From positions 347,109 to 411,108 of the forward strand of contig CAWFJP010000005.1 of assembly GCA_963816145.1 (NCBI GenBank): a stretch of 64,000 nucleotides of DNA, read 5' to 3'. The stretch comes from an uncultured delta proteobacterium (lineage in GTDB: Bacteria; Desulfobacterota; Binatia; UBA9968). Made by a program: the position numbers and the translations under genes. The notes below the pieces were generated by a model. That model was not told the origin of the DNA. It worked only from the letters and a program-made list of their open reading frames with translations, and did not search any database. Shown one piece after another: positions 1 through 64,000 of this stretch; positions within the stretch are counted from its first letter, which is position 1; the number at the start of each line of letters is the position of its first letter.

Positions 1-30
1 ATACTGATAACACCCAAGGAAGACGCTTAC

Positions 31-1080
31 ATGAAGACATTATTCAGACTCATCGTGTCGTTGATCGTCACCGCTTCCGTTGACGTTTCGGCCCAGGGGG
101 CCAAGCCGTCGACCCTCGCTGATCTCGTTAAATATCGTGGCGCCGATCGGGAGAAGATTCTTTACGAGGGCGCCAAGCGGGAAGGAAGTTTCGTTTGGTA
201 CACCTCCCTGGTGCCGCATAAGGAGATCAGCAAGGTTTTCATGAGCAAGTATCCCGGTGTCAGCATTGATATCTATCGCGCCGACGGGGTGACCCTTGCG
301 AATCGCGCTATGGCCGAGCATCAGGCGCGCCGTCACATTATGGACGCCATCGAAACCACGCCGCCGCCATTGATGCCGCTGCGCGATAACAAGTTGCTGA
401 TGCCGTACTGGTCCCCGCATCTGGCGGCTTATCCCGAAATTGCCAAGGAAAAGGCCGATGGCGATCTGGTGTGGTGGAGCACTGACCGCGAGTCGTTGAT
501 CGGCGTCGGCTACAACAAGAATACATTTCCCGCCGCCGATCTGCCGAAGCGTTTCGACGACCTGCTCAAGCCGGCGTTGAAGGGCAAAATGGGGGTGGCG
601 AACAACGAGACCGGCGCCCGCGCCCTCGGCGGCATCATCAAGGCCAAGGGAGAGGAATTTGTCCGGCGGCTCAAAGATCAAGAAGCGCGCCCGCACGCGA
701 CAAGTGCCGCGGGGTTGGCCGATCTGATCATTCGTGGCGAGGTGCCGATCTCCTTTACCATGGTGCAAACCAATTTGACGCAGCCCGCTGCCACGCGCGG
801 CGCACCGGTGGGCTGGGTGCCGATGGAGGTCGTGCCGGTCAATGCCGGCGGCGCCGCGATTTCGGCCAATGCGGCCCATCCCCATGCGGCATTGTTGTTC
901 ATCGATTTTCTGCTTGGTCCGGAAGGCCAGAAGATGTATGCCGACAAACTTTTCTATACCAGCGCGACGAGAAAAGTCAGCTATGAGAAATGGTATCCCG
1001 ATAAAGGATTGACCACGGCGGAGTACGAAGAACGGGCCGACAAGTGGCTGAAGCTCCTGCGCGAGATTACCCGAAAGTAG
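31..1080 (+). CDS. ABC transporter extracellular solute-binding protein (Fe3+/thiamine-type)
   Basis: Signal peptide; AKREGSFVWYTS and AAHPHAALLFIDFLLGPEGQ motifs; AAGGA RBS. Confidence 0.85.
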   Translation: MKTLFRLIVSLIVTASVDVSAQGAKPSTLADLVKYRGADREKILYEGAKREGSFVWYTSLVPHKEISKVFMSKYPGVSIDIYRADGVTLANRAMAEHQARRHIMDAIETTPPPLMPLRDNKLLMPYWSPHLAAYPEIAKEKADGDLVWWSTDRESLIGVGYNKNTFPAADLPKRFDDLLKPALKGKMGVANNETGARALGGIIKAKGEEFVRRLKDQEARPHATSAAGLADLIIRGEVPISFTMVQTNLTQPAATRGAPVGWVPMEVVPVNAGGAAISANAAHPHAALLFIDFLLGPEGQKMYADKLFYTSATRKVSYEKWYPDKGLTTAEYEERADKWLKLLREITRK

Positions 1081-1328
1081 CTTGCGGGGCGCTTATGTGG
1101 CTCAATTCCCTGTACGAATTCCCCTTATTTAACAGAAGGTTGCCACGACTTCAGAGTCTTTTCTTGAAGACTGCCTAGCTAAAATGGCCGGTTCGACCGG
1201 CATAATATTTTCAAGCCGCCGAAATTCAACGGGAAATACCCCTCGGCGAAGTGAATCCCGCACCCCCTCCCTTTGACGTCTAACTAACGAGTGATAAGCG
1301 TAGCTGCTCCAACTTAGGGGAGGGCATA

Positions 1329-1391
1329 ATGGCTGCAAAAATCGACTGCATGACCTGCCGGAAACGGCCGAGAAAAAAGACGCGGAAATAG
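1329..1391 (+). CDS. Putative 20-aa peptide MAAKIDCMTCRKRPRKKTRK (below ORF-track cutoff)
   Basis: AGGGGAGGG (1316-1324) just before ATG; TTGACG at 1273-1278; terminator downstream; CxxC plus basic tail. Confidence 0.5.
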   Translation: MAAKIDCMTCRKRPRKKTRK

Positions 1392-1451
1392 TGGATTGAT
1401 AATCGAGGATAGAGGATCGAAGATCGAAAAACTCTCCGTTACCAATACCAA

Positions 1452-1497
1452 AAACAAAAAAGGGCCTGCGATAAACAACGCAGGCCCTTTTTTGTTT
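1452..1497. terminator. Bidirectional intrinsic terminator
   Basis: AAACAAAAAAGGGCCTGCG-8 nt loop-CGCAGGCCCTTTTTTGTTT, a perfect 19-bp inverted repeat between convergent units. Confidence 0.9.
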
Positions 1498-1516
1498 AAC
1501 GGGTGATCTTCTCGAT

Positions 1517-2353
1517 TTAGAAGAAAGCCAACGTCCGCATCTCGATGCTTTCGCGCGGCGGCACATTGGGCGGGGCCGTCGGGTCGTCAAAGGCGCAGTG
1601 GGCGGTCCAGCGGGCCCGGCCGTCTTTGAGCGAGTCGTAGCACTTGAACACCATGGCCTCGTTGCGCTGCATGTTGGGAAAGTAGCACCAGCGATGCGCC
1701 GGGTTATGGGTCATGTGGTAGACCTCGCCGCGCCGGTTCGGGTAAATGCGCGCGCTCGGGATCAGTTCACTGGTTCCAATGGACTGGGCGTCGGCGATGG
1801 CGAGATGGTCGTTTTGCACCGGCTGGTTGATCGGCCGCCAGGTTTGCACCACGGCGAAGCGCCGGCTGATGAGTTCTTCGGCTTCATCTGGCAGCAACTC
1901 GCGCACCCGCTGCGGTCCCGACCACTCCGTGTAGTCATTGTGCGCGTTGCGTACCGGGCTGCTTACCTGATTGGCCTCGCGGATGGCGCTGTCCGCGGCG
2001 CGCAACGTGTGATCGAACACCAGCACCCGTTTGGCGCCGGAGATTTGCTTTACCAGTTCCTCGGTTTCGTTGTAATAGATCGAGCGCACTTCATCTTCGT
2101 CGTAGAAATTTTTCACCTGGGTGTCGTGACGGACGAGGACGAACCCCTCGCGCTCCAGTGACAGCCGATCGGCGATGTCCCGGCCATTGTAGATCGGCAT
2201 CTTGAACTCGGCGTACTTGCCCTTGCGCTTTTGGTCCGCTACCTCTTGCCGGACCCCGCCATAGCTCTCGGGTGTTTCGCTAGTATCGACGAGATAGTTC
2301 AAAATCGCTTCAAATGCCGGCGCGGGCTCGTTGATTTGTTCGGCTCGTGACAT
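1517..2353 (-). CDS. CmcJ/NvfI/AsaB-family oxidoreductase
   Basis: LEREGF, VFDHTLR, AHNDYT, WRPI, HRWCYFPNM, AHCAFDDP, RESIEMR motifs; start set at ATG 2353. Confidence 0.85.
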   Translation of the reverse strand: MSRAEQINEPAPAFEAILNYLVDTSETPESYGGVRQEVADQKRKGKYAEFKMPIYNGRDIADRLSLEREGFVLVRHDTQVKNFYDEDEVRSIYYNETEELVKQISGAKRVLVFDHTLRAADSAIREANQVSSPVRNAHNDYTEWSGPQRVRELLPDEAEELISRRFAVVQTWRPINQPVQNDHLAIADAQSIGTSELIPSARIYPNRRGEVYHMTHNPAHRWCYFPNMQRNEAMVFKCYDSLKDGRARWTAHCAFDDPTAPPNVPPRESIEMRTLAFF

Positions 2354-2385
2354 AAGCGGTTTCCTTTGGGGGTAATCGAACAATG

Positions 2386-2472
2386 GTTCACCACGAAGGC
2401 ACGAAGGACACGAAGGTTTCGAACGATCTAACTTCCGAACTTCGCGCTTTTCGTGTCCTTCGTGGTGAACAT
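2386..2472. repeat. Intergenic palindromic element built of CACGAAG units
   Basis: GTTCACCACGAAGGCACGAAGGACACGAAG...TTCGTGTCCTTCGTGGTGAAC; a half copy occurs at 11944-11977. Confidence 0.8.
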
Positions 2473-2500
2473 GTCTTGGTCTTCGTGGCGCTGGCTATTC

Positions 2501-3139
2501 CTACTTCGGCATCATCTCGCAGGGTGTCTGCCTAGGGCCGAGGCTTTCGTAGTAGTCGTTGGTCTCCGGATTGTACCGGCCCTGGTTGAAGTCGCCGCCT
2601 TTTTGACTACGGATGATCACCGCCACGGTGCGTTCGCCGACGGTGAGCTCGGTGTGGATTTCATATGGCTTTACCAGATCGATGTCGCCCGGCCCGCAGA
2701 GCACGTTGCTCGATTCCTTGATCTGGGCAAAGTTGGGCTTGGAGCGGTCGTCGAGCCGGTCGTAGCGCACAACTTTTTCTCGGCCATCAATGACGCCATA
2801 AAGCGTGTAGATATGCGCGTGATCGTGAATCCGCGCCGGCGCGCCCTGGCGCGCTTGGCCTTTGGTCAGGCCGTTGATGGCGAAGCCGTAGTCGGGGTCC
2901 TCGTAGAAAAGCAGGTTCTCGGCGCGGCCGTTGGCGGGCACGCAATCGGGCCAGGTCTTCGAGGCGGCGACCATATCGGGATCGGCCAAGAGTTCGGCTA
3001 AGATCGGCCGCAGGCCATTCCAGCGTTTGTCGAGATCGGCTTCCTTGGCGAACAGCTCGCGGGTCTTTCGGATGAAACGATCTTTAGCATTTTCGCTGCT
3101 CGTTTGTCTCGTCGTGGTGGTTGCAGTTTGGGTTTCCAT
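2501..3139 (-). CDS. Cupin, cysteine dioxygenase-like protein
   Basis: IHDHAH and EIHTE metal-binding His motifs; GGAGGA RBS before ATG 3139. Confidence 0.7.
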   Translation of the reverse strand: METQTATTTTRQTSSENAKDRFIRKTRELFAKEADLDKRWNGLRPILAELLADPDMVAASKTWPDCVPANGRAENLLFYEDPDYGFAINGLTKGQARQGAPARIHDHAHIYTLYGVIDGREKVVRYDRLDDRSKPNFAQIKESSNVLCGPGDIDLVKPYEIHTELTVGERTVAVIIRSQKGGDFNQGRYNPETNDYYESLGPRQTPCEMMPK

Positions 3140-3152
3140 GTTTCCTCCTGGT

Positions 3153-4325
3153 CTAGGGTTGGAGTTGTGGTTGCGGGTTTGAGGTTGAGCTGCTGCGCGA
3201 TTCATATTCCCCCGCACCGTAGAAGCGCGCGCAGTTGTCCCAAAGGATCTTGCGCTTGTCGTCGTCGGAAAGTTTCAACTCAAGAAAGCTCTTGACGGCG
3301 TTGGGATACTTCGAGTCACCATGCGGATAGTCGGTGGAGAATACCAACTGATCGCAACCGAACTCTTCGATCGTGTAGCGTGCCGGCGCTTCATCGGGCT
3401 CGATGGAGATCCAGCATTGGCGTTTGAAATACTCGCTGGGCGGCATCTTCAAATCCGACATGAAGACATCGCCTTCACGCTCGTAGCCTTCGTCCAGCCG
3501 CCATAACAGCCAGGGCAGCCAGGAACAGTTGGCTTCAAGAAAGGCGACGCGCATCTTGGGATGACGTTCCAAAATACCTCCGCCCAAGAAAGCGCCCATG
3601 CCCATCATCTGCTCGAACGGTTGGGCATAAACGCGGCGCAGACCGAAGTTGGGTTCGAAATGTTCCGCCGCCTGGCGCGAGCGCGATGCCGAAGCTTCGT
3701 GGAAGCCCAACGGCAAATTCAATTCTTCGAGCAATTCCCAGAGCGGCTCGTAGTGCGGGTCATACCAGTTCTTGCCGTTGATGATGTTGGAGCGCAGGAA
3801 CACCGAGCGAAAACCATACTCTTCTTTGACCCGGCGGGTTTCGCGCAAAGCATCGTCGAGATCGTAGACCGAGATCATGCCGGCGCCGAGGAGCCGCTCG
3901 GGATCGGCGGAGCAAAAGTCATGCAGCCAATCGTTGTAGGCGCGCGCCATGGCGTCAGCGAAGCGCGGATCTTGGTCGGGGAAGGTGAGTATGCCCAGTC
4001 CGCGAGTCGGGAACAGCACCGCGGTGTCGATGCCTTCGGTGTCCATCGCTTCCAACTGCACGTGACCGGTCCAGCCGCGCTCGGCGTGGCTGCGATAGAT
4101 CTCCTGATTCTTATTGAAGTTGCTGCCGCGGTGCGGTGTGCCACCGGTGCGCCGGGTGTCTTTGGGCACTTTAGGAAAGATCGTGCCGAGATCGCGGACG
4201 TTGTCCGAGGTCCGGCCGCGCGGCGCCTGATCGCGAAATTTGGGATCAATATAGCGCTCCCAAAGATCGGGCGGCTCCATGATATGCATGTCGCTGTCGA
4301 AAACTTTGAATCCATTTTTCGCCAT
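3153..4325 (-). CDS. Amidohydrolase family 2 protein
   Basis: DSDMHIMEP, AYNDWL, GFHE, FLEANCSWLP, FSTDYPH, ILWDNCARFY. Confidence 0.9.
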   Translation of the reverse strand: MAKNGFKVFDSDMHIMEPPDLWERYIDPKFRDQAPRGRTSDNVRDLGTIFPKVPKDTRRTGGTPHRGSNFNKNQEIYRSHAERGWTGHVQLEAMDTEGIDTAVLFPTRGLGILTFPDQDPRFADAMARAYNDWLHDFCSADPERLLGAGMISVYDLDDALRETRRVKEEYGFRSVFLRSNIINGKNWYDPHYEPLWELLEELNLPLGFHEASASRSRQAAEHFEPNFGLRRVYAQPFEQMMGMGAFLGGGILERHPKMRVAFLEANCSWLPWLLWRLDEGYEREGDVFMSDLKMPPSEYFKRQCWISIEPDEAPARYTIEEFGCDQLVFSTDYPHGDSKYPNAVKSFLELKLSDDDKRKILWDNCARFYGAGEYESRSSSTSNPQPQLQP

Positions 4326-4518
4326 GGTTCCCCCTTTGATTTGCCGAGCGTAATGCCGAGTTAGGGGAGATGTCAAGCAATGTTTACTTTGAGTTGTCGG
4401 CGGGTTGGATCGCCGCTCCAGCGCGCAGATTCGGCGGAGATTTCTCGCTGCCCTCGAAATGACTATTGATGATGAATTGACCATGTCACAGTTTGCGGTC
4501 TTTCAAGTGTCGCTAACG

Positions 4519-5394
4519 TCACGGCATGTTAACGCCGGTAGGAGCGAAGTACTCTGAGCCCGTTGTGCGGGATGCACCCCATGGCAGTTCGAGCTGGTTG
4601 CCCTCAGGAAAGAGAACTTGCGCCGTCCCTTCAATGCGCTCGCCACGCACTTTGCCGCTGAATTCATGACGGGTTAGGCCGATGCCTTCCAACGTCATGA
4701 CGAGGTTGAACGAGATGTTCTCGCCGTTGAGCTTCATGTCGCTCAGCACTTCACGGTTGGCGCCGGCGCGGACGACGCCTTCGGCGCTTTGGAATTGCTG
4801 TTCCAACACCGCGGCGTAGGCGATGCGCTGGCCGGCGAGGTTAAACTCCCAGCTCCAGTTGCCGGCAATGCGCGCCGGCACGATCCAGAGGTAGCTGGTC
4901 GGGCTGCCGCTGTCAGTGGCGTCGGCGGGCCAGGTGCCGAGATCCCAGGTGCTGGTTAAGACGCGCGTGCCAGGGCGCGCGCGTTCGAGAATGATCGGTC
5001 TTAGCAGCCGCAAGAGTTCCGGAAATAGCCACATGGTGACTACCGTAGCCTCGCGGAGGTCGGCGTCGAAGGCGTTCTGATGAATAAACTTGACGCGGTC
5101 AGCGACGCCCTGGGCCATGGCGATGCCATTGGATTCGGCGATCAGCTTCGCGTCGATATCGACGCCCCAGCCGCGCACTTTCGCATTCATTTTCGCCGCG
5201 GTGAGGACAATGAGTCCATCGCCCGAGCCGAGGTCCGCCACCACGTCGTCGTCGCGCAGGTTGGCGAGCTTGAGCATGCGCTCGGCACTTTCGGGCGTGC
5301 TCGCTTGGAAGAACGAAAAGCGCTCTTGGGCCGGCGCGCCGGCGGCGGCACAAAGCATGATGCCGAAAATCAGTTTGCGGGTTAATTCAATCAT
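4519..5394 (-). CDS. Class I SAM-dependent methyltransferase with signal-peptide-like N-terminus and beta-rich C-terminal domain
   Basis: DLGSGDG, GVDID, ADLREATVVTMWL motifs. Confidence 0.8.
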   Translation of the reverse strand: MIELTRKLIFGIMLCAAAGAPAQERFSFFQASTPESAERMLKLANLRDDDVVADLGSGDGLIVLTAAKMNAKVRGWGVDIDAKLIAESNGIAMAQGVADRVKFIHQNAFDADLREATVVTMWLFPELLRLLRPIILERARPGTRVLTSTWDLGTWPADATDSGSPTSYLWIVPARIAGNWSWEFNLAGQRIAYAAVLEQQFQSAEGVVRAGANREVLSDMKLNGENISFNLVMTLEGIGLTRHEFSGKVRGERIEGTAQVLFPEGNQLELPWGASRTTGSEYFAPTGVNMP

Positions 5395-5415
5395 GCATTC
5401 TCCGTTGCTATTCTC

Positions 5416-5476
5416 GTACGGGCGACCCCCCCGTGGTCACCATCTCCGGCGGACAGGCACGGGGGCCGGCCCCTCC
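5416..5476. repeat. Degenerate REP-like pair
   Basis: GTACGGGCGACCCCCCCGTGGTCACC...GGACAGGCACGGGGGCCGGCCCCTCC, resembling GTAG-type REP doublets. Confidence 0.5.
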
Positions 5477-5595
5477 GCGGAATAGTTATTGAATTTACAA
5501 ACAAGCACGCCCTTTCTCTGCGGTCAATTGACAAGCGCTCTTTGCCCAATTACATCTCGTACAGTCGAGGGATATCTAACGGAATGCCGGGAGCT

Positions 5596-6582
5596 ATGAG
5601 CATGACTGTTCGAACATTGGTCGGTATCGCCATTCTGGTTTTGCTCAGTTCGGTCGACCTGAGCGCGCAAAGCCGCAAGGTGCGGGTGGCGATGCCGGGC
5701 TACACCATCGCCGGGATTTCATTTCTTACCGCGAAGGTCAACGGCTACTACGCCGCCGAGGGCTTGGATGTGGAGCTGATCGCCATGCGCGCGCCGACGG
5801 CGAATCTCGCCGTGCTGAGCAGCAGCGTGGAGTTCTCCACGGTGCCTTTGGCTGGATTGAATACGGCGCTGCGCGGCGGCGCATTGAAGATCGTCATGGT
5901 CCACTTCGACAAGCCGCAGCATGTGTTGTTTGTCAAGAATGACCTGCAAAATCTAAAACTCTTGCGCGGCAAAAAAGTCGCCGTGTCCGGGCCGGGAGTG
6001 ATCGACGACTTGCTGTTGCGTGAAGTGCTGGGAAATAACGGCATCGATGCCAACAAAGAGCTGGCTATTCTCAGCATGGGTTCGGCGGATACCCGGGTGA
6101 CCAGCTTGATCAGTGGCGCGGTGGACGGAGCGATGATCATCGCTCCGCATACTTTTACCGCCAAGGACGCGGGCTTTCGCGAATTGGTGGTGTTTCGCGA
6201 CCAGGGTTTGCTCTTGCCGAGCGGCGGTATCGCGGCACGGGACGAAACACTGAAAAACGATCCGGGTTTGGTGGAGCGCTTCACGCGCGCGTCGATGATG
6301 GGGTTCATCCACTCGCGCGATAACCGCGCCGGCGCGATCCGGGTTCTTAGCAAGACGTTAAGGATCGACGAGACGATCGCCGCGAAAGTATACGATTCGT
6401 CGCGACCGACGATGACGGCCGACGGCACGCTCAGTGACGATGCACAAAAGAAAATGGCTGCTTTTGTCGCTAAGTCTGCCGGCCTTAAAGAAATCATAGC
6501 GGCGGACAAGGCCTTCGATTTCTCGTTTGTACGCAAGGCTAACGCTGCGTTGCACACCAAAGGCTGGCAGCCGCTGCCGTGA
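5596..6582 (+). CDS. ABC substrate-binding protein, NMT1/THI5/SsuA-like
   Basis: Signal peptide; GYYAAEGLDVEL, LRGKKVAV, FDFSFV motifs; GGGAG RBS. Confidence 0.85.
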   Translation: MSMTVRTLVGIAILVLLSSVDLSAQSRKVRVAMPGYTIAGISFLTAKVNGYYAAEGLDVELIAMRAPTANLAVLSSSVEFSTVPLAGLNTALRGGALKIVMVHFDKPQHVLFVKNDLQNLKLLRGKKVAVSGPGVIDDLLLREVLGNNGIDANKELAILSMGSADTRVTSLISGAVDGAMIIAPHTFTAKDAGFRELVVFRDQGLLLPSGGIAARDETLKNDPGLVERFTRASMMGFIHSRDNRAGAIRVLSKTLRIDETIAAKVYDSSRPTMTADGTLSDDAQKKMAAFVAKSAGLKEIIAADKAFDFSFVRKANAALHTKGWQPLP

Positions 6583-6583
6583 A

Positions 6584-6613
6584 TTGACAACAGCGCTCCA
6601 GCGGCACTAAGGT
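6584..6613 (+). promoter_or_regulatory. Sigma70-like promoter for the reductase gene pair
   Basis: TTGACA-18 nt-TAAGGT just upstream of ATG 6632. Confidence 0.5.
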
Positions 6614-6631
6614 CTTCTGTGAAAGAGCATT

Positions 6632-7906
6632 ATGCAACTGACACTGGCCTATCACCCGGTTAGCTCGATTCGCTTCGGCGCTAAATTGAATTTGGACGGC
6701 ACGGTGCTGACGGTTAGCCAAGACGAATTGCGCGCCATTGTTCTCGAAGACTCGCTGATCGAAGCGGTGGACTTCGCCCTCGCCGCGCCCAACGACAGCC
6801 TGCGCGCCGGGCCGGTGTTCGATATCGTCGAGCCGCGCGCCAAGGCGGCGGTCGGCAGCCCGGACTGGCCGGGGATTCTCGGTGCGCCGCAGACCGCCGG
6901 CAGCGGCACTACGCATGTGCTGTCCGGTGCGGCAGTGACCATGCTGCGTGAGGACTCTTCCGGTGATTCGCGCGGCGCCACTGGTTACGTCCTCGAAATG
7001 AGCGGCGCGCCGGCGGCGGGCTCGCATTACGGCACGCTGCGGCATTTGATCGTCGTACCGCGTACTCGGCCGAATATTCCGGCGGCCGCGCGTCAGCGCG
7101 CTTACCGTTTAGCGCAATTGAAAATGGCTGTGCGACTGGCACAGGCGGCTTTTTCTGTCGTACCGGCGCGATCCGAAGTCCTCGATAACGCGGATGCCGA
7201 GCCGCGCGCCGGCTTGCCGCGGCTGGCTTACATTGGTCAAATCTTTTCACGTCAGCGCAAACCGGAAGCCGATGAGCATATACTTTACGGCACTGACACC
7301 GACGGCATGCTGCCGACCCTCCTCCATCCCAACGAGTGGCTCGACGGCGCGTTGGTGCCGTCGTACCACGCGTCAATCGGTGGCGCAGAAACCTATTTTT
7401 ATCAAAATCATCCAGTGATTCTCGAACTCTACCGGCGCCATCGCGCGGGTGAAATAAATTTCATCGGCTCGGTGGCGACGATAGCCTCGGCCAATAATTT
7501 CGACCGCGAACGCAACACGCGCTTTGCGGCCAATCTTACTAAATGGGCACTGCGCGCTGATGCCGCAGTGCTGACCAAGTTCGGCGGCGGCGTGCCGCAC
7601 ACGGATTTGTCGGAGACCGCGCGCGTACTCGAAACCATGGGTGTCAAGACCGCCGTGCAGGTTACGGATCTCGCGCGCGACCACCGGATCGAGTCGGCGC
7701 TATTGTTCAACTTCCCCGAGGTCGACGCCATCGTCTGCATCGGCGGCAACGACACCCACTGGAAGCTGCCGCAGGTCGAGCGCGTGATCGCGGCCAGCAG
7801 CGGCCTGGCGGAGTTGCTCGCCGGCCCGTTGGAGATCGACTCGCTCAATGTGATCGGCGTCGCCAACCAGCAAGGGGCGTCGCGATTGAAGTCGGTGGTG
7901 TATTAA
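6632..7906 (+). CDS. Glycine/sarcosine/betaine reductase component B proprotein-like subunit (GrdE/GrdG/GrdI family)
   Basis: DIVEPRAK, GSGTTHVLSG, PTLLHPNEWLDGAL, TYFYQNHPVILELY motifs; adjacent to a selenoprotein B homolog. Confidence 0.85.
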   Translation: MQLTLAYHPVSSIRFGAKLNLDGTVLTVSQDELRAIVLEDSLIEAVDFALAAPNDSLRAGPVFDIVEPRAKAAVGSPDWPGILGAPQTAGSGTTHVLSGAAVTMLREDSSGDSRGATGYVLEMSGAPAAGSHYGTLRHLIVVPRTRPNIPAAARQRAYRLAQLKMAVRLAQAAFSVVPARSEVLDNADAEPRAGLPRLAYIGQIFSRQRKPEADEHILYGTDTDGMLPTLLHPNEWLDGALVPSYHASIGGAETYFYQNHPVILELYRRHRAGEINFIGSVATIASANNFDRERNTRFAANLTKWALRADAAVLTKFGGGVPHTDLSETARVLETMGVKTAVQVTDLARDHRIESALLFNFPEVDAIVCIGGNDTHWKLPQVERVIAASSGLAELLAGPLEIDSLNVIGVANQQGASRLKSVVY

Positions 7907-7917
7907 GAGGGCGTGAG

Positions 7918-7983
7918 GCCTGAGACGCGAGGCTTGAGTAAATCCGGAATCCGAACTCATGTCTCAAGCCTCGCGCCTCAGGC
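7918..7983. repeat. 21-bp inverted repeat (1 mismatch, 24-nt loop) between the two reductase genes
   Basis: GCCTGAGACGCGAGGCTTGAG / CTCAAGCCTCGCGCCTCAGGC. Confidence 0.85.
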
Positions 7984-8000
7984 GTACTTAGGAGTTTGTC

Positions 8001-9272
8001 ATGCGTGTCGTACATTACGTCAATCAATTTTTCGGTGGGCTCGGCGGTGAAGAACACGCAGGAAATGCGCTTGAAATTCGCGATGGTGCGGTGGGGCCGG
8101 GCAAGTTGCTGGAACAACTCTTTGGCAACGACTGCCAAGTGGTGATGACGTTGGTCTGCGGCGATAACTACGCTGTGGAGAATCTGGAGGCGTTGACGGC
8201 CGCTGTATTGGAAAAAATTCGCGCTGCCCAGGCCGATCTGTTTGTCGCCGGGCCATGCTTTCTAGCGGGGCGATACGGCCTGGCGGCGGGGGCGCTGTGC
8301 GCGGCCGCGCAGGCGACATTGAAAATTCCCGTCATCACCGCCATGGCGGCGGAGAATCCCGGCGCCGATCTCTACCGCGAGTTCATGTATATCGTCGACT
8401 CCGGTGACAATAGCGCTAAGATGCGCGAGGTGTTGACGCGAATGGCGGCCATGGCACAGAAGCTCATGCGTCATGAGATCATCGGCAGCCCCAAGGATGA
8501 AGGCTATCTCGTGCGCGGATTGATCCGCGATGAATTTGTCGAGCTATCCGCCGGCCAGCGCTTGGTCGATATGGTGCTCAAGAAAGTGCGCGGCGAGCCC
8601 TTCGAGAGCGAAATGAGTCCGACCACCTTCGCGCCGGTACCGAAGCCGCCGGCGATCGCCGATCTGACAAAAGCCAAGGTGATGCTGGTTACCGACGGCG
8701 GGCTGGTGCCGAAGGGCAATCCAGACAAGATCCAGGGCTCGGCGGCGACTCGCTGGGGCGTGTACAGTGTCAAAGGTTGCCAAGATTTGGATGGCGCCGA
8801 CTACGAGATCTCCCACGGCGGCTATGATCCGCAGTTCGTGCGCCAGGATCCGGATCGGCTGGTGCCGCTGGATGTCATGCGCGAACTGGAACGGGAGGGC
8901 GTCATCGGCGAGTTGCACGAAGAGTTTATTTCCACTTCGGGTCTGTCTAATCCATTGTCGAACACCCGGCGCATGGGACGGGAGATGGCAGCCAAGGCGA
9001 AGCAGCTGGGCATCGACGCGATCATTCTGACTTCAACGTGAGGCACCAGCACTCGCAGCGGCGCTGCGATCACTACGGAATTGGAAAAGGCCGGTATTCC
9101 CACGGTGCAGATTACCGCCGCGTTGCCCGTGGCGAAGATGGTCGGCGCCAATCGGTTGGTGCTCGGCAATGGTATCGTCCATGTGGTGGGCGATGCCAAG
9201 GTATCGAAAGAGGACGAAAAGAAGCTGCGGCGCCGCTTGGTGGAGCAGGCTCTCGCGGCGATGCAAAAGTAA
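8001..9272 (+). CDS. Glycine/sarcosine/betaine reductase selenoprotein B family protein (GrdB/F/H-like), 423 aa, Sec at TGA 9039-9041
   Basis: MRVVHYVNQFFGG, AGPCFLAGRYG, VTDGGLVPKGNPD, HGGYD, DPDRLVPLD; ILTST-TGA-GTSTRSGA continues in frame into ORF 9081-9272 (EKAGIPTVQIT, VGANR). Confidence 0.92.
9053..9069 (+). promoter_or_regulatory. Bacterial SECIS-like hairpin
   Basis: TCGCAGC-GGC-GCTGCGA beginning after an 11-nt spacer following the in-frame TGA; G-containing apical loop. Confidence 0.75.
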
Positions 9273-9522
9273 TAGCCGATGGAATCGCGTCCATAATTTT
9301 GCCCGTTATCGGCCATTGCGCAGGGGTTCTTCGCCGAGGCCCGTAAAGATTGTCCAGTTCCTTGACTTGCTTCGAAGGCTGCTTTGGCTATTGATCGAGT
9401 ATGGCATTATAATCAGCAACGAACCGAGTGAGCTTCGCCGGTGGAGGCAGGCCAAGTGGCGAATACATCAATTTCCCAACTCTATGCCAGGACAATACCA
9501 AATCGCCGATTAGAGATCGCGA

Positions 9523-10662
9523 ATGAAACGTAGATTGATTGGACCGACGGTCATCGCCACGACGCTTTGCCTAGTGCTGTTGCAGCACCGTTTTTTTGGC
9601 GACAAAGGTTGGAGTCTCCTCGGGGTTCTGGGAAAAGTCCTGTCCGTCGTGGGTGCGATCCTTACGCCGCCCGAATCGGTCAGCAGCTTTTTTTATACTA
9701 ATCTCGCGTTGCCGCTGGCGGTCGTTGTTACGGCGCTGGTTGTGCTTTGGATGATTCTAGCCGGCGCCCGGAAGACGATGCGTCAAGTGACCCCCGACGC
9801 GGAGGCGCCGATCTGGGAACTCCCCGTCACCAGCGATACCACTTCGGAGAGCGAACCGTTGGACGACGCGCCTGAATTGTCTTGGTCGCTGCCAGCCTAT
9901 CGCTTCAATTGTCTACGCAGCAAGCTGGTCCTGGGATTTCTCGCGATCAGCCTGTTCGTCGTGGTCGCGGCTGCGTCATTCACTTACAGCTATTTACATC
10001 GCGCGGTGGAGGGCGGCGCCAAGGCGCGCGCAGGCATCACCGCGATGGCGGTCAACGCCACGGCGGTTTGGCATGTCGATGGAAAGAGGTATCAGGAGCT
10101 GCGCGACGAATTGGTCAAGACGACGACCCGACCAGCGGTCGCCTACGCCTATGTCGAGGACAGTGATGGCGAGTTGATTGCTCACGCTCCGAAAGATCTG
10201 CCGAATCATTTGATTCGCCGGCCGTTGTTGGAGCCGCGCCTGATGACTGGCGAACAGTTGGTGGGTTATCGCAACGAGATCGTCTACGACTACGCCCAGC
10301 GCAGTGGCTTGAACAATCGATTCGTCGTCCATCTGGGAATCTGGCAGGACTCGGTGGTGGCCGAGACATGGTCAGTGTTGGGGCCGATCTTGCTTGCGGT
10401 CATTTTGTTGATACTCTGCGCCGCGGCGGTGTTTCTCGTTATGTTGCGGGACCTGCACCGGCCGCTGCTTGAGCTGGTCGAACAGTCGACGCGCATTAGC
10501 AAAGGCAATTTTTCCGTGGCCCTGGCAACCAAGCGGGACGATGAACTGGGAGATCTGGCTCGCTCGTTGGAACGCATGAGATCGAGTTTGCGCGCAGTGC
10601 TTTCCCGTATTGGCACGGAACCTACGGCGACTCCGTCGGAGCGGCAGAGGCGATCGTTTTAG
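9523..10662 (+). CDS. Membrane protein with sensor region and C-terminal HAMP domain, no output domain
   Basis: Several TM segments; RPLLEL...ISKGNF...DDELGDLARSLERMR HAMP, then stop. Confidence 0.7.
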   Translation: MKRRLIGPTVIATTLCLVLLQHRFFGDKGWSLLGVLGKVLSVVGAILTPPESVSSFFYTNLALPLAVVVTALVVLWMILAGARKTMRQVTPDAEAPIWELPVTSDTTSESEPLDDAPELSWSLPAYRFNCLRSKLVLGFLAISLFVVVAAASFTYSYLHRAVEGGAKARAGITAMAVNATAVWHVDGKRYQELRDELVKTTTRPAVAYAYVEDSDGELIAHAPKDLPNHLIRRPLLEPRLMTGEQLVGYRNEIVYDYAQRSGLNNRFVVHLGIWQDSVVAETWSVLGPILLAVILLILCAAAVFLVMLRDLHRPLLELVEQSTRISKGNFSVALATKRDDELGDLARSLERMRSSLRAVLSRIGTEPTATPSERQRRSF

Positions 10663-10799
10663 TCGTCCGAAGAGCCGATCGCCATGCGCTAGCTATCAGG
10701 CGGAACCAGTTTGACTGAGCTCTGATCGCGGTCGTCGTCCACTTCCGCCTGGGGCCAGAAGAAATCCCAACACAATCGCTTGACGACATTGCGCGCTGG

Positions 10800-11801
10800 T
10801 CATTTTCCGGTGTAGATTTCTTTGACGAAGCCGGAACTCTCCAACTCTTGAAGTAAGCGGTTGTCGTAGAAATCCTTGGGATTGGCCGCGGCGGCTTTGG
10901 GGTGGTCGGTCACCGAAAGCGCGGCTCGGATGGCGTCATCGGTGACGTACGGCACCCGTGGAAACAGCTGGGCAAAGCTGCGGTAGGCTTCGTCGATGAT
11001 TTCTTGATCTTTTGACGCGAGATATTTGCCGATGGCGCGCTTGGAAATATCCGGCTGCTCGATCGACAGTTTCAACCCGACCACCATCGCTTTTAGAAAT
11101 CCCCGCACGACATCGGGACTTTGCTGGATCGCCGAACGGCGCACGGCTAATCCCATGAATGGATAGGGCAGCTTGAGCGCGCCGATGTTGACCAGTTCCT
11201 TGAAGCCCAAGCGGCGCGCCATCAACGTCGTCGGCGCCGAGTGGACCGCGGCTTGGACGATGCCTTGATTCAACGCCGCCAGCGCGTCTTCCTGGCGCGA
11301 GAAGTAGAGTACCTTCATATCCTGCTGGGTCATTTTGTATTGTCTCAAAAGGGCGATAGCGGCATGGTCGGAAGACGCGCCTTTGGTGATGACGCCGAGC
11401 ACTTTGCCGCGCAGGTCGGGCACCTCTTTGATCTCCGGACGGGCGTACAAAGAAAACGCATAGGTCGCCACCGGCATGCCGACATAAATAAACTCGGCGC
11501 CGCTCAACATGGCGTTGACCGCCGCGCCGCCGGTCATGGCGATATCGACCGCGCCGGACAGCATCGATTGCGTCAAGCGGACGCCGCCGGGGATGTAGAC
11601 GGGCTTGATGTCAAGGTTGTATTTCTGATCGATCTTGCTGTCGGCGATGTTCCACAGCGGCGTCTGGCCGCCGTTCAGTTGCGGGTAGCCGACGCGGATC
11701 GTCGTCGGCGCGGCGGCGTGGAGAGAATTGGCCGCAAAGAGCGCAAAGGTCGCAAAAAATATTGCCATAACAAGACTGCTCAACAATTTTGATGATACCA
11801 T
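10800..11801 (-). CDS. ABC substrate-binding protein, NMT1/THI5/SsuA-like
   Basis: Signal peptide; DLRGKVLGV, DFYDNRLLQELESSGF. Confidence 0.85.
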   Translation of the reverse strand: MVSSKLLSSLVMAIFFATFALFAANSLHAAAPTTIRVGYPQLNGGQTPLWNIADSKIDQKYNLDIKPVYIPGGVRLTQSMLSGAVDIAMTGGAAVNAMLSGAEFIYVGMPVATYAFSLYARPEIKEVPDLRGKVLGVITKGASSDHAAIALLRQYKMTQQDMKVLYFSRQEDALAALNQGIVQAAVHSAPTTLMARRLGFKELVNIGALKLPYPFMGLAVRRSAIQQSPDVVRGFLKAMVVGLKLSIEQPDISKRAIGKYLASKDQEIIDEAYRSFAQLFPRVPYVTDDAIRAALSVTDHPKAAAANPKDFYDNRLLQELESSGFVKEIYTGK

Positions 11802-11943
11802 GAGTTGTGGAGCCCCCCGCGGTTTGGCGTTGCGATTGTTCACTGACTACTTAGCAGGAAAATCCTATCTCGACAAAGCTCTTGTCGGAGAGTGCGGGTC
11901 TGGAGTATTGGTGGACATCGCCATGGCATACAAGATCAAGATC

Positions 11944-12948
11944 ATGTTCACCACGAGGGACACGAAGATCACGAAGGGTTTCGTTGCGGTTTTTACCGCG
12001 CTTCTCTTCATAGGTGGATTCAGACCGGCTAACGCTTTGGACAATGTGCGCGTTGCGACCGCTTCACTGACTTCACCGTCGATTCTCTACCTCCTAGTCG
12101 CCCAGAAGGAGGGTTACTTCAAGAACGAAGGACTCAACGTCGAGATCCTCAACATTCGCGGCGAGCTCGCCGCGAAGATCACGTCGGTCGGTGAAATCGA
12201 TTTCTTTACTCAGGGATTTAGCGGTTTGAACGCGGCGGTGCGAGGCTTGCAGCTCAAAGTTATCATGGTCGTCGACGAGAAGCCGGACTGGGATTTTATC
12301 ACCCAGCCGCAGATCAAGACTTTTGCGCAACTGAAAGGCGGCGCCGTCGGCATCCTTTCCATCGGCGGCACGGTCGCGGTGGTGACCCGCGAGATGCTGC
12401 GGCGCAATAACCTGGACCCGGCGAAGGATGTCAACTTGATGGTTATGGGCGGCAACGACATGCGCTTCATCTCGCTCAAGGGCAAAGTGATCGGGGCCAC
12501 GCTCCTGGACGCCGCCAATAGTTATCGCGCGCAGAAAGATGGCTTCTACAAATTGGCGGCGGCTAGTGATTACGTGAGCGAGTATATGAGCGGCGGGATC
12601 GTCACTTCGACGGAACGGATCAAGCAGGCCCCGGATAAGGTCGCCCGCTTCATGACCGGCGCCCTCAAGGGTTACCTATTCTTTACCACGCGTCGCGAAC
12701 CATCGATCAACTACATGATGCAATTCTTGAAGACCAAGGATAGGGAAGCGGTCAGCGCGATTTACGACGCCAGCGTGAAAGTCATGACCCGGGACGGCAT
12801 GATTGAGGAAAAGGTGCTGCAAGCCGTGATCGATGAAGCCCAGCGTGGCGCTGGAGTGAAAAAGGATGTTCGCACCGCGGATTATTTCGACTTCAGTTTT
12901 CTACGGAAGGCGCGGGAGCAATTGAGGGTGAGCGGGTGGAAGCCGTGA
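11944..12948 (+). CDS. ABC substrate-binding protein, NMT1/THI5/SsuA-like
   Basis: QKEGYFKNEGLNVE, FDFSFL; start uncertain (11923 or 11944). Confidence 0.85.
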   Translation: MFTTRDTKITKGFVAVFTALLFIGGFRPANALDNVRVATASLTSPSILYLLVAQKEGYFKNEGLNVEILNIRGELAAKITSVGEIDFFTQGFSGLNAAVRGLQLKVIMVVDEKPDWDFITQPQIKTFAQLKGGAVGILSIGGTVAVVTREMLRRNNLDPAKDVNLMVMGGNDMRFISLKGKVIGATLLDAANSYRAQKDGFYKLAAASDYVSEYMSGGIVTSTERIKQAPDKVARFMTGALKGYLFFTTRREPSINYMMQFLKTKDREAVSAIYDASVKVMTRDGMIEEKVLQAVIDEAQRGAGVKKDVRTADYFDFSFLRKAREQLRVSGWKP

Positions 12949-12971
12949 GCGTATTTCCAGATTAAAGGCGC

Positions 12972-13229
12972 TCAGCTCGACTTCGAGCGTTCCCGCGCAC
13001 AATCTACACACTCGGCTAAGGTAACGTCGGGGTTGTCAAACGCTTGCCGCGACAAAGTGTGCCCATAAAGATTTTTGCCTTCGACAACGTAGCGACCAGG
13101 CGGAACCTCGATTACCCGAAAGTACCAACTATCGACTAAGCCCGAGATCGGATAATCCCGAGTCAATTTGAGATTGTCACAGCTTAGATGGATTTCTTCA
13201 CCGCCACTTTTCTTGAATTGAAGTAACAA
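12972..13229 (-). CDS. Hypothetical protein
   Basis: Fills the gap after the upstream operon, protein-like composition; start uncertain. Confidence 0.45.
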   Translation of the reverse strand: MLLQFKKSGGEEIHLSCDNLKLTRDYPISGLVDSWYFRVIEVPPGRYVVEGKNLYGHTLSRQAFDNPDVTLAECVDCARERSKSS

Positions 13230-13268
13230 GAATGTTTGGTCGCAGACAATTCGTTTAAAAGCTGTTCA

Positions 13269-14333
13269 CTACCGCTCCAACAGCCCCGTCAGCTGCACGA
13301 GTTCTTCAAACCTTGCGCCCCATTTGTCCGCGTCGGGAACCAGGGTTTTGCGGTTGCCGACTTCGTCGGTGGCGCCGGTGGCGAGGTCTTTGTGGGCCGG
13401 CCAGCGGGTTTGGCGGTAGGCGATCTCTTGGCCTTTTTTCGACAGCATGAAGTCGACCAGCAGGGCGGCAGCGTAGGGATGCGGCGGGCGGGCGGCGAGG
13501 ACGAACGCCGATGCGGCTTTTACCGGGACAAACGGTTCGGGGAAAAGATAGTCGATCGGCGCGCCGGCTTTCTTGAGCGCCACTGCTTCGTGATGGTGCG
13601 CGTCGATCTGCACGGGAAACTCGCCGGCGGTGACCAATTGTGAGACCAGTGTGCGTCCTTTGCGGATGTTCAATTGCTGCGCGCCAAGGCTACGGGCGAT
13701 CTGTTTGCCGCGTTCGTCGCCGTAGTAGTCCATGATCGCGGCCAGCCAGTCGTCGGCGTCTTTGTCCATGCCGAGTTTGCCTTTCCAGCGCGGCTGCAAC
13801 AGATCTTCGATGGATTTCGGCGCCTGCGCGCGGGTCACCTGTTTGTTGTTGTAAAGGTAGACTAGAAGAGACGCCCAGATGCCGTTGAAATAACCTTCCT
13901 TGTCGGTGAAACCGGCGCGCAGGGCGCGGCGGTAGGGCGTGTCGAAGCGCATCACCGCGTTGGCTTTTTTTAGTGTGTAGAGCGCCGAGCTGCGCACGTT
14001 CATGGTGTCGTAGTTGAATTTGCCGGCGCGATATTCGGTCATGATGCGGTTGAGCAAGCTTTGGGGTCCGCCAGTTAAGATCTCAACTTTTAGAAATGGA
14101 TATTCCGTTTCAAAAATGCTGGTGAACTCGCGCAAGGATTCGCGATTCATCGGCGCATACCAAATTACGGTACGCTCGTTCTTCGCTTCGCGCACCAGAG
14201 TCGCTTGGCGTTCCGCCGCCGGCAGTTGATTGATCTTGGCGAGGGTTTCTTCAGGCGTCGCGGCTAGGGCGCGGGTTGGCGCATTGGCGAGACAGGCGCC
14301 GAGGACTAAAAATGTCAGTAGGCGGGACCGCAT
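13269..14333 (-). CDS. ABC extracellular solute-binding protein (Fe3+-type)
   Basis: Signal peptide; DLLQPRWKGK, PPHPYAAALLVDFMLSKKGQ; AGGAGG RBS. Confidence 0.85.
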   Translation of the reverse strand: MRSRLLTFLVLGACLANAPTRALAATPEETLAKINQLPAAERQATLVREAKNERTVIWYAPMNRESLREFTSIFETEYPFLKVEILTGGPQSLLNRIMTEYRAGKFNYDTMNVRSSALYTLKKANAVMRFDTPYRRALRAGFTDKEGYFNGIWASLLVYLYNNKQVTRAQAPKSIEDLLQPRWKGKLGMDKDADDWLAAIMDYYGDERGKQIARSLGAQQLNIRKGRTLVSQLVTAGEFPVQIDAHHHEAVALKKAGAPIDYLFPEPFVPVKAASAFVLAARPPHPYAAALLVDFMLSKKGQEIAYRQTRWPAHKDLATGATDEVGNRKTLVPDADKWGARFEELVQLTGLLER

Positions 14334-14360
14334 GGTGTTCCTCCTTTGTGCTGGGAGCTG

Positions 14361-14861
14361 TTAGATCGGTCCGTCGAGGCGCCAGGATTTACCCACCAGC
14401 CGCGCGATCGGCGGAACTTGATCATCGATGTGCGCGGCGACCGCCTGGCCGACGAAAAGATATAAGCCTTCGACTTCCATTTCCTTGACGAGCTTGCACT
14501 CAACGTTGGCGTGGCAACCCTTGACCAGCGGCGCCTGCACGACTTTGGCCGGCAGGGTTTCTAAGCCGAGGGCGACAAATTTGTCGTCGACGTCGCGACC
14601 GGACATGTCGCGGCTTTTGTCGACGGCCCGCAGTTGCTCGGTGGAACAAACGTTGACGACGAATTCTCCGCTTTTCTGGATCACTTCGCGGCTGAAATTC
14701 TTGTCTTGAATGCCGATCATTAGGAGCGGCGGTTCGTCGCCGATCCCGAGAGCGCGAAAGGCAAACTGCACGTTGCGCTTGCCCTGGTGGGCGGTGGAGA
14801 TCAAATAGAGGCCGGTGGGTGTGACCCGATAGGCGTTCTTTAGATTGAGTTCTTTGAGCAT
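14361..14861 (-). CDS. Flavin reductase family protein
   Basis: SGEFVVNV, DKF, APLVKGCHANVECKL, LFVGQAV. Confidence 0.85.
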   Translation of the reverse strand: MLKELNLKNAYRVTPTGLYLISTAHQGKRNVQFAFRALGIGDEPPLLMIGIQDKNFSREVIQKSGEFVVNVCSTEQLRAVDKSRDMSGRDVDDKFVALGLETLPAKVVQAPLVKGCHANVECKLVKEMEVEGLYLFVGQAVAAHIDDQVPPIARLVGKSWRLDGPI

Positions 14862-14879
14862 GGATTCTCCCGGGTCTGT

Positions 14880-15716
14880 TTATTTGCGTTCGCTACCGAG
14901 TCTTTTGTACCAGCTTTCGGTCGCGGCCGATTCCTTTTGCCGTGCGAAGAAGTCGCGGTCCGTGCCTTGACGTTTCAATTCAAGCAGCATTTCTCGCGCG
15001 GCGTTGGTGGCGGCAAGCGGAATGCTCGACGGCGTGAGTGCAATGCGAAAGCCGAGGGCGAAAAATTCCGCCGCGCTTATTTGCGCTTTGGGCCAAAGCG
15101 ATACGATTGGTGTGCGGATGCGGGCGCCGACATGGCGGAAGTCGGCGATATCGGTTAGTTGGACGCCGACCGCGTCGGCTCCGGCCGCAGCATATGCGGT
15201 CATTCTTTGACAAACTTGATCGAGCGATTCTTTCGGTCGGGAATCGCAACGGGCGATAATGACGAAGGCTGGATCGCGCCGGGCATCGACAGCGGCTTTG
15301 ATCTGGTCGACCACCGTGACAGTCGGCGCAATCGCCAGCTCCTCGGGTGCGGCGCCGTACTCATTGACCGCTGCGTCTTCGAAACGGACCGCCGCCGCGC
15401 CGGCGCGCTCGTAGAGCTTTAGCGCTCGGGTCAGTGCGATGGTTTCGGCGCAGATCGATCCGCCGTCGACAATCAGCGGAATGTCGGTGGCCTCCGAAAC
15501 CTGGCCAATGCGCTGGGCGACTTGTGTCGTGGTCAGAAGATTGCGGTCGGGCAGGCAAAAGTTTTTGTGAATGGCATTGCCGGAGAGGTGCACGGCGCTG
15601 TAGCCGCAGTCCTGCGCCAGTCGCGCGAATAGCGCGTCAGTGACACCGGGAGCGATGGCGCCCTTTGGATCATTGAGTAGCTCGCGCAACCGGGCGCGTT
15701 TCTGTTGATCGTTCAT
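14880..15716 (-). CDS. Isocitrate lyase/PEP mutase superfamily protein (divergent)
   Basis: PGVTDALFARL, IPLIVDG, AGAAAVRFED, IKAAVDAR, IIARCD, AGAD. Confidence 0.8.
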   Translation of the reverse strand: MNDQQKRARLRELLNDPKGAIAPGVTDALFARLAQDCGYSAVHLSGNAIHKNFCLPDRNLLTTTQVAQRIGQVSEATDIPLIVDGGSICAETIALTRALKLYERAGAAAVRFEDAAVNEYGAAPEELAIAPTVTVVDQIKAAVDARRDPAFVIIARCDSRPKESLDQVCQRMTAYAAAGADAVGVQLTDIADFRHVGARIRTPIVSLWPKAQISAAEFFALGFRIALTPSSIPLAATNAAREMLLELKRQGTDRDFFARQKESAATESWYKRLGSERK

Positions 15717-15727
15717 TTTGATTCGAT

Positions 15728-16558
15728 TTACTCCATGCCGTCGGTGATGAATTGGATGACGTAGCCCGCGGGGTCGTCCATATACGTGCCGCCACGGTCG
15801 GCGCTCGGCTCCTTGGCCGCGCCGCGGTCGCCGTTTTCAATGGCCAATTTGGCCAAGTGTTCGATGGCCTCGGACCATTTGGCTGTAGGTACATAAAAAG
15901 CAATATGGGGTCCGGGGACTTTTCGGCTCATCACGAGACCTTTCGAGGCGAACGGCGCTTTGGTCAGGATCAATGTCTGGCCGCTAGCCATCTTCAGGGT
16001 GGCTTGTTTACCGTCGGCGCTACGGCTTTGCACCTCGAAGCCGAGAACGTCGTGATAGAATTTGATCGACGCTTCGACATCCGGAGCTTCCAGCTCGATA
16101 TAGCCGACGCCGGTCATGCGGCCCGTGGCCGCGCTCGCGGCGGTGTTGACATCTTTCGGTAAATACACTGCGTAATGATTTCCAGCCGGGTCGGTAAAGA
16201 AAACTGTTTGCGCTGCGAATGGATGGCTATTTCCGACCGGCCCCGTGTAACTTACACCGAGCTGATTGAGGTCGGCTGCGAGTTGATCTAGCCCAGATTC
16301 CGTGGTCGTGAAGGAATAGGTCGGCAATCCGCGCGGACTACTCGGGCTTGGCCGGTCATCGCTTTGAAGGTAGACGCCCATGCGTTTGCCACCGATTTGA
16401 ATAAACGTATGCGGCACCGCGCCGCGCTTGCGTTGACGCACGTTGAGACCGTTACGTTTCCCGAGTACCCCGCCAAAAACACGGGCATAAAAATCCTCGG
16501 CGATGACGATATCATCGACGGGAACAACAAAATGATCGAGAGATTGAGCGATGGCCAT
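15728..16558 (-). CDS. Two-domain VOC (glyoxalase/extradiol dioxygenase-like) protein
   Basis: LDHFVVPVDD, FFTDPAGN, FYHDVLGF, HIAF, YMDDPAG. Confidence 0.85.
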   Translation of the reverse strand: MAIAQSLDHFVVPVDDIVIAEDFYARVFGGVLGKRNGLNVRQRKRGAVPHTFIQIGGKRMGVYLQSDDRPSPSSPRGLPTYSFTTTESGLDQLAADLNQLGVSYTGPVGNSHPFAAQTVFFTDPAGNHYAVYLPKDVNTAASAATGRMTGVGYIELEAPDVEASIKFYHDVLGFEVQSRSADGKQATLKMASGQTLILTKAPFASKGLVMSRKVPGPHIAFYVPTAKWSEAIEHLAKLAIENGDRGAAKEPSADRGGTYMDDPAGYVIQFITDGME

Positions 16559-16607
16559 GAGTTACTCCTACTACCTATTACTGTTGCCAAATGCCTATTG
16601 CCGCCGT

Positions 16608-17744
16608 TTATTCCGCTTGCAGCTGCTTCATAAACCAATCGGCGATATAGGTTCTGCGGTCGAATCTTTTTTGCCCATGGCCGACGCCGTCGAGCATGGA
16701 GCGGCCGGGGGAGTTGACGGCGTTATTGTAAAGATTCAGCGCGCCGCGCGGGTCCATGACGCGGTCGTCGATGCTGTAACCGACTAACAGGGGACACTCG
16801 ATTTTGTCGGCGCGGCCGATGAGGGTGAACTCCTTGATGTTCTCACGTGCATCCTTCAAGTCCTTCGCCCCCATGAGCCAACGCAGTCGGTCTTGGATCG
16901 GCGGATAGTAGTCGAAGATGTCGTCGACGAGATTATAAGCGCCGCTCCAAACCGCGACGGCTTTGATTCTTTTCTCGACTGTGGCGCAGCGCGGGCCGGA
17001 ATAGCCACCCATGCTGGAGCCGTGCAGGCCGATACGGTTGGCATCGACATCGGCGCGGGTGACGAGATAGTCGATCACCGCCTTGGCGACTCGATCCGAG
17101 TCCGGTGGCGCGTAGAGTTTGAGGTGGCGCAAAGTGCCGCCATGGCCGGGGCCGTCGACATCGATAAACGACATGCTGCGGCGGACATATTGTCCGGCGC
17201 CGCCATCTTCGCCGCGCAAGAGGATGCCGTCGGCGCCGCCGTAGTTATAGACCACCGGCAGTTTGCTCCCAGGCATGCCGCGCCCGGGCCAGAACAGCGC
17301 GGGCAGTTTATGGCCTTCATAAGGGATCTCCACCTGTTCGAAGGGCGCTGGCACCATGTTCCAGGCTTTAGCAAAGTTCTCTTCCAGTTTCTTGTAGGTT
17401 GGCAGCATGCGCGGGTCGGTCTCCGGCATATGGACCACGGCGCGGCGGTAAAAGTCGGCGGCGCGCAAGTAGAATTCGTGAGCGGTGACCTTGCGACCTT
17501 GTTGCTCGAAGCCGGCGGCAAGCTCTTCATTTTTCTTGGCGGCTTCGGTCCACTCTTTGTGCCAGCTTTCGAGATTGAAAAACTTTACGCGCCGGGCGAC
17601 CCCGCGAACATCCGGATCCGGATGATCCGGAGAAACTTCCATGCGCACGTCGAGTTGACCGCCGCCCGGCAACCCCTTGGCGGGATAGAGAAAAATTTCG
17701 GCTTGTTGGCGGTCGAAAACATCGCCGCCGGTTTTGTCGGCCAT
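16608..17744 (-). CDS. Alpha/beta hydrolase, FrsA/2,6-dihydropseudooxynicotine hydrolase-like
   Basis: VEIPYEG, GGADG, DGPGHG, GSSMGG nucleophile elbow, C-terminal GH. Confidence 0.85.
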   Translation of the reverse strand: MADKTGGDVFDRQQAEIFLYPAKGLPGGGQLDVRMEVSPDHPDPDVRGVARRVKFFNLESWHKEWTEAAKKNEELAAGFEQQGRKVTAHEFYLRAADFYRRAVVHMPETDPRMLPTYKKLEENFAKAWNMVPAPFEQVEIPYEGHKLPALFWPGRGMPGSKLPVVYNYGGADGILLRGEDGGAGQYVRRSMSFIDVDGPGHGGTLRHLKLYAPPDSDRVAKAVIDYLVTRADVDANRIGLHGSSMGGYSGPRCATVEKRIKAVAVWSGAYNLVDDIFDYYPPIQDRLRWLMGAKDLKDARENIKEFTLIGRADKIECPLLVGYSIDDRVMDPRGALNLYNNAVNSPGRSMLDGVGHGQKRFDRRTYIADWFMKQLQAE

Positions 17745-17838
17745 TGTCGGACTCCTTGAGAATCGCTGGAACTCGAGACGATATCCTGTTTGCCCCAGGA
17801 GCCGTGAGATTGCAACTCGCAGTGGACGCCGGGTGATT

Positions 17839-20187
17839 TCAACCCGGTGAAGGTCGATCGGTTTGGAGGGAGGGTGGCGGCTCTGCGTCTTGCAGTTCGC
17901 CGTTGCACGGAATCAGCACGGTGAAAGTGGAGCCCTTTCCGGGTTCGCTGCTGACGCTCACGACACCGCCGAGCAGTTCGGTGAATGACTTGACGATGTG
18001 CAAGCCCAAACCGACGCCGCCATAGGTGCGCGTCTTCGAACTATCGGCCTGGCGAAACCGTTCGAAGATGTATGTCAACTCATTCGCTGGAATGCCGATG
18101 CCGGTATCGATGACGCAGAATTCGACCGCGTTGCGCTCAGGACGAGCTCGGGCAAATACTGTCACCGTGCCGATATCGGTAAATTTGATGGCATTGTTGA
18201 TGAGGTTTTGCAGAATATGTTTCAACTTGTCCGGGTCGCTGTCGATTAGCGGCAGATCGTTGGGATATTGCCAGCGCAAGTCGATTGCCTTGCCGTGCGG
18301 ATAATCGTACAGCGCTTTGAGGTCGTCCAAAAATCCGCTGACCCAAAATTGGCGCCTTTCCGCCTCGACGACCCCAGCTTCGATTTTGGTCGCATGCATG
18401 ATGCTATTGACCATAAACAGCAGCTCGCCGGCATGGCGCGTCACTTTGTCGAGCGCCGTGTTCTGCTCGGCGTTCACCGCACCCATCAGCCCTTCCTGGA
18501 CCAGTTTGGTGTAACCGGAGATGACGTTGAGCGGGGTGCGCAGCTCGTGCGACATGACGCTTAAGAAGTCCTCTTTGATTTGGTTGGCTTTTTCCAGTTC
18601 GCGGGTCTGCCGGATCGTTTGCTCGTAGAGTTCGGAGTTACGGATCGCGACCGCCGCCTGGCTCGCGAAACTGCGAAGAAAGGTGAGGTCTTCGCTGCCG
18701 TAGTGGTGCAGTTGATCGGCATAAATCGATACGACGCCGATCACCTCGTCCTTGGCGATTAACGGAATCCCCAGGTAAGAGTTGAAACCGGCGTCGAGAA
18801 AGAACTTGCTGTCGAGTCCGGCAGAAACTACGTTCAGGTCGGAGATGCTTACGCTGTCCTTGGCGCGCACAACCGGATGCGGCGCGGCGCAAAAATCTGC
18901 CGCGCGGGATTTCCAAGCAGCGTCATCGATGCCGCGCGAGGCGATCCTTGCAAGCGGCTTGTCTGCGCCATGAAAGAGCTCGACGGTCATGGCGCCGGCG
19001 GTGACCATTTGGGCGAGCCGATCGAGCAGGACCGTGAGCACGGCGTCGAGATCGAGAGTCGAAGAGGCGGCGAGGTTGAGCTCGTAAAGCGCGGTTTGGC
19101 GATCGGTATGACGCTGGATTTGCCGCTGGGCCAGCTGGCGTTGGGTGATGTCGCGCACCAGGCACACTGCGGCGACTGGATTCTCCTCATTTTCGCCCAT
19201 GGTGAAGGAGGAAACACTCAACAGGGTCGAAGGGTTTAGCCCGGTGTTCACAGAACATTCGTATTCGCGCAGGGTGCCGTTCACTAGGCGCTGCCAGAGC
19301 TGGGGCCCGTCGGGAGCAAGCTTTTTCGCCAGGGTGCGCACATCCGTGCCATTGAGCGGTACTCCAGGGCGAGAGAACATGTCTAGTGCAGTCCTGTTGC
19401 TGACCCGGATGATGCCGGAGCTATCAAGCACCAACAGGCCATCGTCCATGGCATCGATAATCTGTTTGGCGGCGAACTCCGGCGTGATGGTGACGAGTCG
19501 ATATCGATAAATTGTCCGGTTGGCTAACACAATGAAACCGAGCACCGGCACGTAGCCGAATGGGTAGAGCGGCACGCCCAAGGCGGCGAGAAAATCAACT
19601 GAAGCCAGGGAGGCGATGCAAAGCGCGATAAACAGTCCTTTGTTGCGCCATCGTACGGGTCCGGGGAGTGCATTCCTGAAAGTCGTCCAGTACAACTTGA
19701 GACTGACGGCCATCACAAAAATGAAATAACCGACTGAAACCGTGCCCAACCAATCGTAAACTGGATAATAGCCCCACCAGTGAAGCTGGACTCCGGTGTG
19801 AAATCCGTCAGGCAACAGCAGCGTCAGACTGAAGCCGATCGCTAATTGCCACGCCAGCCAAACGCGCCGGCGACTTTTGGGGTCGGCGTGTGCCGAAGCT
19901 ACTGCGGAATGATAAGCAGCTGCCGGGATAAAATTGACGCCGACTTGACCGACCCGGCTCCAAAAGAGAGCAACCGATTCGGTCAACGCGCAAAACATTA
20001 ACGCATCGCTATAGAGCCACAGGGCTCCGGTCGTGGTCATGATGCAGAATGAGGTGCTGATGCGCGAGCGTTGTTCGCTGTCGCGGATCATGAAGCCCAG
20101 CGCCAACAGAACGCTTGCCGTGACGAACGGCGGCAACGCGAACAGGCTACTTTGATAGTTTTGCGCGTTGAGTACTTCGGTGAGCAT
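17839..20187 (-). CDS. Sensor histidine kinase (N-terminal multi-TM region, PAS, GAF, HisKA, HATPase)
   Basis: SHELRTPL, NLINNAIKFT, DTGIGI, GGVGLGL. Confidence 0.9.
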   Translation of the reverse strand: MLTEVLNAQNYQSSLFALPPFVTASVLLALGFMIRDSEQRSRISTSFCIMTTTGALWLYSDALMFCALTESVALFWSRVGQVGVNFIPAAAYHSAVASAHADPKSRRRVWLAWQLAIGFSLTLLLPDGFHTGVQLHWWGYYPVYDWLGTVSVGYFIFVMAVSLKLYWTTFRNALPGPVRWRNKGLFIALCIASLASVDFLAALGVPLYPFGYVPVLGFIVLANRTIYRYRLVTITPEFAAKQIIDAMDDGLLVLDSSGIIRVSNRTALDMFSRPGVPLNGTDVRTLAKKLAPDGPQLWQRLVNGTLREYECSVNTGLNPSTLLSVSSFTMGENEENPVAAVCLVRDITQRQLAQRQIQRHTDRQTALYELNLAASSTLDLDAVLTVLLDRLAQMVTAGAMTVELFHGADKPLARIASRGIDDAAWKSRAADFCAAPHPVVRAKDSVSISDLNVVSAGLDSKFFLDAGFNSYLGIPLIAKDEVIGVVSIYADQLHHYGSEDLTFLRSFASQAAVAIRNSELYEQTIRQTRELEKANQIKEDFLSVMSHELRTPLNVISGYTKLVQEGLMGAVNAEQNTALDKVTRHAGELLFMVNSIMHATKIEAGVVEAERRQFWVSGFLDDLKALYDYPHGKAIDLRWQYPNDLPLIDSDPDKLKHILQNLINNAIKFTDIGTVTVFARARPERNAVEFCVIDTGIGIPANELTYIFERFRQADSSKTRTYGGVGLGLHIVKSFTELLGGVVSVSSEPGKGSTFTVLIPCNGELQDAEPPPSLQTDRPSPG

Positions 20188-20204
20188 GGTGCGACGTCGC
20201 CGCT

Positions 20205-20954
20205 CTAGGTTGACGCATGGCGCCGGGCGGCTCGCGCAACCAAAGCGGAAAAGATCTGCCTCTGATGGCGATTGCGCGCCGCAAGTACTTCCGGGTGCCA
20301 CTGCACGCCGAGGACAAAGCTATGACCGGTGCTTTCGATGCCTTCGACGATGCCGTCGCCCGCGGTGGCGTTGACGATCAATCCGCGGCCTAAAGTTTTG
20401 ACCGACTGGTGATGTGTCGTACTGACCTCGGTATGACTGAGCCCGACAATGTTTCCCAACAGGGTGCGCGATTGGATCGTGATGTGATGGCCGCGCTTTA
20501 CGGCTTTTTTGCTTTGCTGGTGTTCCTGGGCGTTCGGCACTTGAGTGGCGATGTCTTGGTAAAGGCTGCCGCCCAGGACGACGTTGATCGCTTGGGCGCC
20601 GCCGCAGATGCCTAAGACCGGTAGATCCTGTTTCAATGCCGCGGCAGTGACCTGCAGCTCGAAAGCGCTGCGCTCGGCTTTGATCCTGCCGAGAGCCGCG
20701 ATCGGTTTTTCGCCGTAATAACTGGGGTGGATATCGAAATTGCCGCCGCTTAGTACGACGCCATCGAGGCGCGCCAAGAGGCGGCGAATCGCGCTACTCG
20801 AGAGCATTGGCGGTAAGATTAGCGGAATTGCCCCCGCATTAGCGACTGCTCTGACGTAGCGTTGGGCAAGAAAGTAGAGCGGTTCGCGGTTTTCGCGCCG
20901 GTCGGCGTTTGAAGTATCAGAAGTGATGCCGATCAGCGGAGCCGGGTTTGTCAT
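20205..20954 (-). CDS. Gamma-glutamyl-gamma-aminobutyrate hydrolase (PuuD/peptidase C26) family
   Basis: GICGGAQ, HHQ, GVQWHPE class I glutamine amidotransferase-like motifs. Confidence 0.88.
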   Translation of the reverse strand: MTNPAPLIGITSDTSNADRRENREPLYFLAQRYVRAVANAGAIPLILPPMLSSSAIRRLLARLDGVVLSGGNFDIHPSYYGEKPIAALGRIKAERSAFELQVTAAALKQDLPVLGICGGAQAINVVLGGSLYQDIATQVPNAQEHQQSKKAVKRGHHITIQSRTLLGNIVGLSHTEVSTTHHQSVKTLGRGLIVNATAGDGIVEGIESTGHSFVLGVQWHPEVLAARNRHQRQIFSALVARAARRHAST

Positions 20955-20959
20955 TTGGG

Positions 20960-22987
20960 TCAGGGTTCGTACAGACGCTTGTAGATGCGGTGGTTACGCA
21001 GAACTAGTTTAACATAGCCGCGGGTTTCGATGTAGGGGATTCTCTCGACGAACTCTTCGATATCGTCGGTGGCGATCTCGCGCTCCCAACGGTCGACTGC
21101 CGCTTCACCGGCGTTATAGGCGGCTATCGCTTTGAACCAGTTATTCGAGTAGCGCTGCAGCAGATCTTTCAAATACTGGGTGCCGAGCGAAATATTTAGT
21201 TCGGGATCGAACAATTTCTCCTGTGTCGGCGCCGGCAGGCCAAGTTGTTTGGCGACCCGGGCGGCCGTCGGTGGTATCAATTGCATGAGTCCCAAGGCGG
21301 TCGCCGGCGACCGGGCCCGGGCGTCGAACAGGCTCTCTTGGCGGATTAGTGCCAGGATCAAATGCGGATCGAGGTCGCGCTCCTGGGCCTTTTGTTGCAC
21401 GAGTTCCCAATAGGCCAACGGATAACGATAGAAGTTGCGCTCGCTCTGTGAAATCGGCAGCTGGTTGGCGAGGTTAAGGCTTCGACCGTAGGCTTGATTG
21501 GCGAAGTACTCGCGCATCAAAAGCGGCTGCAACCGGCTCTTGGGATTGGCGCGCTGGTTTACTCGATCGAGCTCTGCCACTGCCAAGCCATGGAGTCCCA
21601 GGACGGTCAGTTCGCGCGCGCGGCTCAGGTGAAAGTTGACCTCAGCGCCGAGGGCAGGCTCGGCCTCCGAGCCGGCGCTGGGTTTTGCCAGATCCGCTTC
21701 TTGCATCGGGCTGCCGAGCCGTTCGAGGGCGCGTTGCGATAGGGTTTGATAGTAGGACTCCTCGCCGCCCTTGAAAATTTGCCGATAAATCTGTTTGGCG
21801 CTATCGGTGTCGCCGAGCTTTTCCGCACTGCGTGCTTGCCAATAAACCGCTGCGGTGCCGAAGGTGCCACTGCGTGACTGCGCCGCCAGCGCCTTGAAGG
21901 TGGTCAGTGCCGCCGGCCAGTCGCCGCTCCGGTAATGGAGCCAGGCCAAGCGCCAGACGGCGTCGTCGCGGACGCTGCTGTTGGGGAATTGCTTCTGCAC
22001 CGTGGTATAAAGCTCGATCGCTTCGGATTTTCTGCCGAAGTACTCGTGGATGTCGCCTGAGGCGAAGGTAGCGCGGTCGGCATAGGCGCTGCTCGGGTAG
22101 CGCTGCAACAGCTGCTTGAAATACTCGAATGCCTGGGCGTTCTCATGGCGATTCCACAGCGTTTGACCGATCTGATAGAGCGCTTTAGGCGCCTCGCTGC
22201 TGTCGGGAAAATCTCGGACGATCTGCTCCAGCACCGGGGTCGCTTCGTTGCGGCTGCGGATGGCGGCTAACTTGGTCAATACGCGCAGGCGTTGGTCCGG
22301 ATCGGTGGCGCTGTCCAAGACACGTTTGTAAAGCGCATCGGCGTCCTTGAATTGCCGTTCGCGCGCCAGGCGATCCGCTTCATCGGCGAGCGCGGCAAGG
22401 GTATTCAAGGCAAACTGTTCGGGATACCTATCGCGCAACCGGGTCTGATCCTTGCGCGCCAAGCCGGCCCACGGTGAAGTGGGACTGTTGCCGCGCAATT
22501 CCTGGTAACCGTTGTAGGCGCGTTGTAGATCGCCTTGGACCTCAAAATTCTGCGCCAGCAAATAACTCGCCTCGTCGGCGATATCCCTTAATACCGATTT
22601 GTCGGCACGCAGTTGGCGCAGGATTTCGTTGGCTTGGGCGAATTTTTTCTCAGCTTGGTCGAGTTTCGCCCGTTGCAAAGTCGCTCGTGCTTGCCAGACC
22701 GATTGCGGGAAGCGCTGCTTGAGTTGCAGTAAGTACTGGCGCGACTGCTCCATATTGCTTTCTTTGAACGCGATCAGCGCCAAGTAATACAGGCTATAAT
22801 CGCTGAGTTGGTAGCTGGTCTCTAAGGTCTTTTGAAACAGTTCTGTGGCTTGACTTGTGTTGCCCTGATTGTAGAGCGAGTAAGCTTTTTGGAATGCATT
22901 GCGCCCGTCGTCGCCTTGGGCGTTGAGCCTGGCCCATGGCAGAAAGAGCAGAATTAACAGGGCGCATGCCGAAAGTTTCTGCTGCAT
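20960..22987 (-). CDS. TPR-repeat soluble lytic transglycosylase
   Basis: Signal peptide, TPR repeats, RQESLF, GLMQL, AAYNAG, ETRGYV. Confidence 0.92.
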   Translation of the reverse strand: MQQKLSACALLILLFLPWARLNAQGDDGRNAFQKAYSLYNQGNTSQATELFQKTLETSYQLSDYSLYYLALIAFKESNMEQSRQYLLQLKQRFPQSVWQARATLQRAKLDQAEKKFAQANEILRQLRADKSVLRDIADEASYLLAQNFEVQGDLQRAYNGYQELRGNSPTSPWAGLARKDQTRLRDRYPEQFALNTLAALADEADRLARERQFKDADALYKRVLDSATDPDQRLRVLTKLAAIRSRNEATPVLEQIVRDFPDSSEAPKALYQIGQTLWNRHENAQAFEYFKQLLQRYPSSAYADRATFASGDIHEYFGRKSEAIELYTTVQKQFPNSSVRDDAVWRLAWLHYRSGDWPAALTTFKALAAQSRSGTFGTAAVYWQARSAEKLGDTDSAKQIYRQIFKGGEESYYQTLSQRALERLGSPMQEADLAKPSAGSEAEPALGAEVNFHLSRARELTVLGLHGLAVAELDRVNQRANPKSRLQPLLMREYFANQAYGRSLNLANQLPISQSERNFYRYPLAYWELVQQKAQERDLDPHLILALIRQESLFDARARSPATALGLMQLIPPTAARVAKQLGLPAPTQEKLFDPELNISLGTQYLKDLLQRYSNNWFKAIAAYNAGEAAVDRWEREIATDDIEEFVERIPYIETRGYVKLVLRNHRIYKRLYEP

Positions 22988-23180
22988 TGGTGATTTAAGT
23001 GTAAACAAGCGCACGCTTCGATGCAATCGGCGCCTAGGTAAAAGCGCACCGTCTTTCGGACGCGCTGGCTCTGTTGTGTTTTCGCCGGATGAACGTTATG
23101 TTTTTCGCCAAACTACGTTTCTGGTCAGCGATGGGTACCGGACGAAATCGGGTCATCTCGGTTAAGGAGGCAGGCCTAAC

Positions 23181-23612
23181 TTGAAGATCGAAGGCAGTTA
23201 CATGTTCAATGCGCCGCGGCAACGGGTCTGGGAGCTACTGCTCGATCCCAAAATCATGGCTCAGTGCATGCCGGGTTGCGAAGCGATGAATGAAGTGGCG
23301 CCAGACCATTATGAGACCGTGATGAAGGTCGGGGTAGCTTCGGTCAAAGGGACCTACAAAGGCAAAGTTGCCATCAAGGACAAACAGCCGCCGGCGCATT
23401 ACGTCTTGAGCGGCGAGGGGTCGGGTGGCCCGGGTTTCATGCAGGGAGATGTGATTATCGATCTCGAAGAGAGTAACGGCCAGACTAAGCTCAAATACAC
23501 CACCGAGCCGAAAATTGGCGGGCTCATCGCCAGCGTCGGCCAGCGCATGCTTAACGGCGTCGCCAAAATGATGGCCGACCAGTTCTTCAAAAAGGTCGAG
23601 AGCTTTATCTGA
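23181..23612 (+). CDS. coxG: CoxG/SRPBCC family protein
   Basis: APRQRVWELLLDP, CMPGCE, GGLIASVGQRM; TAAGGAGG RBS before TTG. Confidence 0.8.
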   Translation: MKIEGSYMFNAPRQRVWELLLDPKIMAQCMPGCEAMNEVAPDHYETVMKVGVASVKGTYKGKVAIKDKQPPAHYVLSGEGSGGPGFMQGDVIIDLEESNGQTKLKYTTEPKIGGLIASVGQRMLNGVAKMMADQFFKKVESFI

Positions 23613-23659
23613 ATCCTTTTCGCGATCCTGTATTCGTCGTTTCAAGCAAGAAGATTCCC

Positions 23660-24565
23660 ATGGTACCCAACGTCAGCGTGATTATTCCCACTTATAATCG
23701 TTGGCCGATGGTGGGCGCGGCGGTTGCGTCGGTACTGGAGCAGAGCCATCGCGACTTCGAGCTGATTGTTGTCGACGACGGCTCGACCGATGCGACTTCC
23801 GTGGAGTTAGCTAAGTTCGGCGCGCAGTTACGTTATTGTCGCCAAGATCGAGCCGGGGTGTCGACGGCGCGTAATTTGGGTGTGCGCCAAAGCCGCGGCC
23901 GGCTAATTGCGTTTCTCGATTCCGACGATCTCTGGCAACCCGACAAACTCAAGATTCAGGTGCACTTCATGGAGAGCTCTCCGGAAGTACAGATTTGCCA
24001 AACCGACGAGGTTTGGTTCCGCCATGGCGTCCGTGTCAATCCAGGGATCAAGCACCGTAAACCGTCTGGTGATATTTTTGACCGTAGTCTCGACCTCTGT
24101 TTAGTCAGTCCGTCGGCTGTGATGCTGACCCGGGAAGTGTTCGATCGCAGCGGCGGCTTCGATGAATCTTTACCGGTCTGTGAAGACTACGACTTGTGGC
24201 TGCGCATCGCTCGGGATTATCCGGTGGCGTTGATCGAGCAGCCGTTGGTCGTCAAGCATGGTGGCCATGCCGACCAGCTGTCCCATTCGCTGTGGGGAAT
24301 GGATCGCTATCGCGTGATCGCGCTGCAAAAGCTTTTGCGCGCCGGCATCGCCGGCGTGCAGCGTGCTGCGGTGCTGCGGGTCTTGCACAACAAGGTCGCT
24401 GTGCTCGTCCAAGGGGCGCGCAAGCGCGGCAAAGTGGCAGACGCTGAACGCTACCTGGCGATTCTCAGCGAGTTTGCCGGGGAGATTGGCAATGTCGGAG
24501 AGCGCGTTCCGCAGTTTCGCGGCGTCCAAGGGCTTCCGTGCGCCGACGCTCAGCCGCTGGCTTAG
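23660..24565 (+). CDS. Glycosyltransferase family 2
   Basis: VSVIIPTYNR, VVDDGSTD, FLDSDD, EDYDLWLR. Confidence 0.92.
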   Translation: MVPNVSVIIPTYNRWPMVGAAVASVLEQSHRDFELIVVDDGSTDATSVELAKFGAQLRYCRQDRAGVSTARNLGVRQSRGRLIAFLDSDDLWQPDKLKIQVHFMESSPEVQICQTDEVWFRHGVRVNPGIKHRKPSGDIFDRSLDLCLVSPSAVMLTREVFDRSGGFDESLPVCEDYDLWLRIARDYPVALIEQPLVVKHGGHADQLSHSLWGMDRYRVIALQKLLRAGIAGVQRAAVLRVLHNKVAVLVQGARKRGKVADAERYLAILSEFAGEIGNVGERVPQFRGVQGLPCADAQPLA

Positions 24566-25043
24566 TTGGCAGGCGGCGGACCGCACGGCGCTGGCCAAAC
24601 TGGCTTTGGACCTCAAACTCGGCGAGAATCATTTCCGCGACTTGATGGATTGGAGCGAGGAAATCGCCCTGCGCGATGGCACCGCCATCGCGGCAATCAT
24701 CGCCGGCAAAGCCGTCGACGATATCGCCACCGATCCGCGCCTTGGCCGTGCCGACAAGGTGAAAAGAATAAAGGAAAGCCTCAGACGATTGCGCTTTCCG
24801 CGCTTGACCCGGACCGAAGATGAAATCCAGGGTAAGATTCACGCGCTCAAGCTGCAACCGGAGATTCGCGTGACCGTGCCGTCGGGTTTGGAGGGCGGCA
24901 GATTGCAGATCGAGTTTAGCGTGACAAATCAGCAGGATTTCAAGCGGCTGGCCGACAAGTTAGGGGCGGCGGCCGAAAGCAGTGTTACCGGCGAGATTTT
25001 CACGCTGTTGGGTCAGACTTCGAGCCCTACAGAACCAGCTTAG
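24492..25043 (+). CDS. Hypothetical helical protein, possibly resembling ParB-like C-terminal regions
   Basis: GGAG RBS before ATG 24492; lies between GT2 and the SPL-like gene; function is a guess. Confidence 0.55.
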   Translation: MSESAFRSFAASKGFRAPTLSRWLSWQAADRTALAKLALDLKLGENHFRDLMDWSEEIALRDGTAIAAIIAGKAVDDIATDPRLGRADKVKRIKESLRRLRFPRLTRTEDEIQGKIHALKLQPEIRVTVPSGLEGGRLQIEFSVTNQQDFKRLADKLGAAAESSVTGEIFTLLGQTSSPTEPA

Positions 25044-25058
25044 TTGACCGCAGACTTG

Positions 25059-26156
25059 ATGCAAAATTTTCAACCCGAAGAAGTGATCGTCGAAGGCGAT
25101 TCCGTAGGCAGCCCGATCTATCAAAACTTGCGGCGCGCTTTGCCGCAGGTGCCCTTTCGTTTTGTCGACGACATCGCCGCAAAGAATGGCGCTTTAAGCG
25201 GTTTAGGCGACTCCTTCGGGTCGGCCAAGAAAAGGCTTTATTTGGCCAAGCACAAGGGTGAGTTTTTAAAAAAATGTCCCGGCAGTGAGGGGCAGGTCTG
25301 CTGCAACTATTTCGTCATCAATTTCGCCAGCAATTGCCCGATGGATTGCAGCTACTGCTATCTGCAAGAGTACCTGGCTGATAATGCTGCGTTGAAAGTC
25401 TTTAGCAACGTCGGTGACTTGATCGACGAAGCCGACGCAACGTTAAAAAAACATCGCGGGGTGTTTTTTCGTATCGGCACCGGCGAGATCACCGATAGCT
25501 TGGCATTGGAGCCCTATACCGGCATGGTGCGCGAGATCTTGCCGTACTTTGCCGAGCAGGCCAATGTTCTCTTGGAGCTCAAAACCAAGAGCGACTGTGT
25601 CGACACTTTGCTCGATCTTGATCCCAAAGGGCGCGTGGTGGTGGGTTGGTCGATGAATCCGCAGCGGGTAATCGATGCCGATGAACACGCCACGGCTTCC
25701 TTGACTGCGCGCTTGAACGCGGCGCGCCGTGTCCAAGATGCCGGCTACCGGCTGGGCTTTCATTTCGACCCGATGATTGAGTATTCGGGATGGGAAATCG
25801 ATTACTGTGCCATGCTAGAGCAAACCTTCGCGACCATCGATTGGCGCAAGCTCTCGTGGGTGAGCTTGGGGGTATTACGCGATACGCTGGGATTGAAGCG
25901 AACCATGCGTGAGCGCTTTCCGCGCAGCCAGCTGCTGACCGGCGAGCAGGTTCTCTGTCCCGACGGCAAGCTTCGCTACTATCAGCCGTTGCGGGTCGCC
26001 ATGTACCGTCAGATGGTCGGTTGGATTCGCCAAGCTGCGCCGACGGTGAAGATCTATCTCTGTATGGAAAGTCGCGAAGTGTGGGAACAAGTATTCGGTT
26101 ATGCGCCGTCCTGTGAAAAAGAGCTGGGCAATCAGCTCGGGAATTTAGGATTTTAG
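25059..26156 (+). CDS. Spore photoproduct lyase family radical SAM protein
   Basis: CPMDCSYC [4Fe-4S] motif, YLQ, GEITDSL, ELKTKS, GFHFDP, YLCME. Confidence 0.85.
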   Translation: MQNFQPEEVIVEGDSVGSPIYQNLRRALPQVPFRFVDDIAAKNGALSGLGDSFGSAKKRLYLAKHKGEFLKKCPGSEGQVCCNYFVINFASNCPMDCSYCYLQEYLADNAALKVFSNVGDLIDEADATLKKHRGVFFRIGTGEITDSLALEPYTGMVREILPYFAEQANVLLELKTKSDCVDTLLDLDPKGRVVVGWSMNPQRVIDADEHATASLTARLNAARRVQDAGYRLGFHFDPMIEYSGWEIDYCAMLEQTFATIDWRKLSWVSLGVLRDTLGLKRTMRERFPRSQLLTGEQVLCPDGKLRYYQPLRVAMYRQMVGWIRQAAPTVKIYLCMESREVWEQVFGYAPSCEKELGNQLGNLGF

Positions 26157-26253
26157 ATTTTTGATTTTCGTTTGGCGGAATATTCTGCGGAATTGACTTA
26201 TGTCCTCTCCTGAATCCAAAATCGGCAAGGGGCTCCGCGGAGCAAAATCCAAA
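26143..26253. repeat. Inverted heptamer array (ATTTTAG / ATCCAAA units)
   Basis: ATTTAGGATTTTAGATTTTTGATTTTCG opposite AATCCAAAATCG...AAAATCCAAAA. Confidence 0.6.
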
Positions 26254-27051
26254 ATGGCCAGAGACAGCGCCATCGGGGTTTTCGACTCGGGCATCGGCGG
26301 GCTCACGGTGTTACACCAGATCATCGAGGCGATGCCGCGGGAGAACACCGTTTATTTGGGCGACACGGCACGGTCCCCCTACGGCACCAAGTCGGTGGAA
26401 ACCGTCATGCGCTACTCGTTCGAGAACAGCGAGTTCTTGGTCGAGAAGGGCGTCAAATTGGTGGTCGTCGCTTGCAACACCTCGACGGCCATTGCTCTCA
26501 GCCGCTTGCAAGAGAGCCTATCGGTGCCGGTTATCGGCGTGATCGAGCCCGGCGTACGGCGGGCGATCAGGTGCACCAAAAACAAAAAAGTCGGCGTCAT
26601 CGGCACTGAGGCGACGATCCAGAGCGGCGCCTATACCCGTGCCTTGAAAGCGGCCGACCCGAAGTTAGAAGTTTATAGCCGGGCCTGCCCGCTGTTCGTG
26701 CCGCTGGTCGAAGAAGGCTGGACCGACAACGCGGTGGTCGAGATGACCGTGAAGGCTTATCTAGGCAGTCTCAAACAGAGCGGCATCGACACTCTGGTCT
26801 TGGGCTGCACCCATTATCCGTTACTGAAAAAATCGATCCGAAAGTTTCTCGGCAGCGCGGTAAATCTAGTCGATTCCGCCGAGGAGACCGCCGGTGAAGT
26901 GGCGGTGGCGCTCAGGAAGCGGGCGAGCGGGCGCAAGACCGGCAAGGGTATTCATAGCTTCTTTGTCACCGATGCGCCGGAGCGCTTTGTCAAAGTCGGC
27001 CGGCGCTTTCTCGGCGAAAACGTCGAATCCGCCGTGCGCATTGAACGCTAA
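26254..27051 (+). CDS. murI: Glutamate racemase
   Basis: FDSGIGG, PYGTKS, ACNTS and LGCTHYP catalytic Cys motifs. Confidence 0.96.
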   Translation: MARDSAIGVFDSGIGGLTVLHQIIEAMPRENTVYLGDTARSPYGTKSVETVMRYSFENSEFLVEKGVKLVVVACNTSTAIALSRLQESLSVPVIGVIEPGVRRAIRCTKNKKVGVIGTEATIQSGAYTRALKAADPKLEVYSRACPLFVPLVEEGWTDNAVVEMTVKAYLGSLKQSGIDTLVLGCTHYPLLKKSIRKFLGSAVNLVDSAEETAGEVAVALRKRASGRKTGKGIHSFFVTDAPERFVKVGRRFLGENVESAVRIER

Positions 27052-27168
27052 GCTACCGGGACCTCCAATAACACCTTTAAGTCTCGTGCAGAGTCATGTA
27101 TTTTGCTAGTATCCTTAGCGGCCAAATGGCTCCTCCGTGTCCACCAAATCCGGGAGTAAATTTCTAAA

Positions 27169-30100
27169 ATGTGGGATTTTATTAAAAAGATTGTCGGCAC
27201 TAAAAATGACCGCGAGATCAAACGTATTCGTCCCTACGTTGATGAAATCAATAAACTCGAGCCGGAATACCAGCGGCTGAGTGACGGCGAACTCAGAGCG
27301 AAAACCGATCAGTTCAAGCGCCTGCTCGCCGAAGCTACGGCGACTTTGAAAAGCGAGTTGGAGGAAAGCCAAAATCGCGCGAGTGTCGCCGAACCCGAGG
27401 AGCGCGAGGAACTGAAAACTCAAGCCGAGGATCTCGACAAGGAACTACGCCGAAAAGAGGCGGAAATCTTAGATCAGCTCTTGCCAGAAGCTTTTGCCGC
27501 GGTGCGCGAGGCTTCGCGTCGCACCATCGGCCTGCGTCATTACGATGTCCAGTTGATCGGCGGTGCGGTGCTCCACTCGGGTAAGATTGCCGAGATGAAG
27601 ACCGGTGAGGGCAAGACTCTGGTCGCGACCTTGGCGCTCTATCTCAATGCGCTCACCGGACGCGGCGTGCACTTGATTACCGTTAATGACTATTTGGCGC
27701 GGCGCGATGTCCAGTGGATGGGGCCGATTTACCATAAACTCGGTTTGACCGCGGCGTCGATCGTTCATGAGGTCAGTTACCTTTTCGATCCAACTTACCT
27801 GACTAAAGACTATCGTTTCATCAACCTGCGGCCGATCTCGCGCCAGGAAGCTTATCAGGCCGATATTACCTACGGCACCAATAACGAATTTGGTTTCGAT
27901 TATCTGCGCGACAACATGAAGTTCTCCCTGGAAGAATATGTCCAGCGCGAGCTCAATTTCGTTGTCGTCGACGAGGTCGACAATATTTTGATCGACGAAG
28001 CGCGCACGCCGTTGATTATCTCCGGGCCGGCCGAAGAGTCGACGGATAAGTACTACCTGATCGATCGAGTGATTCCCAAGCTTCAACGGGGCGCGGTGAT
28101 CCAGGGCGATCCATCGCAGGAAGACCGCGCTGCCATCGAAGCCAAGGGCGATTACACGGTCGACGAGAAAAGCCGCTCGGTGACTTTGACCGAAACTGGT
28201 GTGGCCAAAGTTGAGCGGCTGCTTGGCGTTCACAATCTCTACGACCCGCGCCAGATCGATACGCTGCACCATGTGCAGCAAGCTCTCAAAGCGCACGCGA
28301 TTTTTAAGCGCGATGTCGATTACGTCATCAAAGACGGCGAAGTGATTATCGTCGACGAATTTACCGGCCGTTTGATGCCGGGGCGGCGTTGGTCCGACGG
28401 TTTACACCAGGCGGTGGAGGCCAAGGAGCGCGTCCACATCCGCGAGGAAAACCAGACGCTCGCGACCATCACGATTCAAAACTACTTCCGCATGTACAAG
28501 AAACTCGCGGGCATGACCGGCACGGCGGATACCGAAGCTCCCGAGTTTCAAAAAATCTATAAGCTGGACGTCACGGTGGTGCCAACCCATCGCAATATGG
28601 TGCGCCAGGATAATGCGGATGTGGTCTATCGCACCGACAAGGAGAAATTTGACGCCGTGGTTTTGGAAATTGAGGAGCGCCACAAGAAGGGACAGCCGGT
28701 TTTAGTCGGCACGACTTCGGTGGCCAAGTCGGAGAAGCTGTCGCAACTGCTCAAGAAGAAAAACATCAAGCACAATGTTTTGAACGCGGTCAATCATGAG
28801 GCTGAAGCGAGCATTATTGCTCAAGCCGGGCGCTACGGCGCGCTCACCATCGCCACTAATATGGCCGGCCGCGGTACCGACATCTTGCTCGGTGGAAATC
28901 CCGAATTTCTCGCCCGCTCGGATATGGAAAACGAATGGATCAACCGGGCATCGAAATTGCCGTTACAGGGCGCCGCCCGTTATGAGGACTCTCTGCGCGA
29001 ATTGCGCGAGAAGTACGACGAGGAAGTCCAGCGGGCGGAGAAAAAGTTTCTCAAGGACAATGGGATCTTCGATCAGCAGCGCAGCGAATCCTTGAAGCGA
29101 ACCACGGAGTTGCAGCGCGAGATCCGCGGCGCCTCGCCCTTCGCCGAGGCCAGAGAAAAGTACGAGGATGTCTCGGCAACCCAATTGATCGAGGCGCTGC
29201 ACAGCTCGCGGCCGATTCCGGAAAGTTATTTGCGGGCGAAAAACAATTTCGAGGGGACGGTGCTCGCCGCGGCCGAAAGCCAATCGGTTGCCTTGCCGGA
29301 TGAATTTATCGAAACCAAGAACGAGTTCGACGCCACGTTGGAACGCTGGCATCAAAAGCCCGAAGAACGCAATGACTTGATCGATTTGCTCGACGAGAGG
29401 CGGCGAGTCTATGAACAGCGATTGATCGATCTGGAATTCGACCGCGCGAAGGCCGCTCTCGCTCGGGGTGAAATGGCCGCGACGGTTAATGAGTATGAGC
29501 AAGCGCACAGGGCATTCGAGGAGGCCGAGGTGCGCTGCGAGGAGATTCGCCTGCCCTACGAAAAAGCCATCCAGGATGCGCAACAAAACTATGAAACCAA
29601 GCGCCAGGAATATCTGCGCATGGTCGAGGACATTCGCGAGCAGCTGGAAAAAGCGCCAGACGAATACCGTCAGCGGTTCGATGAGATGCTGGCGCGGTAC
29701 AATACGGTTTGCGCCGAGGAAAAGGGAAAAGTGATCGCTGCCGGTGGCCTGCATATCCTTGGCACCGAGCGCCATGAAAGCCGGCGCATCGATAATCAGC
29801 TGCGCGGCCGCGCCGGCCGCCAAGGCGATCCGGGCTCGTCGCGTTTTTATCTGTCCCTCGAAGACGATCTCATGCGTATCTTCGGCGCTGACCGGATTCA
29901 AGGCATTATGAGCCGGTTGGGTATGGAAGACGGCGAGCCCATCGAGCACGGCCTGGTCACCCGCGCTATTGAGAACGCCCAGAAAAAAGTCGAAGCGCAC
30001 AACTTCGATATCCGTAAGCACCTTTTGGAATATGATGACGTCTTAAACAAACAACGCGAGGTGATTTATGGTCATCGGCGCGAAGTCCTCAAGGGCGAAA

Positions 30101-30768
30101 CTTTGAAGGAACAAGTGACTGAGTGGGCGGACGAGCTCGCCGACGAGGTCATTGGCCGCTGCGTCGACAAGGATCGCCATCCTTCGGAGTGGGATTGGAA
30201 CGCGTTGCGCGAGGGAATGACCCATCAGTTCAACATACGTCCCGAATTCGCCAATGACGAAATCGAAAATGTAACCGAGGAGCAGCTCTCAGAAACGCTT
30301 CATCAGAAAATTCTCGATAAGTACGATGAGAAAGAGCAGCGGTTCGGTGAGCCAATGCTGCGCCAGTTAGAAAAAATAATCATGTTGCAGACCATCGATA
30401 CACTCTGGAAGGATCATTTGCTCAGCATGGACCATCTGAAGGAAGGCATCGGGCTACGCGGCTACGGTCAGAAAAATCCTTTGCAAGAGTATCAAAAAGA
30501 GGGCTACGACATGTTCGAGGACATGAATCACCGTGTTCAGGAAGATGTCGTGCAGAAGCTTTTCACAGTTGAGTTAGCGCGGGAAAATGCTCCACAGGAG
30601 ATCGCCGTGGAGCAGCCGCATCCACAACGCATGGTTCTAAGCCATGGCCGGGACCCGATCGCCGCCCAACCGAACGTCGCACCCCATCGTGAGGCCGCGA
30701 AAGTCGGGCGCAACGATCCTTGTCCTTGCGGCAGCGGCAAAAAATATAAGCGATGTCATGGCAGGTAG
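27169..30768 (+). CDS. secA: Preprotein translocase ATPase SecA with large insertion
   Basis: [39 protein letters not shown]-terminal [19 protein letters not shown]. Confidence 0.98.
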
Positions 30769-30914
30769 TATCTGCTGGGTGTGATGCTGATCACTTCCCA
30801 ATCCCTCTGGCGGTGCCGCTTAGGGTGTGACGAAAGGTTTTTAGATTGCGAGACCTTAGGCGCGATTTGAGGACAGGCGCCGCGTAGCGGGGTCGGTAAT
30901 AGCGGGAAACGAAC

Positions 30915-30948
30915 AAGGCCGGTTGTCTCAATCCAGACAACCGGCCTT
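30915..30948. terminator. Bidirectional terminator between secA and the convergent operon
   Basis: AAGGCCGGTTGTCT-CAATCC-AGACAACCGGCCTT, perfect 14-bp stem. Confidence 0.8.
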
Positions 30949-31008
30949 TGCTATGATTGAGGCATTGATGTGGGTTGGTTTTGCAATTTCGCCTCGATTG
31001 ACTCCGTT

Positions 31009-32391
31009 CTAGTGCGCGGTCGCGTTTTTCTTGGGCAGATCATGACTGTCGTCGTGCGTTGAAAACGACGGTACGTTGTTGCCCGCCCCCAGTTTGATGA
31101 TTCGGTCCTTGTATTCGTGGAGATCCTTGGTCGAGTTGCGGGTGTCGATCACCAGCTTGGCCGCTGCGGCAATTTGGCGCATGTCATAGGCGCTGTGATC
31201 GGTGAGGATAATCACGCAATCGTGTTTGGCGATCTCGGTAGGCGTTGCTTCAATCGATTTTAGGACGCTACCGCCAAGCCTTAGCGACGGCACGAACGGG
31301 TCGTTATAGCTCAGATTCGCGCCCTTGTCGGAAAGTAAACGCATGACATCCAGCGCCGGCGACTCTCGGCAATCGCTGACATTTTTCTTGTAGGCGACAC
31401 CCATGACCAAAACGTTGGAACCTCGAACGCTTTTCGAGAAGCGATTGAGACCATCGCTGACCATGTCGGCGACGATATTGGGCATCATGCCGTTGATCTC
31501 CGCTGCCAGGCCAATGAACCGAGCCTGAAAATTGAGGGCTTTTAGTTTCCACGCCAGGTAATGCGGATCGATGGGGATGCAGTGGCCGCCCAGACCGGGA
31601 CCTGGATAGAACGGGCTAAAGCCAAATGGTTTGGTGGCCGCGGCATCGATCACTTCATAGACATCGACGCCGAGCAGATCGCACATCATGGCAAGCTCGT
31701 TGACCATGCCGATGTTGACGCTGCGAAAGGTGTTTTCCAAGAGTTTGACCATTTCAGCACATTTCGTGCTGCTTACGGGTATGACTCGTTCGATAAAAGC
31801 TGAGTAAAACAAGCGGGCGATTTCCGTACATTCCGAAGTGATACCGCCGACGATTTTGGGCGTGTTGTGGGTGTTGAAAGAGACATTGCCTGGATCGATC
31901 CGTTCCGGCGAAAAGGCGACGTAGAAATCGCTGCCAACTTTGAGACCGGAGTTTTCGAGCTCGGGTACGATCAGCTCGTCCGTGGTCCCCGGATAGGTGG
32001 TGCTTTCCAGCACGATCAATTGCCCCGGATGGAGGTATTTGCGGATCTCTTCGGTCGCCGAAAGGATAAATGAGATATCCGGATCGCGGCTTTTGCTGAG
32101 CGGCGTCGGCACGCAAATGCTCACCGTATCGGCGTCTTTTAACGCGCTAAAATCATAGGTCGCGGTGAACTTGCCGGCGTTAACAGCGTCGGCGATGGTC
32201 TGGTCGGGTACATCCTGAATATATGACTTTCCTTGTTTCAGAGTGGCGATCTTGCCATGGTCCAGGTCGATACCGACGACTTTGAAACCGGCAGCGGCGA
32301 TTTCCATAGCCAATGGCAGGCCGACATAGCCCAGGCCGATGACAGCAGCAATGGCTTGGCGATTCTCGATTTTACTTCTTGTTGCGTTCAA
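31009..32391 (-). CDS. Nucleotide-sugar dehydrogenase (UDP-GlcNAc 6-dehydrogenase-like)
   Basis: GLGYVG, CVPTP, ESTTYPG, FSPERIDPG, GGHCIP, DCRESP. Confidence 0.93.
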   Translation of the reverse strand: MNATRSKIENRQAIAAVIGLGYVGLPLAMEIAAAGFKVVGIDLDHGKIATLKQGKSYIQDVPDQTIADAVNAGKFTATYDFSALKDADTVSICVPTPLSKSRDPDISFILSATEEIRKYLHPGQLIVLESTTYPGTTDELIVPELENSGLKVGSDFYVAFSPERIDPGNVSFNTHNTPKIVGGITSECTEIARLFYSAFIERVIPVSSTKCAEMVKLLENTFRSVNIGMVNELAMMCDLLGVDVYEVIDAAATKPFGFSPFYPGPGLGGHCIPIDPHYLAWKLKALNFQARFIGLAAEINGMMPNIVADMVSDGLNRFSKSVRGSNVLVMGVAYKKNVSDCRESPALDVMRLLSDKGANLSYNDPFVPSLRLGGSVLKSIEATPTEIAKHDCVIILTDHSAYDMRQIAAAAKLVIDTRNSTKDLHEYKDRIIKLGAGNNVPSFSTHDDSHDLPKKNATAH

Positions 32392-32397
32392 ACGAAG

Positions 32398-33795
32398 TTA
32401 CCTCCCTAGATTGAGTTCAGCTTTTTCGCCCGTTTTTGAGGTCTTAAATTCCTTTACGTGGATTTCGTATTTATCGATAAGTTCATACAGATTGACCCGG
32501 CTGATTCCCAATTCGCGGGCCGCTCGGCTGATGATGCCGCGGTTGCGCGCTAGGGCTTTCTTGACGAAGTCGATTTCGATGGCCTGCTTGGCAAATTTCA
32601 AATTCACTTCGGTCGCATTGTCATCGAAAGCGAATCCAAAGTCTCTAGATTTGAGTACACTGCGAGGGCTCAACACCACCGCGCGGCTGATTAGATTCTC
32701 CAACTCGCGTACATTGCCTGGCCAAGGATGCATGAGCAGAGCCGCTTCGGCTTCGGGTGAAAGGCTCATGGCCGGTTTGCGATGTTCTTGACAAAACCGG
32801 CGCAGGAAATGTTGTGCTAACGGGACGATGTCGTCTTTGCGATCGCGCAGCGCCGGCATGTCGAGTGGGACGACTTTAAGCCGATAGTAGAGATCCTCGC
32901 GGAATACATGATTTTTCATGTCCTTTTGCAGGTCTCGATTAGTGGCGGCGATGATTCTAAGATCGACTTCAATCGGTTGCGTGCCACCCACTCGTTCGAT
33001 GCGGCGATCTTGCAGGAAGCGTAAGAGCTTTACCTGTAAACGCGGCGCTAGTTCACCGATCTCATCGAGGAATAGCGTGCCGGTGTGGGCCAACTCGAAT
33101 TTGCCTTTTTTTTGGGCATGGGCTCCGGTGAAAGCGCCTTTCTCGTGACCGAAGAGTTCGCTTTCGAGAAGGTTCTCGGGAATGGCGCCGCAATTTACGA
33201 CTACAAACGGTTTGTTTTTACGCGGGCTATGGCGATGAATGGCGTTGGCAACGACCTCTTTACCGGTACCGCTCTCACCGCAAATTAGCACCGATATGTC
33301 CGACCCGGCGACTCTTTCGATGAAGCGAAAGATGTTCTTCATGGATTTTGACCGACCAATAATACCATCAAACCCGTCTGCCGAGCCGGGGAGCTTCTCC
33401 TGGATTTTCTGTTGCAGTTGGTAAATGTGAAATGCCCGTTGGAGAATCACTTTTATCTCGTCAAGGCGCAGCGGCTTCGCGTAATAATCACATGCTCCTA
33501 AGCGCACGGCACGAATCGCGTTGAGGTCTTCGCTGTTCCCGGTAATCACTATCGCGCGGGTCGCCGGCTCGGTGGACAGGAATTGTTCCAGTAGCCGGAG
33601 GCCGCCGAGATCGTCCGGGTTCAGCCGGTTCAAGGAGAGATCGAGGGTGACCACTGGCGGGTGCTCGCGTTCGAAGAGTTGGATCGCGTCGTCTTCATTC
33701 GATGCGGTGAGGATCTCGTATTCGGACTCCATCGACCAGCGCATCTGTTTGAGGATATTCTCCTCGTCATCGACCATTAAAATTTTTGGTTTCAC
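32398..33795 (-). CDS. Sigma-54-dependent response regulator, PrsR-like
   Basis: Receiver (VVTLDL), GESGTGKE, GAFTGA, WPGNVRELEN, HTH; downstream of a PrsK-like kinase. Confidence 0.88.
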   Translation of the reverse strand: MKPKILMVDDEENILKQMRWSMESEYEILTASNEDDAIQLFEREHPPVVTLDLSLNRLNPDDLGGLRLLEQFLSTEPATRAIVITGNSEDLNAIRAVRLGACDYYAKPLRLDEIKVILQRAFHIYQLQQKIQEKLPGSADGFDGIIGRSKSMKNIFRFIERVAGSDISVLICGESGTGKEVVANAIHRHSPRKNKPFVVVNCGAIPENLLESELFGHEKGAFTGAHAQKKGKFELAHTGTLFLDEIGELAPRLQVKLLRFLQDRRIERVGGTQPIEVDLRIIAATNRDLQKDMKNHVFREDLYYRLKVVPLDMPALRDRKDDIVPLAQHFLRRFCQEHRKPAMSLSPEAEAALLMHPWPGNVRELENLISRAVVLSPRSVLKSRDFGFAFDDNATEVNLKFAKQAIEIDFVKKALARNRGIISRAARELGISRVNLYELIDKYEIHVKEFKTSKTGEKAELNLGR

Positions 33796-33820
33796 TGATT
33801 CACGCCCAATTCTAAGATGC

Positions 33821-35023
33821 TTAGATTCGTGGGAACTCTAACTCGACCGTGGTTCCTCTGTTGACTTGGCTGTCGATACGGATATGGCCGCCGTGGACTT
33901 CAACGATCGAACGAGTATGACACATCCCGATGCCCATGCCGCGCTCTTTGGTGGTTTGAAACGGACGAAAGACATTTTGCAATTGCTCGGGCGGTATACC
34001 ACAGCCTGTGTCGCGAATCGCCGCGAAGATTTTACCAGGATCGGTCGCGCCAACGCTAATGTCGACAGCCCCCTGGCCTTTGGGGAGGCTTTGGATGGCA
34101 TTCAACAGGATGTTGGTAAAAACTTTTTGCAGTAACTCAGGGTCCCCTAAAATAATTGGTGGGGCATCCTGTGGGGGAAATTTCGTGGTGATCATTACAC
34201 CGGTGCGCTGTGCGAGTTTGAGATCCTCAAAAGTGTTATGGATAACTTCTAGGATGTTGACCGGTTGCTGGTTGAGGGTGAATTGTCCGCGCTGTATAGA
34301 AAGACTGGCAATTAGGCTAATCATTTTGTCGGTGGTTTGCGTGAATGTAGCAAAAGCATCAGCAACGAAATCGGGGTTTTGATTTAGATGTTTGGCATTT
34401 TCCAATGTCATACTCTGGAGAGTCGCCAAGTTCTTTAGATCGTGAATGATGAAAGCGGTAAGCCGATGGAACGAATCCCATTCCCGCCTCAAGGACAATT
34501 CTTCGGTAACTTTGTGCCTAATGATCAAGTTCGCCATTTGATTCCTGATTTTTAACAAGAATCGATCATTCTTGGCGGACACGCTGTTGCGGCTTTGATT
34601 TTTACTTACACCCAATATTGCTAGAAACTCGTTATTGTTTTCAACGAAGACATAACGGGTAATGCCAAGTTCCCTTAAATTATCTTCGTTTTCGATCGGA
34701 CGGGAGCATTCCGGATCGGGGGTACCGGAAATTTCAAAAATTTTGTCTACCTCGGCAGGTTCCAAATCTCTTGCCCTGCGGATTGTGCTATGGCGACGGC
34801 GCTCATCGATATTTGTCGGCGAGTGATAATAGTACAGCCTATACGTCATATCAGAGTAATTGGCGGGCAGCCATAATGCGACATGGCGCACGAGCATGAC
34901 GCTTGCGATGCGTTTTGCGATTATCGGAAACACCTCGGCTAGATTTAGTGTGCTGCTGGTGTTATCGGGAACCGGCGCCCGGAGATTACCAAAGTCGTAT
35001 GATTTTTCAACAAAAGTATTCAT
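33821..35023 (-). CDS. Histidine kinase, PrsK-like, lacking the membrane region
   Basis: AFIIHDLKNL H-box, NPDFVAD, DTGCGI, FRPFQTTK, GMGIG. Confidence 0.8.
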   Translation of the reverse strand: MNTFVEKSYDFGNLRAPVPDNTSSTLNLAEVFPIIAKRIASVMLVRHVALWLPANYSDMTYRLYYYHSPTNIDERRRHSTIRRARDLEPAEVDKIFEISGTPDPECSRPIENEDNLRELGITRYVFVENNNEFLAILGVSKNQSRNSVSAKNDRFLLKIRNQMANLIIRHKVTEELSLRREWDSFHRLTAFIIHDLKNLATLQSMTLENAKHLNQNPDFVADAFATFTQTTDKMISLIASLSIQRGQFTLNQQPVNILEVIHNTFEDLKLAQRTGVMITTKFPPQDAPPIILGDPELLQKVFTNILLNAIQSLPKGQGAVDISVGATDPGKIFAAIRDTGCGIPPEQLQNVFRPFQTTKERGMGIGMCHTRSIVEVHGGHIRIDSQVNRGTTVELEFPRI

Positions 35024-35552
35024 GGTAAAATTAGCATTTGACTGGCAAACTTCTTGTTGAGCGAATGCGTACGAAACGACATAACCGACAGTCCTACGGT
35101 AAACAGACGAGCTCCGGGAGCCATCCGTCCCGGGGAATTGACTTGGAAAAAGCCAAGGAAGGGCATGGTTCTAAGCAGAACCTTGCACCATTCCCACGCG
35201 ATAAAATGGTGACGGCAGACTTTGGCCGTCTGACCTAGGAGAAATAACAACATCGTTACTTTAACATCAACATGAAAGTAAAAAAGGAGTTAGCTACGTT
35301 GAATGTTCGATAAAACAAGATTTTCTTAAGCAAGTGTTGTGCCGCTACCCGCTGGTGGTAGGGTTGTTCTTAATTTGATTCCCTGTTGAACCCGCGTTTT
35401 CAGACGAGGAACCTTTGAGTTGACTGCCGATGTGGACCGAGGGAGTACAGAGCGAAGCAAGAATAGAGAGTTAATATTGAGATAGGACTTAGGAACAGCT
35501 TGGCCTGCTGCAGAGACATGCCGTCCCCTTGCGATGAGACTCTGTCGCAACG

Positions 35553-35632
35553 GTCATTCCGAGGTGAAGCCGAGGAATCTCTTCTTCGTATGTGGCTGAA
35601 TATACGAGATCCCTCGCTCCGCTCGGGATGAC
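35553..35632. repeat. REP-like palindrome
   Basis: GTCATTCCGAGGTGAAGCCGAGGAATCTC...GAGATCCCTCGCTCCGCTCGGGATGAC; similar right half at 4438-4463. Confidence 0.75.
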
Positions 35633-36304
35633 AGATGTGGGGCATCTGCACATTACGACACAGCCTCGCCGGGGAGAGGGTTAATCTGGGAATTTGACTT
35701 CTCCATGGTCCGGGCGGTGTTCCAACTATGTGGCTTAAGGATGGCAAGCAGTCTAAATTCCGGTTTCGGGTATTTGCCTGCGTTTATACCTGCTCGTTAC
35801 GAATAGGCTGGAGATGCGCCAAGCGTACTTTTGATAACTTTACTTTAATTTGCGCAGGTTAATCCCTTCGCGCCATCCGTGGTACTTAACCGACCTTTAC
35901 CCAGTTATTTATTTTCTTCGGTGTTCTACTCTAGTTTGGCTCGACACCGTGGTTTTCTCCCTGCCGGGGGATGGAAATTCAATCAAATTGAGTCGGATGA
36001 GGAACTTGGAGTTAACTAAATGTGCCAAAGAAGGGATCGGGCAAGAAGTAATAATGACAAAAAGTGACTGAAAGTGACGTTCTCGATTCACTAAAGCGAC
36101 GAAGGTCGAGATAAATCTTGCTCAATAGCGTATGCTACGATTAAAATACTAATTTAGAACGTTTCCGAAGAAGGATGCGAAGTTTGGCTCAATAGGTCAT
36201 CTCCGGGGGCGCATGCGTTGCCACAGCGGAAGTTGGTAATTTGCTCTGTTTTTGAAGATAGAAATTGCGCTTTTAGGCAAAAATGTTTGATAGATTAGTC
36301 TAAA

Positions 36305-37435
36305 ATGACCAAACCTCTACTGAAAAAAAGCGCCGATTCGAGACTGACTAGCCGTTTGGGCAAAGATTCGTATGAAGAACCGTCTTTGCTCGATGGATTC
36401 CCTTGCATCTTCTACGAAGCTGATAATTCGCTTAGAATCCTTCGTGCATCACCGAACGTCCACGAGCTCATCGGAATCGAACGTGAAAGAATAATCGGGG
36501 TCAGTTGGTTATTTGATGAGGGAGTCGTGCCAGCGGATCGCGGTCTATTGAAACAGAAATTCTTAGAATCGGGCCAGAGCGGAATAGCCTCCTTGATTCA
36601 CCGACTGATCGACGATCGTGGCCGCATCGTCCGGGTGGCTCATAGTTTACAGAGGATAAACCGTCACAGACAAGACTTAATCAGAGGCAATATTCTACCC
36701 CTGATAGTTTCTGATGGGAACGGCGTGGTTATCGATGTTGGATTCGTGTCAAAGTTCCTTCATAAGATAGGTAATCATTTTCAATTGCTCAATCTAATGC
36801 TGCATTCTATTCGCCGCAGTGATTCTATATTGAAGGAATTGGAGCTGGTTCAGGAAACAACCGAAGAAGCCATCGATCTAACTCACATATTTTCCGAATA
36901 TCTTCAGCAGCCAATGTTGTCAACCTACGTCGATCTGTTCGAACTTCTGGACTCGCTTCTTGAATCCAGAATCGTAAATAGTCGTGAAAAGAATCTTGAG
37001 TTAATCGTTAGCAATGACGGCCCTTTGCGCCAAGCAACTATCCAGGGCGACCCCGGTTTTCTTGAGATGGCAATCGGCGCAGTCTTGGACAATGCCATCG
37101 ATGCTTCTCCAATTGGTGGAAAGGTTTTGGTTAAGATTTCGGTTCCTCCTGAAATTTCCGGGGTGGAGATCCCTCGAACCTTCAATGTTGCGGTTTCGGA
37201 TAACGGTTCGGGCGTCGCTGCCGATCACATTGACCATAGCGTAGAACCGTTTCATGCGAAGAAGCCGGACGGCAAAGGTATGGGGCTCGATTTGGCGAGT
37301 TGGTATATTGAAATGCATGGCGGCTTAGTAAGAGTTCACAAGAGAGAAGGCAATGGAACCGTTGTCGACATCGCTCTGCCCGCTGCAATCGCGCCTCACC
37401 CTGGGGTCGATGAGAGAATGGGCCCAAGTTCATAA
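36305..37435 (+). CDS. Cytoplasmic PAS-like sensor histidine kinase
   Basis: Atypical H-box HKIGNHF, LDNAIDA, DNGSG, GKGMGL. Confidence 0.75.
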   Translation: MTKPLLKKSADSRLTSRLGKDSYEEPSLLDGFPCIFYEADNSLRILRASPNVHELIGIERERIIGVSWLFDEGVVPADRGLLKQKFLESGQSGIASLIHRLIDDRGRIVRVAHSLQRINRHRQDLIRGNILPLIVSDGNGVVIDVGFVSKFLHKIGNHFQLLNLMLHSIRRSDSILKELELVQETTEEAIDLTHIFSEYLQQPMLSTYVDLFELLDSLLESRIVNSREKNLELIVSNDGPLRQATIQGDPGFLEMAIGAVLDNAIDASPIGGKVLVKISVPPEISGVEIPRTFNVAVSDNGSGVAADHIDHSVEPFHAKKPDGKGMGLDLASWYIEMHGGLVRVHKREGNGTVVDIALPAAIAPHPGVDERMGPSS

Positions 37436-37453
37436 TTGGAATGTAAAGGGATT

Positions 37454-38842
37454 ATGTACAACGTATTGATTGTCGAAGACCACGATCGGCTAAGAGATCA
37501 GTTGGGTAAGTTCTATGAGCAGGAAGGTTTCCGGGTTGTGACTGCTGCTTGCGGAGAAGAGGGGATCGAAAAACTGACGCAAGAAAAATTTTCGATCGTC
37601 GTCTCTGATGTAAAAATGCCCGGGATCGACGGGTTTCATTTAGCCCGGCATATCCGGGAAAAGTATTCTGACACGGATGTGATCTTGATCACGGCATTTG
37701 GCAACGTGAAGCAAGCCGTTGACGCCATGAAGCTCGGTGCCAGTGACTATATCACCAAACCCTTTCAAGCCGAGGCGATCCGTCTGGTAAGTGAAAAACT
37801 GATTGAAAAAAAACGACTGCAAGAAGAGGTCCGTGAATTACGCATTCGGGTGCAAGACGCTCAGAGTCTAGAGAACATAGTCAGTAAAAGTCCTAAGATG
37901 GCTAAAGTTTTCGAGCTTATTCGTTCCTTGGCGGCGACCGACTCCGGGGTGATGATCACGGGTGAAACGGGGACTGGTAAGGAGCTGGTGGCACGAGCGA
38001 TACACAATTTGGGACGCCGAAAAGCAAAACAGTTTGTTGCGATCAACTGTGGCGCTTTTCCGGAGACGCTCCTGGAGAGTGAGCTTTTTGGCTATGAGAA
38101 AGGCGCCTTTACCGGCGCTGTTCAAAGTCGAGCCGGAAAGGTCGAGCTTGCCGATGGCGGTACTCTATTTCTAGACGAAATTGAAACGATGGCGCTACCG
38201 ATGCAGGTGAAGTTGTTGCGTGTGTTACAGGAACGCGAGGTCGAACGATTGGGCGGAAATCGTAAGGTTAAAGTCGACATGCGTGTCATTGCCGCAACCA
38301 ATGTCGATCTGTCGCTTAGTTTAGCGCGTGGCGCGCTCCGTGAGGATTTCTACTATCGCATAAACGTGATTCCGGTTGAACTGCCACCTCTACGGGAACG
38401 GTTAGAGGATTTGCCACTGCTGATTAATCATATTCTCGAGAAGCACCCCGTGGCTCGGGAGCGGTCAATTCGGCAGGTTTCACCCGAGGTTTTGGATCAA
38501 ATGCTAGCCTACCGCTGGCCAGGAAATATTCGAGAACTCGAAAACATTCTTGAGCGCGCAATCGTCAAATGCCAGGGTCAAATTATCTTAGATGTGGACT
38601 TGCCAACGGTGTCCCATCGAGTAGCGGCGCCATCCACTTTCATAAGCTCGAAAGATGGTGCCTTAACGCTGAAGCAGTGGCTACTAAAAAGTGAAAAGGA
38701 GTATCTTCGCGGTTTGTTGATGAAACATGAAGGGAGCATTTCGGCTACCGCCGTCGAAGCTAAAGTGGATAACAAAACTTTGTACAGAAAGATGAAGCGA
38801 CACGGGCTTCAGAAAGAGTCTTTCAAAGAGTTACAGCAATGA
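37454..38842 (+). CDS. Sigma-54-dependent response regulator (NtrC/AtoC family)
   Basis: SDVKMP receiver, GETGTGKE, GAFTGA, WPGNIRELEN, TLYRKM. Confidence 0.92.
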   Translation: MYNVLIVEDHDRLRDQLGKFYEQEGFRVVTAACGEEGIEKLTQEKFSIVVSDVKMPGIDGFHLARHIREKYSDTDVILITAFGNVKQAVDAMKLGASDYITKPFQAEAIRLVSEKLIEKKRLQEEVRELRIRVQDAQSLENIVSKSPKMAKVFELIRSLAATDSGVMITGETGTGKELVARAIHNLGRRKAKQFVAINCGAFPETLLESELFGYEKGAFTGAVQSRAGKVELADGGTLFLDEIETMALPMQVKLLRVLQEREVERLGGNRKVKVDMRVIAATNVDLSLSLARGALREDFYYRINVIPVELPPLRERLEDLPLLINHILEKHPVARERSIRQVSPEVLDQMLAYRWPGNIRELENILERAIVKCQGQIILDVDLPTVSHRVAAPSTFISSKDGALTLKQWLLKSEKEYLRGLLMKHEGSISATAVEAKVDNKTLYRKMKRHGLQKESFKELQQ

Positions 38843-39048
38843 TCCCGCATTTGAATCGGCGCTGGAAGCTGTTTGGCGAAACTACAGTGTTAACCCCGAC
38901 CGTCGCATTTGAGTTGTCATTGGCGAGAATCGACAATTGCCCGCGCGGCATTGGCTTTGAGAGTAATCCGGCTGTGGAGTCTACCTGCTGGCCAAAAGCA
39001 ATTACGGGAGTTACGCTGCAACAATCGTAGATGGTACTGATGGCATTG

Positions 39049-39999
39049 ATGGGTAAATTTCTCGTTACGGGCGGTGCGGGCTTTATCGGGTCGCATATCG
39101 TCGAACGGCTCGTGCAAGGTGGGGCTCAAGTGCGAGTTGTGGATAATCTCTCGACGGGCCGAATTGAGCGCCTAGGACACCTGCTCTCAGCTATAGAGTT
39201 CATCGAGGGGGATTTGGCGAATGAAGCCACCGCGAATGAAGTCGTCGACGGCATGGATTCCGTGCTTCATCAGGCCGCCATCCCGTCCGTCCAGCGATCG
39301 CTCTCGGACCCCGTCGCGACCAATCGCTCCAACGTGGTCGGGACGTTAAACTTGTTGGAGAGTTGCCGTAGGGCGGGGGTGCGGCGATTCGTTTATGCGG
39401 CTTCGTCGTCGGCGTATGGCAACACGGAAGTCCTGCCGAAGCGAGAAGATATGGTGCCCAATCCGATGTCTCCCTATGCGTTGCAGAAGTATGTCGGCGA
39501 GCGTTACTGTAAACTGTATTACGAGTTATACGGTTTGGAGACGATAAGCTTGCGATACTTCAATGTTTTTGGTCCGGGGCAAGATCCGTCCTCCGAATAT
39601 TCCGCTGTCATACCCAAGTTTATCAACTGTCTATTGAACAATCGGCCGATCACAATCTATGGCGATGGCGAACAATCTCGGGATTTCACTTTCGTCGAAA
39701 ATGTCGTCCAAGCCAATATGCTTGCTCTCAACGCCGCCGCCGCGGGCGGGGAAATGTGCAATGTTGGATGCGGTGAGCGCATTTCATTGAATCGCCTAGT
39801 GGTTCTGCTTGAGACTGAGATAGGGAGAAAGGCTCGAGTGATTCGCGTCGAGCCTAGGTTGGGCGATGTTAGGCATTCCCTGGCCGATGTTGATCGGGCC
39901 AGAGCAGTTTTTAATTATCAACCTAAAATTGGCGTCGAGGAAGGTCTGCGCAGAACCGTTGCTTCGTACCTTACTGTCAGCAGTCAGCTGAAAAGCTGA
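39049..39999 (+). CDS. NAD-dependent epimerase (UDP-GlcNAc/Glc 4-epimerase-like SDR)
   Basis: TGGAGFIGS, SSSAYG, YALQK, YFNVFGP, GDVRHS. Confidence 0.92.
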   Translation: MGKFLVTGGAGFIGSHIVERLVQGGAQVRVVDNLSTGRIERLGHLLSAIEFIEGDLANEATANEVVDGMDSVLHQAAIPSVQRSLSDPVATNRSNVVGTLNLLESCRRAGVRRFVYAASSSAYGNTEVLPKREDMVPNPMSPYALQKYVGERYCKLYYELYGLETISLRYFNVFGPGQDPSSEYSAVIPKFINCLLNNRPITIYGDGEQSRDFTFVENVVQANMLALNAAAAGGEMCNVGCGERISLNRLVVLLETEIGRKARVIRVEPRLGDVRHSLADVDRARAVFNYQPKIGVEEGLRRTVASYLTVSSQLKS

Positions 40000-40454
40000 G
40001 GCCGGCAGTTCAAATCTCAGGGCGGAAATTAGTGGTGGTATAGCTTTCCCTCATTCTTCATTATTTCCGCCGTGCTTCTCACGACAATCGCCGGAAGGCT
40101 AGTGTAAAGTTTTCACGAGTCTCTGCTTGGCGGTGGCTGACTCCCATTAAAGTAGGGGATTCAAAGCATCAATAGGAGCCGAGCCGTGCGGGCTTGGTGT
40201 ACCGAATGACGCTCCGATCAGCACTTACCGGTCATATTAGACCTATTGAAAACGTCTGGCCCGTTCCTAGAATAGCAGTGCCGGGAACAGGCTGTTTTGC
40301 CATTAGAGGCTGTCTACTATGGTGTTGATTTTGTCAAAAATGTCCAAAAATACCATTGAAAATTCGGTATGTTGCTGAGTTGAAATGCATTCACTCTTGG
40401 TGCGAAAATTGCTTAATAAAATTATCCCAACGAATCGACTTCTCCGGGAGCAAC

Positions 40455-40991
40455 ATGGTTGAACAGGATCGGCAATTAGGCAGGAGGTGGTATGTCGCAT
40501 CAACAAAGCCTCGCAGCGAAGAAATCGCTCATTTTCACCTGGTAGCCAGGGGGATAGAGGTTTACTATCCCAAACTATTTCTACCAATTCCGAATCGTTC
40601 GGGGCGGCAGCTGATACCTTTATTCCCGAATTATTTGTTTGTCCGCATTGACGTGTCATCGAGCGAATATTTCCAGGTCGAATGGTGCCAGGGCTTAAAG
40701 AAGCTGGTAAGATTTGGCGGCGCGCCAGCACCGGTTGAGAATAGCGTCATCGATTTTTTACGCGGCCAGGCCGATGAACGGGGCGTAATTATGGCACGGA
40801 CCAATTTGAAACCAGGGGATGAGGTCCGCATTGCCAAGGGTCCGTTAAAAGGGCTTGTGGGCATCATGCAGGAACCGCCTGGCGCACGCAGCAGAGTCAA
40901 AGTTCTAATGGCAATCCTAAGCCGGGAAGTTCACGTCGAAGTGCCGGTCGATTGCGTTGAAATCGCTTGGATCGCGCCATGTACGGTGTGA
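40455..40991 (+). CDS. NusG-family specialised antiterminator (RfaH-like)
   Basis: WYVASTKP, PLFPNYLFV, KOW GDEVRIAKGPLKG; heads a polysaccharide operon. Confidence 0.88.
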   Translation: MVEQDRQLGRRWYVASTKPRSEEIAHFHLVARGIEVYYPKLFLPIPNRSGRQLIPLFPNYLFVRIDVSSSEYFQVEWCQGLKKLVRFGGAPAPVENSVIDFLRGQADERGVIMARTNLKPGDEVRIAKGPLKGLVGIMQEPPGARSRVKVLMAILSREVHVEVPVDCVEIAWIAPCTV

Positions 40992-41271
40992 CGTGGATCG
41001 ATGTTTGACTGCATCACGCTCGGCACTTTACTCTGTTTTCCCGCGGGTGAGAATCGGGGCGCACAATACGATTTCGCTATGCGCGTTGGTTCTACGGCGC
41101 CGCGAGCGGTAGCGGTTAATCTCAAATGATATTCGCCGCATTATTCGCTAGAGTCTGTTGATATGCGGTTGTCCGATTCGCTGGCGAACGGACAACGCAC
41201 ACGAAGTCGGATTAATGGCCCTGAGACAAAGTGAGGTTTCAGCAAGTCGTTGATTGTAATTGGGTGGAGGC

Positions 41272-41283
41272 GGCGGTAGCCTT
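41272..41283 (+). promoter_or_regulatory. ops-like element
   Basis: GGCGGTAGCCTT versus consensus GGCGGTAGnnTG, ~70 nt upstream of the wza-like start. Confidence 0.65.
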
Positions 41284-41351
41284 AATGGCGGAGCTATGTC
41301 AAACTCGATAACAAGAAAGTTAAACTTGCGAATTTCGTAGGGCGGATTCAT

Positions 41352-42084
41352 ATGAAAAATATAATTATTGGCGTCGTTGCCGCCATCATGCTTTCGGCTT
41401 GTGGCAATCCAGTGGCTCATATCGCAGACTTTCCCCGGGCCAATTTCGTGCCCGCTAGCAAGATTCCAGGCGCGGTCGCGACGGGGCAGCAGTATAAATT
41501 GATCCCTTACGATCAGATCAGCATTCGCTTTCCGTTCCATCCTGAGGTGGATCCGAAGGCTGGGACGATTCCCATTCAACCCGATGGCAACATTTATCTC
41601 GATGGTGTCGGCGCAGTTCAGGCGGCCGGCCTAGTCCCCCGAAGAGCTGGCCAAGACGATTGTGCAGAAGACGTCCGATCGGCTGCGCGACCCGCAAGTG
41701 GTCGTAACCGTCACTCAGTACGCGCCGCGTCGGGTATTCGTGGGTGGAGAAGTGAAGTCGCCTGGCACAGTGACCATTCAGGACGGCATGACTCCGCTGC
41801 AAGCGATCTTCGACCGGGGGGGATTTACCACCACCGCGCAGATGGACAGCGTAATCCTGATTCGCGACGCAGCCTCGAACGATCCACAGATAGGCAAGCT
41901 GAATCTCACGGAAGCTATGGAGAACGCCGCCGCCGAGCGGCTCATACTGGCAGCCAACGATGTCATCTACGTGCCCATGACCGGGGTGGGCCGGGCCGAT
42001 CTTTGGGTAAAGCAGAATATCAAAGACTTGATTCCATGGGAACTCGTGAGACCGCCCACGCCTGCGCAGATGTTGTTACGATAG
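41352..42084 (+). CDS. Polysaccharide export lipoprotein (Wza-like), +1 frameshift near 41635
   Basis: Lipobox LSAC; IQPDGNI...VQAAGL, then other frame EELAKTIVQKTSDRLRDPQV...VGGEVKSPG. Confidence 0.85.
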
Positions 42085-42135
42085 CCGGTCTGTCGGCAAG
42101 TTTTGTCGAACCGCTTACAAACAAAGGAATTCGCT

Positions 42136-43578
42136 ATGGCTTGGATTGAAATCGACGGCAAAGAAATTCCGCTCCTGGAACCGCCCGAGACGCAGAAAGT
42201 TACCCCCCGCCGCGTCCTTCATATGCTGTTCAGATACCAGCGGTTGATACGGAATATCTTCCTCTCGATCAGTTTGCCGTTGTTCCTTGTGCTTTTTATC
42301 CTGCCGGACAAATATCTCGCTACAACCAAGGTGTTGATCAAACCCGGCCGCGCCTATTTAAATCTATCGCCCACATCCGAAAGCGCGTTAAGCGTCGCGC
42401 CCTCGCCCGATGTCTTGAACTCGGAGATTCAAATTATCAGGAGCCGGGAAGTGCTCGAGCGGCTCGGGAAAGAGTTGCCGTTTCCCGATAAAGGCTGGCG
42501 CGACTCGGGCTCGCCATACGCCATAAAGGCGACGCCAGTCAGGGCCACCAGCATCATCCAGATCAGTTTGGCGAGCACCAATCCGGAGTGGGCGGCGAAA
42601 GTCGTGAACCGGGCGGCCGAGCTGTACCAGGAACAACAGATCAAGGTGCGCAAAACCCTGGGCATCGAGAAGTTTTACGACGAGCAGGAGCAGCGCCTCA
42701 CCGGCGATTTATTGAAGGCGGAAAAGGACCTCAAAGCGTTTCAACAGAGCGAAGGCATTGTCGACGCCGCCAAGGAGGTCGATCAGAGCTTGGCCGGATT
42801 GGCCGGTGCGGAACAAAGCTTAATGAGCACGGAGTCGCTCATTCGCGAGACCGAGCGTCGCCTCGCGCTACTCGAGACCCAGTTAAAAGGCCAGCAGGCG
42901 ACCGTATCCACCAGCAAGAGCATCACCACCGATCCTGCCTATCAATCGATCCGGTCACGGTTGACTCAATTGGAACTGGAAAGACAATCCCTATTGCAAC
43001 GATATCTCCCCAAAGATCGGCTTGTGCTCGACAAGGAGCGTGAGATCGCCGAACTGAAAAAGCAACTGGAACAGGCCGAGAAGACCACGTTGGGTTCTGA
43101 AAGCATTGGCCTGAACGCCGTACATCAGAGAATTTTAAACGAACTCTTGTCCGCCAAAGTGCAGCTACAGGGCCTGCGCGAGAAAAGAGATGCCGACGCG
43201 AACCATGTGGCGTCCTACGGCGCCGCCGCCGCCGACAAGAAGAAGAAAAGCTTCGAATTCGACCGGCTGCAGCAAGTGGTCAATGCGAAAAGAGATGCCT
43301 TGGGGCTGTACAAGAAACGGGCCGAAGAAGCGCGTATTTCAGACGCCATGGACGAACAAAAATTCGGTAATGCGTCTATTTTGGACAGGGCCGTGCCACC
43401 TCTGCCTTTTGATGGGTATGGCAACCTGCTGTGGATCTTGGTGATTAGCTTTTTCGCCGGGGCGGTATCCATCGGCACGGCGCTTGCGCTGTACTATTTC
43501 GATCCGAGCGTGCAGGATGAGATTTCCATCGAAGAGGAGATCGGCGTACCGGTCTTGGCAACGATCCAACATTACTGA
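42136..43578 (+). CDS. Polysaccharide co-polymerase (Wzz/GumC family)
   Basis: TM-coiled coil-TM; SEIQIIRSREV, ILDRAVPP, GVPVLATI. Confidence 0.88.
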   Translation: MAWIEIDGKEIPLLEPPETQKVTPRRVLHMLFRYQRLIRNIFLSISLPLFLVLFILPDKYLATTKVLIKPGRAYLNLSPTSESALSVAPSPDVLNSEIQIIRSREVLERLGKELPFPDKGWRDSGSPYAIKATPVRATSIIQISLASTNPEWAAKVVNRAAELYQEQQIKVRKTLGIEKFYDEQEQRLTGDLLKAEKDLKAFQQSEGIVDAAKEVDQSLAGLAGAEQSLMSTESLIRETERRLALLETQLKGQQATVSTSKSITTDPAYQSIRSRLTQLELERQSLLQRYLPKDRLVLDKEREIAELKKQLEQAEKTTLGSESIGLNAVHQRILNELLSAKVQLQGLREKRDADANHVASYGAAAADKKKKSFEFDRLQQVVNAKRDALGLYKKRAEEARISDAMDEQKFGNASILDRAVPPLPFDGYGNLLWILVISFFAGAVSIGTALALYYFDPSVQDEISIEEEIGVPVLATIQHY

Positions 43579-43582
43579 ACTT

Positions 43583-43719
43583 AGTCGGTTGCGGAAAACC
43601 CCCCGTTCGCCCATCGACTTGGCTCAGGGGCGAACGATCAACGATTTGAAATCATGGAGCATTCTCAGTTCATGCAGAGATTATCACAGCATTTCGAACG
43701 CTTTGTTCAGCAACTTGCT
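43583..43719. repeat. Degenerate nested palindromic element
   Basis: CGTTCGCCC...GGGCGAACG inner hairpin (43604-43636) with imperfect outer arms GGTTGCGGAA / TTCAGCAACT. Confidence 0.5.
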
Positions 43720-43736
43720 CGTGGAGCACTGCCGGC

Positions 43737-45194
43737 GTGTATCTAAAATATTTCGGTTTTCGGGAGTTCCCATTCAGCGTGACCCCCGACCCCAAATTTT
43801 TCTTTGACGGCCCGCTCCATCGGGAAGCATGGGCCTCGCTTTTTTACGGCATTAAAGAGAAGAAAGGCTTCGTCGTCGTTACCGGAGAGGTGGGGACTGG
43901 TAAAACCACGCTGCTCCGAAAGACGCTCCGTAGTCTCGACGCCACTCATCATTCGGTTTTCATCTTCAACACGCTGCTGACTTTCGACGAATTGCTCGAA
44001 ACCATACTGCGCGACCTGGATCTCGATCCGGCCGGCGCAGGCCGGGTGGCGATGCTCGAAAGGCTCAACGATTTTCTGCTCGAGAAAGTCAAAATCGGCC
44101 ACGTCGTCTCGGTCCTGATCGACGAAGCGCAAAATCTGAGCGATGACACGCTCGAAGGGGTGCGCCTGCTCTCGAACATGGAAACCGACCGGGAAAAATT
44201 GCTGCAAATCATTCTCGTCGGCCAACCCGAGCTGGATGTGAAATTGCACGGCCGCTCGCTCCGGCAGTTGAAACAACGGGTCTCGATTTGGTGTCGCTTG
44301 GATTCTCTAAGCCTGTCGGACACCGAAGCCTACATTCGCCACAGGTTGCAGGTTGCTCAATACCAAGGGCCGGATATTTTCCCCGGACCCACCGTTCGAT
44401 CGATCTGGGGAGTCACCTCCGGCATCCCTCGGCTGATCAATGTGGTTTGCGATAACGGCTTGCTAACCGCCTTTGCGACTTCGCAAAAAACTGTTTCAGT
44501 TGACATGATTCGCGATGTCGCACGCGACCTAAGGATTATCCCCGAGGCGCGGCTTAACCAGCAGTTGGGCTCCGAGCCCGTCGAGCCGACACAGGCGGTA
44601 AGGGTGGGGGTTGGCAGCATGGCGCCCAAGGGTTGGGAAATCGCCGAGGAGGCAAACCGGCATGCCGAAGACCGAGAACGCCCGCGGCTCGCGTCCGTCG
44701 GGGCCTCGGCGGCCAGCGCTGAAGGAGTGGCGAATTCACCTCGAAGGTCGCCGGAGCTGCGCGAGGCCAGGCGTGAGTATGGCCGGCCGGTTCCTGCCGG
44801 CAATATCCGCAAAGAAACTAAAAGCGCCGCCGATGTCAATATGCTCGATGCCGGCAAGATCTTTCAGCCGACACCGCTAGCATCGGCTAACCGAGTGCGC
44901 TCCGTCGGAGCTACTCGGCAGCCCGACGACGGGTCAGAAGATACAGTGCTGCCGCCGGCATTCATCGACCGAATGGGTGTCGCCCTGACCGAGGCGATGG
45001 GACCGATGGCCCCCTTTGTTGTTAGGTCGATAGCGGCGGCATTGGGCGAGTCTTTGGAGCAGTTCCCGGCGAAACGGATGAACGACTTGCTTGTGAAAAT
45101 CAAGAGCGAAATATTGAGCGAGAGTTTACGTGATGCGTTCGAGGCGCAGATAGCCAAGGACATCGACCGGCATGTCTTAGCTCGCGGCCGGTGA
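43737..45194 (+). CDS. ExeA-like AAA ATPase with low-complexity linker and C-terminal helical domain
   Basis: FGFREFPFSVTPDP, GEVGTGKT, IDEAQNL, LVGQPEL, GIPRLIN. Confidence 0.88.
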   Translation: MYLKYFGFREFPFSVTPDPKFFFDGPLHREAWASLFYGIKEKKGFVVVTGEVGTGKTTLLRKTLRSLDATHHSVFIFNTLLTFDELLETILRDLDLDPAGAGRVAMLERLNDFLLEKVKIGHVVSVLIDEAQNLSDDTLEGVRLLSNMETDREKLLQIILVGQPELDVKLHGRSLRQLKQRVSIWCRLDSLSLSDTEAYIRHRLQVAQYQGPDIFPGPTVRSIWGVTSGIPRLINVVCDNGLLTAFATSQKTVSVDMIRDVARDLRIIPEARLNQQLGSEPVEPTQAVRVGVGSMAPKGWEIAEEANRHAEDRERPRLASVGASAASAEGVANSPRRSPELREARREYGRPVPAGNIRKETKSAADVNMLDAGKIFQPTPLASANRVRSVGATRQPDDGSEDTVLPPAFIDRMGVALTEAMGPMAPFVVRSIAAALGESLEQFPAKRMNDLLVKIKSEILSESLRDAFEAQIAKDIDRHVLARGR

Positions 45195-45318
45195 GATCGT
45201 GCGAAGGAACGAATATCGCTGATCGATAGTTCTTGTTTAGCGGCGGCGCATTGGATCGACAGACCTAAACGGCTTTCAGTATTTGCTGGTGTTGCCGGAA
45301 TCGGTCGTCGGAGGATGA

Positions 45319-46086
45319 ATGAGCAAAATTTTCGAAGCACTCATGAAAGCGGAGGCGACACCGAAAGGGGACAAGCGTTCGGTGAAATTCAGTCCTGCGC
45401 TTGATCTTTTTCAAAACAAACGCCACCCGATCAAGATCGACTTCGATCTGGACCCGTTTCTGGAGGAGCAATATCAGAAGCTGCGCAGGCGATTGGCGCC
45501 CAACGCTCAGCAACCGGGCGTGAAAGCCGTTATGGTTGCGGCCACGACCCACGGAGAGGGCGCGACGACCACTTCCGCGATCCTCGCCTCGATGCTCGCA
45601 AGGTCCGGTCACGCCAAGATTCTTCTGGTCGACGCCAATTTAAGAACGCCGGCGCTCGACGGCGTCTTCAACGACAACAATTCTCCCGAAGGGCTCACCG
45701 ATGTCATTATTTCCGACAAGCCCGTCGAAGCGGCGATTTATCAGACGAACTTTTCCAATTTATTTCTGTTGCCGGTCGGCAGGCCCCATTCCTCGCCATC
45801 GTATCTATTCGACGGCGATCCGATATCCAACCTCTTAACCACTCTAAAAGAGCGCTTCGACTTCATCATCTTCGACAGCGCCCCGCTCGATGGTTACTCC
45901 GAGTCTTTTTTCCTGGCGTCCAAAGTCGATGGGGTCATTCTGGTGGTCGAGTCGGAACGCACGAAGAAACAAGTCGTCAAGAAAATCAAAAAAGAGTTGG
46001 AGTGGGGCGGGCCGATCAATCTGCTCGGGATCGTGTTGAACAAAAAGAAAAATTACATTCCGGCCTTGTTGGAGCGGTTTATCTAA
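45319..46086 (+). CDS. CpsD/CapB family BY-kinase-like protein (Walker A Lys absent)
   Basis: MSKIFEAL, GEGATT, LLVDANLRTP, FDSAP, GIVLN. Confidence 0.85.
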   Translation: MSKIFEALMKAEATPKGDKRSVKFSPALDLFQNKRHPIKIDFDLDPFLEEQYQKLRRRLAPNAQQPGVKAVMVAATTHGEGATTTSAILASMLARSGHAKILLVDANLRTPALDGVFNDNNSPEGLTDVIISDKPVEAAIYQTNFSNLFLLPVGRPHSSPSYLFDGDPISNLLTTLKERFDFIIFDSAPLDGYSESFFLASKVDGVILVVESERTKKQVVKKIKKELEWGGPINLLGIVLNKKKNYIPALLERFI

Positions 46087-46437
46087 GCCCGCTTTAAGTT
46101 TGAGCGAAGGGTCAAATGGTGGACCTGCAGGCGGTTTGAGAGTCGCGCGCGAAAATTCGCCCCTTTCATTCATCGCAGCCTCTGCGAGGCTCCGATGTTC
46201 CGGCCGATAAAGTTATTTTGAAGATCGACTTTGGCCGATGGCAGGTCCTGGACAGCACTTGCTGCCACCGAGCCGAACTCAATGTTTCAACCTGATCGGT
46301 TGAACTCGCCGGGCTGACGGTTGGGTCAAAACAGACTGAACTCGGGCGACAATCGCAACAGCGCGCAAGTTTTGAAGTTGAGATTTTGACTGAGTAACCC
46401 CAAGCGTTGACAGCTTGAACCGGACAGCTTAATTCCG

Positions 46438-47383
<946 letters not shown>

Positions 47384-47408
47384 GCCATCCCTTTGCCGCG
47401 TAGAGATC

Positions 47409-48683
47409 ATGCGCATCATTGTTATATCGGCGGCGTTTCCGCCCATGCACGCGGGTGAGGCCGACCATGCTCTTCACCTTTGCGAGAGGCTCGCGCAGCG
47501 TGGCGAGGAAGTCTCGGTTCTGACCGGCCGGTGCGCCGAAGCGAGCGGGAAATTTTCCTTCGAAGTCGACCGGCGGATGTCTCGCTGGTCTTGGTCGGAG
47601 ATGCCCCGCCTCGCCGACTTTCTCAGACAGCGCAGGCCGGAGGCGATTTTGTTGCTCTATACGGGGTGGGTCTATAACAGCCATCCGATGATGACGTTCC
47701 TCCCGGTTCTGTCGAAGCTCCTTTTTCCCAGGGTCCCTTTCGTCACTCAGCTCGAGATCGAGAACACGTCGATTACAGCACCGCTGCCGGCGCGAATCGT
47801 TTTCAAAGCTCTCGAGTACGGCGCGGGCGCCTACCGCTTCAACCGCGCGCTCGGTACCCTGCTGTCGGCGAGCGACCGAGTCATCACGTTGAGCGAACGC
47901 CACAGAAACAAGCTCCTGGACAAATTCCCGCGTTTGGACGGCAAGAGCCTGGTGATTCCGCCGCCGCCGCTCATTCGCATGTGCACCGACGCCGGCTTCG
48001 ACCGGGATCAAACGCGCCAAGCACTGGGAGTGCGATCGACGGAGTTTCTGCTCGCCTATTTCGGCTATGTCTACAAGGAAAAGGGCGTGGAGACGCTCAT
48101 CGAGGCTTTAACCCTGCTTCGCCAACGCGGCCAAAGGGTTCGGCTCGCGGTCATCGGCGGCGGCGTCGATCTATCCCGGCCGACTCCGTACATCAAAACT
48201 TTGCTCGATCTGGCGCAACGCCTCGGGGTTAATAACGATATCGTTTGGACCGGCGAGTACGACACCGATAGCGACGAAGCGTCGCGCTACCTCTACGCCG
48301 CCGACGCGTGTGTCCTGCCGTTCAACGACGGCGTGGTGCTCAATCGCAGCTCGCTGGCGGCCGCGGCGGCGCACGGGCGGGCGATCATCACGACCGCAGG
48401 CCCCACTCTGGAATCCGCCTTTGTGGACCGCGAAAACGTCTATCTTTGCCCGCCAAAGGATGGCGCAGCCGTCGCCGCAGCCGTCGCCTCGCTGATGGAT
48501 AACCTCGCGCTGCTGGAGCGCCTGCGGTTCGGCGCCACGGAGCTGGCAAATCGGTGGTTTTCCTGGGACAAAGCCTTGGACGATACCCTGGCAGCTTTCG
48601 GCGCCGCGACCCTCGGCCATCGCGGTGGAGAGCGCGAGATCCTCGTAGGCGAGATTATTTCTGAACATGATCGACGGCACTAA
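47409..48683 (+). CDS. Glycosyltransferase family 4
   Basis: FPPMHAGEAD, YFGYVYKEKG, ADACVLP. Confidence 0.85.
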   Translation: MRIIVISAAFPPMHAGEADHALHLCERLAQRGEEVSVLTGRCAEASGKFSFEVDRRMSRWSWSEMPRLADFLRQRRPEAILLLYTGWVYNSHPMMTFLPVLSKLLFPRVPFVTQLEIENTSITAPLPARIVFKALEYGAGAYRFNRALGTLLSASDRVITLSERHRNKLLDKFPRLDGKSLVIPPPPLIRMCTDAGFDRDQTRQALGVRSTEFLLAYFGYVYKEKGVETLIEALTLLRQRGQRVRLAVIGGGVDLSRPTPYIKTLLDLAQRLGVNNDIVWTGEYDTDSDEASRYLYAADACVLPFNDGVVLNRSSLAAAAAHGRAIITTAGPTLESAFVDRENVYLCPPKDGAAVAAAVASLMDNLALLERLRFGATELANRWFSWDKALDDTLAAFGAATLGHRGGEREILVGEIISEHDRRH

Positions 48684-50043
48684 AGAAGCGGCTGGATTCG
48701 TTTCCGGCGTTCTAGCCCGGCGAAACGGCGCCGCCGCTGCAGGCCGGCGCGGCCTGCGGATCGTTCTCTACGATCCGTCGGAGCGCGGCGGAGTTGCCCA
48801 GTATACGCACCACCTGGCCGAACATCTCTCCAAACTGGGCAACGACGTTACGCTGGCCACCGGCGAGAGGTACGAGTTGAAGCACCTGCCGCGGAGTTTC
48901 AAGCTCCGGTTTCTCTCAAAGCGGAGCTGGGTGAAGGCGCTGCTATTTCCAGAGCGAGGCTCGCGCGGCGCGGGCGCGGGCAAAGCGAAGGCGGCGGGGA
49001 AGAACGACGTTCGCCCCGCCCAAGCGGAGACGTCGAGATCTTTGCATGCGGCCCTGAAAGATTTGCGACGGCTGCTGGTCGATCTCAAGCTGGTCATTTG
49101 GCTGCTCTGGACGGGCGTCGATGTCGTTCACTTTCAATGGTCGGTCAATCGCAACGGCGACAGCCGGCTGATGAGGTTTCTCAAGGCGCTCGGTATCAAG
49201 GTCTTCTACACGGCGCACGATGTTACGCCCCACGCCGGCCTCAGCGCTGCGGGGCGCAACGCGCTGGCGCGAATCTACGGCGCCGCGGACGGAGTCGTCG
49301 TGCACTCGAAGAGCAATAAGCAGGAGCTCGCCGATCTTTTTGGTTTGGACCCGAGAAACATTTTCGTAATCCCCCACGGCAGCGACGAGATATTTTCTTG
49401 TGACACCACCGTTTCGCAGGCCGACGCAAGAAGGGATCTCGGCATCGGTCCGGAGAAGCGCGTCATCCTCTTTTTCGGCTTTATCAAACGCTACAAGGGC
49501 CTCGAGCATCTGGTCGCCGCCTTCGAGGAGGTCAAGCGCCGGCTGCCCGAAACGTTCCTAATGGTCGCCGGCCAGGTTTATCGAGCCGATAGCGAGGGGC
49601 ACGCATTCTACACCCAACTTTTGGACCAGTTGAAAGATCGCTCCGACGTTTTGTCCGTGCCGCAATACATTCCGGTCGAGAGCATCGGCGCTTATTTTGC
49701 GGCTGCCGATGTCGTGGTGTTGCCGTACGTGAAGTCGTATACTAGCGGAGTGCTGCTCGGCGCCTATGCGGCGGCGCGTCCGGTGATCGTGACCGACACC
49801 GGGGGGCTCGGCGAAGCCGTGGAGCAGGGGAGAAGCGGCTACGTCGTGCCGCCGGGCGACGTTCCAGCCCTCGCGGCGGCGATCGAGAGCGTCTTCGAGA
49901 CCGCCGACAAAGCGGAGAAAATGGGCCAGTACGCGCGAACCCTTGCTGAGACCACCTACTCCTGGCGCGCAGCGGCTTTACAAACATGCGAAATATACCA
50001 GCGCCTGCTGCTTAATCACGAAAGCGTAAATTCTCATGCCTAA
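48667..50043 (+). CDS. Glycosyltransferase family 4
   Basis: TAHDV, IPHG, FFGFIKRYKG, ADVVVLPY. Confidence 0.88.
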   Translation: MIDGTKEAAGFVSGVLARRNGAAAAGRRGLRIVLYDPSERGGVAQYTHHLAEHLSKLGNDVTLATGERYELKHLPRSFKLRFLSKRSWVKALLFPERGSRGAGAGKAKAAGKNDVRPAQAETSRSLHAALKDLRRLLVDLKLVIWLLWTGVDVVHFQWSVNRNGDSRLMRFLKALGIKVFYTAHDVTPHAGLSAAGRNALARIYGAADGVVVHSKSNKQELADLFGLDPRNIFVIPHGSDEIFSCDTTVSQADARRDLGIGPEKRVILFFGFIKRYKGLEHLVAAFEEVKRRLPETFLMVAGQVYRADSEGHAFYTQLLDQLKDRSDVLSVPQYIPVESIGAYFAAADVVVLPYVKSYTSGVLLGAYAAARPVIVTDTGGLGEAVEQGRSGYVVPPGDVPALAAAIESVFETADKAEKMGQYARTLAETTYSWRAAALQTCEIYQRLLLNHESVNSHA

Positions 50044-50992
50044 AGTCAGCGTCGTTATTCCGACTTACAATCGCGCGGAGTTCTTGGAACGCGCCATCAA
50101 GAGCGTCCTCGATCAGACGTTCCAGGATTTCGAGATCGTGGTCATCAACGACGCTTGTACCGATGGCGGACAAACCGACGCAGTAATGAAGCGCTTCGCG
50201 GACGATCGAATCATTTACGTCCGCCATGAAACCAACAAAGGCATCGGTGTGGCCAGAAATACGGGCGTTCTGAATTCGTCCGGCGAATACATCGCCTTTC
50301 TCGACGACGACGACGCCTGGCTGCCGCAAAAGCTCGAGCTGCAGTGCAAGCTTTTAGACTCCAGCCCCGCAAATGTCGGCGTCGTCTATACGGGCGGGTA
50401 CACCTTCGACTGGAAGAGCAAAAAAACCACCCGCCAAAGAACCCCTCGCCACCGAGGGAACATTCTCGACACACTGCGCGCCGGCAATTGCATCGGCACT
50501 AGCTCCCGCGTCATGGTGCGCAAGAGCTGTTTCGACAAGGTCGGACTCTTCGATGACGCCCTGCTCTACGGGGAAGATTTCGACATGTGGGTTCGACTGG
50601 CGCGCGAATTCCAGTTCGATTTTGTCGAGGAGCCGCTCATTCTGTACACGCGTCACGAGGTCAAGCTTACGACCAATTACGCGAAGCGACTTTGCGGCGC
50701 CAAAAGGATTTTCGAGAAGCATCGCGAGTATTTTTCCACGGACAAGCGGAGATACGCCCGGCTCCACTTTCAGCTCGGACTTCTCTACTGCTACAACGGC
50801 GAGATGGGCAAGGGCCGAAGGGCATTGTTGCAGGCGATCAAGTTATCGCCCTACCAGGCGAAGTTTTACTACTACTTGGGAGTTTCGCTGCTCGGAGCCC
50901 ACGGCTTGAAGCAGTGGATTCGCCTCACCAAACACATACGCAATACTTTCAGCGCCGCCGCACCCGAACTCCCGTCCGTACTCGATAAATAG
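50036..50992 (+). CDS. Glycosyltransferase family 2
   Basis: VSVVIPTYNR, FLDDDD, EDFDMW. Confidence 0.92.
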   Translation: MPKVSVVIPTYNRAEFLERAIKSVLDQTFQDFEIVVINDACTDGGQTDAVMKRFADDRIIYVRHETNKGIGVARNTGVLNSSGEYIAFLDDDDAWLPQKLELQCKLLDSSPANVGVVYTGGYTFDWKSKKTTRQRTPRHRGNILDTLRAGNCIGTSSRVMVRKSCFDKVGLFDDALLYGEDFDMWVRLAREFQFDFVEEPLILYTRHEVKLTTNYAKRLCGAKRIFEKHREYFSTDKRRYARLHFQLGLLYCYNGEMGKGRRALLQAIKLSPYQAKFYYYLGVSLLGAHGLKQWIRLTKHIRNTFSAAAPELPSVLDK

Positions 50993-51010
50993 TCGCCGGA
51001 GAACAGCTAC

Positions 51011-52261
51011 ATGGCAAACCTTCACAGATGGCTCTGTCGGATCGACACAGATGCGCCGCTTGCGGTGATTCTAGGCGGGAGCATCAACGGCCTGTGCTTT
51101 TCCCGCAGCCTTGGACGAAGAGGCATACCGACCTTGATGTTGGATTCACGGAAAAACTTCGGCATGTACACCCGCTACGGCCAGACGCATCTGCTGCCGC
51201 CCATCGAAGAACATGAAGGCGATTGGCTGGCATTTCTGGACGACGTCGGAAAGAGGCTCGCCAAGCCCGCAGCGCTGTTCGTCACTTCCGATGCGTGCCT
51301 GTTATTTCTTTCACGCCATCGCGACCGCATCGGGAAGTTTTTTCGCTTTCTCATTCCGGACGCTTGCTCACTCGAAAGTATCGTCAACAAGCGCCAGCAA
51401 TACACCCTTGCAGCAAAGGCGGGTATCTCGGTTCCCAAAACCGCCTACCCTGAGTCCATGTCCGACGCGCGGGCTTGGGCGCGGGAATTCCCGTATCCGT
51501 GCATTTTGAAGCCGTACATGTACCGGGGAAAAAAAACGATCGGGAAAAAAGCGGTTGTCATTCAAACCCCTCGGGAGTTGGTGGATGAATTCGCCAAGGT
51601 GGCGGACAGCGGCCAGGACTTTATGATCCAGGAAGTCATCCCGGGAGGGAGCACCGCTCTGGTCGCCTACCACGGCTTCTGGGACGCGGACGGCCAGGAA
51701 AGAGCCTGGTGGACTAAACGGCATCTTCGCGACATACCTTTTGCCGACGGAGCCTACCACGTCACCGTCGATGCGCCGGAGGTGGCGCACTTGAGCCGAA
51801 AGCTTCTCGCCGCGTTCGATTACCGGGGCTTTGCCCACGTCGAGTTCAAGTTCGATCAACGGGACAAAAGCTTTCGCCTGATGGAGATCAACGCCCGCAC
51901 CGGACAGTCCTCCCAGCAGGGGATTGCGGCGGGCATCGATCTGCCGTGGATCGCCTATTCGTATCTTACCAGTAATGGCACGAACCATGTGGCGCCCGAG
52001 ACTTTCAAGCGAGGCGTGACGTTCGTCAACGAGGACGTAGACCTCAGGGGATTTTCGAGAAATTGGCGCGCCGGCAACGTCAAATTTATGCCGTGGCTTG
52101 CATCGATCTTGATGGCCGAAGCCAAGGCGCATTGGGCCTGGGACGATCCCGGTCCTGGTCTGGCTCTGGCAATGGATCTGGGAGAGGAGTTTTTTAGAAC
52201 AACCATGCGGCCAAGACGCGCTACATCCGGCACGTCAGAAGATAACCCATGCCGATGCTGA
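51011..52261 (+). CDS. ATP-grasp carboxylate-amine ligase (D-aspartate ligase-like)
   Basis: YPCILKP, IQEVIPG, VEFKFD, MEINAR. Confidence 0.82.
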   Translation: MANLHRWLCRIDTDAPLAVILGGSINGLCFSRSLGRRGIPTLMLDSRKNFGMYTRYGQTHLLPPIEEHEGDWLAFLDDVGKRLAKPAALFVTSDACLLFLSRHRDRIGKFFRFLIPDACSLESIVNKRQQYTLAAKAGISVPKTAYPESMSDARAWAREFPYPCILKPYMYRGKKTIGKKAVVIQTPRELVDEFAKVADSGQDFMIQEVIPGGSTALVAYHGFWDADGQERAWWTKRHLRDIPFADGAYHVTVDAPEVAHLSRKLLAAFDYRGFAHVEFKFDQRDKSFRLMEINARTGQSSQQGIAAGIDLPWIAYSYLTSNGTNHVAPETFKRGVTFVNEDVDLRGFSRNWRAGNVKFMPWLASILMAEAKAHWAWDDPGPGLALAMDLGEEFFRTTMRPRRATSGTSEDNPCRC

Positions 52262-52520
52262 AACCGCTTATTAAAAACCTGGCATTCCCGGTTTTCGCCA
52301 GTCAGGCGCCCCGCGCTCGTTACGTCGTTGTCTCTTCGCGCAGAAGTTGACCATGATCGGCTGTTTGACGGTCCTATGTTTCTGGCCAAAGACACGACCG
52401 GTGTTTTTGTTGACGAATGGCTCTTTCAAACTGGGATGATATTTCTCTCGACGACGCGATCCCGGAGGAATGTGAATCGGTGTGATTTTTTAACGAAAGT
52501 ATAAGACTTCAATATTTCCG

Positions 52521-53636
52521 TTGATAAAAACGATGTCTATGATGAGACCATTGATCTGTGCCGCTAGTGGTGCACTTGCCGCGTTGGGGCTCCCTCGCTT
52601 ACTCCACAAACTTGCGTTTCGCGACCAACTTGCCATCCTTACTTATCATGGTGTCGTGGAGGCTCCGCTAAAAATACCGAACTGGTGTTTTATCGACTCG
52701 AATTCATTTAGAGATCAGATTAAATATCTGAAAAGTTATTTTACTGTCCTTCCGCTCTCGCAAGCAATTGGCCACTTGAAAGAGGGGCGAATTGATCGAC
52801 CAACAGTGGCGATCACCTTCGACGACGGGTTTCAAAACAATTATACGGTTGCGTTTCCAATTTTGCAGGAGGCGGGACTACCTGCCATGATTTTCCTGAC
52901 GACCGGATTGGTCAACACAGACGATACGGTTTGGTTTTGCCGCCTCAACCGAGCGCTTGGCGACACTGACAAGCACGATCTTGATTGGCACGGCGTCAGT
53001 TTAGACCTTTCGACTACTCTTGGAAGAGCCAGCGCCGCTAAGAAGATACAGAACCAATTGAAGGAATTGTCACCTTCTGATCTCAAACGGGGGCTGCGGG
53101 AAATTCTTTTCCGATTGGGAGATGATCCAGAGCGCCCCATCGAGAGTGATTCTCCCTATAGGATGTTGAACCGTGAATCCATTATTAAGATGAAGGATTC
53201 CGGTCTGATCGAGTTCGGGGCACATACGCATTCGCACGCAATTTTGAGCCGCCTTTCCGAGCGCGATCAAAGGGATGAAATCGAGAAATCGGTTGTAGCT
53301 GTCACAGAAATTACAAATAGGCCGTGCAGATTTTTCGCCTATCCGAATGGCATGAACCCTGATTACAACAAACAGTCCGTTTCCATCCTCGAAACTTCTG
53401 GCATTCAGGCAGCGGTGACGAGCGAAGTGGGGCCGAACTACAAAGATAGTTCGTTGATGGAACTGCGACGTTACGGCGTCGGTCCAAACGATACGATAGG
53501 GGAATTTCAGATGAATGTTCATCACATGCGACACCATATTAAGGTGTATTTTTTGTTACACCCCTCGAACCTGAAAACTCAACCTTATTCGTTTAATATG
53601 GTGGCGACGCGGAAAACCCGGACGAACGGGGACTAG
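52521..53636 (+). CDS. Polysaccharide deacetylase (CE4)
   Basis: TYHGV, TFDDG, GAHTHSH, FAYPNG. Confidence 0.9.
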   Translation: MIKTMSMMRPLICAASGALAALGLPRLLHKLAFRDQLAILTYHGVVEAPLKIPNWCFIDSNSFRDQIKYLKSYFTVLPLSQAIGHLKEGRIDRPTVAITFDDGFQNNYTVAFPILQEAGLPAMIFLTTGLVNTDDTVWFCRLNRALGDTDKHDLDWHGVSLDLSTTLGRASAAKKIQNQLKELSPSDLKRGLREILFRLGDDPERPIESDSPYRMLNRESIIKMKDSGLIEFGAHTHSHAILSRLSERDQRDEIEKSVVAVTEITNRPCRFFAYPNGMNPDYNKQSVSILETSGIQAAVTSEVGPNYKDSSLMELRRYGVGPNDTIGEFQMNVHHMRHHIKVYFLLHPSNLKTQPYSFNMVATRKTRTNGD

Positions 53637-53638
53637 TC

Positions 53639-54951
53639 TTGAGCACCATAATCAATAGGTATGAGAGAACTCGGTCGCGGGGGGTGGGGGCGGAGCCTCA
53701 TAATCATTCCCGACAGGTTTCGAGCCTTACAAACCTGCGTGTAGAAGTCCCGTTCGCAATTCGCTGGTCCTTGCTGCTGTTCGTCTTTACTATTCCTTTG
53801 GAATCTTCCGATCTGCCGGGTCTCTCGTCTCTGAAACAACTAGCGGCCTTGTCGTTCTTTGGCGCGTATTTCTTTTACCATAATCCGTTTGCTAAGAGGT
53901 CTCTACCCAAGATCCCTCGACCCATGTGGTGGTTCATTCCCTATATTCGTCATTTATCTGGTACACGGGCTTGTTCCTTCGGACGAGGGTGCGAGCCAGT
54001 TTTTGACACGTATTGGTAACGATTTTACAGTTGATGATCTTCTGCTGGTTGACTGCAAGTCTCCTAACGGAACAAAAGACGATGCGGGACGTTTTGCTTG
54101 CGTACTCGGCAGCATGCGTCATTTTGGCGTCGGTACGACCTTGAGCCTTCCTGGCTTTTCCAGTCAGGTCAAAGTCGTTTCCGGGGCCGAGAGGGTTACA
54201 GTCGAAGGGTACGACGCAAACTCCATGGCAATAACCCTCGCACTCGGGGTGTTGGCATTGATAGGGCTGTGTCTCAATGGCACATTAAAGAATTTTCTAA
54301 CCAACGTATCGGCTCTGATGATGACCCTGCCTCTTGCCGTTGCCATTGTCGGGACCGGCTCACGCTCGGGTGTGGTAGTGTTAGTGACTGGATTTCTGAT
54401 TTATTTGCTGCCGCTCCGGAAATCGCACAGAATAATCGGTGCATGGAGTTTAGCGGCTATCGGCTTGGCAGGTTTAGTGTGGTTACTCTTGGCAAACCCT
54501 GACTTTTCCCGCCGGTGGGAGCAGGTCGTCTATGAGGGCAGCACTGCGGGCCGGGACAAAATTTATCAAATCGGCTTTGAAATGTTTTTGGAACGACCGT
54601 TCTTCGGTTGGGGTCATGTAGAGTCACGAGAAGAACTGGGCGTTCGCGTAAATCATTCATGGAGCCAAAGAGATCCCGCATGATCTTCTACTCGAGATTG
54701 CTTTGCAGGTCGGCTTGGTTGGCGGAATCCCATTTCTTGTGGGACTAGGAATGTTCTGGAAAGCCGCATGGAAATCCCGTAGGGCGCTCAACGGTCTTTT
54801 GCCTATGGCGATTACCACGGCGGTTTTAGTAGGCAGCCTCGCGGTTCCACTCGGTACCAAGAAATTCTTCTGGTTCACGCTTGCATTTGCGATCGTACCG
54901 CAAATTCCGACGGCAAGTGTTACGACATTTTTCCACAAAGACGCGGGTTGA
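53639..54951 (+). CDS. O-antigen ligase/Wzy polymerase family membrane protein, broken by several indels
   Basis: Three ORF pieces; TGSRSG, GRDKIY, ERPFFGWG; DPHDLLLE after correcting +1 near 54677. Confidence 0.8.
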
Positions 54952-54971
54952 CGCACGCGCGGTGTAAGAGT

Positions 54972-56264
54972 ATGAAAATCCTCGTCTTGGCAGGCACTTA
55001 TCCACATGCAGGCCATCCTTTCTCAGGTATTTTCAATGAAAAATGCGCCATCGTTTTAGGCGAAATGTGCGATCATCTGTCGGTTTTGGCTCCCCGCCCG
55101 TATGTTCCTCCGGGTTTAGCGATTCTTCCACGGTGGAAATCTTATGCGAGAATCAAAGGAAGCGAGGTCAGGAACGGCATATCCATTCATCGACCGTTAA
55201 CTCCACTGATTCCGAAGGTTGGATCCGCCCTGTGGGCAGATCTAGCGCCTTTTTTCTTTTCGCTCAACACGGCGAAAAAGCTGCACCGCTCCATCGGGTT
55301 TGACGCCATAATCTCCTTTGACATTATTCAGGCCGGAGGTATCGCCTGGCGAATGGGCAAGCATCTAGGAATTCCTGCGGCAGGGTGGGCGTTTGGCAGT
55401 GACTTGCGTCATTCTAAGGGCTCTCCCTTAGGTGGCGTTGCCGCGCGCGCAGTCAAACAACTGGATCTGGTCTTTTATCAAAGTCACGAACTCCTCCTAA
55501 AAGCGGCGGATCTTCTTAATACGACCGAGGACAGAATGAGCGGCGCTCGGCATATCATCCTGCCTCATGGCATACCGGAACCGCCCGCTATCGCGCGAAG
55601 AACCCTTCGAGATCAGATACGTAGCGAGCTACGAGTCAGAGAGGACGAGACGCTGCTCCTCTACACGGGGAGAATTGTTGTAAAGAAAGGGCTATTAGAG
55701 CTTCTAGCCGCGTTGGAAATCGCCATAGCGCGCAAGCCGAATATCAGATGCGTCATGCTCGGCTCTCATCGATCTTACGATGAAACAACCACCGTAGAAC
55801 AAGTAATCAACAAAACGGCTCTCTTAAAGCACCATGTTCAAATCGTTCCGGCTTGTTCGGCTAGCAAAGTATGGGAGTATCTATGTGCCGCCGATATCTT
55901 CGTGTTCCCGAGCCATAACGAGGGCATGCCCAACAGCCTGCTCGAAGCCATGGCCATGGGTCTGCCGGCAGTGGCATTTGCCATCCCGGCATTGGCAGAC
56001 ATGAATGATGGCGAGCAAACGATTCTGCTGGTTCCGCCTCTCGACGTTGATAAACTGTCGGACTCGATTTTGCGTCTTGTGGAGTGTCCCGAGGCAGGGC
56101 TTCGACTCGGAGCTGCAGCAAGGAGACATGTGATGGATCGGTACATGGTAAAAAAGAACATGTCTAAAGCTCTCAATTATTTGCGTCAAGCAGTGCTTTC
56201 GAAGAAAACTGTCGGTTCTTCCACTGGCCTCGGTGACTCCTCTAGGGTTGGTGTTTCTGTCTGA
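54972..56264 (+). CDS. Glycosyltransferase family 4 (TuaC-like)
   Basis: YTGRIVVKKG, ADIFVFPS, EGMPNSLLEAMA. Confidence 0.9.
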   Translation: MKILVLAGTYPHAGHPFSGIFNEKCAIVLGEMCDHLSVLAPRPYVPPGLAILPRWKSYARIKGSEVRNGISIHRPLTPLIPKVGSALWADLAPFFFSLNTAKKLHRSIGFDAIISFDIIQAGGIAWRMGKHLGIPAAGWAFGSDLRHSKGSPLGGVAARAVKQLDLVFYQSHELLLKAADLLNTTEDRMSGARHIILPHGIPEPPAIARRTLRDQIRSELRVREDETLLLYTGRIVVKKGLLELLAALEIAIARKPNIRCVMLGSHRSYDETTTVEQVINKTALLKHHVQIVPACSASKVWEYLCAADIFVFPSHNEGMPNSLLEAMAMGLPAVAFAIPALADMNDGEQTILLVPPLDVDKLSDSILRLVECPEAGLRLGAAARRHVMDRYMVKKNMSKALNYLRQAVLSKKTVGSSTGLGDSSRVGVSV

Positions 56265-56282
56265 TTTCTCTCTCGGCAACTT

Positions 56283-57194
56283 ATGAGCATCCCAGACAGA
56301 AAGTTAATAATTACTGCGGACGATTACGGGTTGTGTGATTCCGTAAACCAAGCGATAGAGGAATGTCTGGAGGCGGGTACCGTGCGCGCGACGTGTGTCA
56401 TGGCTAACATGCCGGCTTATACCGACGCTGAAGCTTTATCCCGAAGATTTCCCAAAAGCTCAATCGGTATTCACTGGAACTTAACTCAAGGCCGGCCAGT
56501 TCTTCCGTGTGAGAAAGTCAGGAGCCTGGTTAATAGCAACGGTGTGTTTTTCGGGCCTCGGGAGCTCAAGCGGCGTTGGTCCAATGGACATGTGGAGTTG
56601 AAAGAAGTGGGAGCAGAACTTAGGGCACAATTTGATCGACTGATTCAGCTGGCCGCCCGAGTTGATTTCTGGAATACGCATCAGGACAGTCACATGTATC
56701 CCAGACTTTTTCAGGCAGTCGTGCAAATCGGGCGTGAGCTAAGAATTCCAGCGATGCGCAGTCATCGCCGTATAACAGTTCCTCGGGAAACTAGTTCTCT
56801 ACAGTACAATTTGAGTCATCCACAATACTGGCTGAAAGGCCGGATGATTGCGTGGTGGTCGGCGCGGGCGGAGACATTGGGAACACTAATGCCGGGCGCC
56901 AAGGTTCACGCGCCAGGATATGATGGAGAAGCCGCCTCGATAAAGCAAATTATAGAACGGATTGCTTGGTTCAAGGTCCGAAAACCGATTGAGATGGTGA
57001 TCCATCCCGCAACCGCTGTGCGTCAAGATTTGTTCGGGACACTCACAGAATCCCGCCTCATTGAGTATCAGACATTTCGGAATCCTAAGCTTGCGGACCT
57101 GTTACGCCAAAATGACATCGAACTGGTAGGTTTCGACGCGCTCGGTCCTCAAGAAGTGAGCAGTCAGCGGCGAACAGTGAGCAGTAAACAATAA
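56283..57194 (+). CDS. ChbG/HpnK (YdjC) family deacetylase
   Basis: ADDYG, GIHWNL, NTHQDSH, MVIHP. Confidence 0.88.
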   Translation: MSIPDRKLIITADDYGLCDSVNQAIEECLEAGTVRATCVMANMPAYTDAEALSRRFPKSSIGIHWNLTQGRPVLPCEKVRSLVNSNGVFFGPRELKRRWSNGHVELKEVGAELRAQFDRLIQLAARVDFWNTHQDSHMYPRLFQAVVQIGRELRIPAMRSHRRITVPRETSSLQYNLSHPQYWLKGRMIAWWSARAETLGTLMPGAKVHAPGYDGEAASIKQIIERIAWFKVRKPIEMVIHPATAVRQDLFGTLTESRLIEYQTFRNPKLADLLRQNDIELVGFDALGPQEVSSQRRTVSSKQ

Positions 57195-57535
57195 GCCATG
57201 AGCAGTGAGCAGGCAACCGTAAACAGCGAGCGGTGAGCAGTAAGCAGCGAAAAGAACCAAATTACAAAGAAGTCAGCGCGGGGAAGCCGCGATGTTCGCT
57301 AAGAAAGCACTACGACTCCGAACTTTGCGTTCTTGGCGTCCTTTCGACGTCGCTCAAGACAGGCTTGGCGCGAGTAAGTTCCAACAATCGCACATTTCGG
57401 GCGTCTGAAAAAATTGCGCAGATTGGGAAAACTCCAAAGCACAGTATTACTTAGAATTCCAAATTATTCTGTTCGCTCTCTCCGTCCTCTATGGATCTCC
57501 TACTGCTCACCGCTCACCGCTCACTATTTACGGTT
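57155..57535. repeat. Long-range inverted heptamer arrays (AGTGAGC / GCTCACC) enclosing another palindromic remnant
   Basis: CCGTAAACAGCGAGCGGTGAGCAGTAAGCAG near 57217-57247 mirrors CTGCTCACCGCTCACCGCTCACTATTTACGG near 57503-57533. Confidence 0.75.
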
Positions 57536-58747
57536 AGCCGTCTATTCTTGTTTGTTCTCTACCTGCTTTTACCGTCGAACCTTTGCGCGTCACCGACGGG
57601 CCGGGAGTTTCAGATCGGCGAATACCGTGCCCTGTCTTTGTTCGGTGATGCGCGTATACTTCCCGATGTAGCGTATGTCTCGTTTGCGGGGGACTTCGGG
57701 TTTTCCGGGCGTTTGCCGCCAAAGGACGTCATTGACAGGCATGTTGCTCAGGAATCGGCTCTGCTCGCGAATTTCCAGCTGCGGGTAATCAATTTGGAAT
57801 ACATGTTGCCCGGAATCTCGGGGCGCGAGCCGGATCGACAAATCGATAAAGTCGCAGTAGATATTTTGAGACGAAGCGGGTTCGACGTAATTTCCCGGGC
57901 GAATAATCACGCAATGGATCACGGCGTGGAGGGAGTTGCTTACAATAGCCGCATTTTGCAAGAAGCGCGATTCATGATGATCGGGCCTCGTGGTTATCCA
58001 GTGCATATTTGGGATGCGGCCGGCGGCAAGATCGCCATATTCTCTCTGACCGACTACACCGATCGGCCGGATGCAGACGGCCTGATCTTAAAAATCAATG
58101 ACGCCGATTTGAGCTTGATCAAGACAAAGTTCGCTGACGCCAATTTCCGCATAGCTTTTATCCATCTCGGTTCCCTGAGCTTTTACCCCAGCGCCCACGA
58201 GCGCGATCAGGTAAAGCGAATCTTAGATGCTGGCGCGGACCTGGTGGTCGGTACTGGCAGCCATTTCATCAAGGGCTTCCTTCATGAAAACCAAAAGCCG
58301 GTGATCTACGGAATCGGCAATCATATTTTTTCTTATGTGGATAATGATACCGAACCGATCGGGCTGCACTTTGTTGCCGGATTTAAGAGTCGCCAGCTTA
58401 TCCAACTCTTCGTTGTCCCTTTCTACAATACCATCAGGGAGGGTAAGACCGGTCCTTTGGACGAAGCCTCTTTTGTGTCATTCAAAAAGAGTTTCGCTGA
58501 TCGATCGATAAACGACTCTTCGCGCTACTACTCCGATCCTCGCACCGTTGCCGGCTTCCAGGAGCGCCTGCGAGAACTTACTCTTTCGAAGTTCCGTGAT
58601 CTGAGAGCGCGGCATTTCATCTACGCAACTGGAATTCTGATTCATAATTATCCGTGGTTAGTTACTAGCGCATGCTTGAGTGTCTTGGTCGGTGCGACAA
58701 TCGTTGGTCGTTGGACTGTGTTGCGATGGCGTAGGAGAAGGACTTAA
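57491..58747 (+). CDS. CapA family metallophosphatase-fold protein
   Basis: FAGD, NLE, ANNHAMDHG, IHLG, GADLVVGTGSH, YGIGN; C-terminal TM. Confidence 0.8.
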   Translation: MDLLLLTAHRSLFTVSRLFLFVLYLLLPSNLCASPTGREFQIGEYRALSLFGDARILPDVAYVSFAGDFGFSGRLPPKDVIDRHVAQESALLANFQLRVINLEYMLPGISGREPDRQIDKVAVDILRRSGFDVISRANNHAMDHGVEGVAYNSRILQEARFMMIGPRGYPVHIWDAAGGKIAIFSLTDYTDRPDADGLILKINDADLSLIKTKFADANFRIAFIHLGSLSFYPSAHERDQVKRILDAGADLVVGTGSHFIKGFLHENQKPVIYGIGNHIFSYVDNDTEPIGLHFVAGFKSRQLIQLFVVPFYNTIREGKTGPLDEASFVSFKKSFADRSINDSSRYYSDPRTVAGFQERLRELTLSKFRDLRARHFIYATGILIHNYPWLVTSACLSVLVGATIVGRWTVLRWRRRRT

Positions 58748-58751
58748 TCCG

Positions 58752-60201
58752 ATGATTGACGACTGGAAAATGGAGATTTACTGGCGCTTGCCGGTTTATC
58801 TCCAGGAGACCGCTCTCAGTCTCTATGCCCGGCGTCTCGACCAACTCTATTACGGCGACGGCTATCAGAAATGGCGCAGACAGTTTGAGCAGTGGAAAGA
58901 GTGGTCGCGCTCGGAGGCCGACGCCTGGGAGAACCAGCAGCTGCAGTTCATTCTCGAGTTGGCCGGAACGCGGGTGCCGTATTACCGTGAGGCATGGCGC
59001 AAGCTTGATTGGCGCTCGGTCCACTCCGAACGGGATCTCAGTATCCTCCCGCTGCTCGATAAGCAGTCGCTTCGCCAAAATGAAAAATCGTTCATCGTGG
59101 ACGGCTTGAAGCCCGAGTCGCTCTGGGTTGAAAAGACCAGTGGCACAACTGGAACGCCGATTAAAATCTACTGGTCGCGCTCCACTTTACCGAAATGGGC
59201 GGCACTGAAAGATACCATGATCAGAAACGCCGTCGGCGTCGGTAACGATCAACCACGCGCGATGATGGGTACGCGGCCGATTATCAGAGGTCGTACCAGC
59301 CGGCCACCGTACTGGCGCTACAATCGGACCTGGAGACAACTGTATCTCTCAAGTTACCACGTGTCGCAATCTACAGCGCGGGATTACGCTGAGGCGATTC
59401 AGACATACGGATCTCAATGGATTACGGGCATTGGCTCTGCGATTGCAGCGCTTGCAGAATGTTCCTTACAGTCAGCAGTGCCGAGTACGCCACTGAAGAG
59501 AGCCATTGTTAGTGGTGATACACTTCTTCCCTGCGATGCGAACGAGTATTGAAACGTTTTTTAAATGTAAATGTCTCGACCAGTACGGGCAAAACGAGGG
59601 AGTAGCAATGGCCATGGAGTGCCTCCATGGAAAAATGCACATCATTCCGGGAGCTGGTATTTGGGAGATTCTGAGGGATGATGGATCGCCTTGTGCGGCG
59701 GGCGAAGTCGGCGAGATCGTAGGCACAACCTTGATCAATGACTCCATGCCTTTAATTCGATACCGGCTCGGTGATTACGCGGCTTGGGCTGAAGAACAAA
59801 CTTGCTCGTGCGGCAACCAACAGCCTATCATCACCAGTCTGGAAGGGCGGGCCGACGATTACCTGATCACATCCGATGGCCGAAAAATCGGCAGACTTTC
59901 GTCGGCATTCACTAGAAGACCGGCGATTCACTCGGCGCAGATCGTTCAGGACGCACCCGACCACGCCTACGTTCTGATTCGACCGGCAGAGGGTTACTCT
60001 CAGGCAGATCGGGTTGCCATTCGGGAGAACATTCTGGACCGAATCGGCAATATCGGTTTGGAGATCATTGAAACGTCACAAATCCCAAAAACGCCGCAAG
60101 GAAAAACGCCGCTGGTAGTCCGTCTCGCGGATCGGCCGGCCCTCAAGAGTATTTACAGAAAAATTATCGATAAAGAACGACTTTCCGTCACGACAACGTG
60201 A
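58752..60201 (+). CDS. Phenylacetate-CoA ligase-like adenylating enzyme (CapK-like); +1 frameshift near 59530
   Basis: VPYY, TSGTTG, DQYGQNE, MPLIRYRLGD, GRADD. Confidence 0.85.
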
Positions 60202-60211
60202 CTGCCGCTCT

Positions 60212-61355
60212 ATGAAAATCTGCCATATCACGACCGTTCATAAGCCCAAGGACGCGCGGATATTTTACCGCATGTGCAGTGCTTTAGCCGCCAAGGGGCA
60301 CGAAGTAACATTGATAGCATCGGCGCCCTTCGCGGATGAAGTCGGAGTTCATTCGTCGTCATGGAACGAGCGGATTGCGCCTGCGGGACGCGTCTCTCGG
60401 ATCATCCTTGCTTTGAGGGCCGCTTTATCGGAAAACGCCGACGTTTATCACTTTCATGATCCGGAATTGATTTCCTTAGGATTGGCGCTCAAGCTGGTCC
60501 GACCCTCGAAGACCGTCGTTTACGATGTGCACGAAGATTATCCATCGATGATGCTGGATAAGTACTGGATCCCTACGCCGGTCAGACCCTTGATCTCAAA
60601 GGCTGCAAGGATGGCCAACAGTTTGGCTTCATTGTGTCTGGACGGGATCGTCACCGCCGACCTGGGTGTGCAGAGCGATTTTCAGAGAATTGCCGGTGAG
60701 AGAACTCTGGTTTATTACAACTTTCCAGTGCCGGATGTGTTCAGACCGAGTGTGAACGGCGCGCCGATAGCCGATCTCGTTTACATCGGGGGAATGAGCA
60801 AGCGAACCGGGATGTTCGTGCTGTTGGACGCGCTGGCTTTGTTGGGCCGCGAAGGAATTCGGCCTACCGTGCGATTGGCAGGATACACCGACGGAGAGGC
60901 GGGCCGGCGGCAAATCGTGGACGGCATAAAGAGCCGCAAATTGGAAGCACAGATCGATTTTCGCGGACGGATGCCGCACAGCGAGGTTCCCGACTGGATT
61001 CGCAGCGGTGCGGGTCGGTCTCGTGATGCTCCAATCGATACCGAAATTTATGAAGAACATTCCGACAAAAATGTTCGAGTACTGGGCCTGCGGCCGTTCG
61101 GTGATCGCCAGCGATCTGCCGCCAATCCGGCAGTTTTGCCGGGACCGGACCCACGGCGTGTTGTTTGCGCCAAGCAGCGCGAAGAGTTTGGCGGATGCCA
61201 TCCGATATATGCTGGACCACCCTGAGGCAAGGGAACAAATGGGATCAGTTGCTCAACGGCAGGTCTGCGATGAATGGAACAACGAGACCCAGGTCGAGCA
61301 ACTCATCGGCTTTTATGAACGCGCCCTCGCCACTAAAGCGTCTAAGGTCGCTTAA
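60212..61355 (+). CDS. Glycosyltransferase family 4; +1 frameshift near 61010
   Basis: HITTVH, DARIF, HFHDPE, YDVHED; PTKMFEY tail in ORF 61008-61355. Confidence 0.85.
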
Positions 61356-61359
61356 CCGC

Positions 61360-62755
61360 TTACTGCGCGCTCAGGTTTGACGGCGACGTCGGTACAGACG
61401 ACGTTGTGACGAGAAGATGAAGAAGTGCTGGTGGTGCTTCGACATTCACTGGGTATCGGCCCGAAAATCTCTTCCATCGTTCGCGTCACATCGACGGGAG
61501 TTTTCCCTGCTGCCTTCATGGCATCGATGATGCGCTGATTCATCGGCCACGGCCACAGCGGGTCGCTGGTCAGTGTCCCGTTCACGTACCGCTTGCAGAC
61601 CCGCGCGCCATTGCGAGCCGACGACCGTTCCAGATGTTGGGAGCCGCGCCTACTGTATCCACGTCCACGCGGTTGACCGTCCAACCATTGGGCAAGTGGT
61701 GCTGATGATCGATGCTGCGCCACCGATCTCAGTGACGTTGGTGAAGCGACGATTGCATACGGGCAGGTCGCAAGTCCAATGAACCGCGTCGAACTATAGC
61801 CGAATACGGCGTCGACTCGTGTGAGTACCAGGCTCGATATAGCTCACAACGTCCTTGAACTCGAAACAGTCCACAGCCTGCGAACCTAGACACCAGCTAA
61901 GATCCAGCCATTCTGAGCGTCAGCACCTGGAGATACGCTATCGAACCAAGATATTTCGAATTGCTGCACTCATTCGATTTGATTTGTGCCATCCATTCGC
62001 CAAAATCCCGTAGGGCTGATCTACGGTAGTACCGCCCATTCTGTCTCGTCCCAAGTGCCGATACATTTTCAAAAGTTGCGTATTGACGCTATTATACATG
62101 ACTGTGTAAACCATTTTCGGGCCGGTGTAGACATTTTCGTTCCCACCACCCCAAGCACGACGAATCGTGAGATTGCTGACGCTGAATAGTGATCGAAAAT
62201 TTTTCGTCCGTTGCCGAAGCCGCATACGTCTTCAAGTAGATTACCGGTGTTGTTAGCTGAGCGTGAACACCATGACAGTTGCCGTTGATCGGGCGCATCC
62301 CACGCGCACACGCGTCGAACAATGTTATTATCCGCTCCTGCGTATAAGCAGTATCACCGCGTCTGATCACTGATTGTGCGCATTGAATCCTTCGAGGATG
62401 AAATAGTCGTTGTTCTGGAGGTACGACCGGAACTGCGTACCCCACCGCCATTGATCCTGACGCTGCCGTCGTTTAATGCCTTAATCGTAATCCTGGCAGA
62501 TGCAGTGCCGTTCAAGTTTTGGGGCGGAGTAATCGTGTCCGTGTACACACCGTCCAGCAGGCAAAGCGTCTTTCCAGGACCGGCGACGCACCAGAAATTG
62601 GCAATTCTAAACGGAGAAGACTGGCTCAACCCGTTGCCGCCTCCGTTGGGCGAGGCGTAATAGTCGCACGCCATCGCATTTGTAGCAAAACCTTCCACCA
62701 GTAGTAGCGAACTGACGAGTACGGTCCAGATAATCATTTTGCCGACTGACTGCAT
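61360..62755 (-). CDS. Secreted parallel beta-helix-like protein, fragmented by multiple indels
   Basis: AAGGAG RBS, signal peptide, YYASPNG...PGKTLCLLDGVY...ITIKALNDG; RVCAWDA; C-terminal CKRYVNGTLTSDPLWPWPM. Confidence 0.65.
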
Positions 62756-62789
62756 TTCAATTCTCCTTTTATCCATGCGTTTCTTATTC

Positions 62790-63650
62790 TCAATAAAGGG
62801 CGATGGTGCCGCTTCTCGCTGCATCTCCCGCGCCGATATTACTGCTTTGTAAAAGTATACCACCGTTAACCGACCAAACTGAAGGTCCATTCGACGCGGT
62901 TTCGTCGATTATGGTCCAGCCGTTGAAGTTCCCGCCGTTGAAATTATCCCAGAGCAAGATGCTTGCCGTCTTCATATCTTCGACCATGATATTGTCGAAG
63001 TTCGCGCCCGTGTTCAAGTGAGAATATAACGCCACAGTGCCACCGCTCAAAGCGGAGTCGGTAACCGAGAAGACGAGTTGTCCATCGATCGACACCTGTA
63101 GCTTGGTTCCCTGCGCCACGATCGTCAACTGGTAGTTTTGGCCGATGACGTACGCGGCGGCGTCCGCGGCCATGGTGGTAAACGTCCCGTTTACCCGTTT
63201 TTCCAGGCGGCGAAAACCCGCCTGTTTGTCCCAGGAGAAGCGATAGTAGTTTTGATCGTCCTTGAAGCGAAACATCGCGCCGATCGTGTCGTCGTCCGTG
63301 GATCTCATCGTCAGCGAGAGCCGATAATCGGTCCAGTCGCCTTTGGTATAAAGCGCGAACGTGCCGACGCTGTTGTACGCGCTGACGCGATAGCAATAGG
63401 ATGCTCCTTCAACAACGTTTGAATCGGTGTAAGTCTGCACGTTAGTTCCGACCGTCGCGATCTGGCTATAGGTTCCTCCCGAAGGCATGCGCTCGATCTC
63501 AAATCCTGTTTCGACAGTCGACGTATCGCTCCAGTTCAACACCAGTGAAGCCGCGAGAGCTGGGGTCGCAACTGCTGCAGCAATTAATCCTAGCAGAACT
63601 GCGACTAGCGAGGTTTTACGCGTTAGCCATAACAAACTCTTGAAAGGCAT
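62790..63650 (-). CDS. Secreted protein: partial fibronectin type III plus ConA-like beta-sandwich domain
   Basis: Signal peptide; LNWSD...GFEIER...YTD...YCYRVSAYN; WTDY...DDDTIGAMFRF...NYYRF. Confidence 0.75.
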   Translation of the reverse strand: MPFKSLLWLTRKTSLVAVLLGLIAAAVATPALAASLVLNWSDTSTVETGFEIERMPSGGTYSQIATVGTNVQTYTDSNVVEGASYCYRVSAYNSVGTFALYTKGDWTDYRLSLTMRSTDDDTIGAMFRFKDDQNYYRFSWDKQAGFRRLEKRVNGTFTTMAADAAAYVIGQNYQLTIVAQGTKLQVSIDGQLVFSVTDSALSGGTVALYSHLNTGANFDNIMVEDMKTASILLWDNFNGGNFNGWTIIDETASNGPSVWSVNGGILLQSSNIGAGDAARSGTIALY

Positions 63651-63714
63651 CAGCGACCTCCATCTGTGCTGCTCATTAAGGAGCGATCACAGAGCTCAGG
63701 AGGTACTGCGCTCG

Positions 63715-63805
63715 CCAGGCAACCCTGCTACCGTATCCCGACTCTGCCGGGACTCAGACCAGTGGCTTTGCGTCCCACGTTTTCGCGTGGTTTGCCCTTA
63801 ACAGG
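63715..63805 (-). ncRNA. Cyclic di-GMP-I (GEMM-I) riboswitch
   Basis: Minus strand AAGGGCAAACCACGCGAAAACGTGGGACGCAAAGCCACTGGTCTGAG...GGTAGCAGGGTTGCC matches the Vc2-type core; 65 nt upstream of ATG 63650. Confidence 0.92.
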
Positions 63806-64000
63806 CTTTCGAATTCAGGTTTGCATGTGGGGTAAGCAACCTCTATGCCGCTGTAATTATGAAAAAAAATTGCCAACATGTCTTTAATATGTCCGCGTTC
63901 GTCCGCGCGATGACGCGCCGGCGATTCTCATATGACTGGAAAGTGCAGTAACAAAACCCTTCGGTGTGCAGGTTTGTGCGTTCGTTTCCTAATGTCCGGT

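Follow-up and report, generated by a model that had tools for sequence, protein, structure and literature searches.

The fluoroacetate reductase FarEB of Cloacibacillus porcorum MFA1 is described as lacking the CxxC and two GrdE cysteines (PMC10838667). Its module lies apart from grdA and grdC, and the carboxymethyl group was proposed to be handed over to a shared GrdA and GrdC, so that several protein B modules share one protein A (PMC10838667). A figure legend in the same paper places grdABCDEX in the genome of the host, an anaerobe. A UxxCxxC motif around the selenocysteine (Sec) of glycine reductase protein B is named in PMC13188914. The canonical locus in our comparison (L096) has the order trxB-trxA-grdE-grdA-grdB-grdC-grdD.

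Here we analyze a gene pair in a 64,000-nucleotide stretch of DNA from an uncultured delta proteobacterium (the window), which a preliminary description had presented as a stand-alone selenoenzyme module. The pair is an uncharacterised protein B variant that occurs commonly among uncultured bacteria of soil and ocean. The sequences indicate a conserved variant, not decay. We consider it likely that the genome has six paralogous protein B modules, the pair among them, which are specific for their substrates and share a distant single grdA and grdC, each module combining an uncleaved, non-pyruvoyl GrdE-like subunit with a Sec-containing GrdB-like subunit.

The gene pair and its active sites

The first gene (6632-7906, + strand) encodes a 424-amino-acid GrdE-like subunit of a protein B-type module, recognized by PF09338 (Gly_reductase, E 5e-72; 243 bits, cut-off 22.2). 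In an 82-row alignment it reads 'PSYHAS--IGGAE' against the canonical 'SGNCVS-ACDK', and the Asn-Cys self-cleavage site, the pyruvoyl precursor, is absent ('PSY-H' where canonical rows have 'SGN-C'). The cleavage cysteine is missing throughout the clade to which the pair belongs, its position being variously H, Y, N, S, R or W. The subunit is thus predicted to be uncleaved and non-pyruvoyl.

The second gene (8001-9272, + strand) encodes a GrdB-like selenoprotein of 423 amino acids when TGA is read as Sec, with the motif ILTST-U-GTSTRSGA and matches to PF07355 (GRDB, E 8e-131; 437 bits, cut-off 22). Both cysteines of UxxCxxC are replaced by serine (T-U-G-T-S-T-R-S). The sequence U-G-T-S-T-R-S recurs in 51 related loci and two of the genome's own paralogs, and U-G-T-C-T-R-C is found in 20 other rows, mostly from Firmicutes. 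Both active-site changes, already noted in the preliminary description, are real and are conserved in the clade.

The in-frame TGA (9039-9041, + strand) lies at the same aligned site in relatives and paralogs, being present in 79/79 related loci and 6/6 of the genome's own GrdB paralogs, and the reading frame past it is kept in the 79 related loci. A SECIS-like hairpin with a 6-bp stem and a GGC loop (9054-9068, + strand) starts 12 nt after the TGA. Five of its six stem pairs are invariant across 21 clade sequences and the sixth changes only from C-G to U-G, in two of the 21, while the codons around the hairpin vary at third positions. Because there is no compensatory change, the hairpin is supported by suppressed synonymous variation and not by covariation. 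The genome encodes selA, selB and selD (each above its cut-off) and a tRNA-Sec with anticodon tca. We conclude that the TGA is predicted to encode Sec and that the machinery for its insertion is present.

A pseudogene pair or an assembly artefact, with translation ending at the TGA and degeneration behind the altered active sites, is extremely improbable. Single-base indels do occur elsewhere in this assembly (three in grdC, and possibly others at the C terminus of a GrdB on contig C8 and in the split GrdE on contig C27). However, both genes align over their full length with relatives (88.7% identity over 424 amino acids for the GrdE-like and 87% over 420 alignment columns for the GrdB-like protein), and the 51 clade loci in which the motif was read share the motif, the TGA and the frame beyond it. 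Moreover, 19 metagenome runs from soil or wetland contain the stretch, with 0.57-0.73 of its words present.

Placement among protein B families

The pair falls within the TIGR01918/PF07355 superfamily with a PF09338 partner, the GrdB-like protein scoring 480 bits with the TIGR01918 subfamily model (cut-off 65.45), and lies below every NCBIfam equivalog cut-off. The GrdB-like protein reaches 443.2 bits with the GrdB equivalog TIGR01917 (cut-off 602.2; passed by reference rows L090, L103, L105, L107, L096 and L088), 483.8 bits with the GrdF model NF040794 (cut-off 800), 433.7 bits with the GrdH model NF040795 (cut-off 775) and 87.7 bits with the D-proline reductase PrdB model TIGR04483 (cut-off 300). 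The GrdE-like protein scores 175.2 bits with the GrdG model NF040793 (cut-off 780) and 137.3 bits with the FarE equivalog NF053623 (cut-off 675). The GrdB sequence motif given in the methods of PMC9751293 matched five Firmicutes-type rows, none of the six own paralogs and no clade row; the GrdF motif from the same methods matched only L078, L082, L084 and L093, and not the window protein.

Phylogenetic analysis, which the preliminary description had proposed as a check, placed the proteins outside the clades of characterised glycine, sarcosine and betaine reductases. The 51 loci, the two own paralogs and one row with an S..C motif form a 54-row group (SH-aLRT 99), whose hosts include Candidatus Binatia and Dehalococcoidia/SAR202, among others.

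The pair might alternatively be a divergent betaine reductase (a GrdH/GrdI orthologue) that converts glycine betaine to trimethylamine and an acetyl unit. Such an assignment would fall under the shared-GrdA reading, as a special case in which the substrate is named. Betaine reductase (NF040795) has Sec at the same position and a substrate-specific protein B sharing A and C, and close homologs of the window genes bear this name in some JGI records (automatic names). The cleavage cysteine is absent from the window's partner subunit exactly as from the GrdI subunits paired with the GrdH equivalogs L108 and L109, which read 'SGS-F-MP' where the window has 'PSY-H-AS'; lacking this cysteine, the betaine-type partner subunit would carry no pyruvoyl group. 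In contrast, the window protein's 434 of the 775 bits for GrdH fall below the 509-587 bits that glycine-type and sarcosine-type rows attain with the same model. GrdH equivalogs also keep UxxCxxC (as U-G-T-C-T-R-C) and group in the tree with GrdB and GrdF (15 rows, SH-aLRT 91), apart from the window's clade, and the scanned neighbours included no BCCT/OpuD-type transporter. Orthology to betaine reductase is therefore unlikely.

Partner genes and genomic surroundings

As the preliminary description stated, only component B homologs occur at the locus, grdA, grdC, grdD, trxA and trxB all being absent from the window. Its suggestion that the partners could lie elsewhere in the genome was borne out for grdA and grdC. 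The sole grdA (contig C2:212428-212859; NF040748 184.5 bits, cut-off 130) contains a TGA in the motif C-F-V-U (CxxU) and lies directly downstream of the only grdC, giving one grdA for six GrdB paralogs of the window's type. The assembly splits grdC into four pieces through three single-base indels (frameshifts). Short-read contigs have none of them: two are missing in 4/4 runs and the third, L016 9160, in the 2/2 runs that cover it. For grdD the suggestion failed, as the best match in the genome reaches 20.3 bits against a cut-off of 350. GrdD was likewise above the cut-off in 0/41 relatives and 0/5 chromosome-level genomes, and was found by tblastn in 0/52 clade loci (positive control L096, 567 bits). 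Thioredoxin-system matches in the genome (contigs C30, C8, C18 and C11) are housekeeping copies away from the module. TrxA was found in 0/52 and TrxB in 2/52 clade loci, compared with 6/27 and 4/27 of the other loci.

The co-occurrence profile, also proposed beforehand, links GrdB (37 of the 41 genomes of the order) to GrdA (34) and GrdC (34), but not to GrdD. GrdA is single-copy and TGA-containing in each of its 34 carriers, and GrdC is intact and above its cut-off in 30/41 genomes. Genus g5 (G031, G033) lacks GrdB, and G027 lacks GrdB, GrdA and GrdC together. Physical linkage was also detected, grdC-grdA adjoining grdE-grdB in 17/52 clade loci carrying several phylum labels (in the fetched flanks; the same 17 for both genes). 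Where grdA is not adjacent in chromosome-level genomes, it is encoded elsewhere (5/5).

We identified a DUF255 thioredoxin-like protein near the module in 23/52 clade loci and in 0/27 other loci. This clade-specific neighbour shares the N-terminal domain and the conserved CxxC of DUF255/Thioredox_DsbH (PF03190), and its W-C-x-x-C is invariant in 8/8 aligned sequences. It is single-copy in 35/41 relatives, in at least 27 of which a GrdB is encoded no more than 10 kb away (a hand count, given as a lower bound). Two Binatia loci (L043, L046), and likewise G025 and G029, have the operon DUF255 / grdC-grdA-grdE-grdB. To our knowledge, no link has been described between the DUF255/PF03190 family and Grd-type reductases, and none of the papers covered by our literature search connects grd genes with Binatia or SAR202 in such a system.

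These observations bear on the stand-alone reading, in which the pair would carry out Se-dependent C-N/C-S cleavage or a redox reaction independently of GrdA, the lost cysteines reflecting a different catalytic cycle. Within the window's own subgroup (10 rows), neither grdA/grdC nor DUF255 adjoins any of the nine other loci, and trx genes are likewise missing near them; the link of the window's paralog to GrdA and GrdC is thus at the genome level only. The loss of both canonical catalytic features and the presence of six GrdB but one GrdA in the genome, which would allow independent modules, are also compatible with autonomy. In addition, both grdA and grdC were missing from 5/37 relatives that have GrdB (G001, G009, G020, G021 and G032; completeness 65, 93, 67, 95 and 95%), suggesting that some clade members may work without them. 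Nevertheless, the clade-wide adjacency to grdC-grdA, the presence of grdA in most relatives and in all five chromosome-level genomes where it is non-adjacent, and the absences in g5 and G027 argue for a connected system, and a shared A for several B modules is already described for Far (PMC10838667). We consider full independence from GrdA quite unlikely, and the stand-alone label is not retained. The preliminary description had named a complete grdACD/trx set elsewhere, together with placement within the characterised clades, as evidence against itself. About half of this was found, namely grdA and grdC elsewhere, with no grdD or adjacent Trx and with placement outside those clades.

Other local elements were less well conserved. 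Upstream lies a gene for an NMT1/SsuA-like periplasmic solute-binding protein (5596-6582, + strand, start ATG at 5596; PF09084 E 8e-18; TIGR01728 70.7 bits, below the cut-off of 163.5) with a signal-peptide-like N terminus. The gene is present as described, but it is one of about 253 paralogs (253 HSPs of at least 200 amino acids in the genome) and shares its position only with L035 among the nearest relatives, so that its link to the module is weak. The proposed sigma-70-like promoter (6584-6613, + strand) combines a perfect TTGACA -35 and an 18-nt spacer with a -10 hexamer, TAAGGT, that matches TATAAT at 3/6 positions. It was not called in a scan of 5300-9700, where one site was found against 1.6 expected from shuffles, and it is partly conserved in the closest relative, L035, in which the -10 region differs; a promoter beyond chance is not supported. 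Between the two genes, an inverted repeat of about 20 bp (7917-7983, + strand) does fold as claimed (-47.5 kcal/mol, z-score -4.6, 0/200 shuffles folding as well), but is not conserved among relatives, whose grdE-grdB spacers of 28-288 nt contain unrelated hairpins or none. The repeat is unique in the genome, and an Rfam search returned only sub-threshold miRNA-hairpin matches. The solute-binding protein, the promoter and the repeat are not conserved parts of the system.

Downstream, a 379-amino-acid HAMP-domain protein with no recognised output domain (9523-10662, + strand; PF00672 at residues 307-358) has homologs behind grdB in 6/6 subgroup loci (the window, L028, L035, L038, L041 and L042). 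The divergent genes upstream, which are kept in the subgroup, encode a CmcJ/NvfI-family oxidoreductase (1517-2383, - strand; NF041278 312 bits, cut-off 80), a protein without an assigned family (2501-3217, - strand) and an Amidohydro_2 protein (3153-4484, - strand; PF04909 E 5e-28). The protein clusters to which they belong (11, 15 and 12) are represented in four, three and four other loci, respectively. The oxygenase-type surroundings noted earlier are present, and genes of aerobic type are found in the host lineage, namely those for cytochrome c oxidase, Rieske oxygenases and luciferase-like oxygenases. The HAMP protein, the CmcJ-like oxygenase and the amidohydrolase do not point to a substrate. 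A separate observation, which we count against the shared-GrdA reading, is the loss of both cysteines beside Sec in an aerobic-type organism.

Proposed reaction and comparison with known reductases

Under the shared-GrdA reading, the selenolate of the GrdB-like subunit would attack the alpha-carbon of a substrate of the type X-CH2-COO-. As no pyruvoyl Schiff base would be available, the leaving group must be one that does not need it, and the substrate is probably a carboxymethyl compound of this kind; leaving groups such as a sulfonium, a halide or a quaternary ammonium (for example in glycine betaine) are candidates. The carboxymethyl group would then pass to the Sec of GrdA, a transfer that we infer from co-occurrence and adjacency, and would be reductively released on GrdC as an acetyl thioester. 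Because the lineage lacks GrdD, the known route to this end product is missing and acetyl phosphate is an improbable one, in place of which acetyl-CoA or acetate may be formed. The DUF255 protein probably provides the thiol chemistry of clostridial TrxA and of the two lost UxxCxxC cysteines.

Tentatively, and with less confidence than in the sharing of GrdA itself, these parts can be joined into a five-part system of DUF255, GrdC, GrdA, a non-pyruvoyl GrdE-like subunit and a U-x-x-S-x-x-S GrdB-like subunit, in which GrdD has no part. Such a system might operate in uncultured lineages of largely aerobic type, among them Binatia and SAR202/Dehalococcoidia, reductively cleaving non-amine or quaternary carboxymethyl compounds and yielding acetyl-CoA through the FabH-like GrdC alone rather than acetyl phosphate. 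The window's module could then have arisen by duplication within its lineage and act on a new substrate. If this were true, it would represent a non-Stickland, assimilatory use of glycine reductase chemistry.

The glycine and sarcosine reductase pairs (GrdB/GrdE and GrdF/GrdG) share with the window's pair the superfamily, the domain order, the homologous Sec site and a SECIS-like hairpin. The window's pair differs in lacking the pyruvoyl-precursor cysteine, UxxCxxC, equivalog-level scores and the published motifs (PMC9751293).

FarEB resembles the window's module as a GrdE-like and Sec-containing GrdB-like pair in which both the CxxC beside Sec and the processing cysteines are missing; by the text of PMC10838667, no other described system combines the two changes. 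Among the NCBIfam models, FarE also ranks second for the GrdE-like subunit. A Far-like reductase that removes halides or other leaving groups, and would detoxify or assimilate haloacetates or similar electrophilic carboxymethyl compounds, is nonetheless quite improbable. The FarE score of 137 bits against 675 indicates a different family, no FarA (oxalate/formate-antiporter-like) or FarC (radical-SAM) gene was found among the window genes scanned (31-20298), and the six paralogs per genome, together with the occurrence of the clade under several phylum labels, suggest commoner substrates. FarEB and the window's module differ further in that the window's genome has no detected GrdD and that DUF255 is the specific neighbour in its clade.

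A selenoprotein gene pair with altered active-site motifs

Three open reading frames in one direction make up the locus. The window corresponds to C5:347109-411108 of a 7.8-Mb assembly of 31 contigs (G000). On the plus strand, they encode an NMT1/SsuA-like solute-binding protein (SBP) with a signal-peptide-like N-terminus (ATG 5596-6582), a GrdE-like protein of 424 aa (6632-7906; PF09338, E 5e-72) and a GrdB-like protein of 423 aa (8001-9272; PF07355, E 8e-131; TIGR01918, 480 bits). The last of these genes reads through an in-frame TGA (9039-9041, plus strand) that occurs at the same site in 6/6 paralogs of the genome and at the equivalent site in 79/79 related loci where the site is readable. 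A sequence search of the PDB returned no match to the GrdE-like or GrdB-like protein. Database homologs of the latter form more than 120 clusters at ≥76% identity, and with four exceptions their length is 345-346 aa because the TGA was taken as a stop, a practical annotation problem.

Twelve nucleotides after the TGA begins a 6-bp hairpin, CGCAGC-GGC-GCUGCG, whose spacing and G-rich loop are presumably compatible with bacterial SECIS models. Across 21 clade sequences, synonymous sites in the stem are invariant save for one C-to-U change in two of them, and third codon positions around it are variable. As there is no compensatory change, the support for the hairpin is this suppression of synonymous variation. 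The genome encodes the selenocysteine machinery, with selA, selB and selD clustered at C30:562492-566803, selD carrying its own in-frame TGA, and a tRNA-Sec 10 kb downstream (C30:576761-576855).

PMC13188914 gives the motif of GrdB as UxxCxxC; that of the window protein is U-G-T-S-T-R-S. We aligned 78 fetched loci and six paralogs from the genome itself in an 84-row tree, leaving out L033 (internal TAA) and L036 (partial). U-x-x-S-x-x-S, the signature of the clade, is found in 53/84 rows (51 loci, the window and the paralog on contig C31), and U-x-x-C-x-x-C in 20/84, mostly Firmicutes. The GrdE-like partners are altered as well: in an 82-row alignment, the canonical ‘DGAIVSGN-C-VS-AC-DK’ is replaced in the clade by ‘DGALVPSY-H-AS--IGGAE’. 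The residue at the cysteine position varies among H, Y, N, S, R and W, and thus there is no conserved substitute nucleophile there. The cleavage cysteine is absent from every GrdE-like copy of the genome that was aligned, seven whole and the C-terminal half of a split gene on C27. Both active-site changes, which the preliminary description mentions, are real and conserved: U-G-T-S-T-R-S in clade rows and GrdE-like partners without the cleavage cysteine. Without that cysteine, the pyruvoyl group derived from it cannot form. This group is required for Schiff-base activation of glycine and sarcosine.

Probable partner genes elsewhere in the genome

The gene pair had been described as a stand-alone module without GrdA, GrdC, GrdD or thioredoxin. 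It is not stand-alone. G000 encodes six GrdB-like proteins, at least eight GrdE-like proteins and exactly one grdA (motif C-F-V-U; NF040748, 184.5 bits versus a cut-off of 130), located immediately 3' of grdC on contig C2. The partner search suggested in the preliminary description recovered grdA and grdC but no grdD over the cut-off. Among 41 genomes of the order (G000 and, unless stated, the unpublished G005 included; counts over relatives are not independent), GrdB is matched in 37/41 (36/40 without G005), GrdA, as one copy each with TGA, in 34/41 (33/40), and GrdC also in 34/41 (33/40). GrdD exceeds its cut-off in 0/41 (best 29 bits; 0/40 without G005). Neither grdA nor grdC was detected in five GrdB-positive genomes (G001, G009, G020, G021 and G032) of 65-95% completeness.

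Both genes also occur beside modules of the clade, with grdA in 17/52 clade loci and grdC in the same 17 (tblastn). In the Binatia loci L043 and L046 and the relatives G025 and G029, a DUF255 gene on the minus strand is followed by grdC-grdA-grdE-grdB, and in Dehalococcoidia and SAR202 loci grdA-grdC and grdE-grdB are divergently oriented. Both of the scanned grdC representatives exceed the GrdC equivalog cut-off (L074, 577 bits; L043, 621 bits), and in five chromosome-level genomes with non-adjacent grdA the gene is found elsewhere in 5/5. GrdD was detected in 0/52 clade loci versus 4/27 other loci, and over the cut-off in 0/5 chromosome-level genomes of clade holders; its model scored 567 bits on the canonical positive control L096 (trxB-trxA-grdE-grdA-grdB-grdC-grdD). 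TrxA was likewise found in 0/52 clade loci versus 6/27 others. The open frame around grdC far exceeds the gene in G038 (C1:1532124-1533548), G030 and G026 (1199, 633 and 568 aa), which may reflect fusion with an upstream gene in some relatives.

The assembled grdC of G000 carries three single-base frameshifts. Those at positions 8742 and 9625 of L016, the fetched grdC-grdA region, are missing from contigs of 4/4 soil/wetland runs, and that at 9160 from both covering runs (2 of 4). The gene is likewise fragmented in G004, G017 and G019, which are also few-contig assemblies from the genus, and intact in 30/41 genomes. We read the breaks as assembly indels and, given that all three are missing from short-read contigs, reject a grdC pseudogene for the population. 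Other genes of G000 are also interrupted: the C-terminus of the GrdB on C8 (L024:9477-10800) leaves the reading frame at a run of A, the GrdE on C27 (L022:8122-9427) is broken into pieces of 209 and 230 aa, and a molybdopterin dehydrogenase large subunit on C31 (L023:3917-6231) is split in two. These are likely single-base assembly indels as in grdC. Between grdC and grdA lies a short intergenic repeat (L016:9720-9947) with many joints and loose ends, whose summed contig depth is ~2000-4000 in three of four soil/wetland runs and ~30-80 in the fourth, with ~10 beside it. It resembles a small repeat element present in many copies in the lineage.

A further neighbor is a protein of ~500-600 aa with an N-terminal DUF255/Thioredox_DsbH domain, encoded in 23/52 clade loci versus 0/27 others, directly upstream, directly downstream or divergent. 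Its W-C-x-x-C motif is invariant in 8/8 aligned sequences. The protein is single copy in 35/41 relatives (34/40 without G005) and, among the matches listed and compared by hand, lies ≤10 kb from a GrdB in at least 27/35 (at least 26/34 without G005).

The window's subgroup and its neighborhood

In the 84-row tree, the window falls in a subgroup of 10 Binatia rows, and grdA, grdC or DUF255 is adjacent in none of the nine other loci. The DUF255 gene of G000 adjoins the paralog on C31 (66% identity to the window GrdB) and not the window's module. In our reading, the latter arose by lineage-specific duplication of the DUF255-linked module and probably has a different substrate. Downstream of grdB in 6/6 nearest subgroup loci, and duplicated in L028, is a gene for a HAMP-only protein of 379 aa with no output domain (9523-10662; HAMP C-terminal, residues 307-358). 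A CmcJ/NvfI-family oxidoreductase, an uncharacterized protein of 213-238 aa and an Amidohydro_2 protein are conserved upstream of the subgroup module. The conserved downstream genes (flavin reductase, PEP-mutase family and glyoxalase fold) were rejected, as they include no transporter and show no clear link.

The upstream SBP mentioned in the preliminary description is shared at its position only with L035, the window's closest relative, and is not conserved there in 6/7 nearest relatives. Its NMT1/SsuA-like family is hugely expanded (253 paralogous tblastn HSPs of ≥200 aa at E ≤1e-5 in the 7.8-Mb genome), and we do not regard it as a substrate clue. The window's first 15 kb contains at least four further genes for SBPs; among the genes scanned, neither an ABC permease nor an ABC ATPase was identified. 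Elsewhere in G000, a GrdE-like gene without a matching GrdB (C1:405505-406683) has SBP genes on both sides and a luciferase-like monooxygenase nearby, and at C29:96599-100208 a single GrdB is followed downstream by an SBP gene with a GrdE-like gene on either side.

The proposed promoter (6584-6613) has a perfect -35 and a 3/6 match at -10, and was not called by the promoter scan. The 21-bp hairpin that the preliminary description places in the spacer of the grd pair is confirmed as an inverted repeat (z -4.6) but is not a conserved part of the system. It is unique in the genome, unconserved in relatives and returns only sub-threshold miRNA look-alikes from Rfam, and was rejected as a regulatory element or repeat.

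Distribution, proposed chemistry and known systems

Titles of the fetched loci are Candidatus Binatia or older labels such as Deltaproteobacteria, Thermodesulfobacteriota and Syntrophobacterales MAGs, all the window's lineage. The clade also occurs under Dehalococcoidia, SAR202, Chloroflexota, Nitrospinota, Acidiferrales and one Verrucomicrobiia label. Nineteen soil or wetland metagenome runs contain 0.57-0.73 of the words of the stretch, and one soil metatranscriptome contains 0.07. The relatives have 2 to 10 GrdB matches per genome. Two gut Firmicutes genomes, G042 (locus L093) and G043 (L098), contain 9 and 7 GrdB-like matches, all of them with TGA, so that Binatia are not alone in having large families of protein-B paralogs. 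A literature search joining Binatia/Binatota or SAR202 with grd, glycine/betaine reductase or selenoprotein found no paper on the system. grdH was not detected in the sponge data of PMC9999580, and PMC10837836 was discarded as a grd source, as ‘grd’ occurs there only within an author's name in a reference.

Glycine-reductase chemistry belongs to the Stickland metabolism of strict anaerobes, and the hosts here are soil and ocean lineages carrying oxygenases and cytochrome oxidase. The set of conserved parts defines a variant with a changed active site, multiple copies per genome, no acetyl-phosphate-making subunit and its own thioredoxin-like partner. From these parts, we infer that the selenocysteine of the GrdB-like subunit would accept a carboxymethyl group and hand it on to GrdA, and that GrdC, FabH-like by NCBIfam side hits, would receive the acetyl unit. 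Given the lack of a pyruvoyl group, the leaving group of the substrate should need no Schiff base. Acetyl phosphate is unlikely as a product as there is no GrdD, and the end product may be acetyl-CoA or acetate. The CxxC domain of the DUF255 protein would probably serve as reductant or as resolving thiol. Should the module act on abundant osmolytes or on other compounds with a carboxymethyl group, the system would represent unrecognized selenium-dependent carbon turnover in Binatia and SAR202 and a reason for their selenium demand.

Placement outside the characterized glycine, sarcosine and betaine reductase clades, the outcome that the preliminary description had favored, is upheld by equivalog scores and two trees. 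The module proteins reach no NCBIfam equivalog cut-off: GrdF, 484 bits (cut-off 800); GrdB, 443 (602); GrdH, 434 (775); GrdG, 175 (780); FarE, 137 (675); and PrdB, 88 (300). Reference rows exceed those of GrdF (L078, L093), GrdB (L090, L103, L105, L107, L096, L088) and GrdH (L108, L109). In quick searches with SH-aLRT only, midpoint rooting and no PrdB outgroup, the 84-row tree unites the U..S..S rows and one S..C row in a 54-row group (SH-aLRT 99) separate from a 19-row group of glycine and sarcosine rows (98), and a 48-row tree places the two GrdH equivalogs with the GrdB/GrdF group (15 rows, 91) and the window's clade in a different group (28 rows, 96).

The GrdB and GrdF motifs from the methods of PMC9751293 match Firmicutes-type rows only and 0/6 of the genome's own paralogs; the clade may already be present in the complete GrdB tree of that study (Fig. 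S6). The GrdI partners of betaine reductase likewise lack the cleavage cysteine, but the present GrdB-like protein scores below the GrdH cut-off and does not group with the GrdH equivalogs. Among the systems described, FarEB (PMC10838667) alone is reported to combine the two active-site changes; the FarE model does not recognize the present module as a member.

What the first reader, a model, noticed from the sequence alone, without database searches (positions are those of the whole stretch)
9039..9062. Active-site motif is UxxSxxS instead of UxxCxxC
Seen: TGA GGC ACC AGC ACT CGC AGC. Clostridial glycine reductase GrdB has U-G-T-C-T-R-C. Both Cys are Ser (AGC) here, and the second AGC forms part of the SECIS stem. 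The selenol has no adjacent resolving or protecting thiols, implying different chemistry or a different reductant (inference).
Basis: partly seen in the sequence, partly recalled or inferred. Interest (0 to 1): 0.72.

Follow-up and report, generated by a model that had tools for sequence, protein, structure and literature searches.

The report
Selenoprotein B lacking its usual cysteines

Summary
Window 9039-9059 reads TGA GGC ACC AGC ACT CGC AGC, in frame in a 423-codon GrdB-family gene (8001-9272).

It is not an error. Contigs of three independent DNA runs show the same bases. All 42 close homologues in genomes and 79 of 80 metagenome loci read U-G-T-S-T-R-S. These form one clade (support 100), nested among UxxSxxC forms.

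The second Ser codon lies in the SECIS stem, and the Cys-to-Ser change is matched by a compensating base on the other arm.

- The GrdE-like partner lacks the self-cleaving cysteines.
- Sec-GrdA with an intact CxxU motif is present in the genomes searched, usually beside a GrdC-like gene.
- GrdD was not found in any genome searched.
- Basal clade members, including a second copy in this genome, sit beside a DUF255 thioredoxin-like gene with a CxxC motif.
- The clade has gained an invariant Cys86.

My reading is a substrate-specific selenoprotein B of a non-canonical, GrdD-less Grd-type reductase, whose thiols are supplied in trans.

Fluoroacetate reductase FarB (UxxSxxC) is a partial precedent. 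I found no paper describing UxxSxxS. This scan has reported the same lineage before on other DNA.

The parts
5542..6582 (+). NMT1/SsuA-family solute-binding protein gene, directly upstream
   Evidence: Pfam NMT1 8.1e-18. TIGR01728 scores 70.7 bits, below its cut-off of 163.5. The same neighbour occurs in L010, L013 and L015.
6632..7906 (+). GrdE-like partner subunit (424 aa) lacking the autoprocessing cysteines
   Evidence: Pfam Gly_reductase 5.3e-72. Canonical S-G-N-C-V-S-A-C is replaced by P-S-Y-H-A-S-I. 0 of 33 clade partners have Cys at either canonical site; Ser244 is invariant in 33 of 33.
8001..9272 (+). GrdB-family selenoprotein gene (423 codons plus stop), Sec at codon 347
   Evidence: Pfam GRDB 7.9e-131. 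TIGR01918 scores 480 bits, above its cut-off of 65. dN/dS is 0.01-0.17 downstream of the TGA against nine of ten clade members (0.32 against L050) and 0.10-0.19 upstream.
8256..8258 (+). TGC codon for Cys86 (motif GPCF), a clade-specific cysteine
   Evidence: Cys in 37 of 37 clade rows, against Ala in 30 of 31 canonical and 11 of 12 other rows. Cys in 69 of 69 metagenome loci that hold the region.
9039..9041 (+). UGA selenocysteine codon (U347)
   Evidence: In-frame TGA in all 85 copies. tRNA-Sec and SelB are present in the genome.
9048..9050 (+). AGC, Ser350, in place of the first Cys of UxxCxxC
   Evidence: Ser in 37 of 37 clade rows, always AGC or AGT.
9057..9059 (+). AGC, Ser353, in place of the second Cys; part of the SECIS 5' arm
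   Evidence: nt 19 (A) pairs with nt 27 (U).
9054..9068 (+). SECIS hairpin: a 6-bp stem (9054-9059 with 9063-9068) and GGC loop, starting 16 nt from the U of UGA
   Evidence: Fold. 98.9% of 456 cells are paired, and two pairs covary.
9523..10662 (+). Membrane protein ending in a HAMP domain, the conserved downstream neighbour in the Binatia subclade
   Evidence: Pfam HAMP 2.2e-12. Homologue downstream in 7 of 8 Binatia-type loci examined and present in 28 of 80 metagenome loci.

Best explanation
Window 8001-9272 encodes a functional selenocysteine protein of the GrdB ('selenoprotein B') family. The UGA at 9039 is read as Sec through the hairpin at 9054-9068. The protein belongs to a large clade from Binatia, Chloroflexota/SAR202, Nitrospinota and other soil, wetland and marine lineages. 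In this clade the family's U-x-x-C-x-x-C motif is fixed as U-G-T-S-T-R-S.

Inferred: it pairs with the adjacent GrdE-like protein to form the substrate-specific 'protein B' of a non-canonical Grd-type reductase. That partner lacks the cysteines that self-cleave to make the pyruvoyl group, so the substrate is probably not held as a Schiff base. It more likely carries its own good leaving group next to a carboxymethyl-type carbon, as in betaine (GrdI) or fluoroacetate (FarE). Sec347, at the N-terminus of a helix, attacks that carbon. The resulting selenoether is passed to Sec of GrdA, whose CxxU motif is intact and whose gene lies elsewhere in the genome beside a GrdC-like gene.

The lineage has no GrdD, so acetyl phosphate is probably not the end product. 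With Ser for Cys (a UxxS 'mono-selenol' site) the protein cannot form an internal selenenyl-sulfide. Protection and re-reduction of the selenol would then come from other thiols: GrdA, the clade-specific Cys86, and/or the clade-associated DUF255 thioredoxin-like CxxC protein.

Shown: gene integrity, Sec decoding signals, the clade, the partner's missing Cys, which partners are present or absent, and synteny. Inferred: substrate class, transfer to GrdA, and the roles of DUF255 and Cys86.
For: Family: GRDB 7.9e-131; TIGR01918 480 bits.

Clade: 42 of 85 genome copies and 79 of 80 metagenome loci read UGTSTRS. The 37 full-length rows form one clade with SH-aLRT 100, whose nearest neighbours are UGTSTRC/UGSSTRC rows (98).

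Selection: dN/dS is about 0.1 on both sides of the TGA.

SECIS: 98.9% of cells paired. Pair 19-27 is AU 44 / UA 31 / GC 1, and pair 18-28 is CG 49 / UA 26 / UG 1.

Sec machinery: tRNA-Sec and SelB (417 bits) are present.

Partner: 0 of 33 clade GrdE-like proteins have the canonical Cys, against 27 of 27 canonical ones.

GrdA: Sec-GrdA found in 34 of 41 relatives (33 of 40 without the unpublished G005) and in 10 of 10 other clade-bearing genomes. The CFVU motif is intact.

GrdC: a GrdC-like gene lies directly upstream of grdA. In L041 the order is DUF255-GrdE-GrdB-GrdC, with the genome's grdA hit at coordinates that would follow grdC if G041:C37 is L041's contig, which I did not verify.

GrdD: 0 of 41 relatives at 1e-10 and 0 of 5 other genomes over the cut-off.

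DUF255: a specific DUF255 protein with an FWC(G/R)(F/Y)C motif lies beside 7 clade loci and beside this genome's second UGTSTRS copy. It lies beside 0 of 39 non-clade loci.

Structure: the AF2 model (pLDDT 91.9) puts U347 between strand 340-345 and helix 348-363.

Precedent: FarB lacks the CxxC and FarE is unprocessed (PMC10838667, passages); FarB reads UGTSSRC in 3 loci.
Against: - There is no biochemical or expression evidence. One RNA-run contig matches only 9024-9101, with 7 differences.
- In this genome GrdC is in four frame-shifted pieces. That could be decay or assembly indels.
- The window's own copy is not next to DUF255, GrdA or GrdC. DUF255 synteny holds for only 7 of 39 clade loci in genomes and 1 of 80 metagenome loci.
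- Ser244 of the partner is invariant and could in principle give a Ser-derived pyruvoyl group; I could not test this.
- The C86 / S350 / S353 association is a single evolutionary event, so it carries no statistical weight.
- The role of the canonical CxxC is itself only proposed in the papers I read.
Confidence: 0.6

Rival explanations
1. Same chemistry and partners as textbook protein B. The two cysteines are dispensable accessories, and their replacement by serine is a neutral or oxygen-related adaptation (fewer oxidisable thiols) with no change of reductant.
For: - The first Cys varies widely (S, G, D) in otherwise intact copies, and FarB works without it (PMC10838667, passages).
- This genome's six paralogues carry five different motifs.
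- GrdA's CFVU motif is intact.
- The clade sits in lineages from soil, wetland and ocean samples.
Against: - The change co-occurs with loss of the partner's processing Cys, absence of GrdD, gain of Cys86 and DUF255 synteny. More than a neutral swap separates this clade.
- Ser is invariant in over 120 sequences, which indicates constraint on Ser itself.
Confidence: 0.22
2. A GrdA-independent reductase that works like D-proline reductase PrdB. Sec forms the selenoether, and an external dithiol protein (DUF255) or Cys86 resolves it directly, releasing the reduced product without an acyl-thioester.
For: - DUF255 is syntenic with GrdE/GrdB rather than with GrdC/GrdA in 6 of 7 such loci.
- GrdD was not found.
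- The window pair stands apart from grdA and grdC.
Against: - Sec-GrdA is present in 10 of 10 other clade-bearing genomes, usually with GrdC.
- L041 has DUF255, GrdE, GrdB and GrdC-like as neighbouring same-strand genes, and that genome's grdA hit probably follows them.
- The PrdB model scores only 87.7 bits against a cut-off of 300.
Confidence: 0.15
3. Inactive or pseudogenised B component. One paper read the lack of UxxCxxC in a Peptococcaceae gene this way.
For: PMC6778437 (passages) calls a B component without UxxCxxC a likely pseudogene. GrdC is fragmented in this genome.
Against: - The frame is intact and dN/dS is about 0.1 on both sides of the UGA.
- The SECIS is kept by compensatory changes.
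- The motif is invariant in over 120 sequences from several phyla.
Confidence: 0.02
4. Sequencing or assembly error turned TGC into AGC.
For: None found.
Against: Contigs of three DNA runs from different studies agree over 9039-9062. The same codons occur in 42 genome copies and 79 metagenome loci.
Confidence: 0.01

Closest known systems
Glycine / sarcosine / betaine reductase selenoprotein B (GrdB, GrdF, GrdH; PF07355, TIGR01918) of Peptostreptococcaceae and relatives
   Same: - Full-length homology (43-51% identity) and an S-T-U-G core.
- Sec at the same column.
- SECIS hairpin of the same size and spacing.
- Adjacent GrdE-type partner.
- Sec-GrdA present in the genome.
   Different: - UGTSTRS instead of UGTCTRC; the third downstream Cys is also lost (T372) and Cys86 is gained.
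- Scores fall below the GrdB, GrdF and GrdH equivalog cut-offs.
- The partner is not a pyruvoyl proprotein.
- No GrdD, and no TrxA/TrxB in the cluster.
Fluoroacetate reductase FarB/FarE of Synergistota (Cloacibacillus, Pyramidobacter; PMC10838667)
   Same: A GrdB homologue reported to lack the protective CxxC, paired with an unprocessed GrdE homologue. The substrate has its own leaving group, so no Schiff base is needed.
   Different: - FarB keeps the second Cys (UGTSSRC, Ser codon TCN) in the 3 loci read.
- The window's partner scores 137 bits against the FarE cut-off of 675.
- No radical-SAM or antiporter genes are nearby.
- Different phyla and habitats.
Betaine reductase GrdH/GrdI
   Same: The GrdE-type subunit is not processed (GrdI, as cited in PMC10838667). 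This is the likely logic for a substrate that cannot form an imine.
   Different: GrdH is described as UxxCxxC (PMC6778437, passages). P0001 scores 433.7 bits against the GrdH cut-off of 775. Betaine reductase uses GrdC and GrdD.
D-proline reductase PrdB
   Same: Same superfamily, with Sec as the nucleophile. No acetyl-phosphate step and no protein-C alpha subunit (recalled).
   Different: Only the C-terminal half aligns, at 87.7 bits against a cut-off of 300. PrdA-type pyruvoyl partner. GrdA is not used.

Membership tests
GrdB family (PF07355 / TIGR01918 'various_sel_PB') | Full-length match above the curated cut-off | tested here: met
   PF07355 436.9 bits (cut-off 22). TIGR01918 480 bits (cut-off 65.45).
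GrdB family (PF07355 / TIGR01918 'various_sel_PB') | In-frame UGA (Sec) in an S-T-U-G context, followed by a SECIS hairpin | tested here: met
   tRNA-Sec and SelB are in the genome.
GrdB family (PF07355 / TIGR01918 'various_sel_PB') | UxxCxxC motif after Sec, as stated for GrdB/F/H in PMC6778437 | tested here: not met
   UGTSTRS. This is invariant in the clade.
Glycine reductase GrdB proper (TIGR01917), sarcosine GrdF (NF040794), betaine GrdH (NF040795) | Score above the equivalog cut-off | tested here: not met
   443.2 against 602.2; 483.8 against 800; 433.7 against 775.
Canonical glycine reductase complex (GrdABCDE with Trx) | GrdE proprotein with the self-cleaving Cys (S-G-N-C...C) | tested here: not met
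   0 of 33 clade partners have it, against 27 of 27 canonical ones.
Canonical glycine reductase complex (GrdABCDE with Trx) | Selenoprotein A (GrdA, CxxU) in the genome | tested here: met
   G000 C2:212428-212859, 184 bits (cut-off 130), CFVU motif.
Canonical glycine reductase complex (GrdABCDE with Trx) | Protein C beta subunit GrdC | tested here: inconclusive
   Present upstream of grdA but in four frame-shifted pieces in G000. It is intact in relatives.
Canonical glycine reductase complex (GrdABCDE with Trx) | Protein C alpha subunit GrdD, which forms acetyl phosphate | tested here: not met
   Only a 20-bit PlsX-level hit in G000. 0 of 41 relatives and 0 of 5 other clade genomes over the cut-off.
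Fluoroacetate reductase FarB/FarE | FarE equivalog score for the partner; FarB-type motif | tested here: not met
   P0002 scores 137.3 bits against a cut-off of 675. FarB reads UGTSSRC.
D-proline reductase PrdB (TIGR04483) | Equivalog score | tested here: not met
   87.7 bits against a cut-off of 300.

The most novel reading that the evidence does not exclude
The UxxSxxS proteins are the substrate subunits of an undescribed, widespread selenium enzyme system of largely aerobic soil and ocean bacteria (Binatia, SAR202, Nitrospinota). It would have a mono-selenol active site with no internal resolving thiol, an unprocessed GrdE-like partner, and GrdA plus GrdC without GrdD. A dedicated DUF255 thioredoxin-like protein would act as trans reductant or protector. 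The system would reductively cleave abundant non-imine substrates, such as quaternary-ammonium or sulfonium osmolytes, to an acyl-thioester or acyl-CoA rather than acetyl phosphate. The many paralogues per genome (six here) would be a substrate-range expansion.
Probability: 0.3. Interest if true: 0.75.

Novelty: new variant of a known kind. Interest (0 to 1): 0.55.

Why it matters
Textbook accounts and genome annotators treat UxxCxxC as required for selenoprotein B; one paper called a gene without it a pseudogene. Here the motif is dispensable in a clade that is common in soil, wetland and marine metagenomes.

That clade also lacks the pyruvoyl site and GrdD. So 'glycine/betaine reductase' annotations in Binatia, SAR202 and similar genomes probably mislabel an enzyme with a different substrate and end product.

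The finding gives three concrete, testable handles on how a selenol is protected and recycled outside strict anaerobes: Ser350/Ser353, Cys86 and the DUF255 partner.

Tried and rejected
- **Complex prediction.** There is no result and I tried no other route.
- **C86-U347 distance.** Coordinates of the AF2 model were not available to me, so the distance could not be measured.
- **Solved structures.** Foldseek of the model against the PDB gave only generic two-domain Rossmann/PBP-like hits at TM about 0.2. No solved relative was found.
- **Expression.** The one RNA run (X20) gave contigs only over 9024-9101 (7 and 5 differences) and 9153-9303. This is not evidence that this gene is transcribed.
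- **SECIS energy.** The hairpin's folding energy alone is not distinctive (z = -0.28). Support for it comes from covariation.
- **Apparent 555-aa ORF.** An ORF upstream of L049's grdB had no Pfam match and looks like an antisense artefact.
- **Rejected readings.** Sequencing error and pseudogene (see rivals).
- **Literature.** Four searches found no paper describing UxxSxxS GrdB or grdA/grdC in Binatia, Chloroflexota or Nitrospinota. Subscription papers (Wagner 1999, Andreesen 2004, Kohlstock 2001) and the Parther thesis were not readable. Supplements of PMC10838667, which hold the FarB alignment figures, were not opened.

Full report
**1. The observation**

Window 9039-9059 reads TGA GGC ACC AGC ACT CGC AGC. 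The TGA closes ORF 8001-9041, but the frame runs on to TAA at 9270-9272. With TGA read as U it gives a 423-residue protein with ...ILTSTUGTSTRSGAAITTELEKA....

The protein matches Pfam GRDB over residues 1-346 (7.9e-131). It matches TIGR01918 end to end at 480 bits (cut-off 65). It falls below the equivalog cut-offs for glycine GrdB (443 against 602), sarcosine GrdF (484 against 800) and betaine GrdH (434 against 775).

The gene upstream (6632-7906) is a GrdE-type protein (PF09338, 5.3e-72). Before it lies an NMT1/SsuA-type binding protein. No grdA, grdC, grdD or thioredoxin gene appeared among the 20 ORFs (31-30768) that I scanned against Pfam.

**2. Not an error, and translated**

Contigs of three DNA runs from different studies cover 9039-9062 with no differences. 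The only listed difference is a synonymous 9062 C>T in one RNA-run contig.

Against ten clade members, dN/dS is 0.10-0.19 upstream of the TGA. Downstream it is 0.01-0.17 for nine of them and 0.32 for L050. So the 76 codons after the TGA are translated and constrained.

The genome holds a tRNA-Sec and SelB at 417 bits, above its cut-off of 242.

**3. A conserved clade**

A scan of one genome per species found 305 relatives. The best 80 were kept, giving 79 loci. One locus (L077) gave no motif match and one (L044) holds two copies.

Together with the six paralogues of the window's own genome, I read 85 copies:

| Motif | Copies |
|---|---|
| UGTSTRS | 42 |
| UGTCTRC (Bacillota and others) | 31 |
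| UGTSTRC | 4 |
| UGTGTRC | 2 |
| UGTDTRC, UGTCNRC, UGSCSRG, UGTCSRS, UGSSTRC, UGTGTRS | 1 each |

Every copy at 57% identity or more to the query is UGTSTRS. By record title these come from Binatia and 'delta proteobacterium' MAGs, Chloroflexota/Dehalococcoidia/SAR202, Nitrospinota, a Udaeobacter MAG and others.

I built a quick maximum-likelihood tree of the 80 rows of at least 370 residues. Five short UGTSTRS rows were dropped. The 37 UGTSTRS rows form one clade (SH-aLRT 100), nested in a group (98) with the UGTSTRC rows and the genome's own UGSSTRC paralogue. That fits stepwise loss from UxxCxxC to UxxSxxC to UxxSxxS, although the root was not inferred.

In 80 metagenome loci at 70-98% identity, 79 read UGTSTRS; the 80th is cut before the motif. 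The Ser codons are always AGC or AGT.

**4. SECIS**

The hairpin is nt 16-21 paired with nt 25-30 after the U of UGA (window 9054-9059 with 9063-9068), with a GGN loop. Its folding energy alone is unremarkable.

Across 85 sequences (76 distinct), 98.9% of cells pair, against 87.0 ± 1.1 in shuffles and at most 61% when the partner is slid. Two pairs covary:

- Pair 19-27: A-U in 44, U-A in 31, G-C in 1.
- Pair 18-28: C-G in 49, U-A in 26, U-G in 1.

So the UGC-to-AGC change that turns the second Cys into Ser is matched by GCA-to-GCU on the 3' arm.

**5. What else differs**

*(a) The partner.* Canonical GrdE reads S-G-N-C-V-S-A-C-D-K in 27 of 27 rows. The 33 clade partners have no Cys at either position and read [PTI]-S-Y-H-x-S; Ser244 is invariant. 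PMC10838667 (passages) describes the same lack in FarE and in betaine GrdI, and reads it as 'not a proprotein'.

*(b) Cysteines in GrdB.*
- C53 is near-universal (78 of 80 rows).
- The clade lacks the two motif Cys.
- It also lacks a third downstream Cys (T372, where 27 of 31 canonical rows have Cys).
- It has Cys86 (GPCF) in 37 of 37 rows, where 30 of 31 canonical and 11 of 12 other rows have Ala. Cys86 is present in 69 of 69 metagenome loci that hold the region.
- This is one evolutionary event, so it is an association, not a test.

*(c) Partners elsewhere in the genome.*
- The window's genome has one Sec-GrdA (184 bits, CFVU) on another contig. A GrdC-like gene directly upstream of it is in four frame-shifted pieces.
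- No GrdD was found there; the best hit is a 20-bit PlsX-level match.
- Among 41 genomes of the same genus and order, Sec-GrdA was found in 34 and GrdD in 0 at 1e-10. One of the 41, G005, is unpublished; without it the counts are 33 of 40 and 0 of 40.
- Ten other clade-bearing genomes all have Sec-GrdA.
- Five of those were searched for GrdD and none passed the cut-off.
- An intact GrdC-like gene (DUF5940 with or without ACP_syn_III) lies beside grdA in 8 of the 9 loci submitted from that set, and in relatives.

*(d) Synteny.*
- Seven clade loci carry a specific DUF255/thioredoxin-like protein with an (α/α)6 domain next to GrdE/GrdB. These loci are from Chloroflexota, SAR202, Nitrospinota and one Binatia genome. 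The proteins are 48-65% identical to P0004 (L047).
- The motif is FWC(G/R)(F/Y)C in the six copies with a complete N-terminus.
- The gene order is DUF255-GrdE-GrdB or GrdB-DUF255-GrdE.
- The same gene lies beside the second UGTSTRS copy of this genome (C31).
- It lies beside none of the 39 non-clade loci and beside only 1 of 80 metagenome loci, many of which are short.
- L041 carries DUF255-GrdE-GrdB-GrdC, and that genome's grdA hit lies at coordinates that would follow grdC if G041:C37 is the same contig, which I did not verify.
- The window's copy belongs to a Binatia subclade. There the neighbours are instead a HAMP-ending membrane protein (7 of 8 loci examined) and often an NMT1-type binding protein or an Amidohydro_2 gene.

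**6. Structure**

An alignment-based AF2 model (pLDDT 91.9, pTM 0.57) places U347 between strand 340-345 and helix 348-363. Residues 350 and 353 then lie on successive turns of that helix. This is the geometry of a CxxC/UxxC redox motif (inference).

UxxS would keep a hydrogen-bond donor but cannot form a selenenyl-sulfide. No solved relative exists in the PDB copy searched. I could not obtain coordinates to measure the C86-U347 distance.

**7. Known precedents**

- PMC6778437 (passages) states UxxCxxC for GrdB/F/H. It calls the motif 'required ... to protect against accidental oxidation' and treats a gene lacking it as a likely pseudogene.
- Marine selenoproteome surveys list GrdB as UxxC (PMC2398784, passages; PMC1088965, passages).
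- PMC10838667 (passages) reports that FarB lacks the CxxC. I read the gene downstream of FarE equivalogs in three Synergistota genomes: it is UGTSSRC, so only the first Cys is missing. Three further FarE loci gave no motif match.
- Four literature searches found nothing on UxxSxxS.

Statements about Wagner 1999, Bednarski 2001, Kohlstock 2001 and Andreesen 2004 are second-hand or recalled.

**8. Reading**

The gene is a working selenoprotein B of a non-canonical Grd-type system.

The clade does, however, differ in a coordinated way: no pyruvoyl site, no GrdD, a new Cys86 and a dedicated thioredoxin-like neighbour. A different substrate class, end product and redox partner are therefore likely. 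The substrate remains unknown.

**9. Earlier notes of this scan**

After my own analysis I looked these up. They describe the same lineage on other DNA: e1-778443, e1-983627, e1-781572, e1-1367857, e1-2876041 and e1-899850. They agree with the results above. So this is a repeat find within the scan, though I found it in no paper.

Noticed in passing
G000 C2:210846-212235 (locus L001 1-1400): The GrdC-like gene upstream of grdA is split over four frames, whereas relatives have an intact 441-483 aa gene. This may be real decay or assembly indels.
   Followed up: partly
G000: L003 (C27), L004 (C31), L005 (C29), L006 (C8), L007 (C4): The genome has six Sec-GrdB paralogues with five different post-Sec motifs: UGTSTRS twice, then UGSCSRG, UGTCSRS, UGSSTRC and UGTGTRS. 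It also has at least eight GrdE-like genes. This suggests a large substrate-range expansion.
   Followed up: partly
L099 1342-2940 (G000 C31:~465900-467500): This genome's clade-type DUF255 gene has an N-terminal 60 residues that do not align with its relatives before the FWCRYC motif. This may be a frameshift or assembly indel.
   Followed up: no
L039, L040: Two MAG copies of the clade gene open only as 195-201 aa ORFs upstream of the TGA, although tblastn matched residues 1-422 of the query. These look like frameshifts and may be assembly indels.
   Followed up: no
L113-L115, about nt 1081-1117: Upstream of FarE/FarB in three Synergistota genomes lies a GrdB-like gene with Cys in place of Sec (S-T-C-G-T-S-T-R-C), a non-selenium paralogue.
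   Followed up: no
window 5542-6582, 10800-11843 (-), 11728-12948: Three NMT1/SsuA-type solute-binding protein genes lie within 8 kb, and none of the neighbouring ORFs I scanned is an ABC permease or ATPase. An SsuA-like binding protein also lies beside grdA on contig C2.
   Followed up: no
window 9523-10662: A membrane protein that ends right after its HAMP domain, with no output domain. It is the most conserved neighbour of the window's subclade and is duplicated in L015, L018 and L031.
   Followed up: partly
window 9035-9081: Contig depth in soil and wetland runs jumps 4-7 fold over the Sec/SECIS segment (66 and 53 against about 7-19 in the bins upstream). Loose ends diverge on both sides. 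Many related genes in those samples share this stretch almost exactly.
   Followed up: no

Follow-up and report, generated by a model that had tools for sequence, protein, structure and literature searches.

A recoded UGA within a selenoprotein B gene of the glycine/sarcosine/betaine-reductase family, with a probably non-glycine substrate, in a Binatia genome

Positions 8001–9272 of a 64,000-nt stretch of DNA from an uncultured Binatia bacterium (assembly GCA_963816145.1, contig CAWFJP010000005.1; hereafter the window) very likely constitute one selenocysteine (Sec)-containing "selenoprotein B" gene of the glycine/sarcosine/betaine-reductase family, whose substrate is probably a compound other than glycine. 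A preliminary description of the window had proposed a hidden selenoprotein at this place, a reading that is supported by the family match, by the Sec machinery of the genome, and by conservation beyond the UGA. UGA recoding in a grdB-like gene such as this is a known, textbook event; the gene itself belongs to an apparently undescribed variant lineage on a soil-bacterial branch.

One gene spans the in-frame TGA

The gene and its recoded codon are as follows.

8001..9272, forward strand: GrdB-family selenoprotein B gene, 423 residues with Sec at codon 347 (translation with TGA read as U; PF07355; TIGR01918)
9039..9041, forward strand: in-frame TGA read as selenocysteine (motif T-S-T-U-G-T-S-T-R-S-G-A; site conservation)

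The TGA at 9039–9041 closes an open reading frame (ORF) at 8001–9041, and the frame then remains open until a TAA at 9270–9272, so that translation gives 424 codons with a single TGA, at codon 347. The preliminary description had placed the ORFs 8001–9041 and 9081–9272 in one frame and had read the residues after U as G-T-S-T-R-S-G-A-A-I-T-T-E; both statements hold, although the two ORFs are in fact one gene, the "second ORF" at 9081–9272 being merely the first TTG picked by the ORF lister in the same frame, with coding continuing directly from 9042.

Comparison with 79 related loci from many phyla found TGA as the site codon in every one, within T-S-T-U-G-T-x-T-R-x-G-A, and a Cys codon in none; TGA also stands at the equivalent site in all six GrdB paralogs of the genome. 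The frame after the UGA, whose conservation in homologs had been named as a check, is conserved as well, with tblastn matches spanning residues 1–422 of 423 in most of the 79 loci. Alignment to GrdB was likewise positive over nearly the full length: the protein matches TIGR01918 at 480 bits (cut-off 65.45) over residues 2–422 of 423, a match that crosses the TGA and covers the entire segment after it, and PF07355 (Pfam GRDB) at E = 7.9e-131 and 436.9 bits (cut-off 22) over residues 1–346. Family searches were made with Cys replacing Sec, for technical reasons only. We consider it very likely that 8001–9272 is a genuine Sec gene of the GrdB family. Simple ORF callers truncate such genes, and the NCBI pipeline annotates such selenoproteins with these NCBIfam models; the annotation at this locus would be corrected by replacing a 346-residue fragment with one 423-residue selenoprotein.

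The SECIS position is occupied by a covarying hairpin

Downstream of the TGA lies the following element.

9053..9069, forward strand: SECIS hairpin, 7-bp stem 9053–9059/9063–9069 with loop GGC at 9060–9062 (fold, paralogs, covariation)

This hairpin, TCGCAGC-GGC-GCTGCGA, starts 11 nt past the TGA (spacer 9042–9052), where the preliminary description had located a 17-nt hairpin, and it appears in both minimum free energy (MFE) and centroid folds. The folding energy of the 71-nt segment was not beyond chance (−18 kcal/mol, z = −0.01, 96 of 200 shuffles as stable) and does not single out the hairpin, and we therefore relied on conservation and covariation. The stem recurs at nt 15–21/25–31 (counted from the U of UGA) in all six GrdB paralogs of the genome, and two short PrdB-like TGA genes of the genome share the identical geometry. 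Within a covariation alignment of 87 sequences (A1; 76 distinct), 94.4% of the 532 cells scored were paired vs. 82.2 ± 1.0% in 500 shuffles, and sliding the 3′ arm by 1–3 columns lowered pairing to 13.9–61.5%. The covariation score was 0.332 vs. 0.130 in shuffles, and 69 cells were changed on both sides vs. 26.9; for each of these three measures, none of the 500 shuffles reached the observed value. The number of pairs showing a both-side change was non-discriminating (3 vs. 2.9, reached by 457/500 shuffles). Pair 18–28 is CG in 47 rows and UA in 28, pair 19–27 is AU in 42, UA in 33, and GC in 1, the outermost pair is open in 24 of the 76 distinct rows, and loop positions G22 and G23 are invariant across the 87 sequences. 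The aligned sequences fall into a few large clades, so that only a small number of independent events underlie the compensatory changes.

The geometry quoted in the preliminary description for the minimal SECIS of E. coli fdhF (17 nt, nt 15–31, 11 nt after the UGA) agrees with the available text of PMC8659212. By that account, the hairpin here resembles the fdhF element in its 17-nt stem-loop at nt 15–31, its distance of 11 nt from the codon, and the G23 in its loop; it differs in its 7-bp stem free of unpaired bases, its 3-nt loop, the lack of the bulged U17, and the presence of C rather than U at position 24. The loop reads GGC in gene 8001–9272 and GGU in Firmicutes.

Selenocysteine machinery and other readings of the TGA

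A search for selA, selB, selC, and selD, which had been suggested as a check, found all of them in the genome (99.47% complete). The genes selA (616 bits), selB (417 bits), and selD (380 bits, itself holding one TGA) are immediate neighbors on contig C30, each above its cut-off, with a tRNA-Sec (anticodon tca) 10 kb away. TGA also serves as an ordinary stop, ending 22 of the 53 long frames in the window.

This frequency of TGA stops, together with the frame errors that do occur in the assembly, would be compatible with a true stop at 9039–9041, which would leave either a truncated pseudogene or a gene for a 346-residue protein, with the downstream frame a remnant. Against that reading, the 76 post-UGA residues match the family model through to its end, TGA holds the site across all 79 loci, the hairpin at the SECIS position covaries, and the Sec machinery is complete; we consider a true stop highly improbable. 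Another reading is selenium-free decoding of the UGA as Cys or Trp, through suppression or a variant genetic code. Nothing specific favors this, and it is contradicted by the presence of tRNA-Sec (tca) with selA, selB, and selD, by the use of TGA as a normal stop elsewhere, and by the lack of a Cys codon at the site in any of the 79 loci. The available text of PMC1794560, which reports very few or no Cys homologues of GrdA and GrdB, also counts against a Cys or Trp reading, to which we give the same very small probability as to a true stop.

The protein falls below the cut-offs for GrdB, GrdF, and GrdH

The earlier assignment to GrdB stands at the level of the family and fails at the level of the glycine-specific equivalog, TIGR01917, which the protein matches at 443.2 bits (cut-off 602.2). 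It also scores below the cut-offs for sarcosine reductase GrdF (483.8 bits vs. 800) and betaine reductase GrdH (433.7 bits vs. 775), both of which are NCBIfam exception cut-offs, and positive controls exceeded theirs (locus L080 as GrdB at 820 bits, L054b as GrdF at 827 bits). A glycine-GrdB motif published in the Methods of PMC9751293 includes, in the text available, GPxF[NF]AGRYG, AHGGxD[QTAP], RV[IL]PxD, and TxGNxTxV; the protein fails four of its six elements, and the complete motif is found in 25 of 79 family rows and in none of the six paralogs of the genome. The redox motif of glycine-type GrdB, given as U-x-x-C-x-x-C in the available text of PMC13188914, is absent from the protein, which reads U-G-T-S-T-R-S, i.e., U-x-x-S-x-x-S. 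A regular expression for the GrdF motif was discarded as a discriminator: it matched none of the 79 rows and missed even L054b, which is GrdF by NCBIfam, so the lack of that motif is uninformative.

The GrdE-like partner lacks the cleavage cysteines

The genes and elements around grdB are listed here.

3153..4484, reverse strand: Amidohydro_2 family gene (PF04909, E = 4.6e-28)
5542..6582, forward strand: gene for an NMT1/SsuA-type solute-binding protein, directly upstream of grdE (PF09084, E = 8.1e-18)
6632..7906, forward strand: gene for the GrdE-like partner, second subunit of "protein B" (PF09338, E = 5.3e-72)
7912..7992, forward strand: long imperfect hairpin from the grdE stop to the grdB start (7-base units; MFE −44 kcal/mol)
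9523..10662, forward strand: gene for a sensor-like protein that has a HAMP domain but lacks a recognized output domain (PF00672, residues 307–358 of 379)

A GrdE/PrdA-family gene adjoins each of the six GrdB paralogs. The best NCBIfam matches of the partner at 6632–7906 are GrdG (175 bits, cut-off 780) and FarE (137.3 bits, cut-off 675). Aligned with Firmicute GrdE, the partner has VPSYHASIGGAETY at the site where Firmicute GrdE has SGNCVSACDKNP; it lacks the N-C-x-x-x-C cleavage site, and the aligned segment is Cys-free. The available text of PMC10838667 identifies the GrdE cysteine pair as the self-cleavage site that forms the pyruvoyl group, and a partner without the processing cysteine is thus not expected to have a pyruvoyl group for a Schiff base. 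The same text describes FarB as lacking the CxxC that follows Sec, and FarE and GrdI alike as lacking the processing cysteines, FarE not being a pro-protein. The pair here resembles these systems in its loss of the CxxC, as in FarB, and of the processing cysteines, as in FarE and GrdI, a likeness drawn from that description plus our alignment with GrdE. It nevertheless belongs to neither, with GrdH at 434 bits (775) and the partner at 137 bits against FarE (675), and no FarB model was among the hits.

The hairpin between the two genes ends at the ribosome-binding site AGGAG (7990–7994); several orthologous loci and the C31 paralog likewise carry a hairpin between grdE and grdB, with differing sequences. 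Counted over 41 loci (L022–L062), the most conserved upstream neighbor of grdE-grdB is the Amidohydro_2 gene, with a homologue (75–95% identity) by grdE in 16, and a homologue of the HAMP protein (28–73% identity) is a conserved neighbor downstream of grdB, also in 16. The solute-binding protein (TIGR01728 at 70.7 bits, below cut-off) was dropped as a clue to the substrate: its gene is kept upstream of grdE in only 3 of the 41 loci (L022, L025, L027) and the window holds at least five genes of this kind, so its adjacency is weak substrate evidence. Other GrdB/GrdE paralogs adjoin different binding-protein families.

GrdA and GrdC are encoded elsewhere and GrdD was not found

GrdA is intact, with C-F-V-U, and is encoded away from the 8001–9272 locus, adjoining grdC. 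In the assembly, grdC is split by three 1-base frameshifts, its pieces lying in four frames and summing to about 510 bits. At each of the three sites, contigs of three to four other metagenome runs carry a 1-base change that restores the frame, which favors assembly error; we accordingly set aside a decayed pseudogene and regard the three frameshifts as probable assembly errors. Genuine frameshifts would mean that this strain has a defective pathway downstream of GrdA. Possible frameshifts, either genuine or from assembly, also concern the C-terminus of grdB in the C8 paralog and the split grdE of the C27 paralog. Among 31 relatives, GrdC is above cut-off in 24.

By contrast with GrdA and GrdC, GrdD was not found in the genome by profile search (best match 20.3 bits vs. 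a cut-off of 350), nor was it above cut-off in any of the 31 related genomes or in any of three GrdC-bearing Chloroflexota/Nitrospinota genomes; these absences are based on one HMM, which a very divergent substitute could escape. The same search was positive in both Firmicute control genomes (609 and 611 bits).

Substrate and proposed mechanism

The pair could still be a conventional glycine reductase protein B, in which glycine is reductively deaminated and, as in clostridia, GrdA and protein C lead to acetyl phosphate. Clostridial GrdB/GrdE (TIGR01917, PF07355/PF09338) and the proteins here belong to one fold family along their whole length and have in common Sec in a T-S-T-U-G context, a SECIS at equivalent nucleotides, and an adjoining GrdE-family gene; the genome also encodes GrdA, with its C-x-x-U, and a homologue of GrdC, the latter widespread among the relatives. 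The protein, however, remains under the equivalog cut-off (443 vs. 602.2) with most motif elements failed, and has serines in place of the CxxC after Sec. Its partner has no processing cysteine, and GrdD is above cut-off in none of the 31 relatives, with controls positive. On balance, we judge a conventional glycine reductase improbable. Further differences from the clostridial type are an identity of about 43–47% to the Firmicute proteins, the location of grdA-grdC on a separate contig, and the six paralogous pairs of the genome.

A non-glycine substrate is, in our assessment, moderately favored. The U-x-x-S-x-x-S sequence, a partner without the pyruvoyl-forming cysteine, and the failure to find GrdD together make a substrate without a Schiff-base need likelier. 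A compound with a C–X bond that would require no Schiff-base activation, as betaine (GrdH/GrdI) or fluoroacetate (FarB/FarE), therefore appears more likely, a reading that leans on analogy to FarBE and GrdHI from one paper (PMC10838667, in its available text).

From the sequence features and machinery genes, SelB would bind the 17-nt hairpin beginning 11 nt downstream and then deliver Sec-tRNA(Sec), which would decode the UGA at 9039–9041. By homology, the GrdB-like protein and the GrdE-like protein encoded upstream would form a substrate-specific "protein B," in which the GrdB-like selenol is predicted to attack the alpha-carbon of a carboxymethyl-X compound, releasing X; the Sec of GrdA would then take over the carboxymethyl group from protein B. 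Something other than acetyl phosphate may be the end product.

More tentatively, and with the balance of probability against the whole, gene 8001–9272 could belong to a so far undescribed reductase system, as one of its six substrate modules, in bacteria that are not counted among the amino-acid fermenters. This system would be common to Binatia-type soil bacteria, Dehalococcoidia/SAR202, and Nitrospinota and would combine a cysteine-less GrdB, a pyruvoyl-less GrdE, GrdA, and GrdC, without GrdD and often with a DUF255 thioredoxin-like protein nearby. Its Sec would cleave C–N, C–halogen, or C–S bonds of several carboxymethyl compounds (e.g., betaines, haloacetates, sulfoacetate), and the carboxymethyl group would meet a fate other than GrdD-dependent conversion to acetyl phosphate. 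If the modules do reduce osmolytes, halogenated acids, or sulfonates, this would be new selenium-dependent reductive chemistry in abundant soil and ocean bacteria and would provide a concrete gene set for testing it.

Paralogs, clade, and distribution

The genome encodes six GrdB/GrdE pairs. In a quick tree, from which 8 of 87 rows (<380 residues) were left out, the sequences with U-G-T-S-T-R-S group in a single 34-row clade (SH-aLRT support 100); four paralogs of the genome have long branches and cannot be placed reliably. A well-supported clade keeps Sec yet has lost three hallmarks of the enzyme as studied: the post-Sec cysteines, the pyruvoyl site, and GrdD. Our literature search found no paper joining Binatota with selenoprotein, Binatia with selenocysteine, or Binatota with glycine reductase, and none visibly on GrdD-less glycine-reductase systems among the matches listed. 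Near-identical grdE-grdB sequence occurs in 19 metagenome runs on soil and wetland, which come from 18 studies. In a single RNA run (X20), a fraction of 0.06 of the sampled words of the sequence was present.

A selenocysteine codon within a GrdB-family gene

The TGA at 9039-9041 closes an open reading frame that begins at 8001, after which the frame stays open up to a TAA at 9270-9272. Translation with TGA as selenocysteine (U) gives 423 residues, of which one is U (codon 347), set in I-L-T-S-T-U-G-T-S-T-R-S-G-A-A-I-T-T-E. The preliminary description had joined ORFs 8001-9041 and 9081-9272 in one frame and had read G-T-S-T-R-S-G-A-A-I-T-T-E after the U, and the translation agrees on both points; the start of the second ORF is merely the first TTG of the shared frame. 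Elsewhere in the window TGA is an ordinary stop, ending 22 of the 53 frames of at least 250 codons, some of which are not genes. The features discussed here are:

6632-7906, GrdE-like partner gene (PF09338, GrdE/PrdA family)
7912-7992, long imperfect hairpin between the two genes
8001-9272, grdB, with TGA at 9039-9041
9042-9052, 11-nt spacer
9053-9069, hairpin TCGCAGC-GGC-GCTGCGA (SECIS, the selenocysteine insertion hairpin)
9523-10662, HAMP-domain protein, 379 residues, HAMP at residues 307-358

Pfam GRDB (E = 7.9e-131) and the NCBIfam subfamily model TIGR01918 (glycine/betaine/sarcosine/D-proline family reductase selenoprotein B) both recognise the read-through product; the TIGR01918 match (480 bits) covers residues 2-422 and so spans the TGA and reaches the C-terminus, upholding the proposed GrdB-family identity. 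Searching one genome per prokaryote species, we confirmed 305 relatives and retained 79 loci. The closest are MAGs titled 'Candidatus Binatia' or 'uncultured delta proteobacterium' (73-90% identity), followed by a second tier from Chloroflexota, SAR202 and Nitrospinota (57-69%) and by Firmicutes (43-47%). Every one of the 79 has its in-frame TGA where the window gene does, within T-S-T-U-G-T-x-T-R-x-G-A, so the frame around the UGA is conserved in homologs; two loci with two copies each bring the number of sites to 81.

The source genome (assembly G000; 7.82 Mb, 31 contigs, 99.47% complete, 6.72% contamination) encodes the Sec machinery that the preliminary description called for: selA (616 bits), selB (417 bits) and selD (380 bits), itself containing one TGA, are adjacent on contig C30, and ARAGORN places a tRNA-Sec (anticodon tca) 10 kb beyond them. 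Contig C2 carries GrdA, whose single TGA falls in C-F-V-U-T-A-A-G-A-M. With the TGA present in 79 of 79 loci, a covarying hairpin and the Sec machinery genes, the reading of a selenoprotein with in-frame UGA and SECIS stands: 8001-9272 is a true selenocysteine gene from a family already known, and the recoding itself is ordinary.

The SECIS hairpin

As had been described, a 17-nt hairpin follows the 11-nt spacer. MFE and centroid folds alike contain it, although folding energy does not set the 71-nt stretch apart (-18 kcal/mol, z = -0.01; 96 of 200 shuffles fold equally well). Its geometry is identical to that of the minimal E. coli fdhF SECIS, given in PMC8659212 as 17 nt at nt 15-31, 11 nt from the UGA, with G23 in the loop; unlike the fdhF element, it has no bulged U17. 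All six full-length GrdB paralogs of G000 have a 7-bp stem and 3-nt loop at nt 15-31 from the U of UGA.

To the 81 sites we added these six paralogs, giving an alignment of 87 sequences (76 distinct rows) in which loop positions G22 and G23 are invariant. Standard pairs occupy 94.4% of 532 cells, against 82.2 +/- 1.0 in shuffled alignments, and covariation is scored at 0.332 (0.130 in shuffles), neither value being reached in 500 shuffles; shifting the 3' arm by 1-3 columns lowers pairing to 13.9-61.5% of cells. At pair 18-28, 47 rows have CG and 28 have UA, and at pair 19-27, 42 have AU, 33 UA and one GC, non-synonymous changes (Ser AGC / Cys UGC / Gly GGC) being coupled with synonymous ones opposite, in an Ala codon. 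The number of pairs changed on both sides shows no excess (3 versus 2.9 in shuffles), the outermost stem pair is unpaired in 24 of the 76 rows, and the rows belong to a small number of large clades and therefore represent few independent compensatory events.

Two short ORFs of G000, C4:264228-264575 (-) and C14:205250-205654 (+), are distant kin of the C-terminal part of PrdB/GrdB and are probably further selenoproteins. Each has an in-frame TGA in the context [YF]-U-P-x-C-H and, 11 nt downstream, a 7-bp stem with a 3-nt loop, the same geometry in quite different sequence.

Departures from the textbook enzyme

The window protein falls below the cut-offs of the substrate-specific models GrdB (443 bits vs 602.2), GrdF (484 vs 800) and GrdH (434 vs 775, hence not GrdH), and none of the six G000 paralogs reaches any such model; the positive controls from Paraclostridium (L080, GrdB, 820 bits) and Anaerovorax (L054b, GrdF, 827 bits) pass. 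PMC9751293 sets out, in its Methods, a six-element motif for glycine-type GrdB: 25 of the 79 family rows conform to it, none of the six G000 paralogs does, and the window protein lacks four of the elements. Against the GrdB motif U-x-x-C-x-x-C, as given in a review (PMC13188914), it reads U-G-T-S-T-R-S, and the other five paralogs read UGTSTRS, UGSCSRG, UGTCSRS, UGSSTRC and UGTGTRS. The partner departs likewise: where Firmicute GrdE proteins align as S-G-N-C-V-S-A-C-D-K-N-P, the GrdE-like protein of the window has the cysteine-free V-P-S-Y-H-A-S-I-G-G-A-E-T-Y, and the N-C-x-x-x-C site is missing from all seven such genes in G000.

According to PMC10838667, the fluoroacetate reductase FarB is without CxxC, and FarE and the betaine-specific GrdI have no processing cysteines and are not pro-proteins. 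With both features absent here too, the window pair resembles enzymes acting on substrates for which a Schiff base is unnecessary; the partner is not FarE itself (137 bits vs cut-off 675). SelB-dependent insertion would place selenocysteine at codon 347, and the GrdB-like protein and its GrdE-like partner would form protein B, whose selenol may attack a carboxymethyl-X substrate nucleophilically, with transfer to GrdA; the substrate is predicted to be other than glycine.

A quick maximum-likelihood tree was built from 79 rows, after 8 of the 87 had been left out for being shorter than 380 residues. It unites the U-G-T-S-T-R-S sequences in a single clade of 34 rows (SH-aLRT 100) that includes the window gene, the paralog on contig C31 and rows from Binatia, Chloroflexota and Nitrospinota. 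The canonical Firmicute rows (U-G-T-C-T-R-C) make up a separate clade (30 rows, SH-aLRT 96), and the remaining four G000 paralogs sit on long branches with unreliable placement. Each of the six full-length TIGR01918 genes of G000 has one TGA and adjoins a PF09338 gene, with genes of various ABC solute-binding families nearby; 27 of the 31 related genomes have the family, none with more than nine matches. A literature search, with most subscription journals outside its coverage, turned up no paper joining Binatota/Binatia with selenoprotein, selenocysteine or glycine reductase. The lineage, which has six modules in G000, and the ways in which its system differs seem to represent an undescribed variant.

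Two paralogous pairs show irregularities that may be 1-base assembly errors or real breaks: in the C8 paralog (G000 C8:46679-47890; L104:8665-9999) the model match stops at position 404 of 431 and the C-terminus is aberrant, and in the C27 pair (L101:6722-8030) the GrdE-like gene is two overlapping ORFs.

GrdD and GrdC

GrdD (NF040747) scores at best 20 bits in G000 and exceeds its cut-off in none of 31 genomes from its genus and order (these include G005, flagged unpublished, on which alone no claim rests), nor was it found in the Dehalococcoidia, SAR202 and Nitrospinota genomes with the nearest non-Binatia relatives; the model finds both Firmicute controls (609 and 611 bits). GrdC is over its cut-off in 24 of the 31 relatives and in all five of the other genomes (two Firmicute controls, Dehalococcoidia, SAR202 and Nitrospinota). 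One relative has the order grdC, a gap fitting grdA, grdE, grdB.

In G000, grdC lies directly upstream of grdA (C2:210846-212232; L106:6814-8240) in four frame pieces, differing from two intact orthologues by three 1-base indels. These breaks could reflect a strain-specific defect or assembly errors, and we compared the region with contigs of four further public metagenome runs. One base fewer was found at 7239/7242 in three runs (X1, X2, X5) and at 7660/7661 in two (X1, X5), and one additional base at 8122/8125 in all four. Some of these contigs otherwise nearly match the assembly (other letters at 2 of 169 and 10 of 545 positions, and 11 in a 372-base piece). Since frame-restoring changes occur at all three sites in these contigs, a strain-specific defect is less likely, and the three breaks are most likely assembly errors.

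Between grdC and grdA, L106:8200-8412 is AT-rich intergenic sequence with short tandem units (..AAATCCGAAA..TTCGAAAT..). Its summed contig depth is 800-4300 in two runs, versus about 10 for the flanking genes, which marks it as a highly repeated element in those two metagenomes.

Neighbourhood and distribution

A divergent Amidohydro_2 gene is a conserved neighbour of the window grdB (16 of 41 loci), as is the downstream HAMP-domain protein (16 of 41), in which no recognisable kinase or other output domain follows the HAMP; the intervening solute-binding and methyltransferase genes are shared by just 3 of the 41. Beside the GrdE-like gene of the C31 paralog lies a DUF255 / Thioredoxin_7 gene (500-580 residues), also next to grdE in three of four Chloroflexota/Nitrospinota loci examined and a candidate redox partner of this GrdB branch:

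L102:10908-12506, DUF255 / Thioredoxin_7 gene
L056:2888-4633, DUF255 / Thioredoxin_7 gene
L058:7879-9630, DUF255 / Thioredoxin_7 gene
L059:3098-4612, DUF255 / Thioredoxin_7 gene

At least half of the sampled 31-mers of 6632-9272 occur in 19 runs from 18 studies, nearly all labelled soil or wetland metagenomes; the sole RNA run contains 0.06 of the sampled words.

The hairpin at 7912-7992 (-44 kcal/mol; 7-base units, GGCGTGA GGCCTGA ...) occupies the whole spacer from the grdE stop to the grdB ribosome-binding site. Several orthologous loci and the C31 paralog (-57 kcal/mol) also have a hairpin in this spacer, of another sequence, and the element looks like a member of a REP/BIME-like intergenic repeat family. 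In the relative G023, a radical SAM gene (L119:13440-14402) about 1 kb downstream of its grdC-grdE-grdB cluster matches the ArsS (arsenosugar biosynthesis (seleno)protein) model TIGR04167 at 449 bits.
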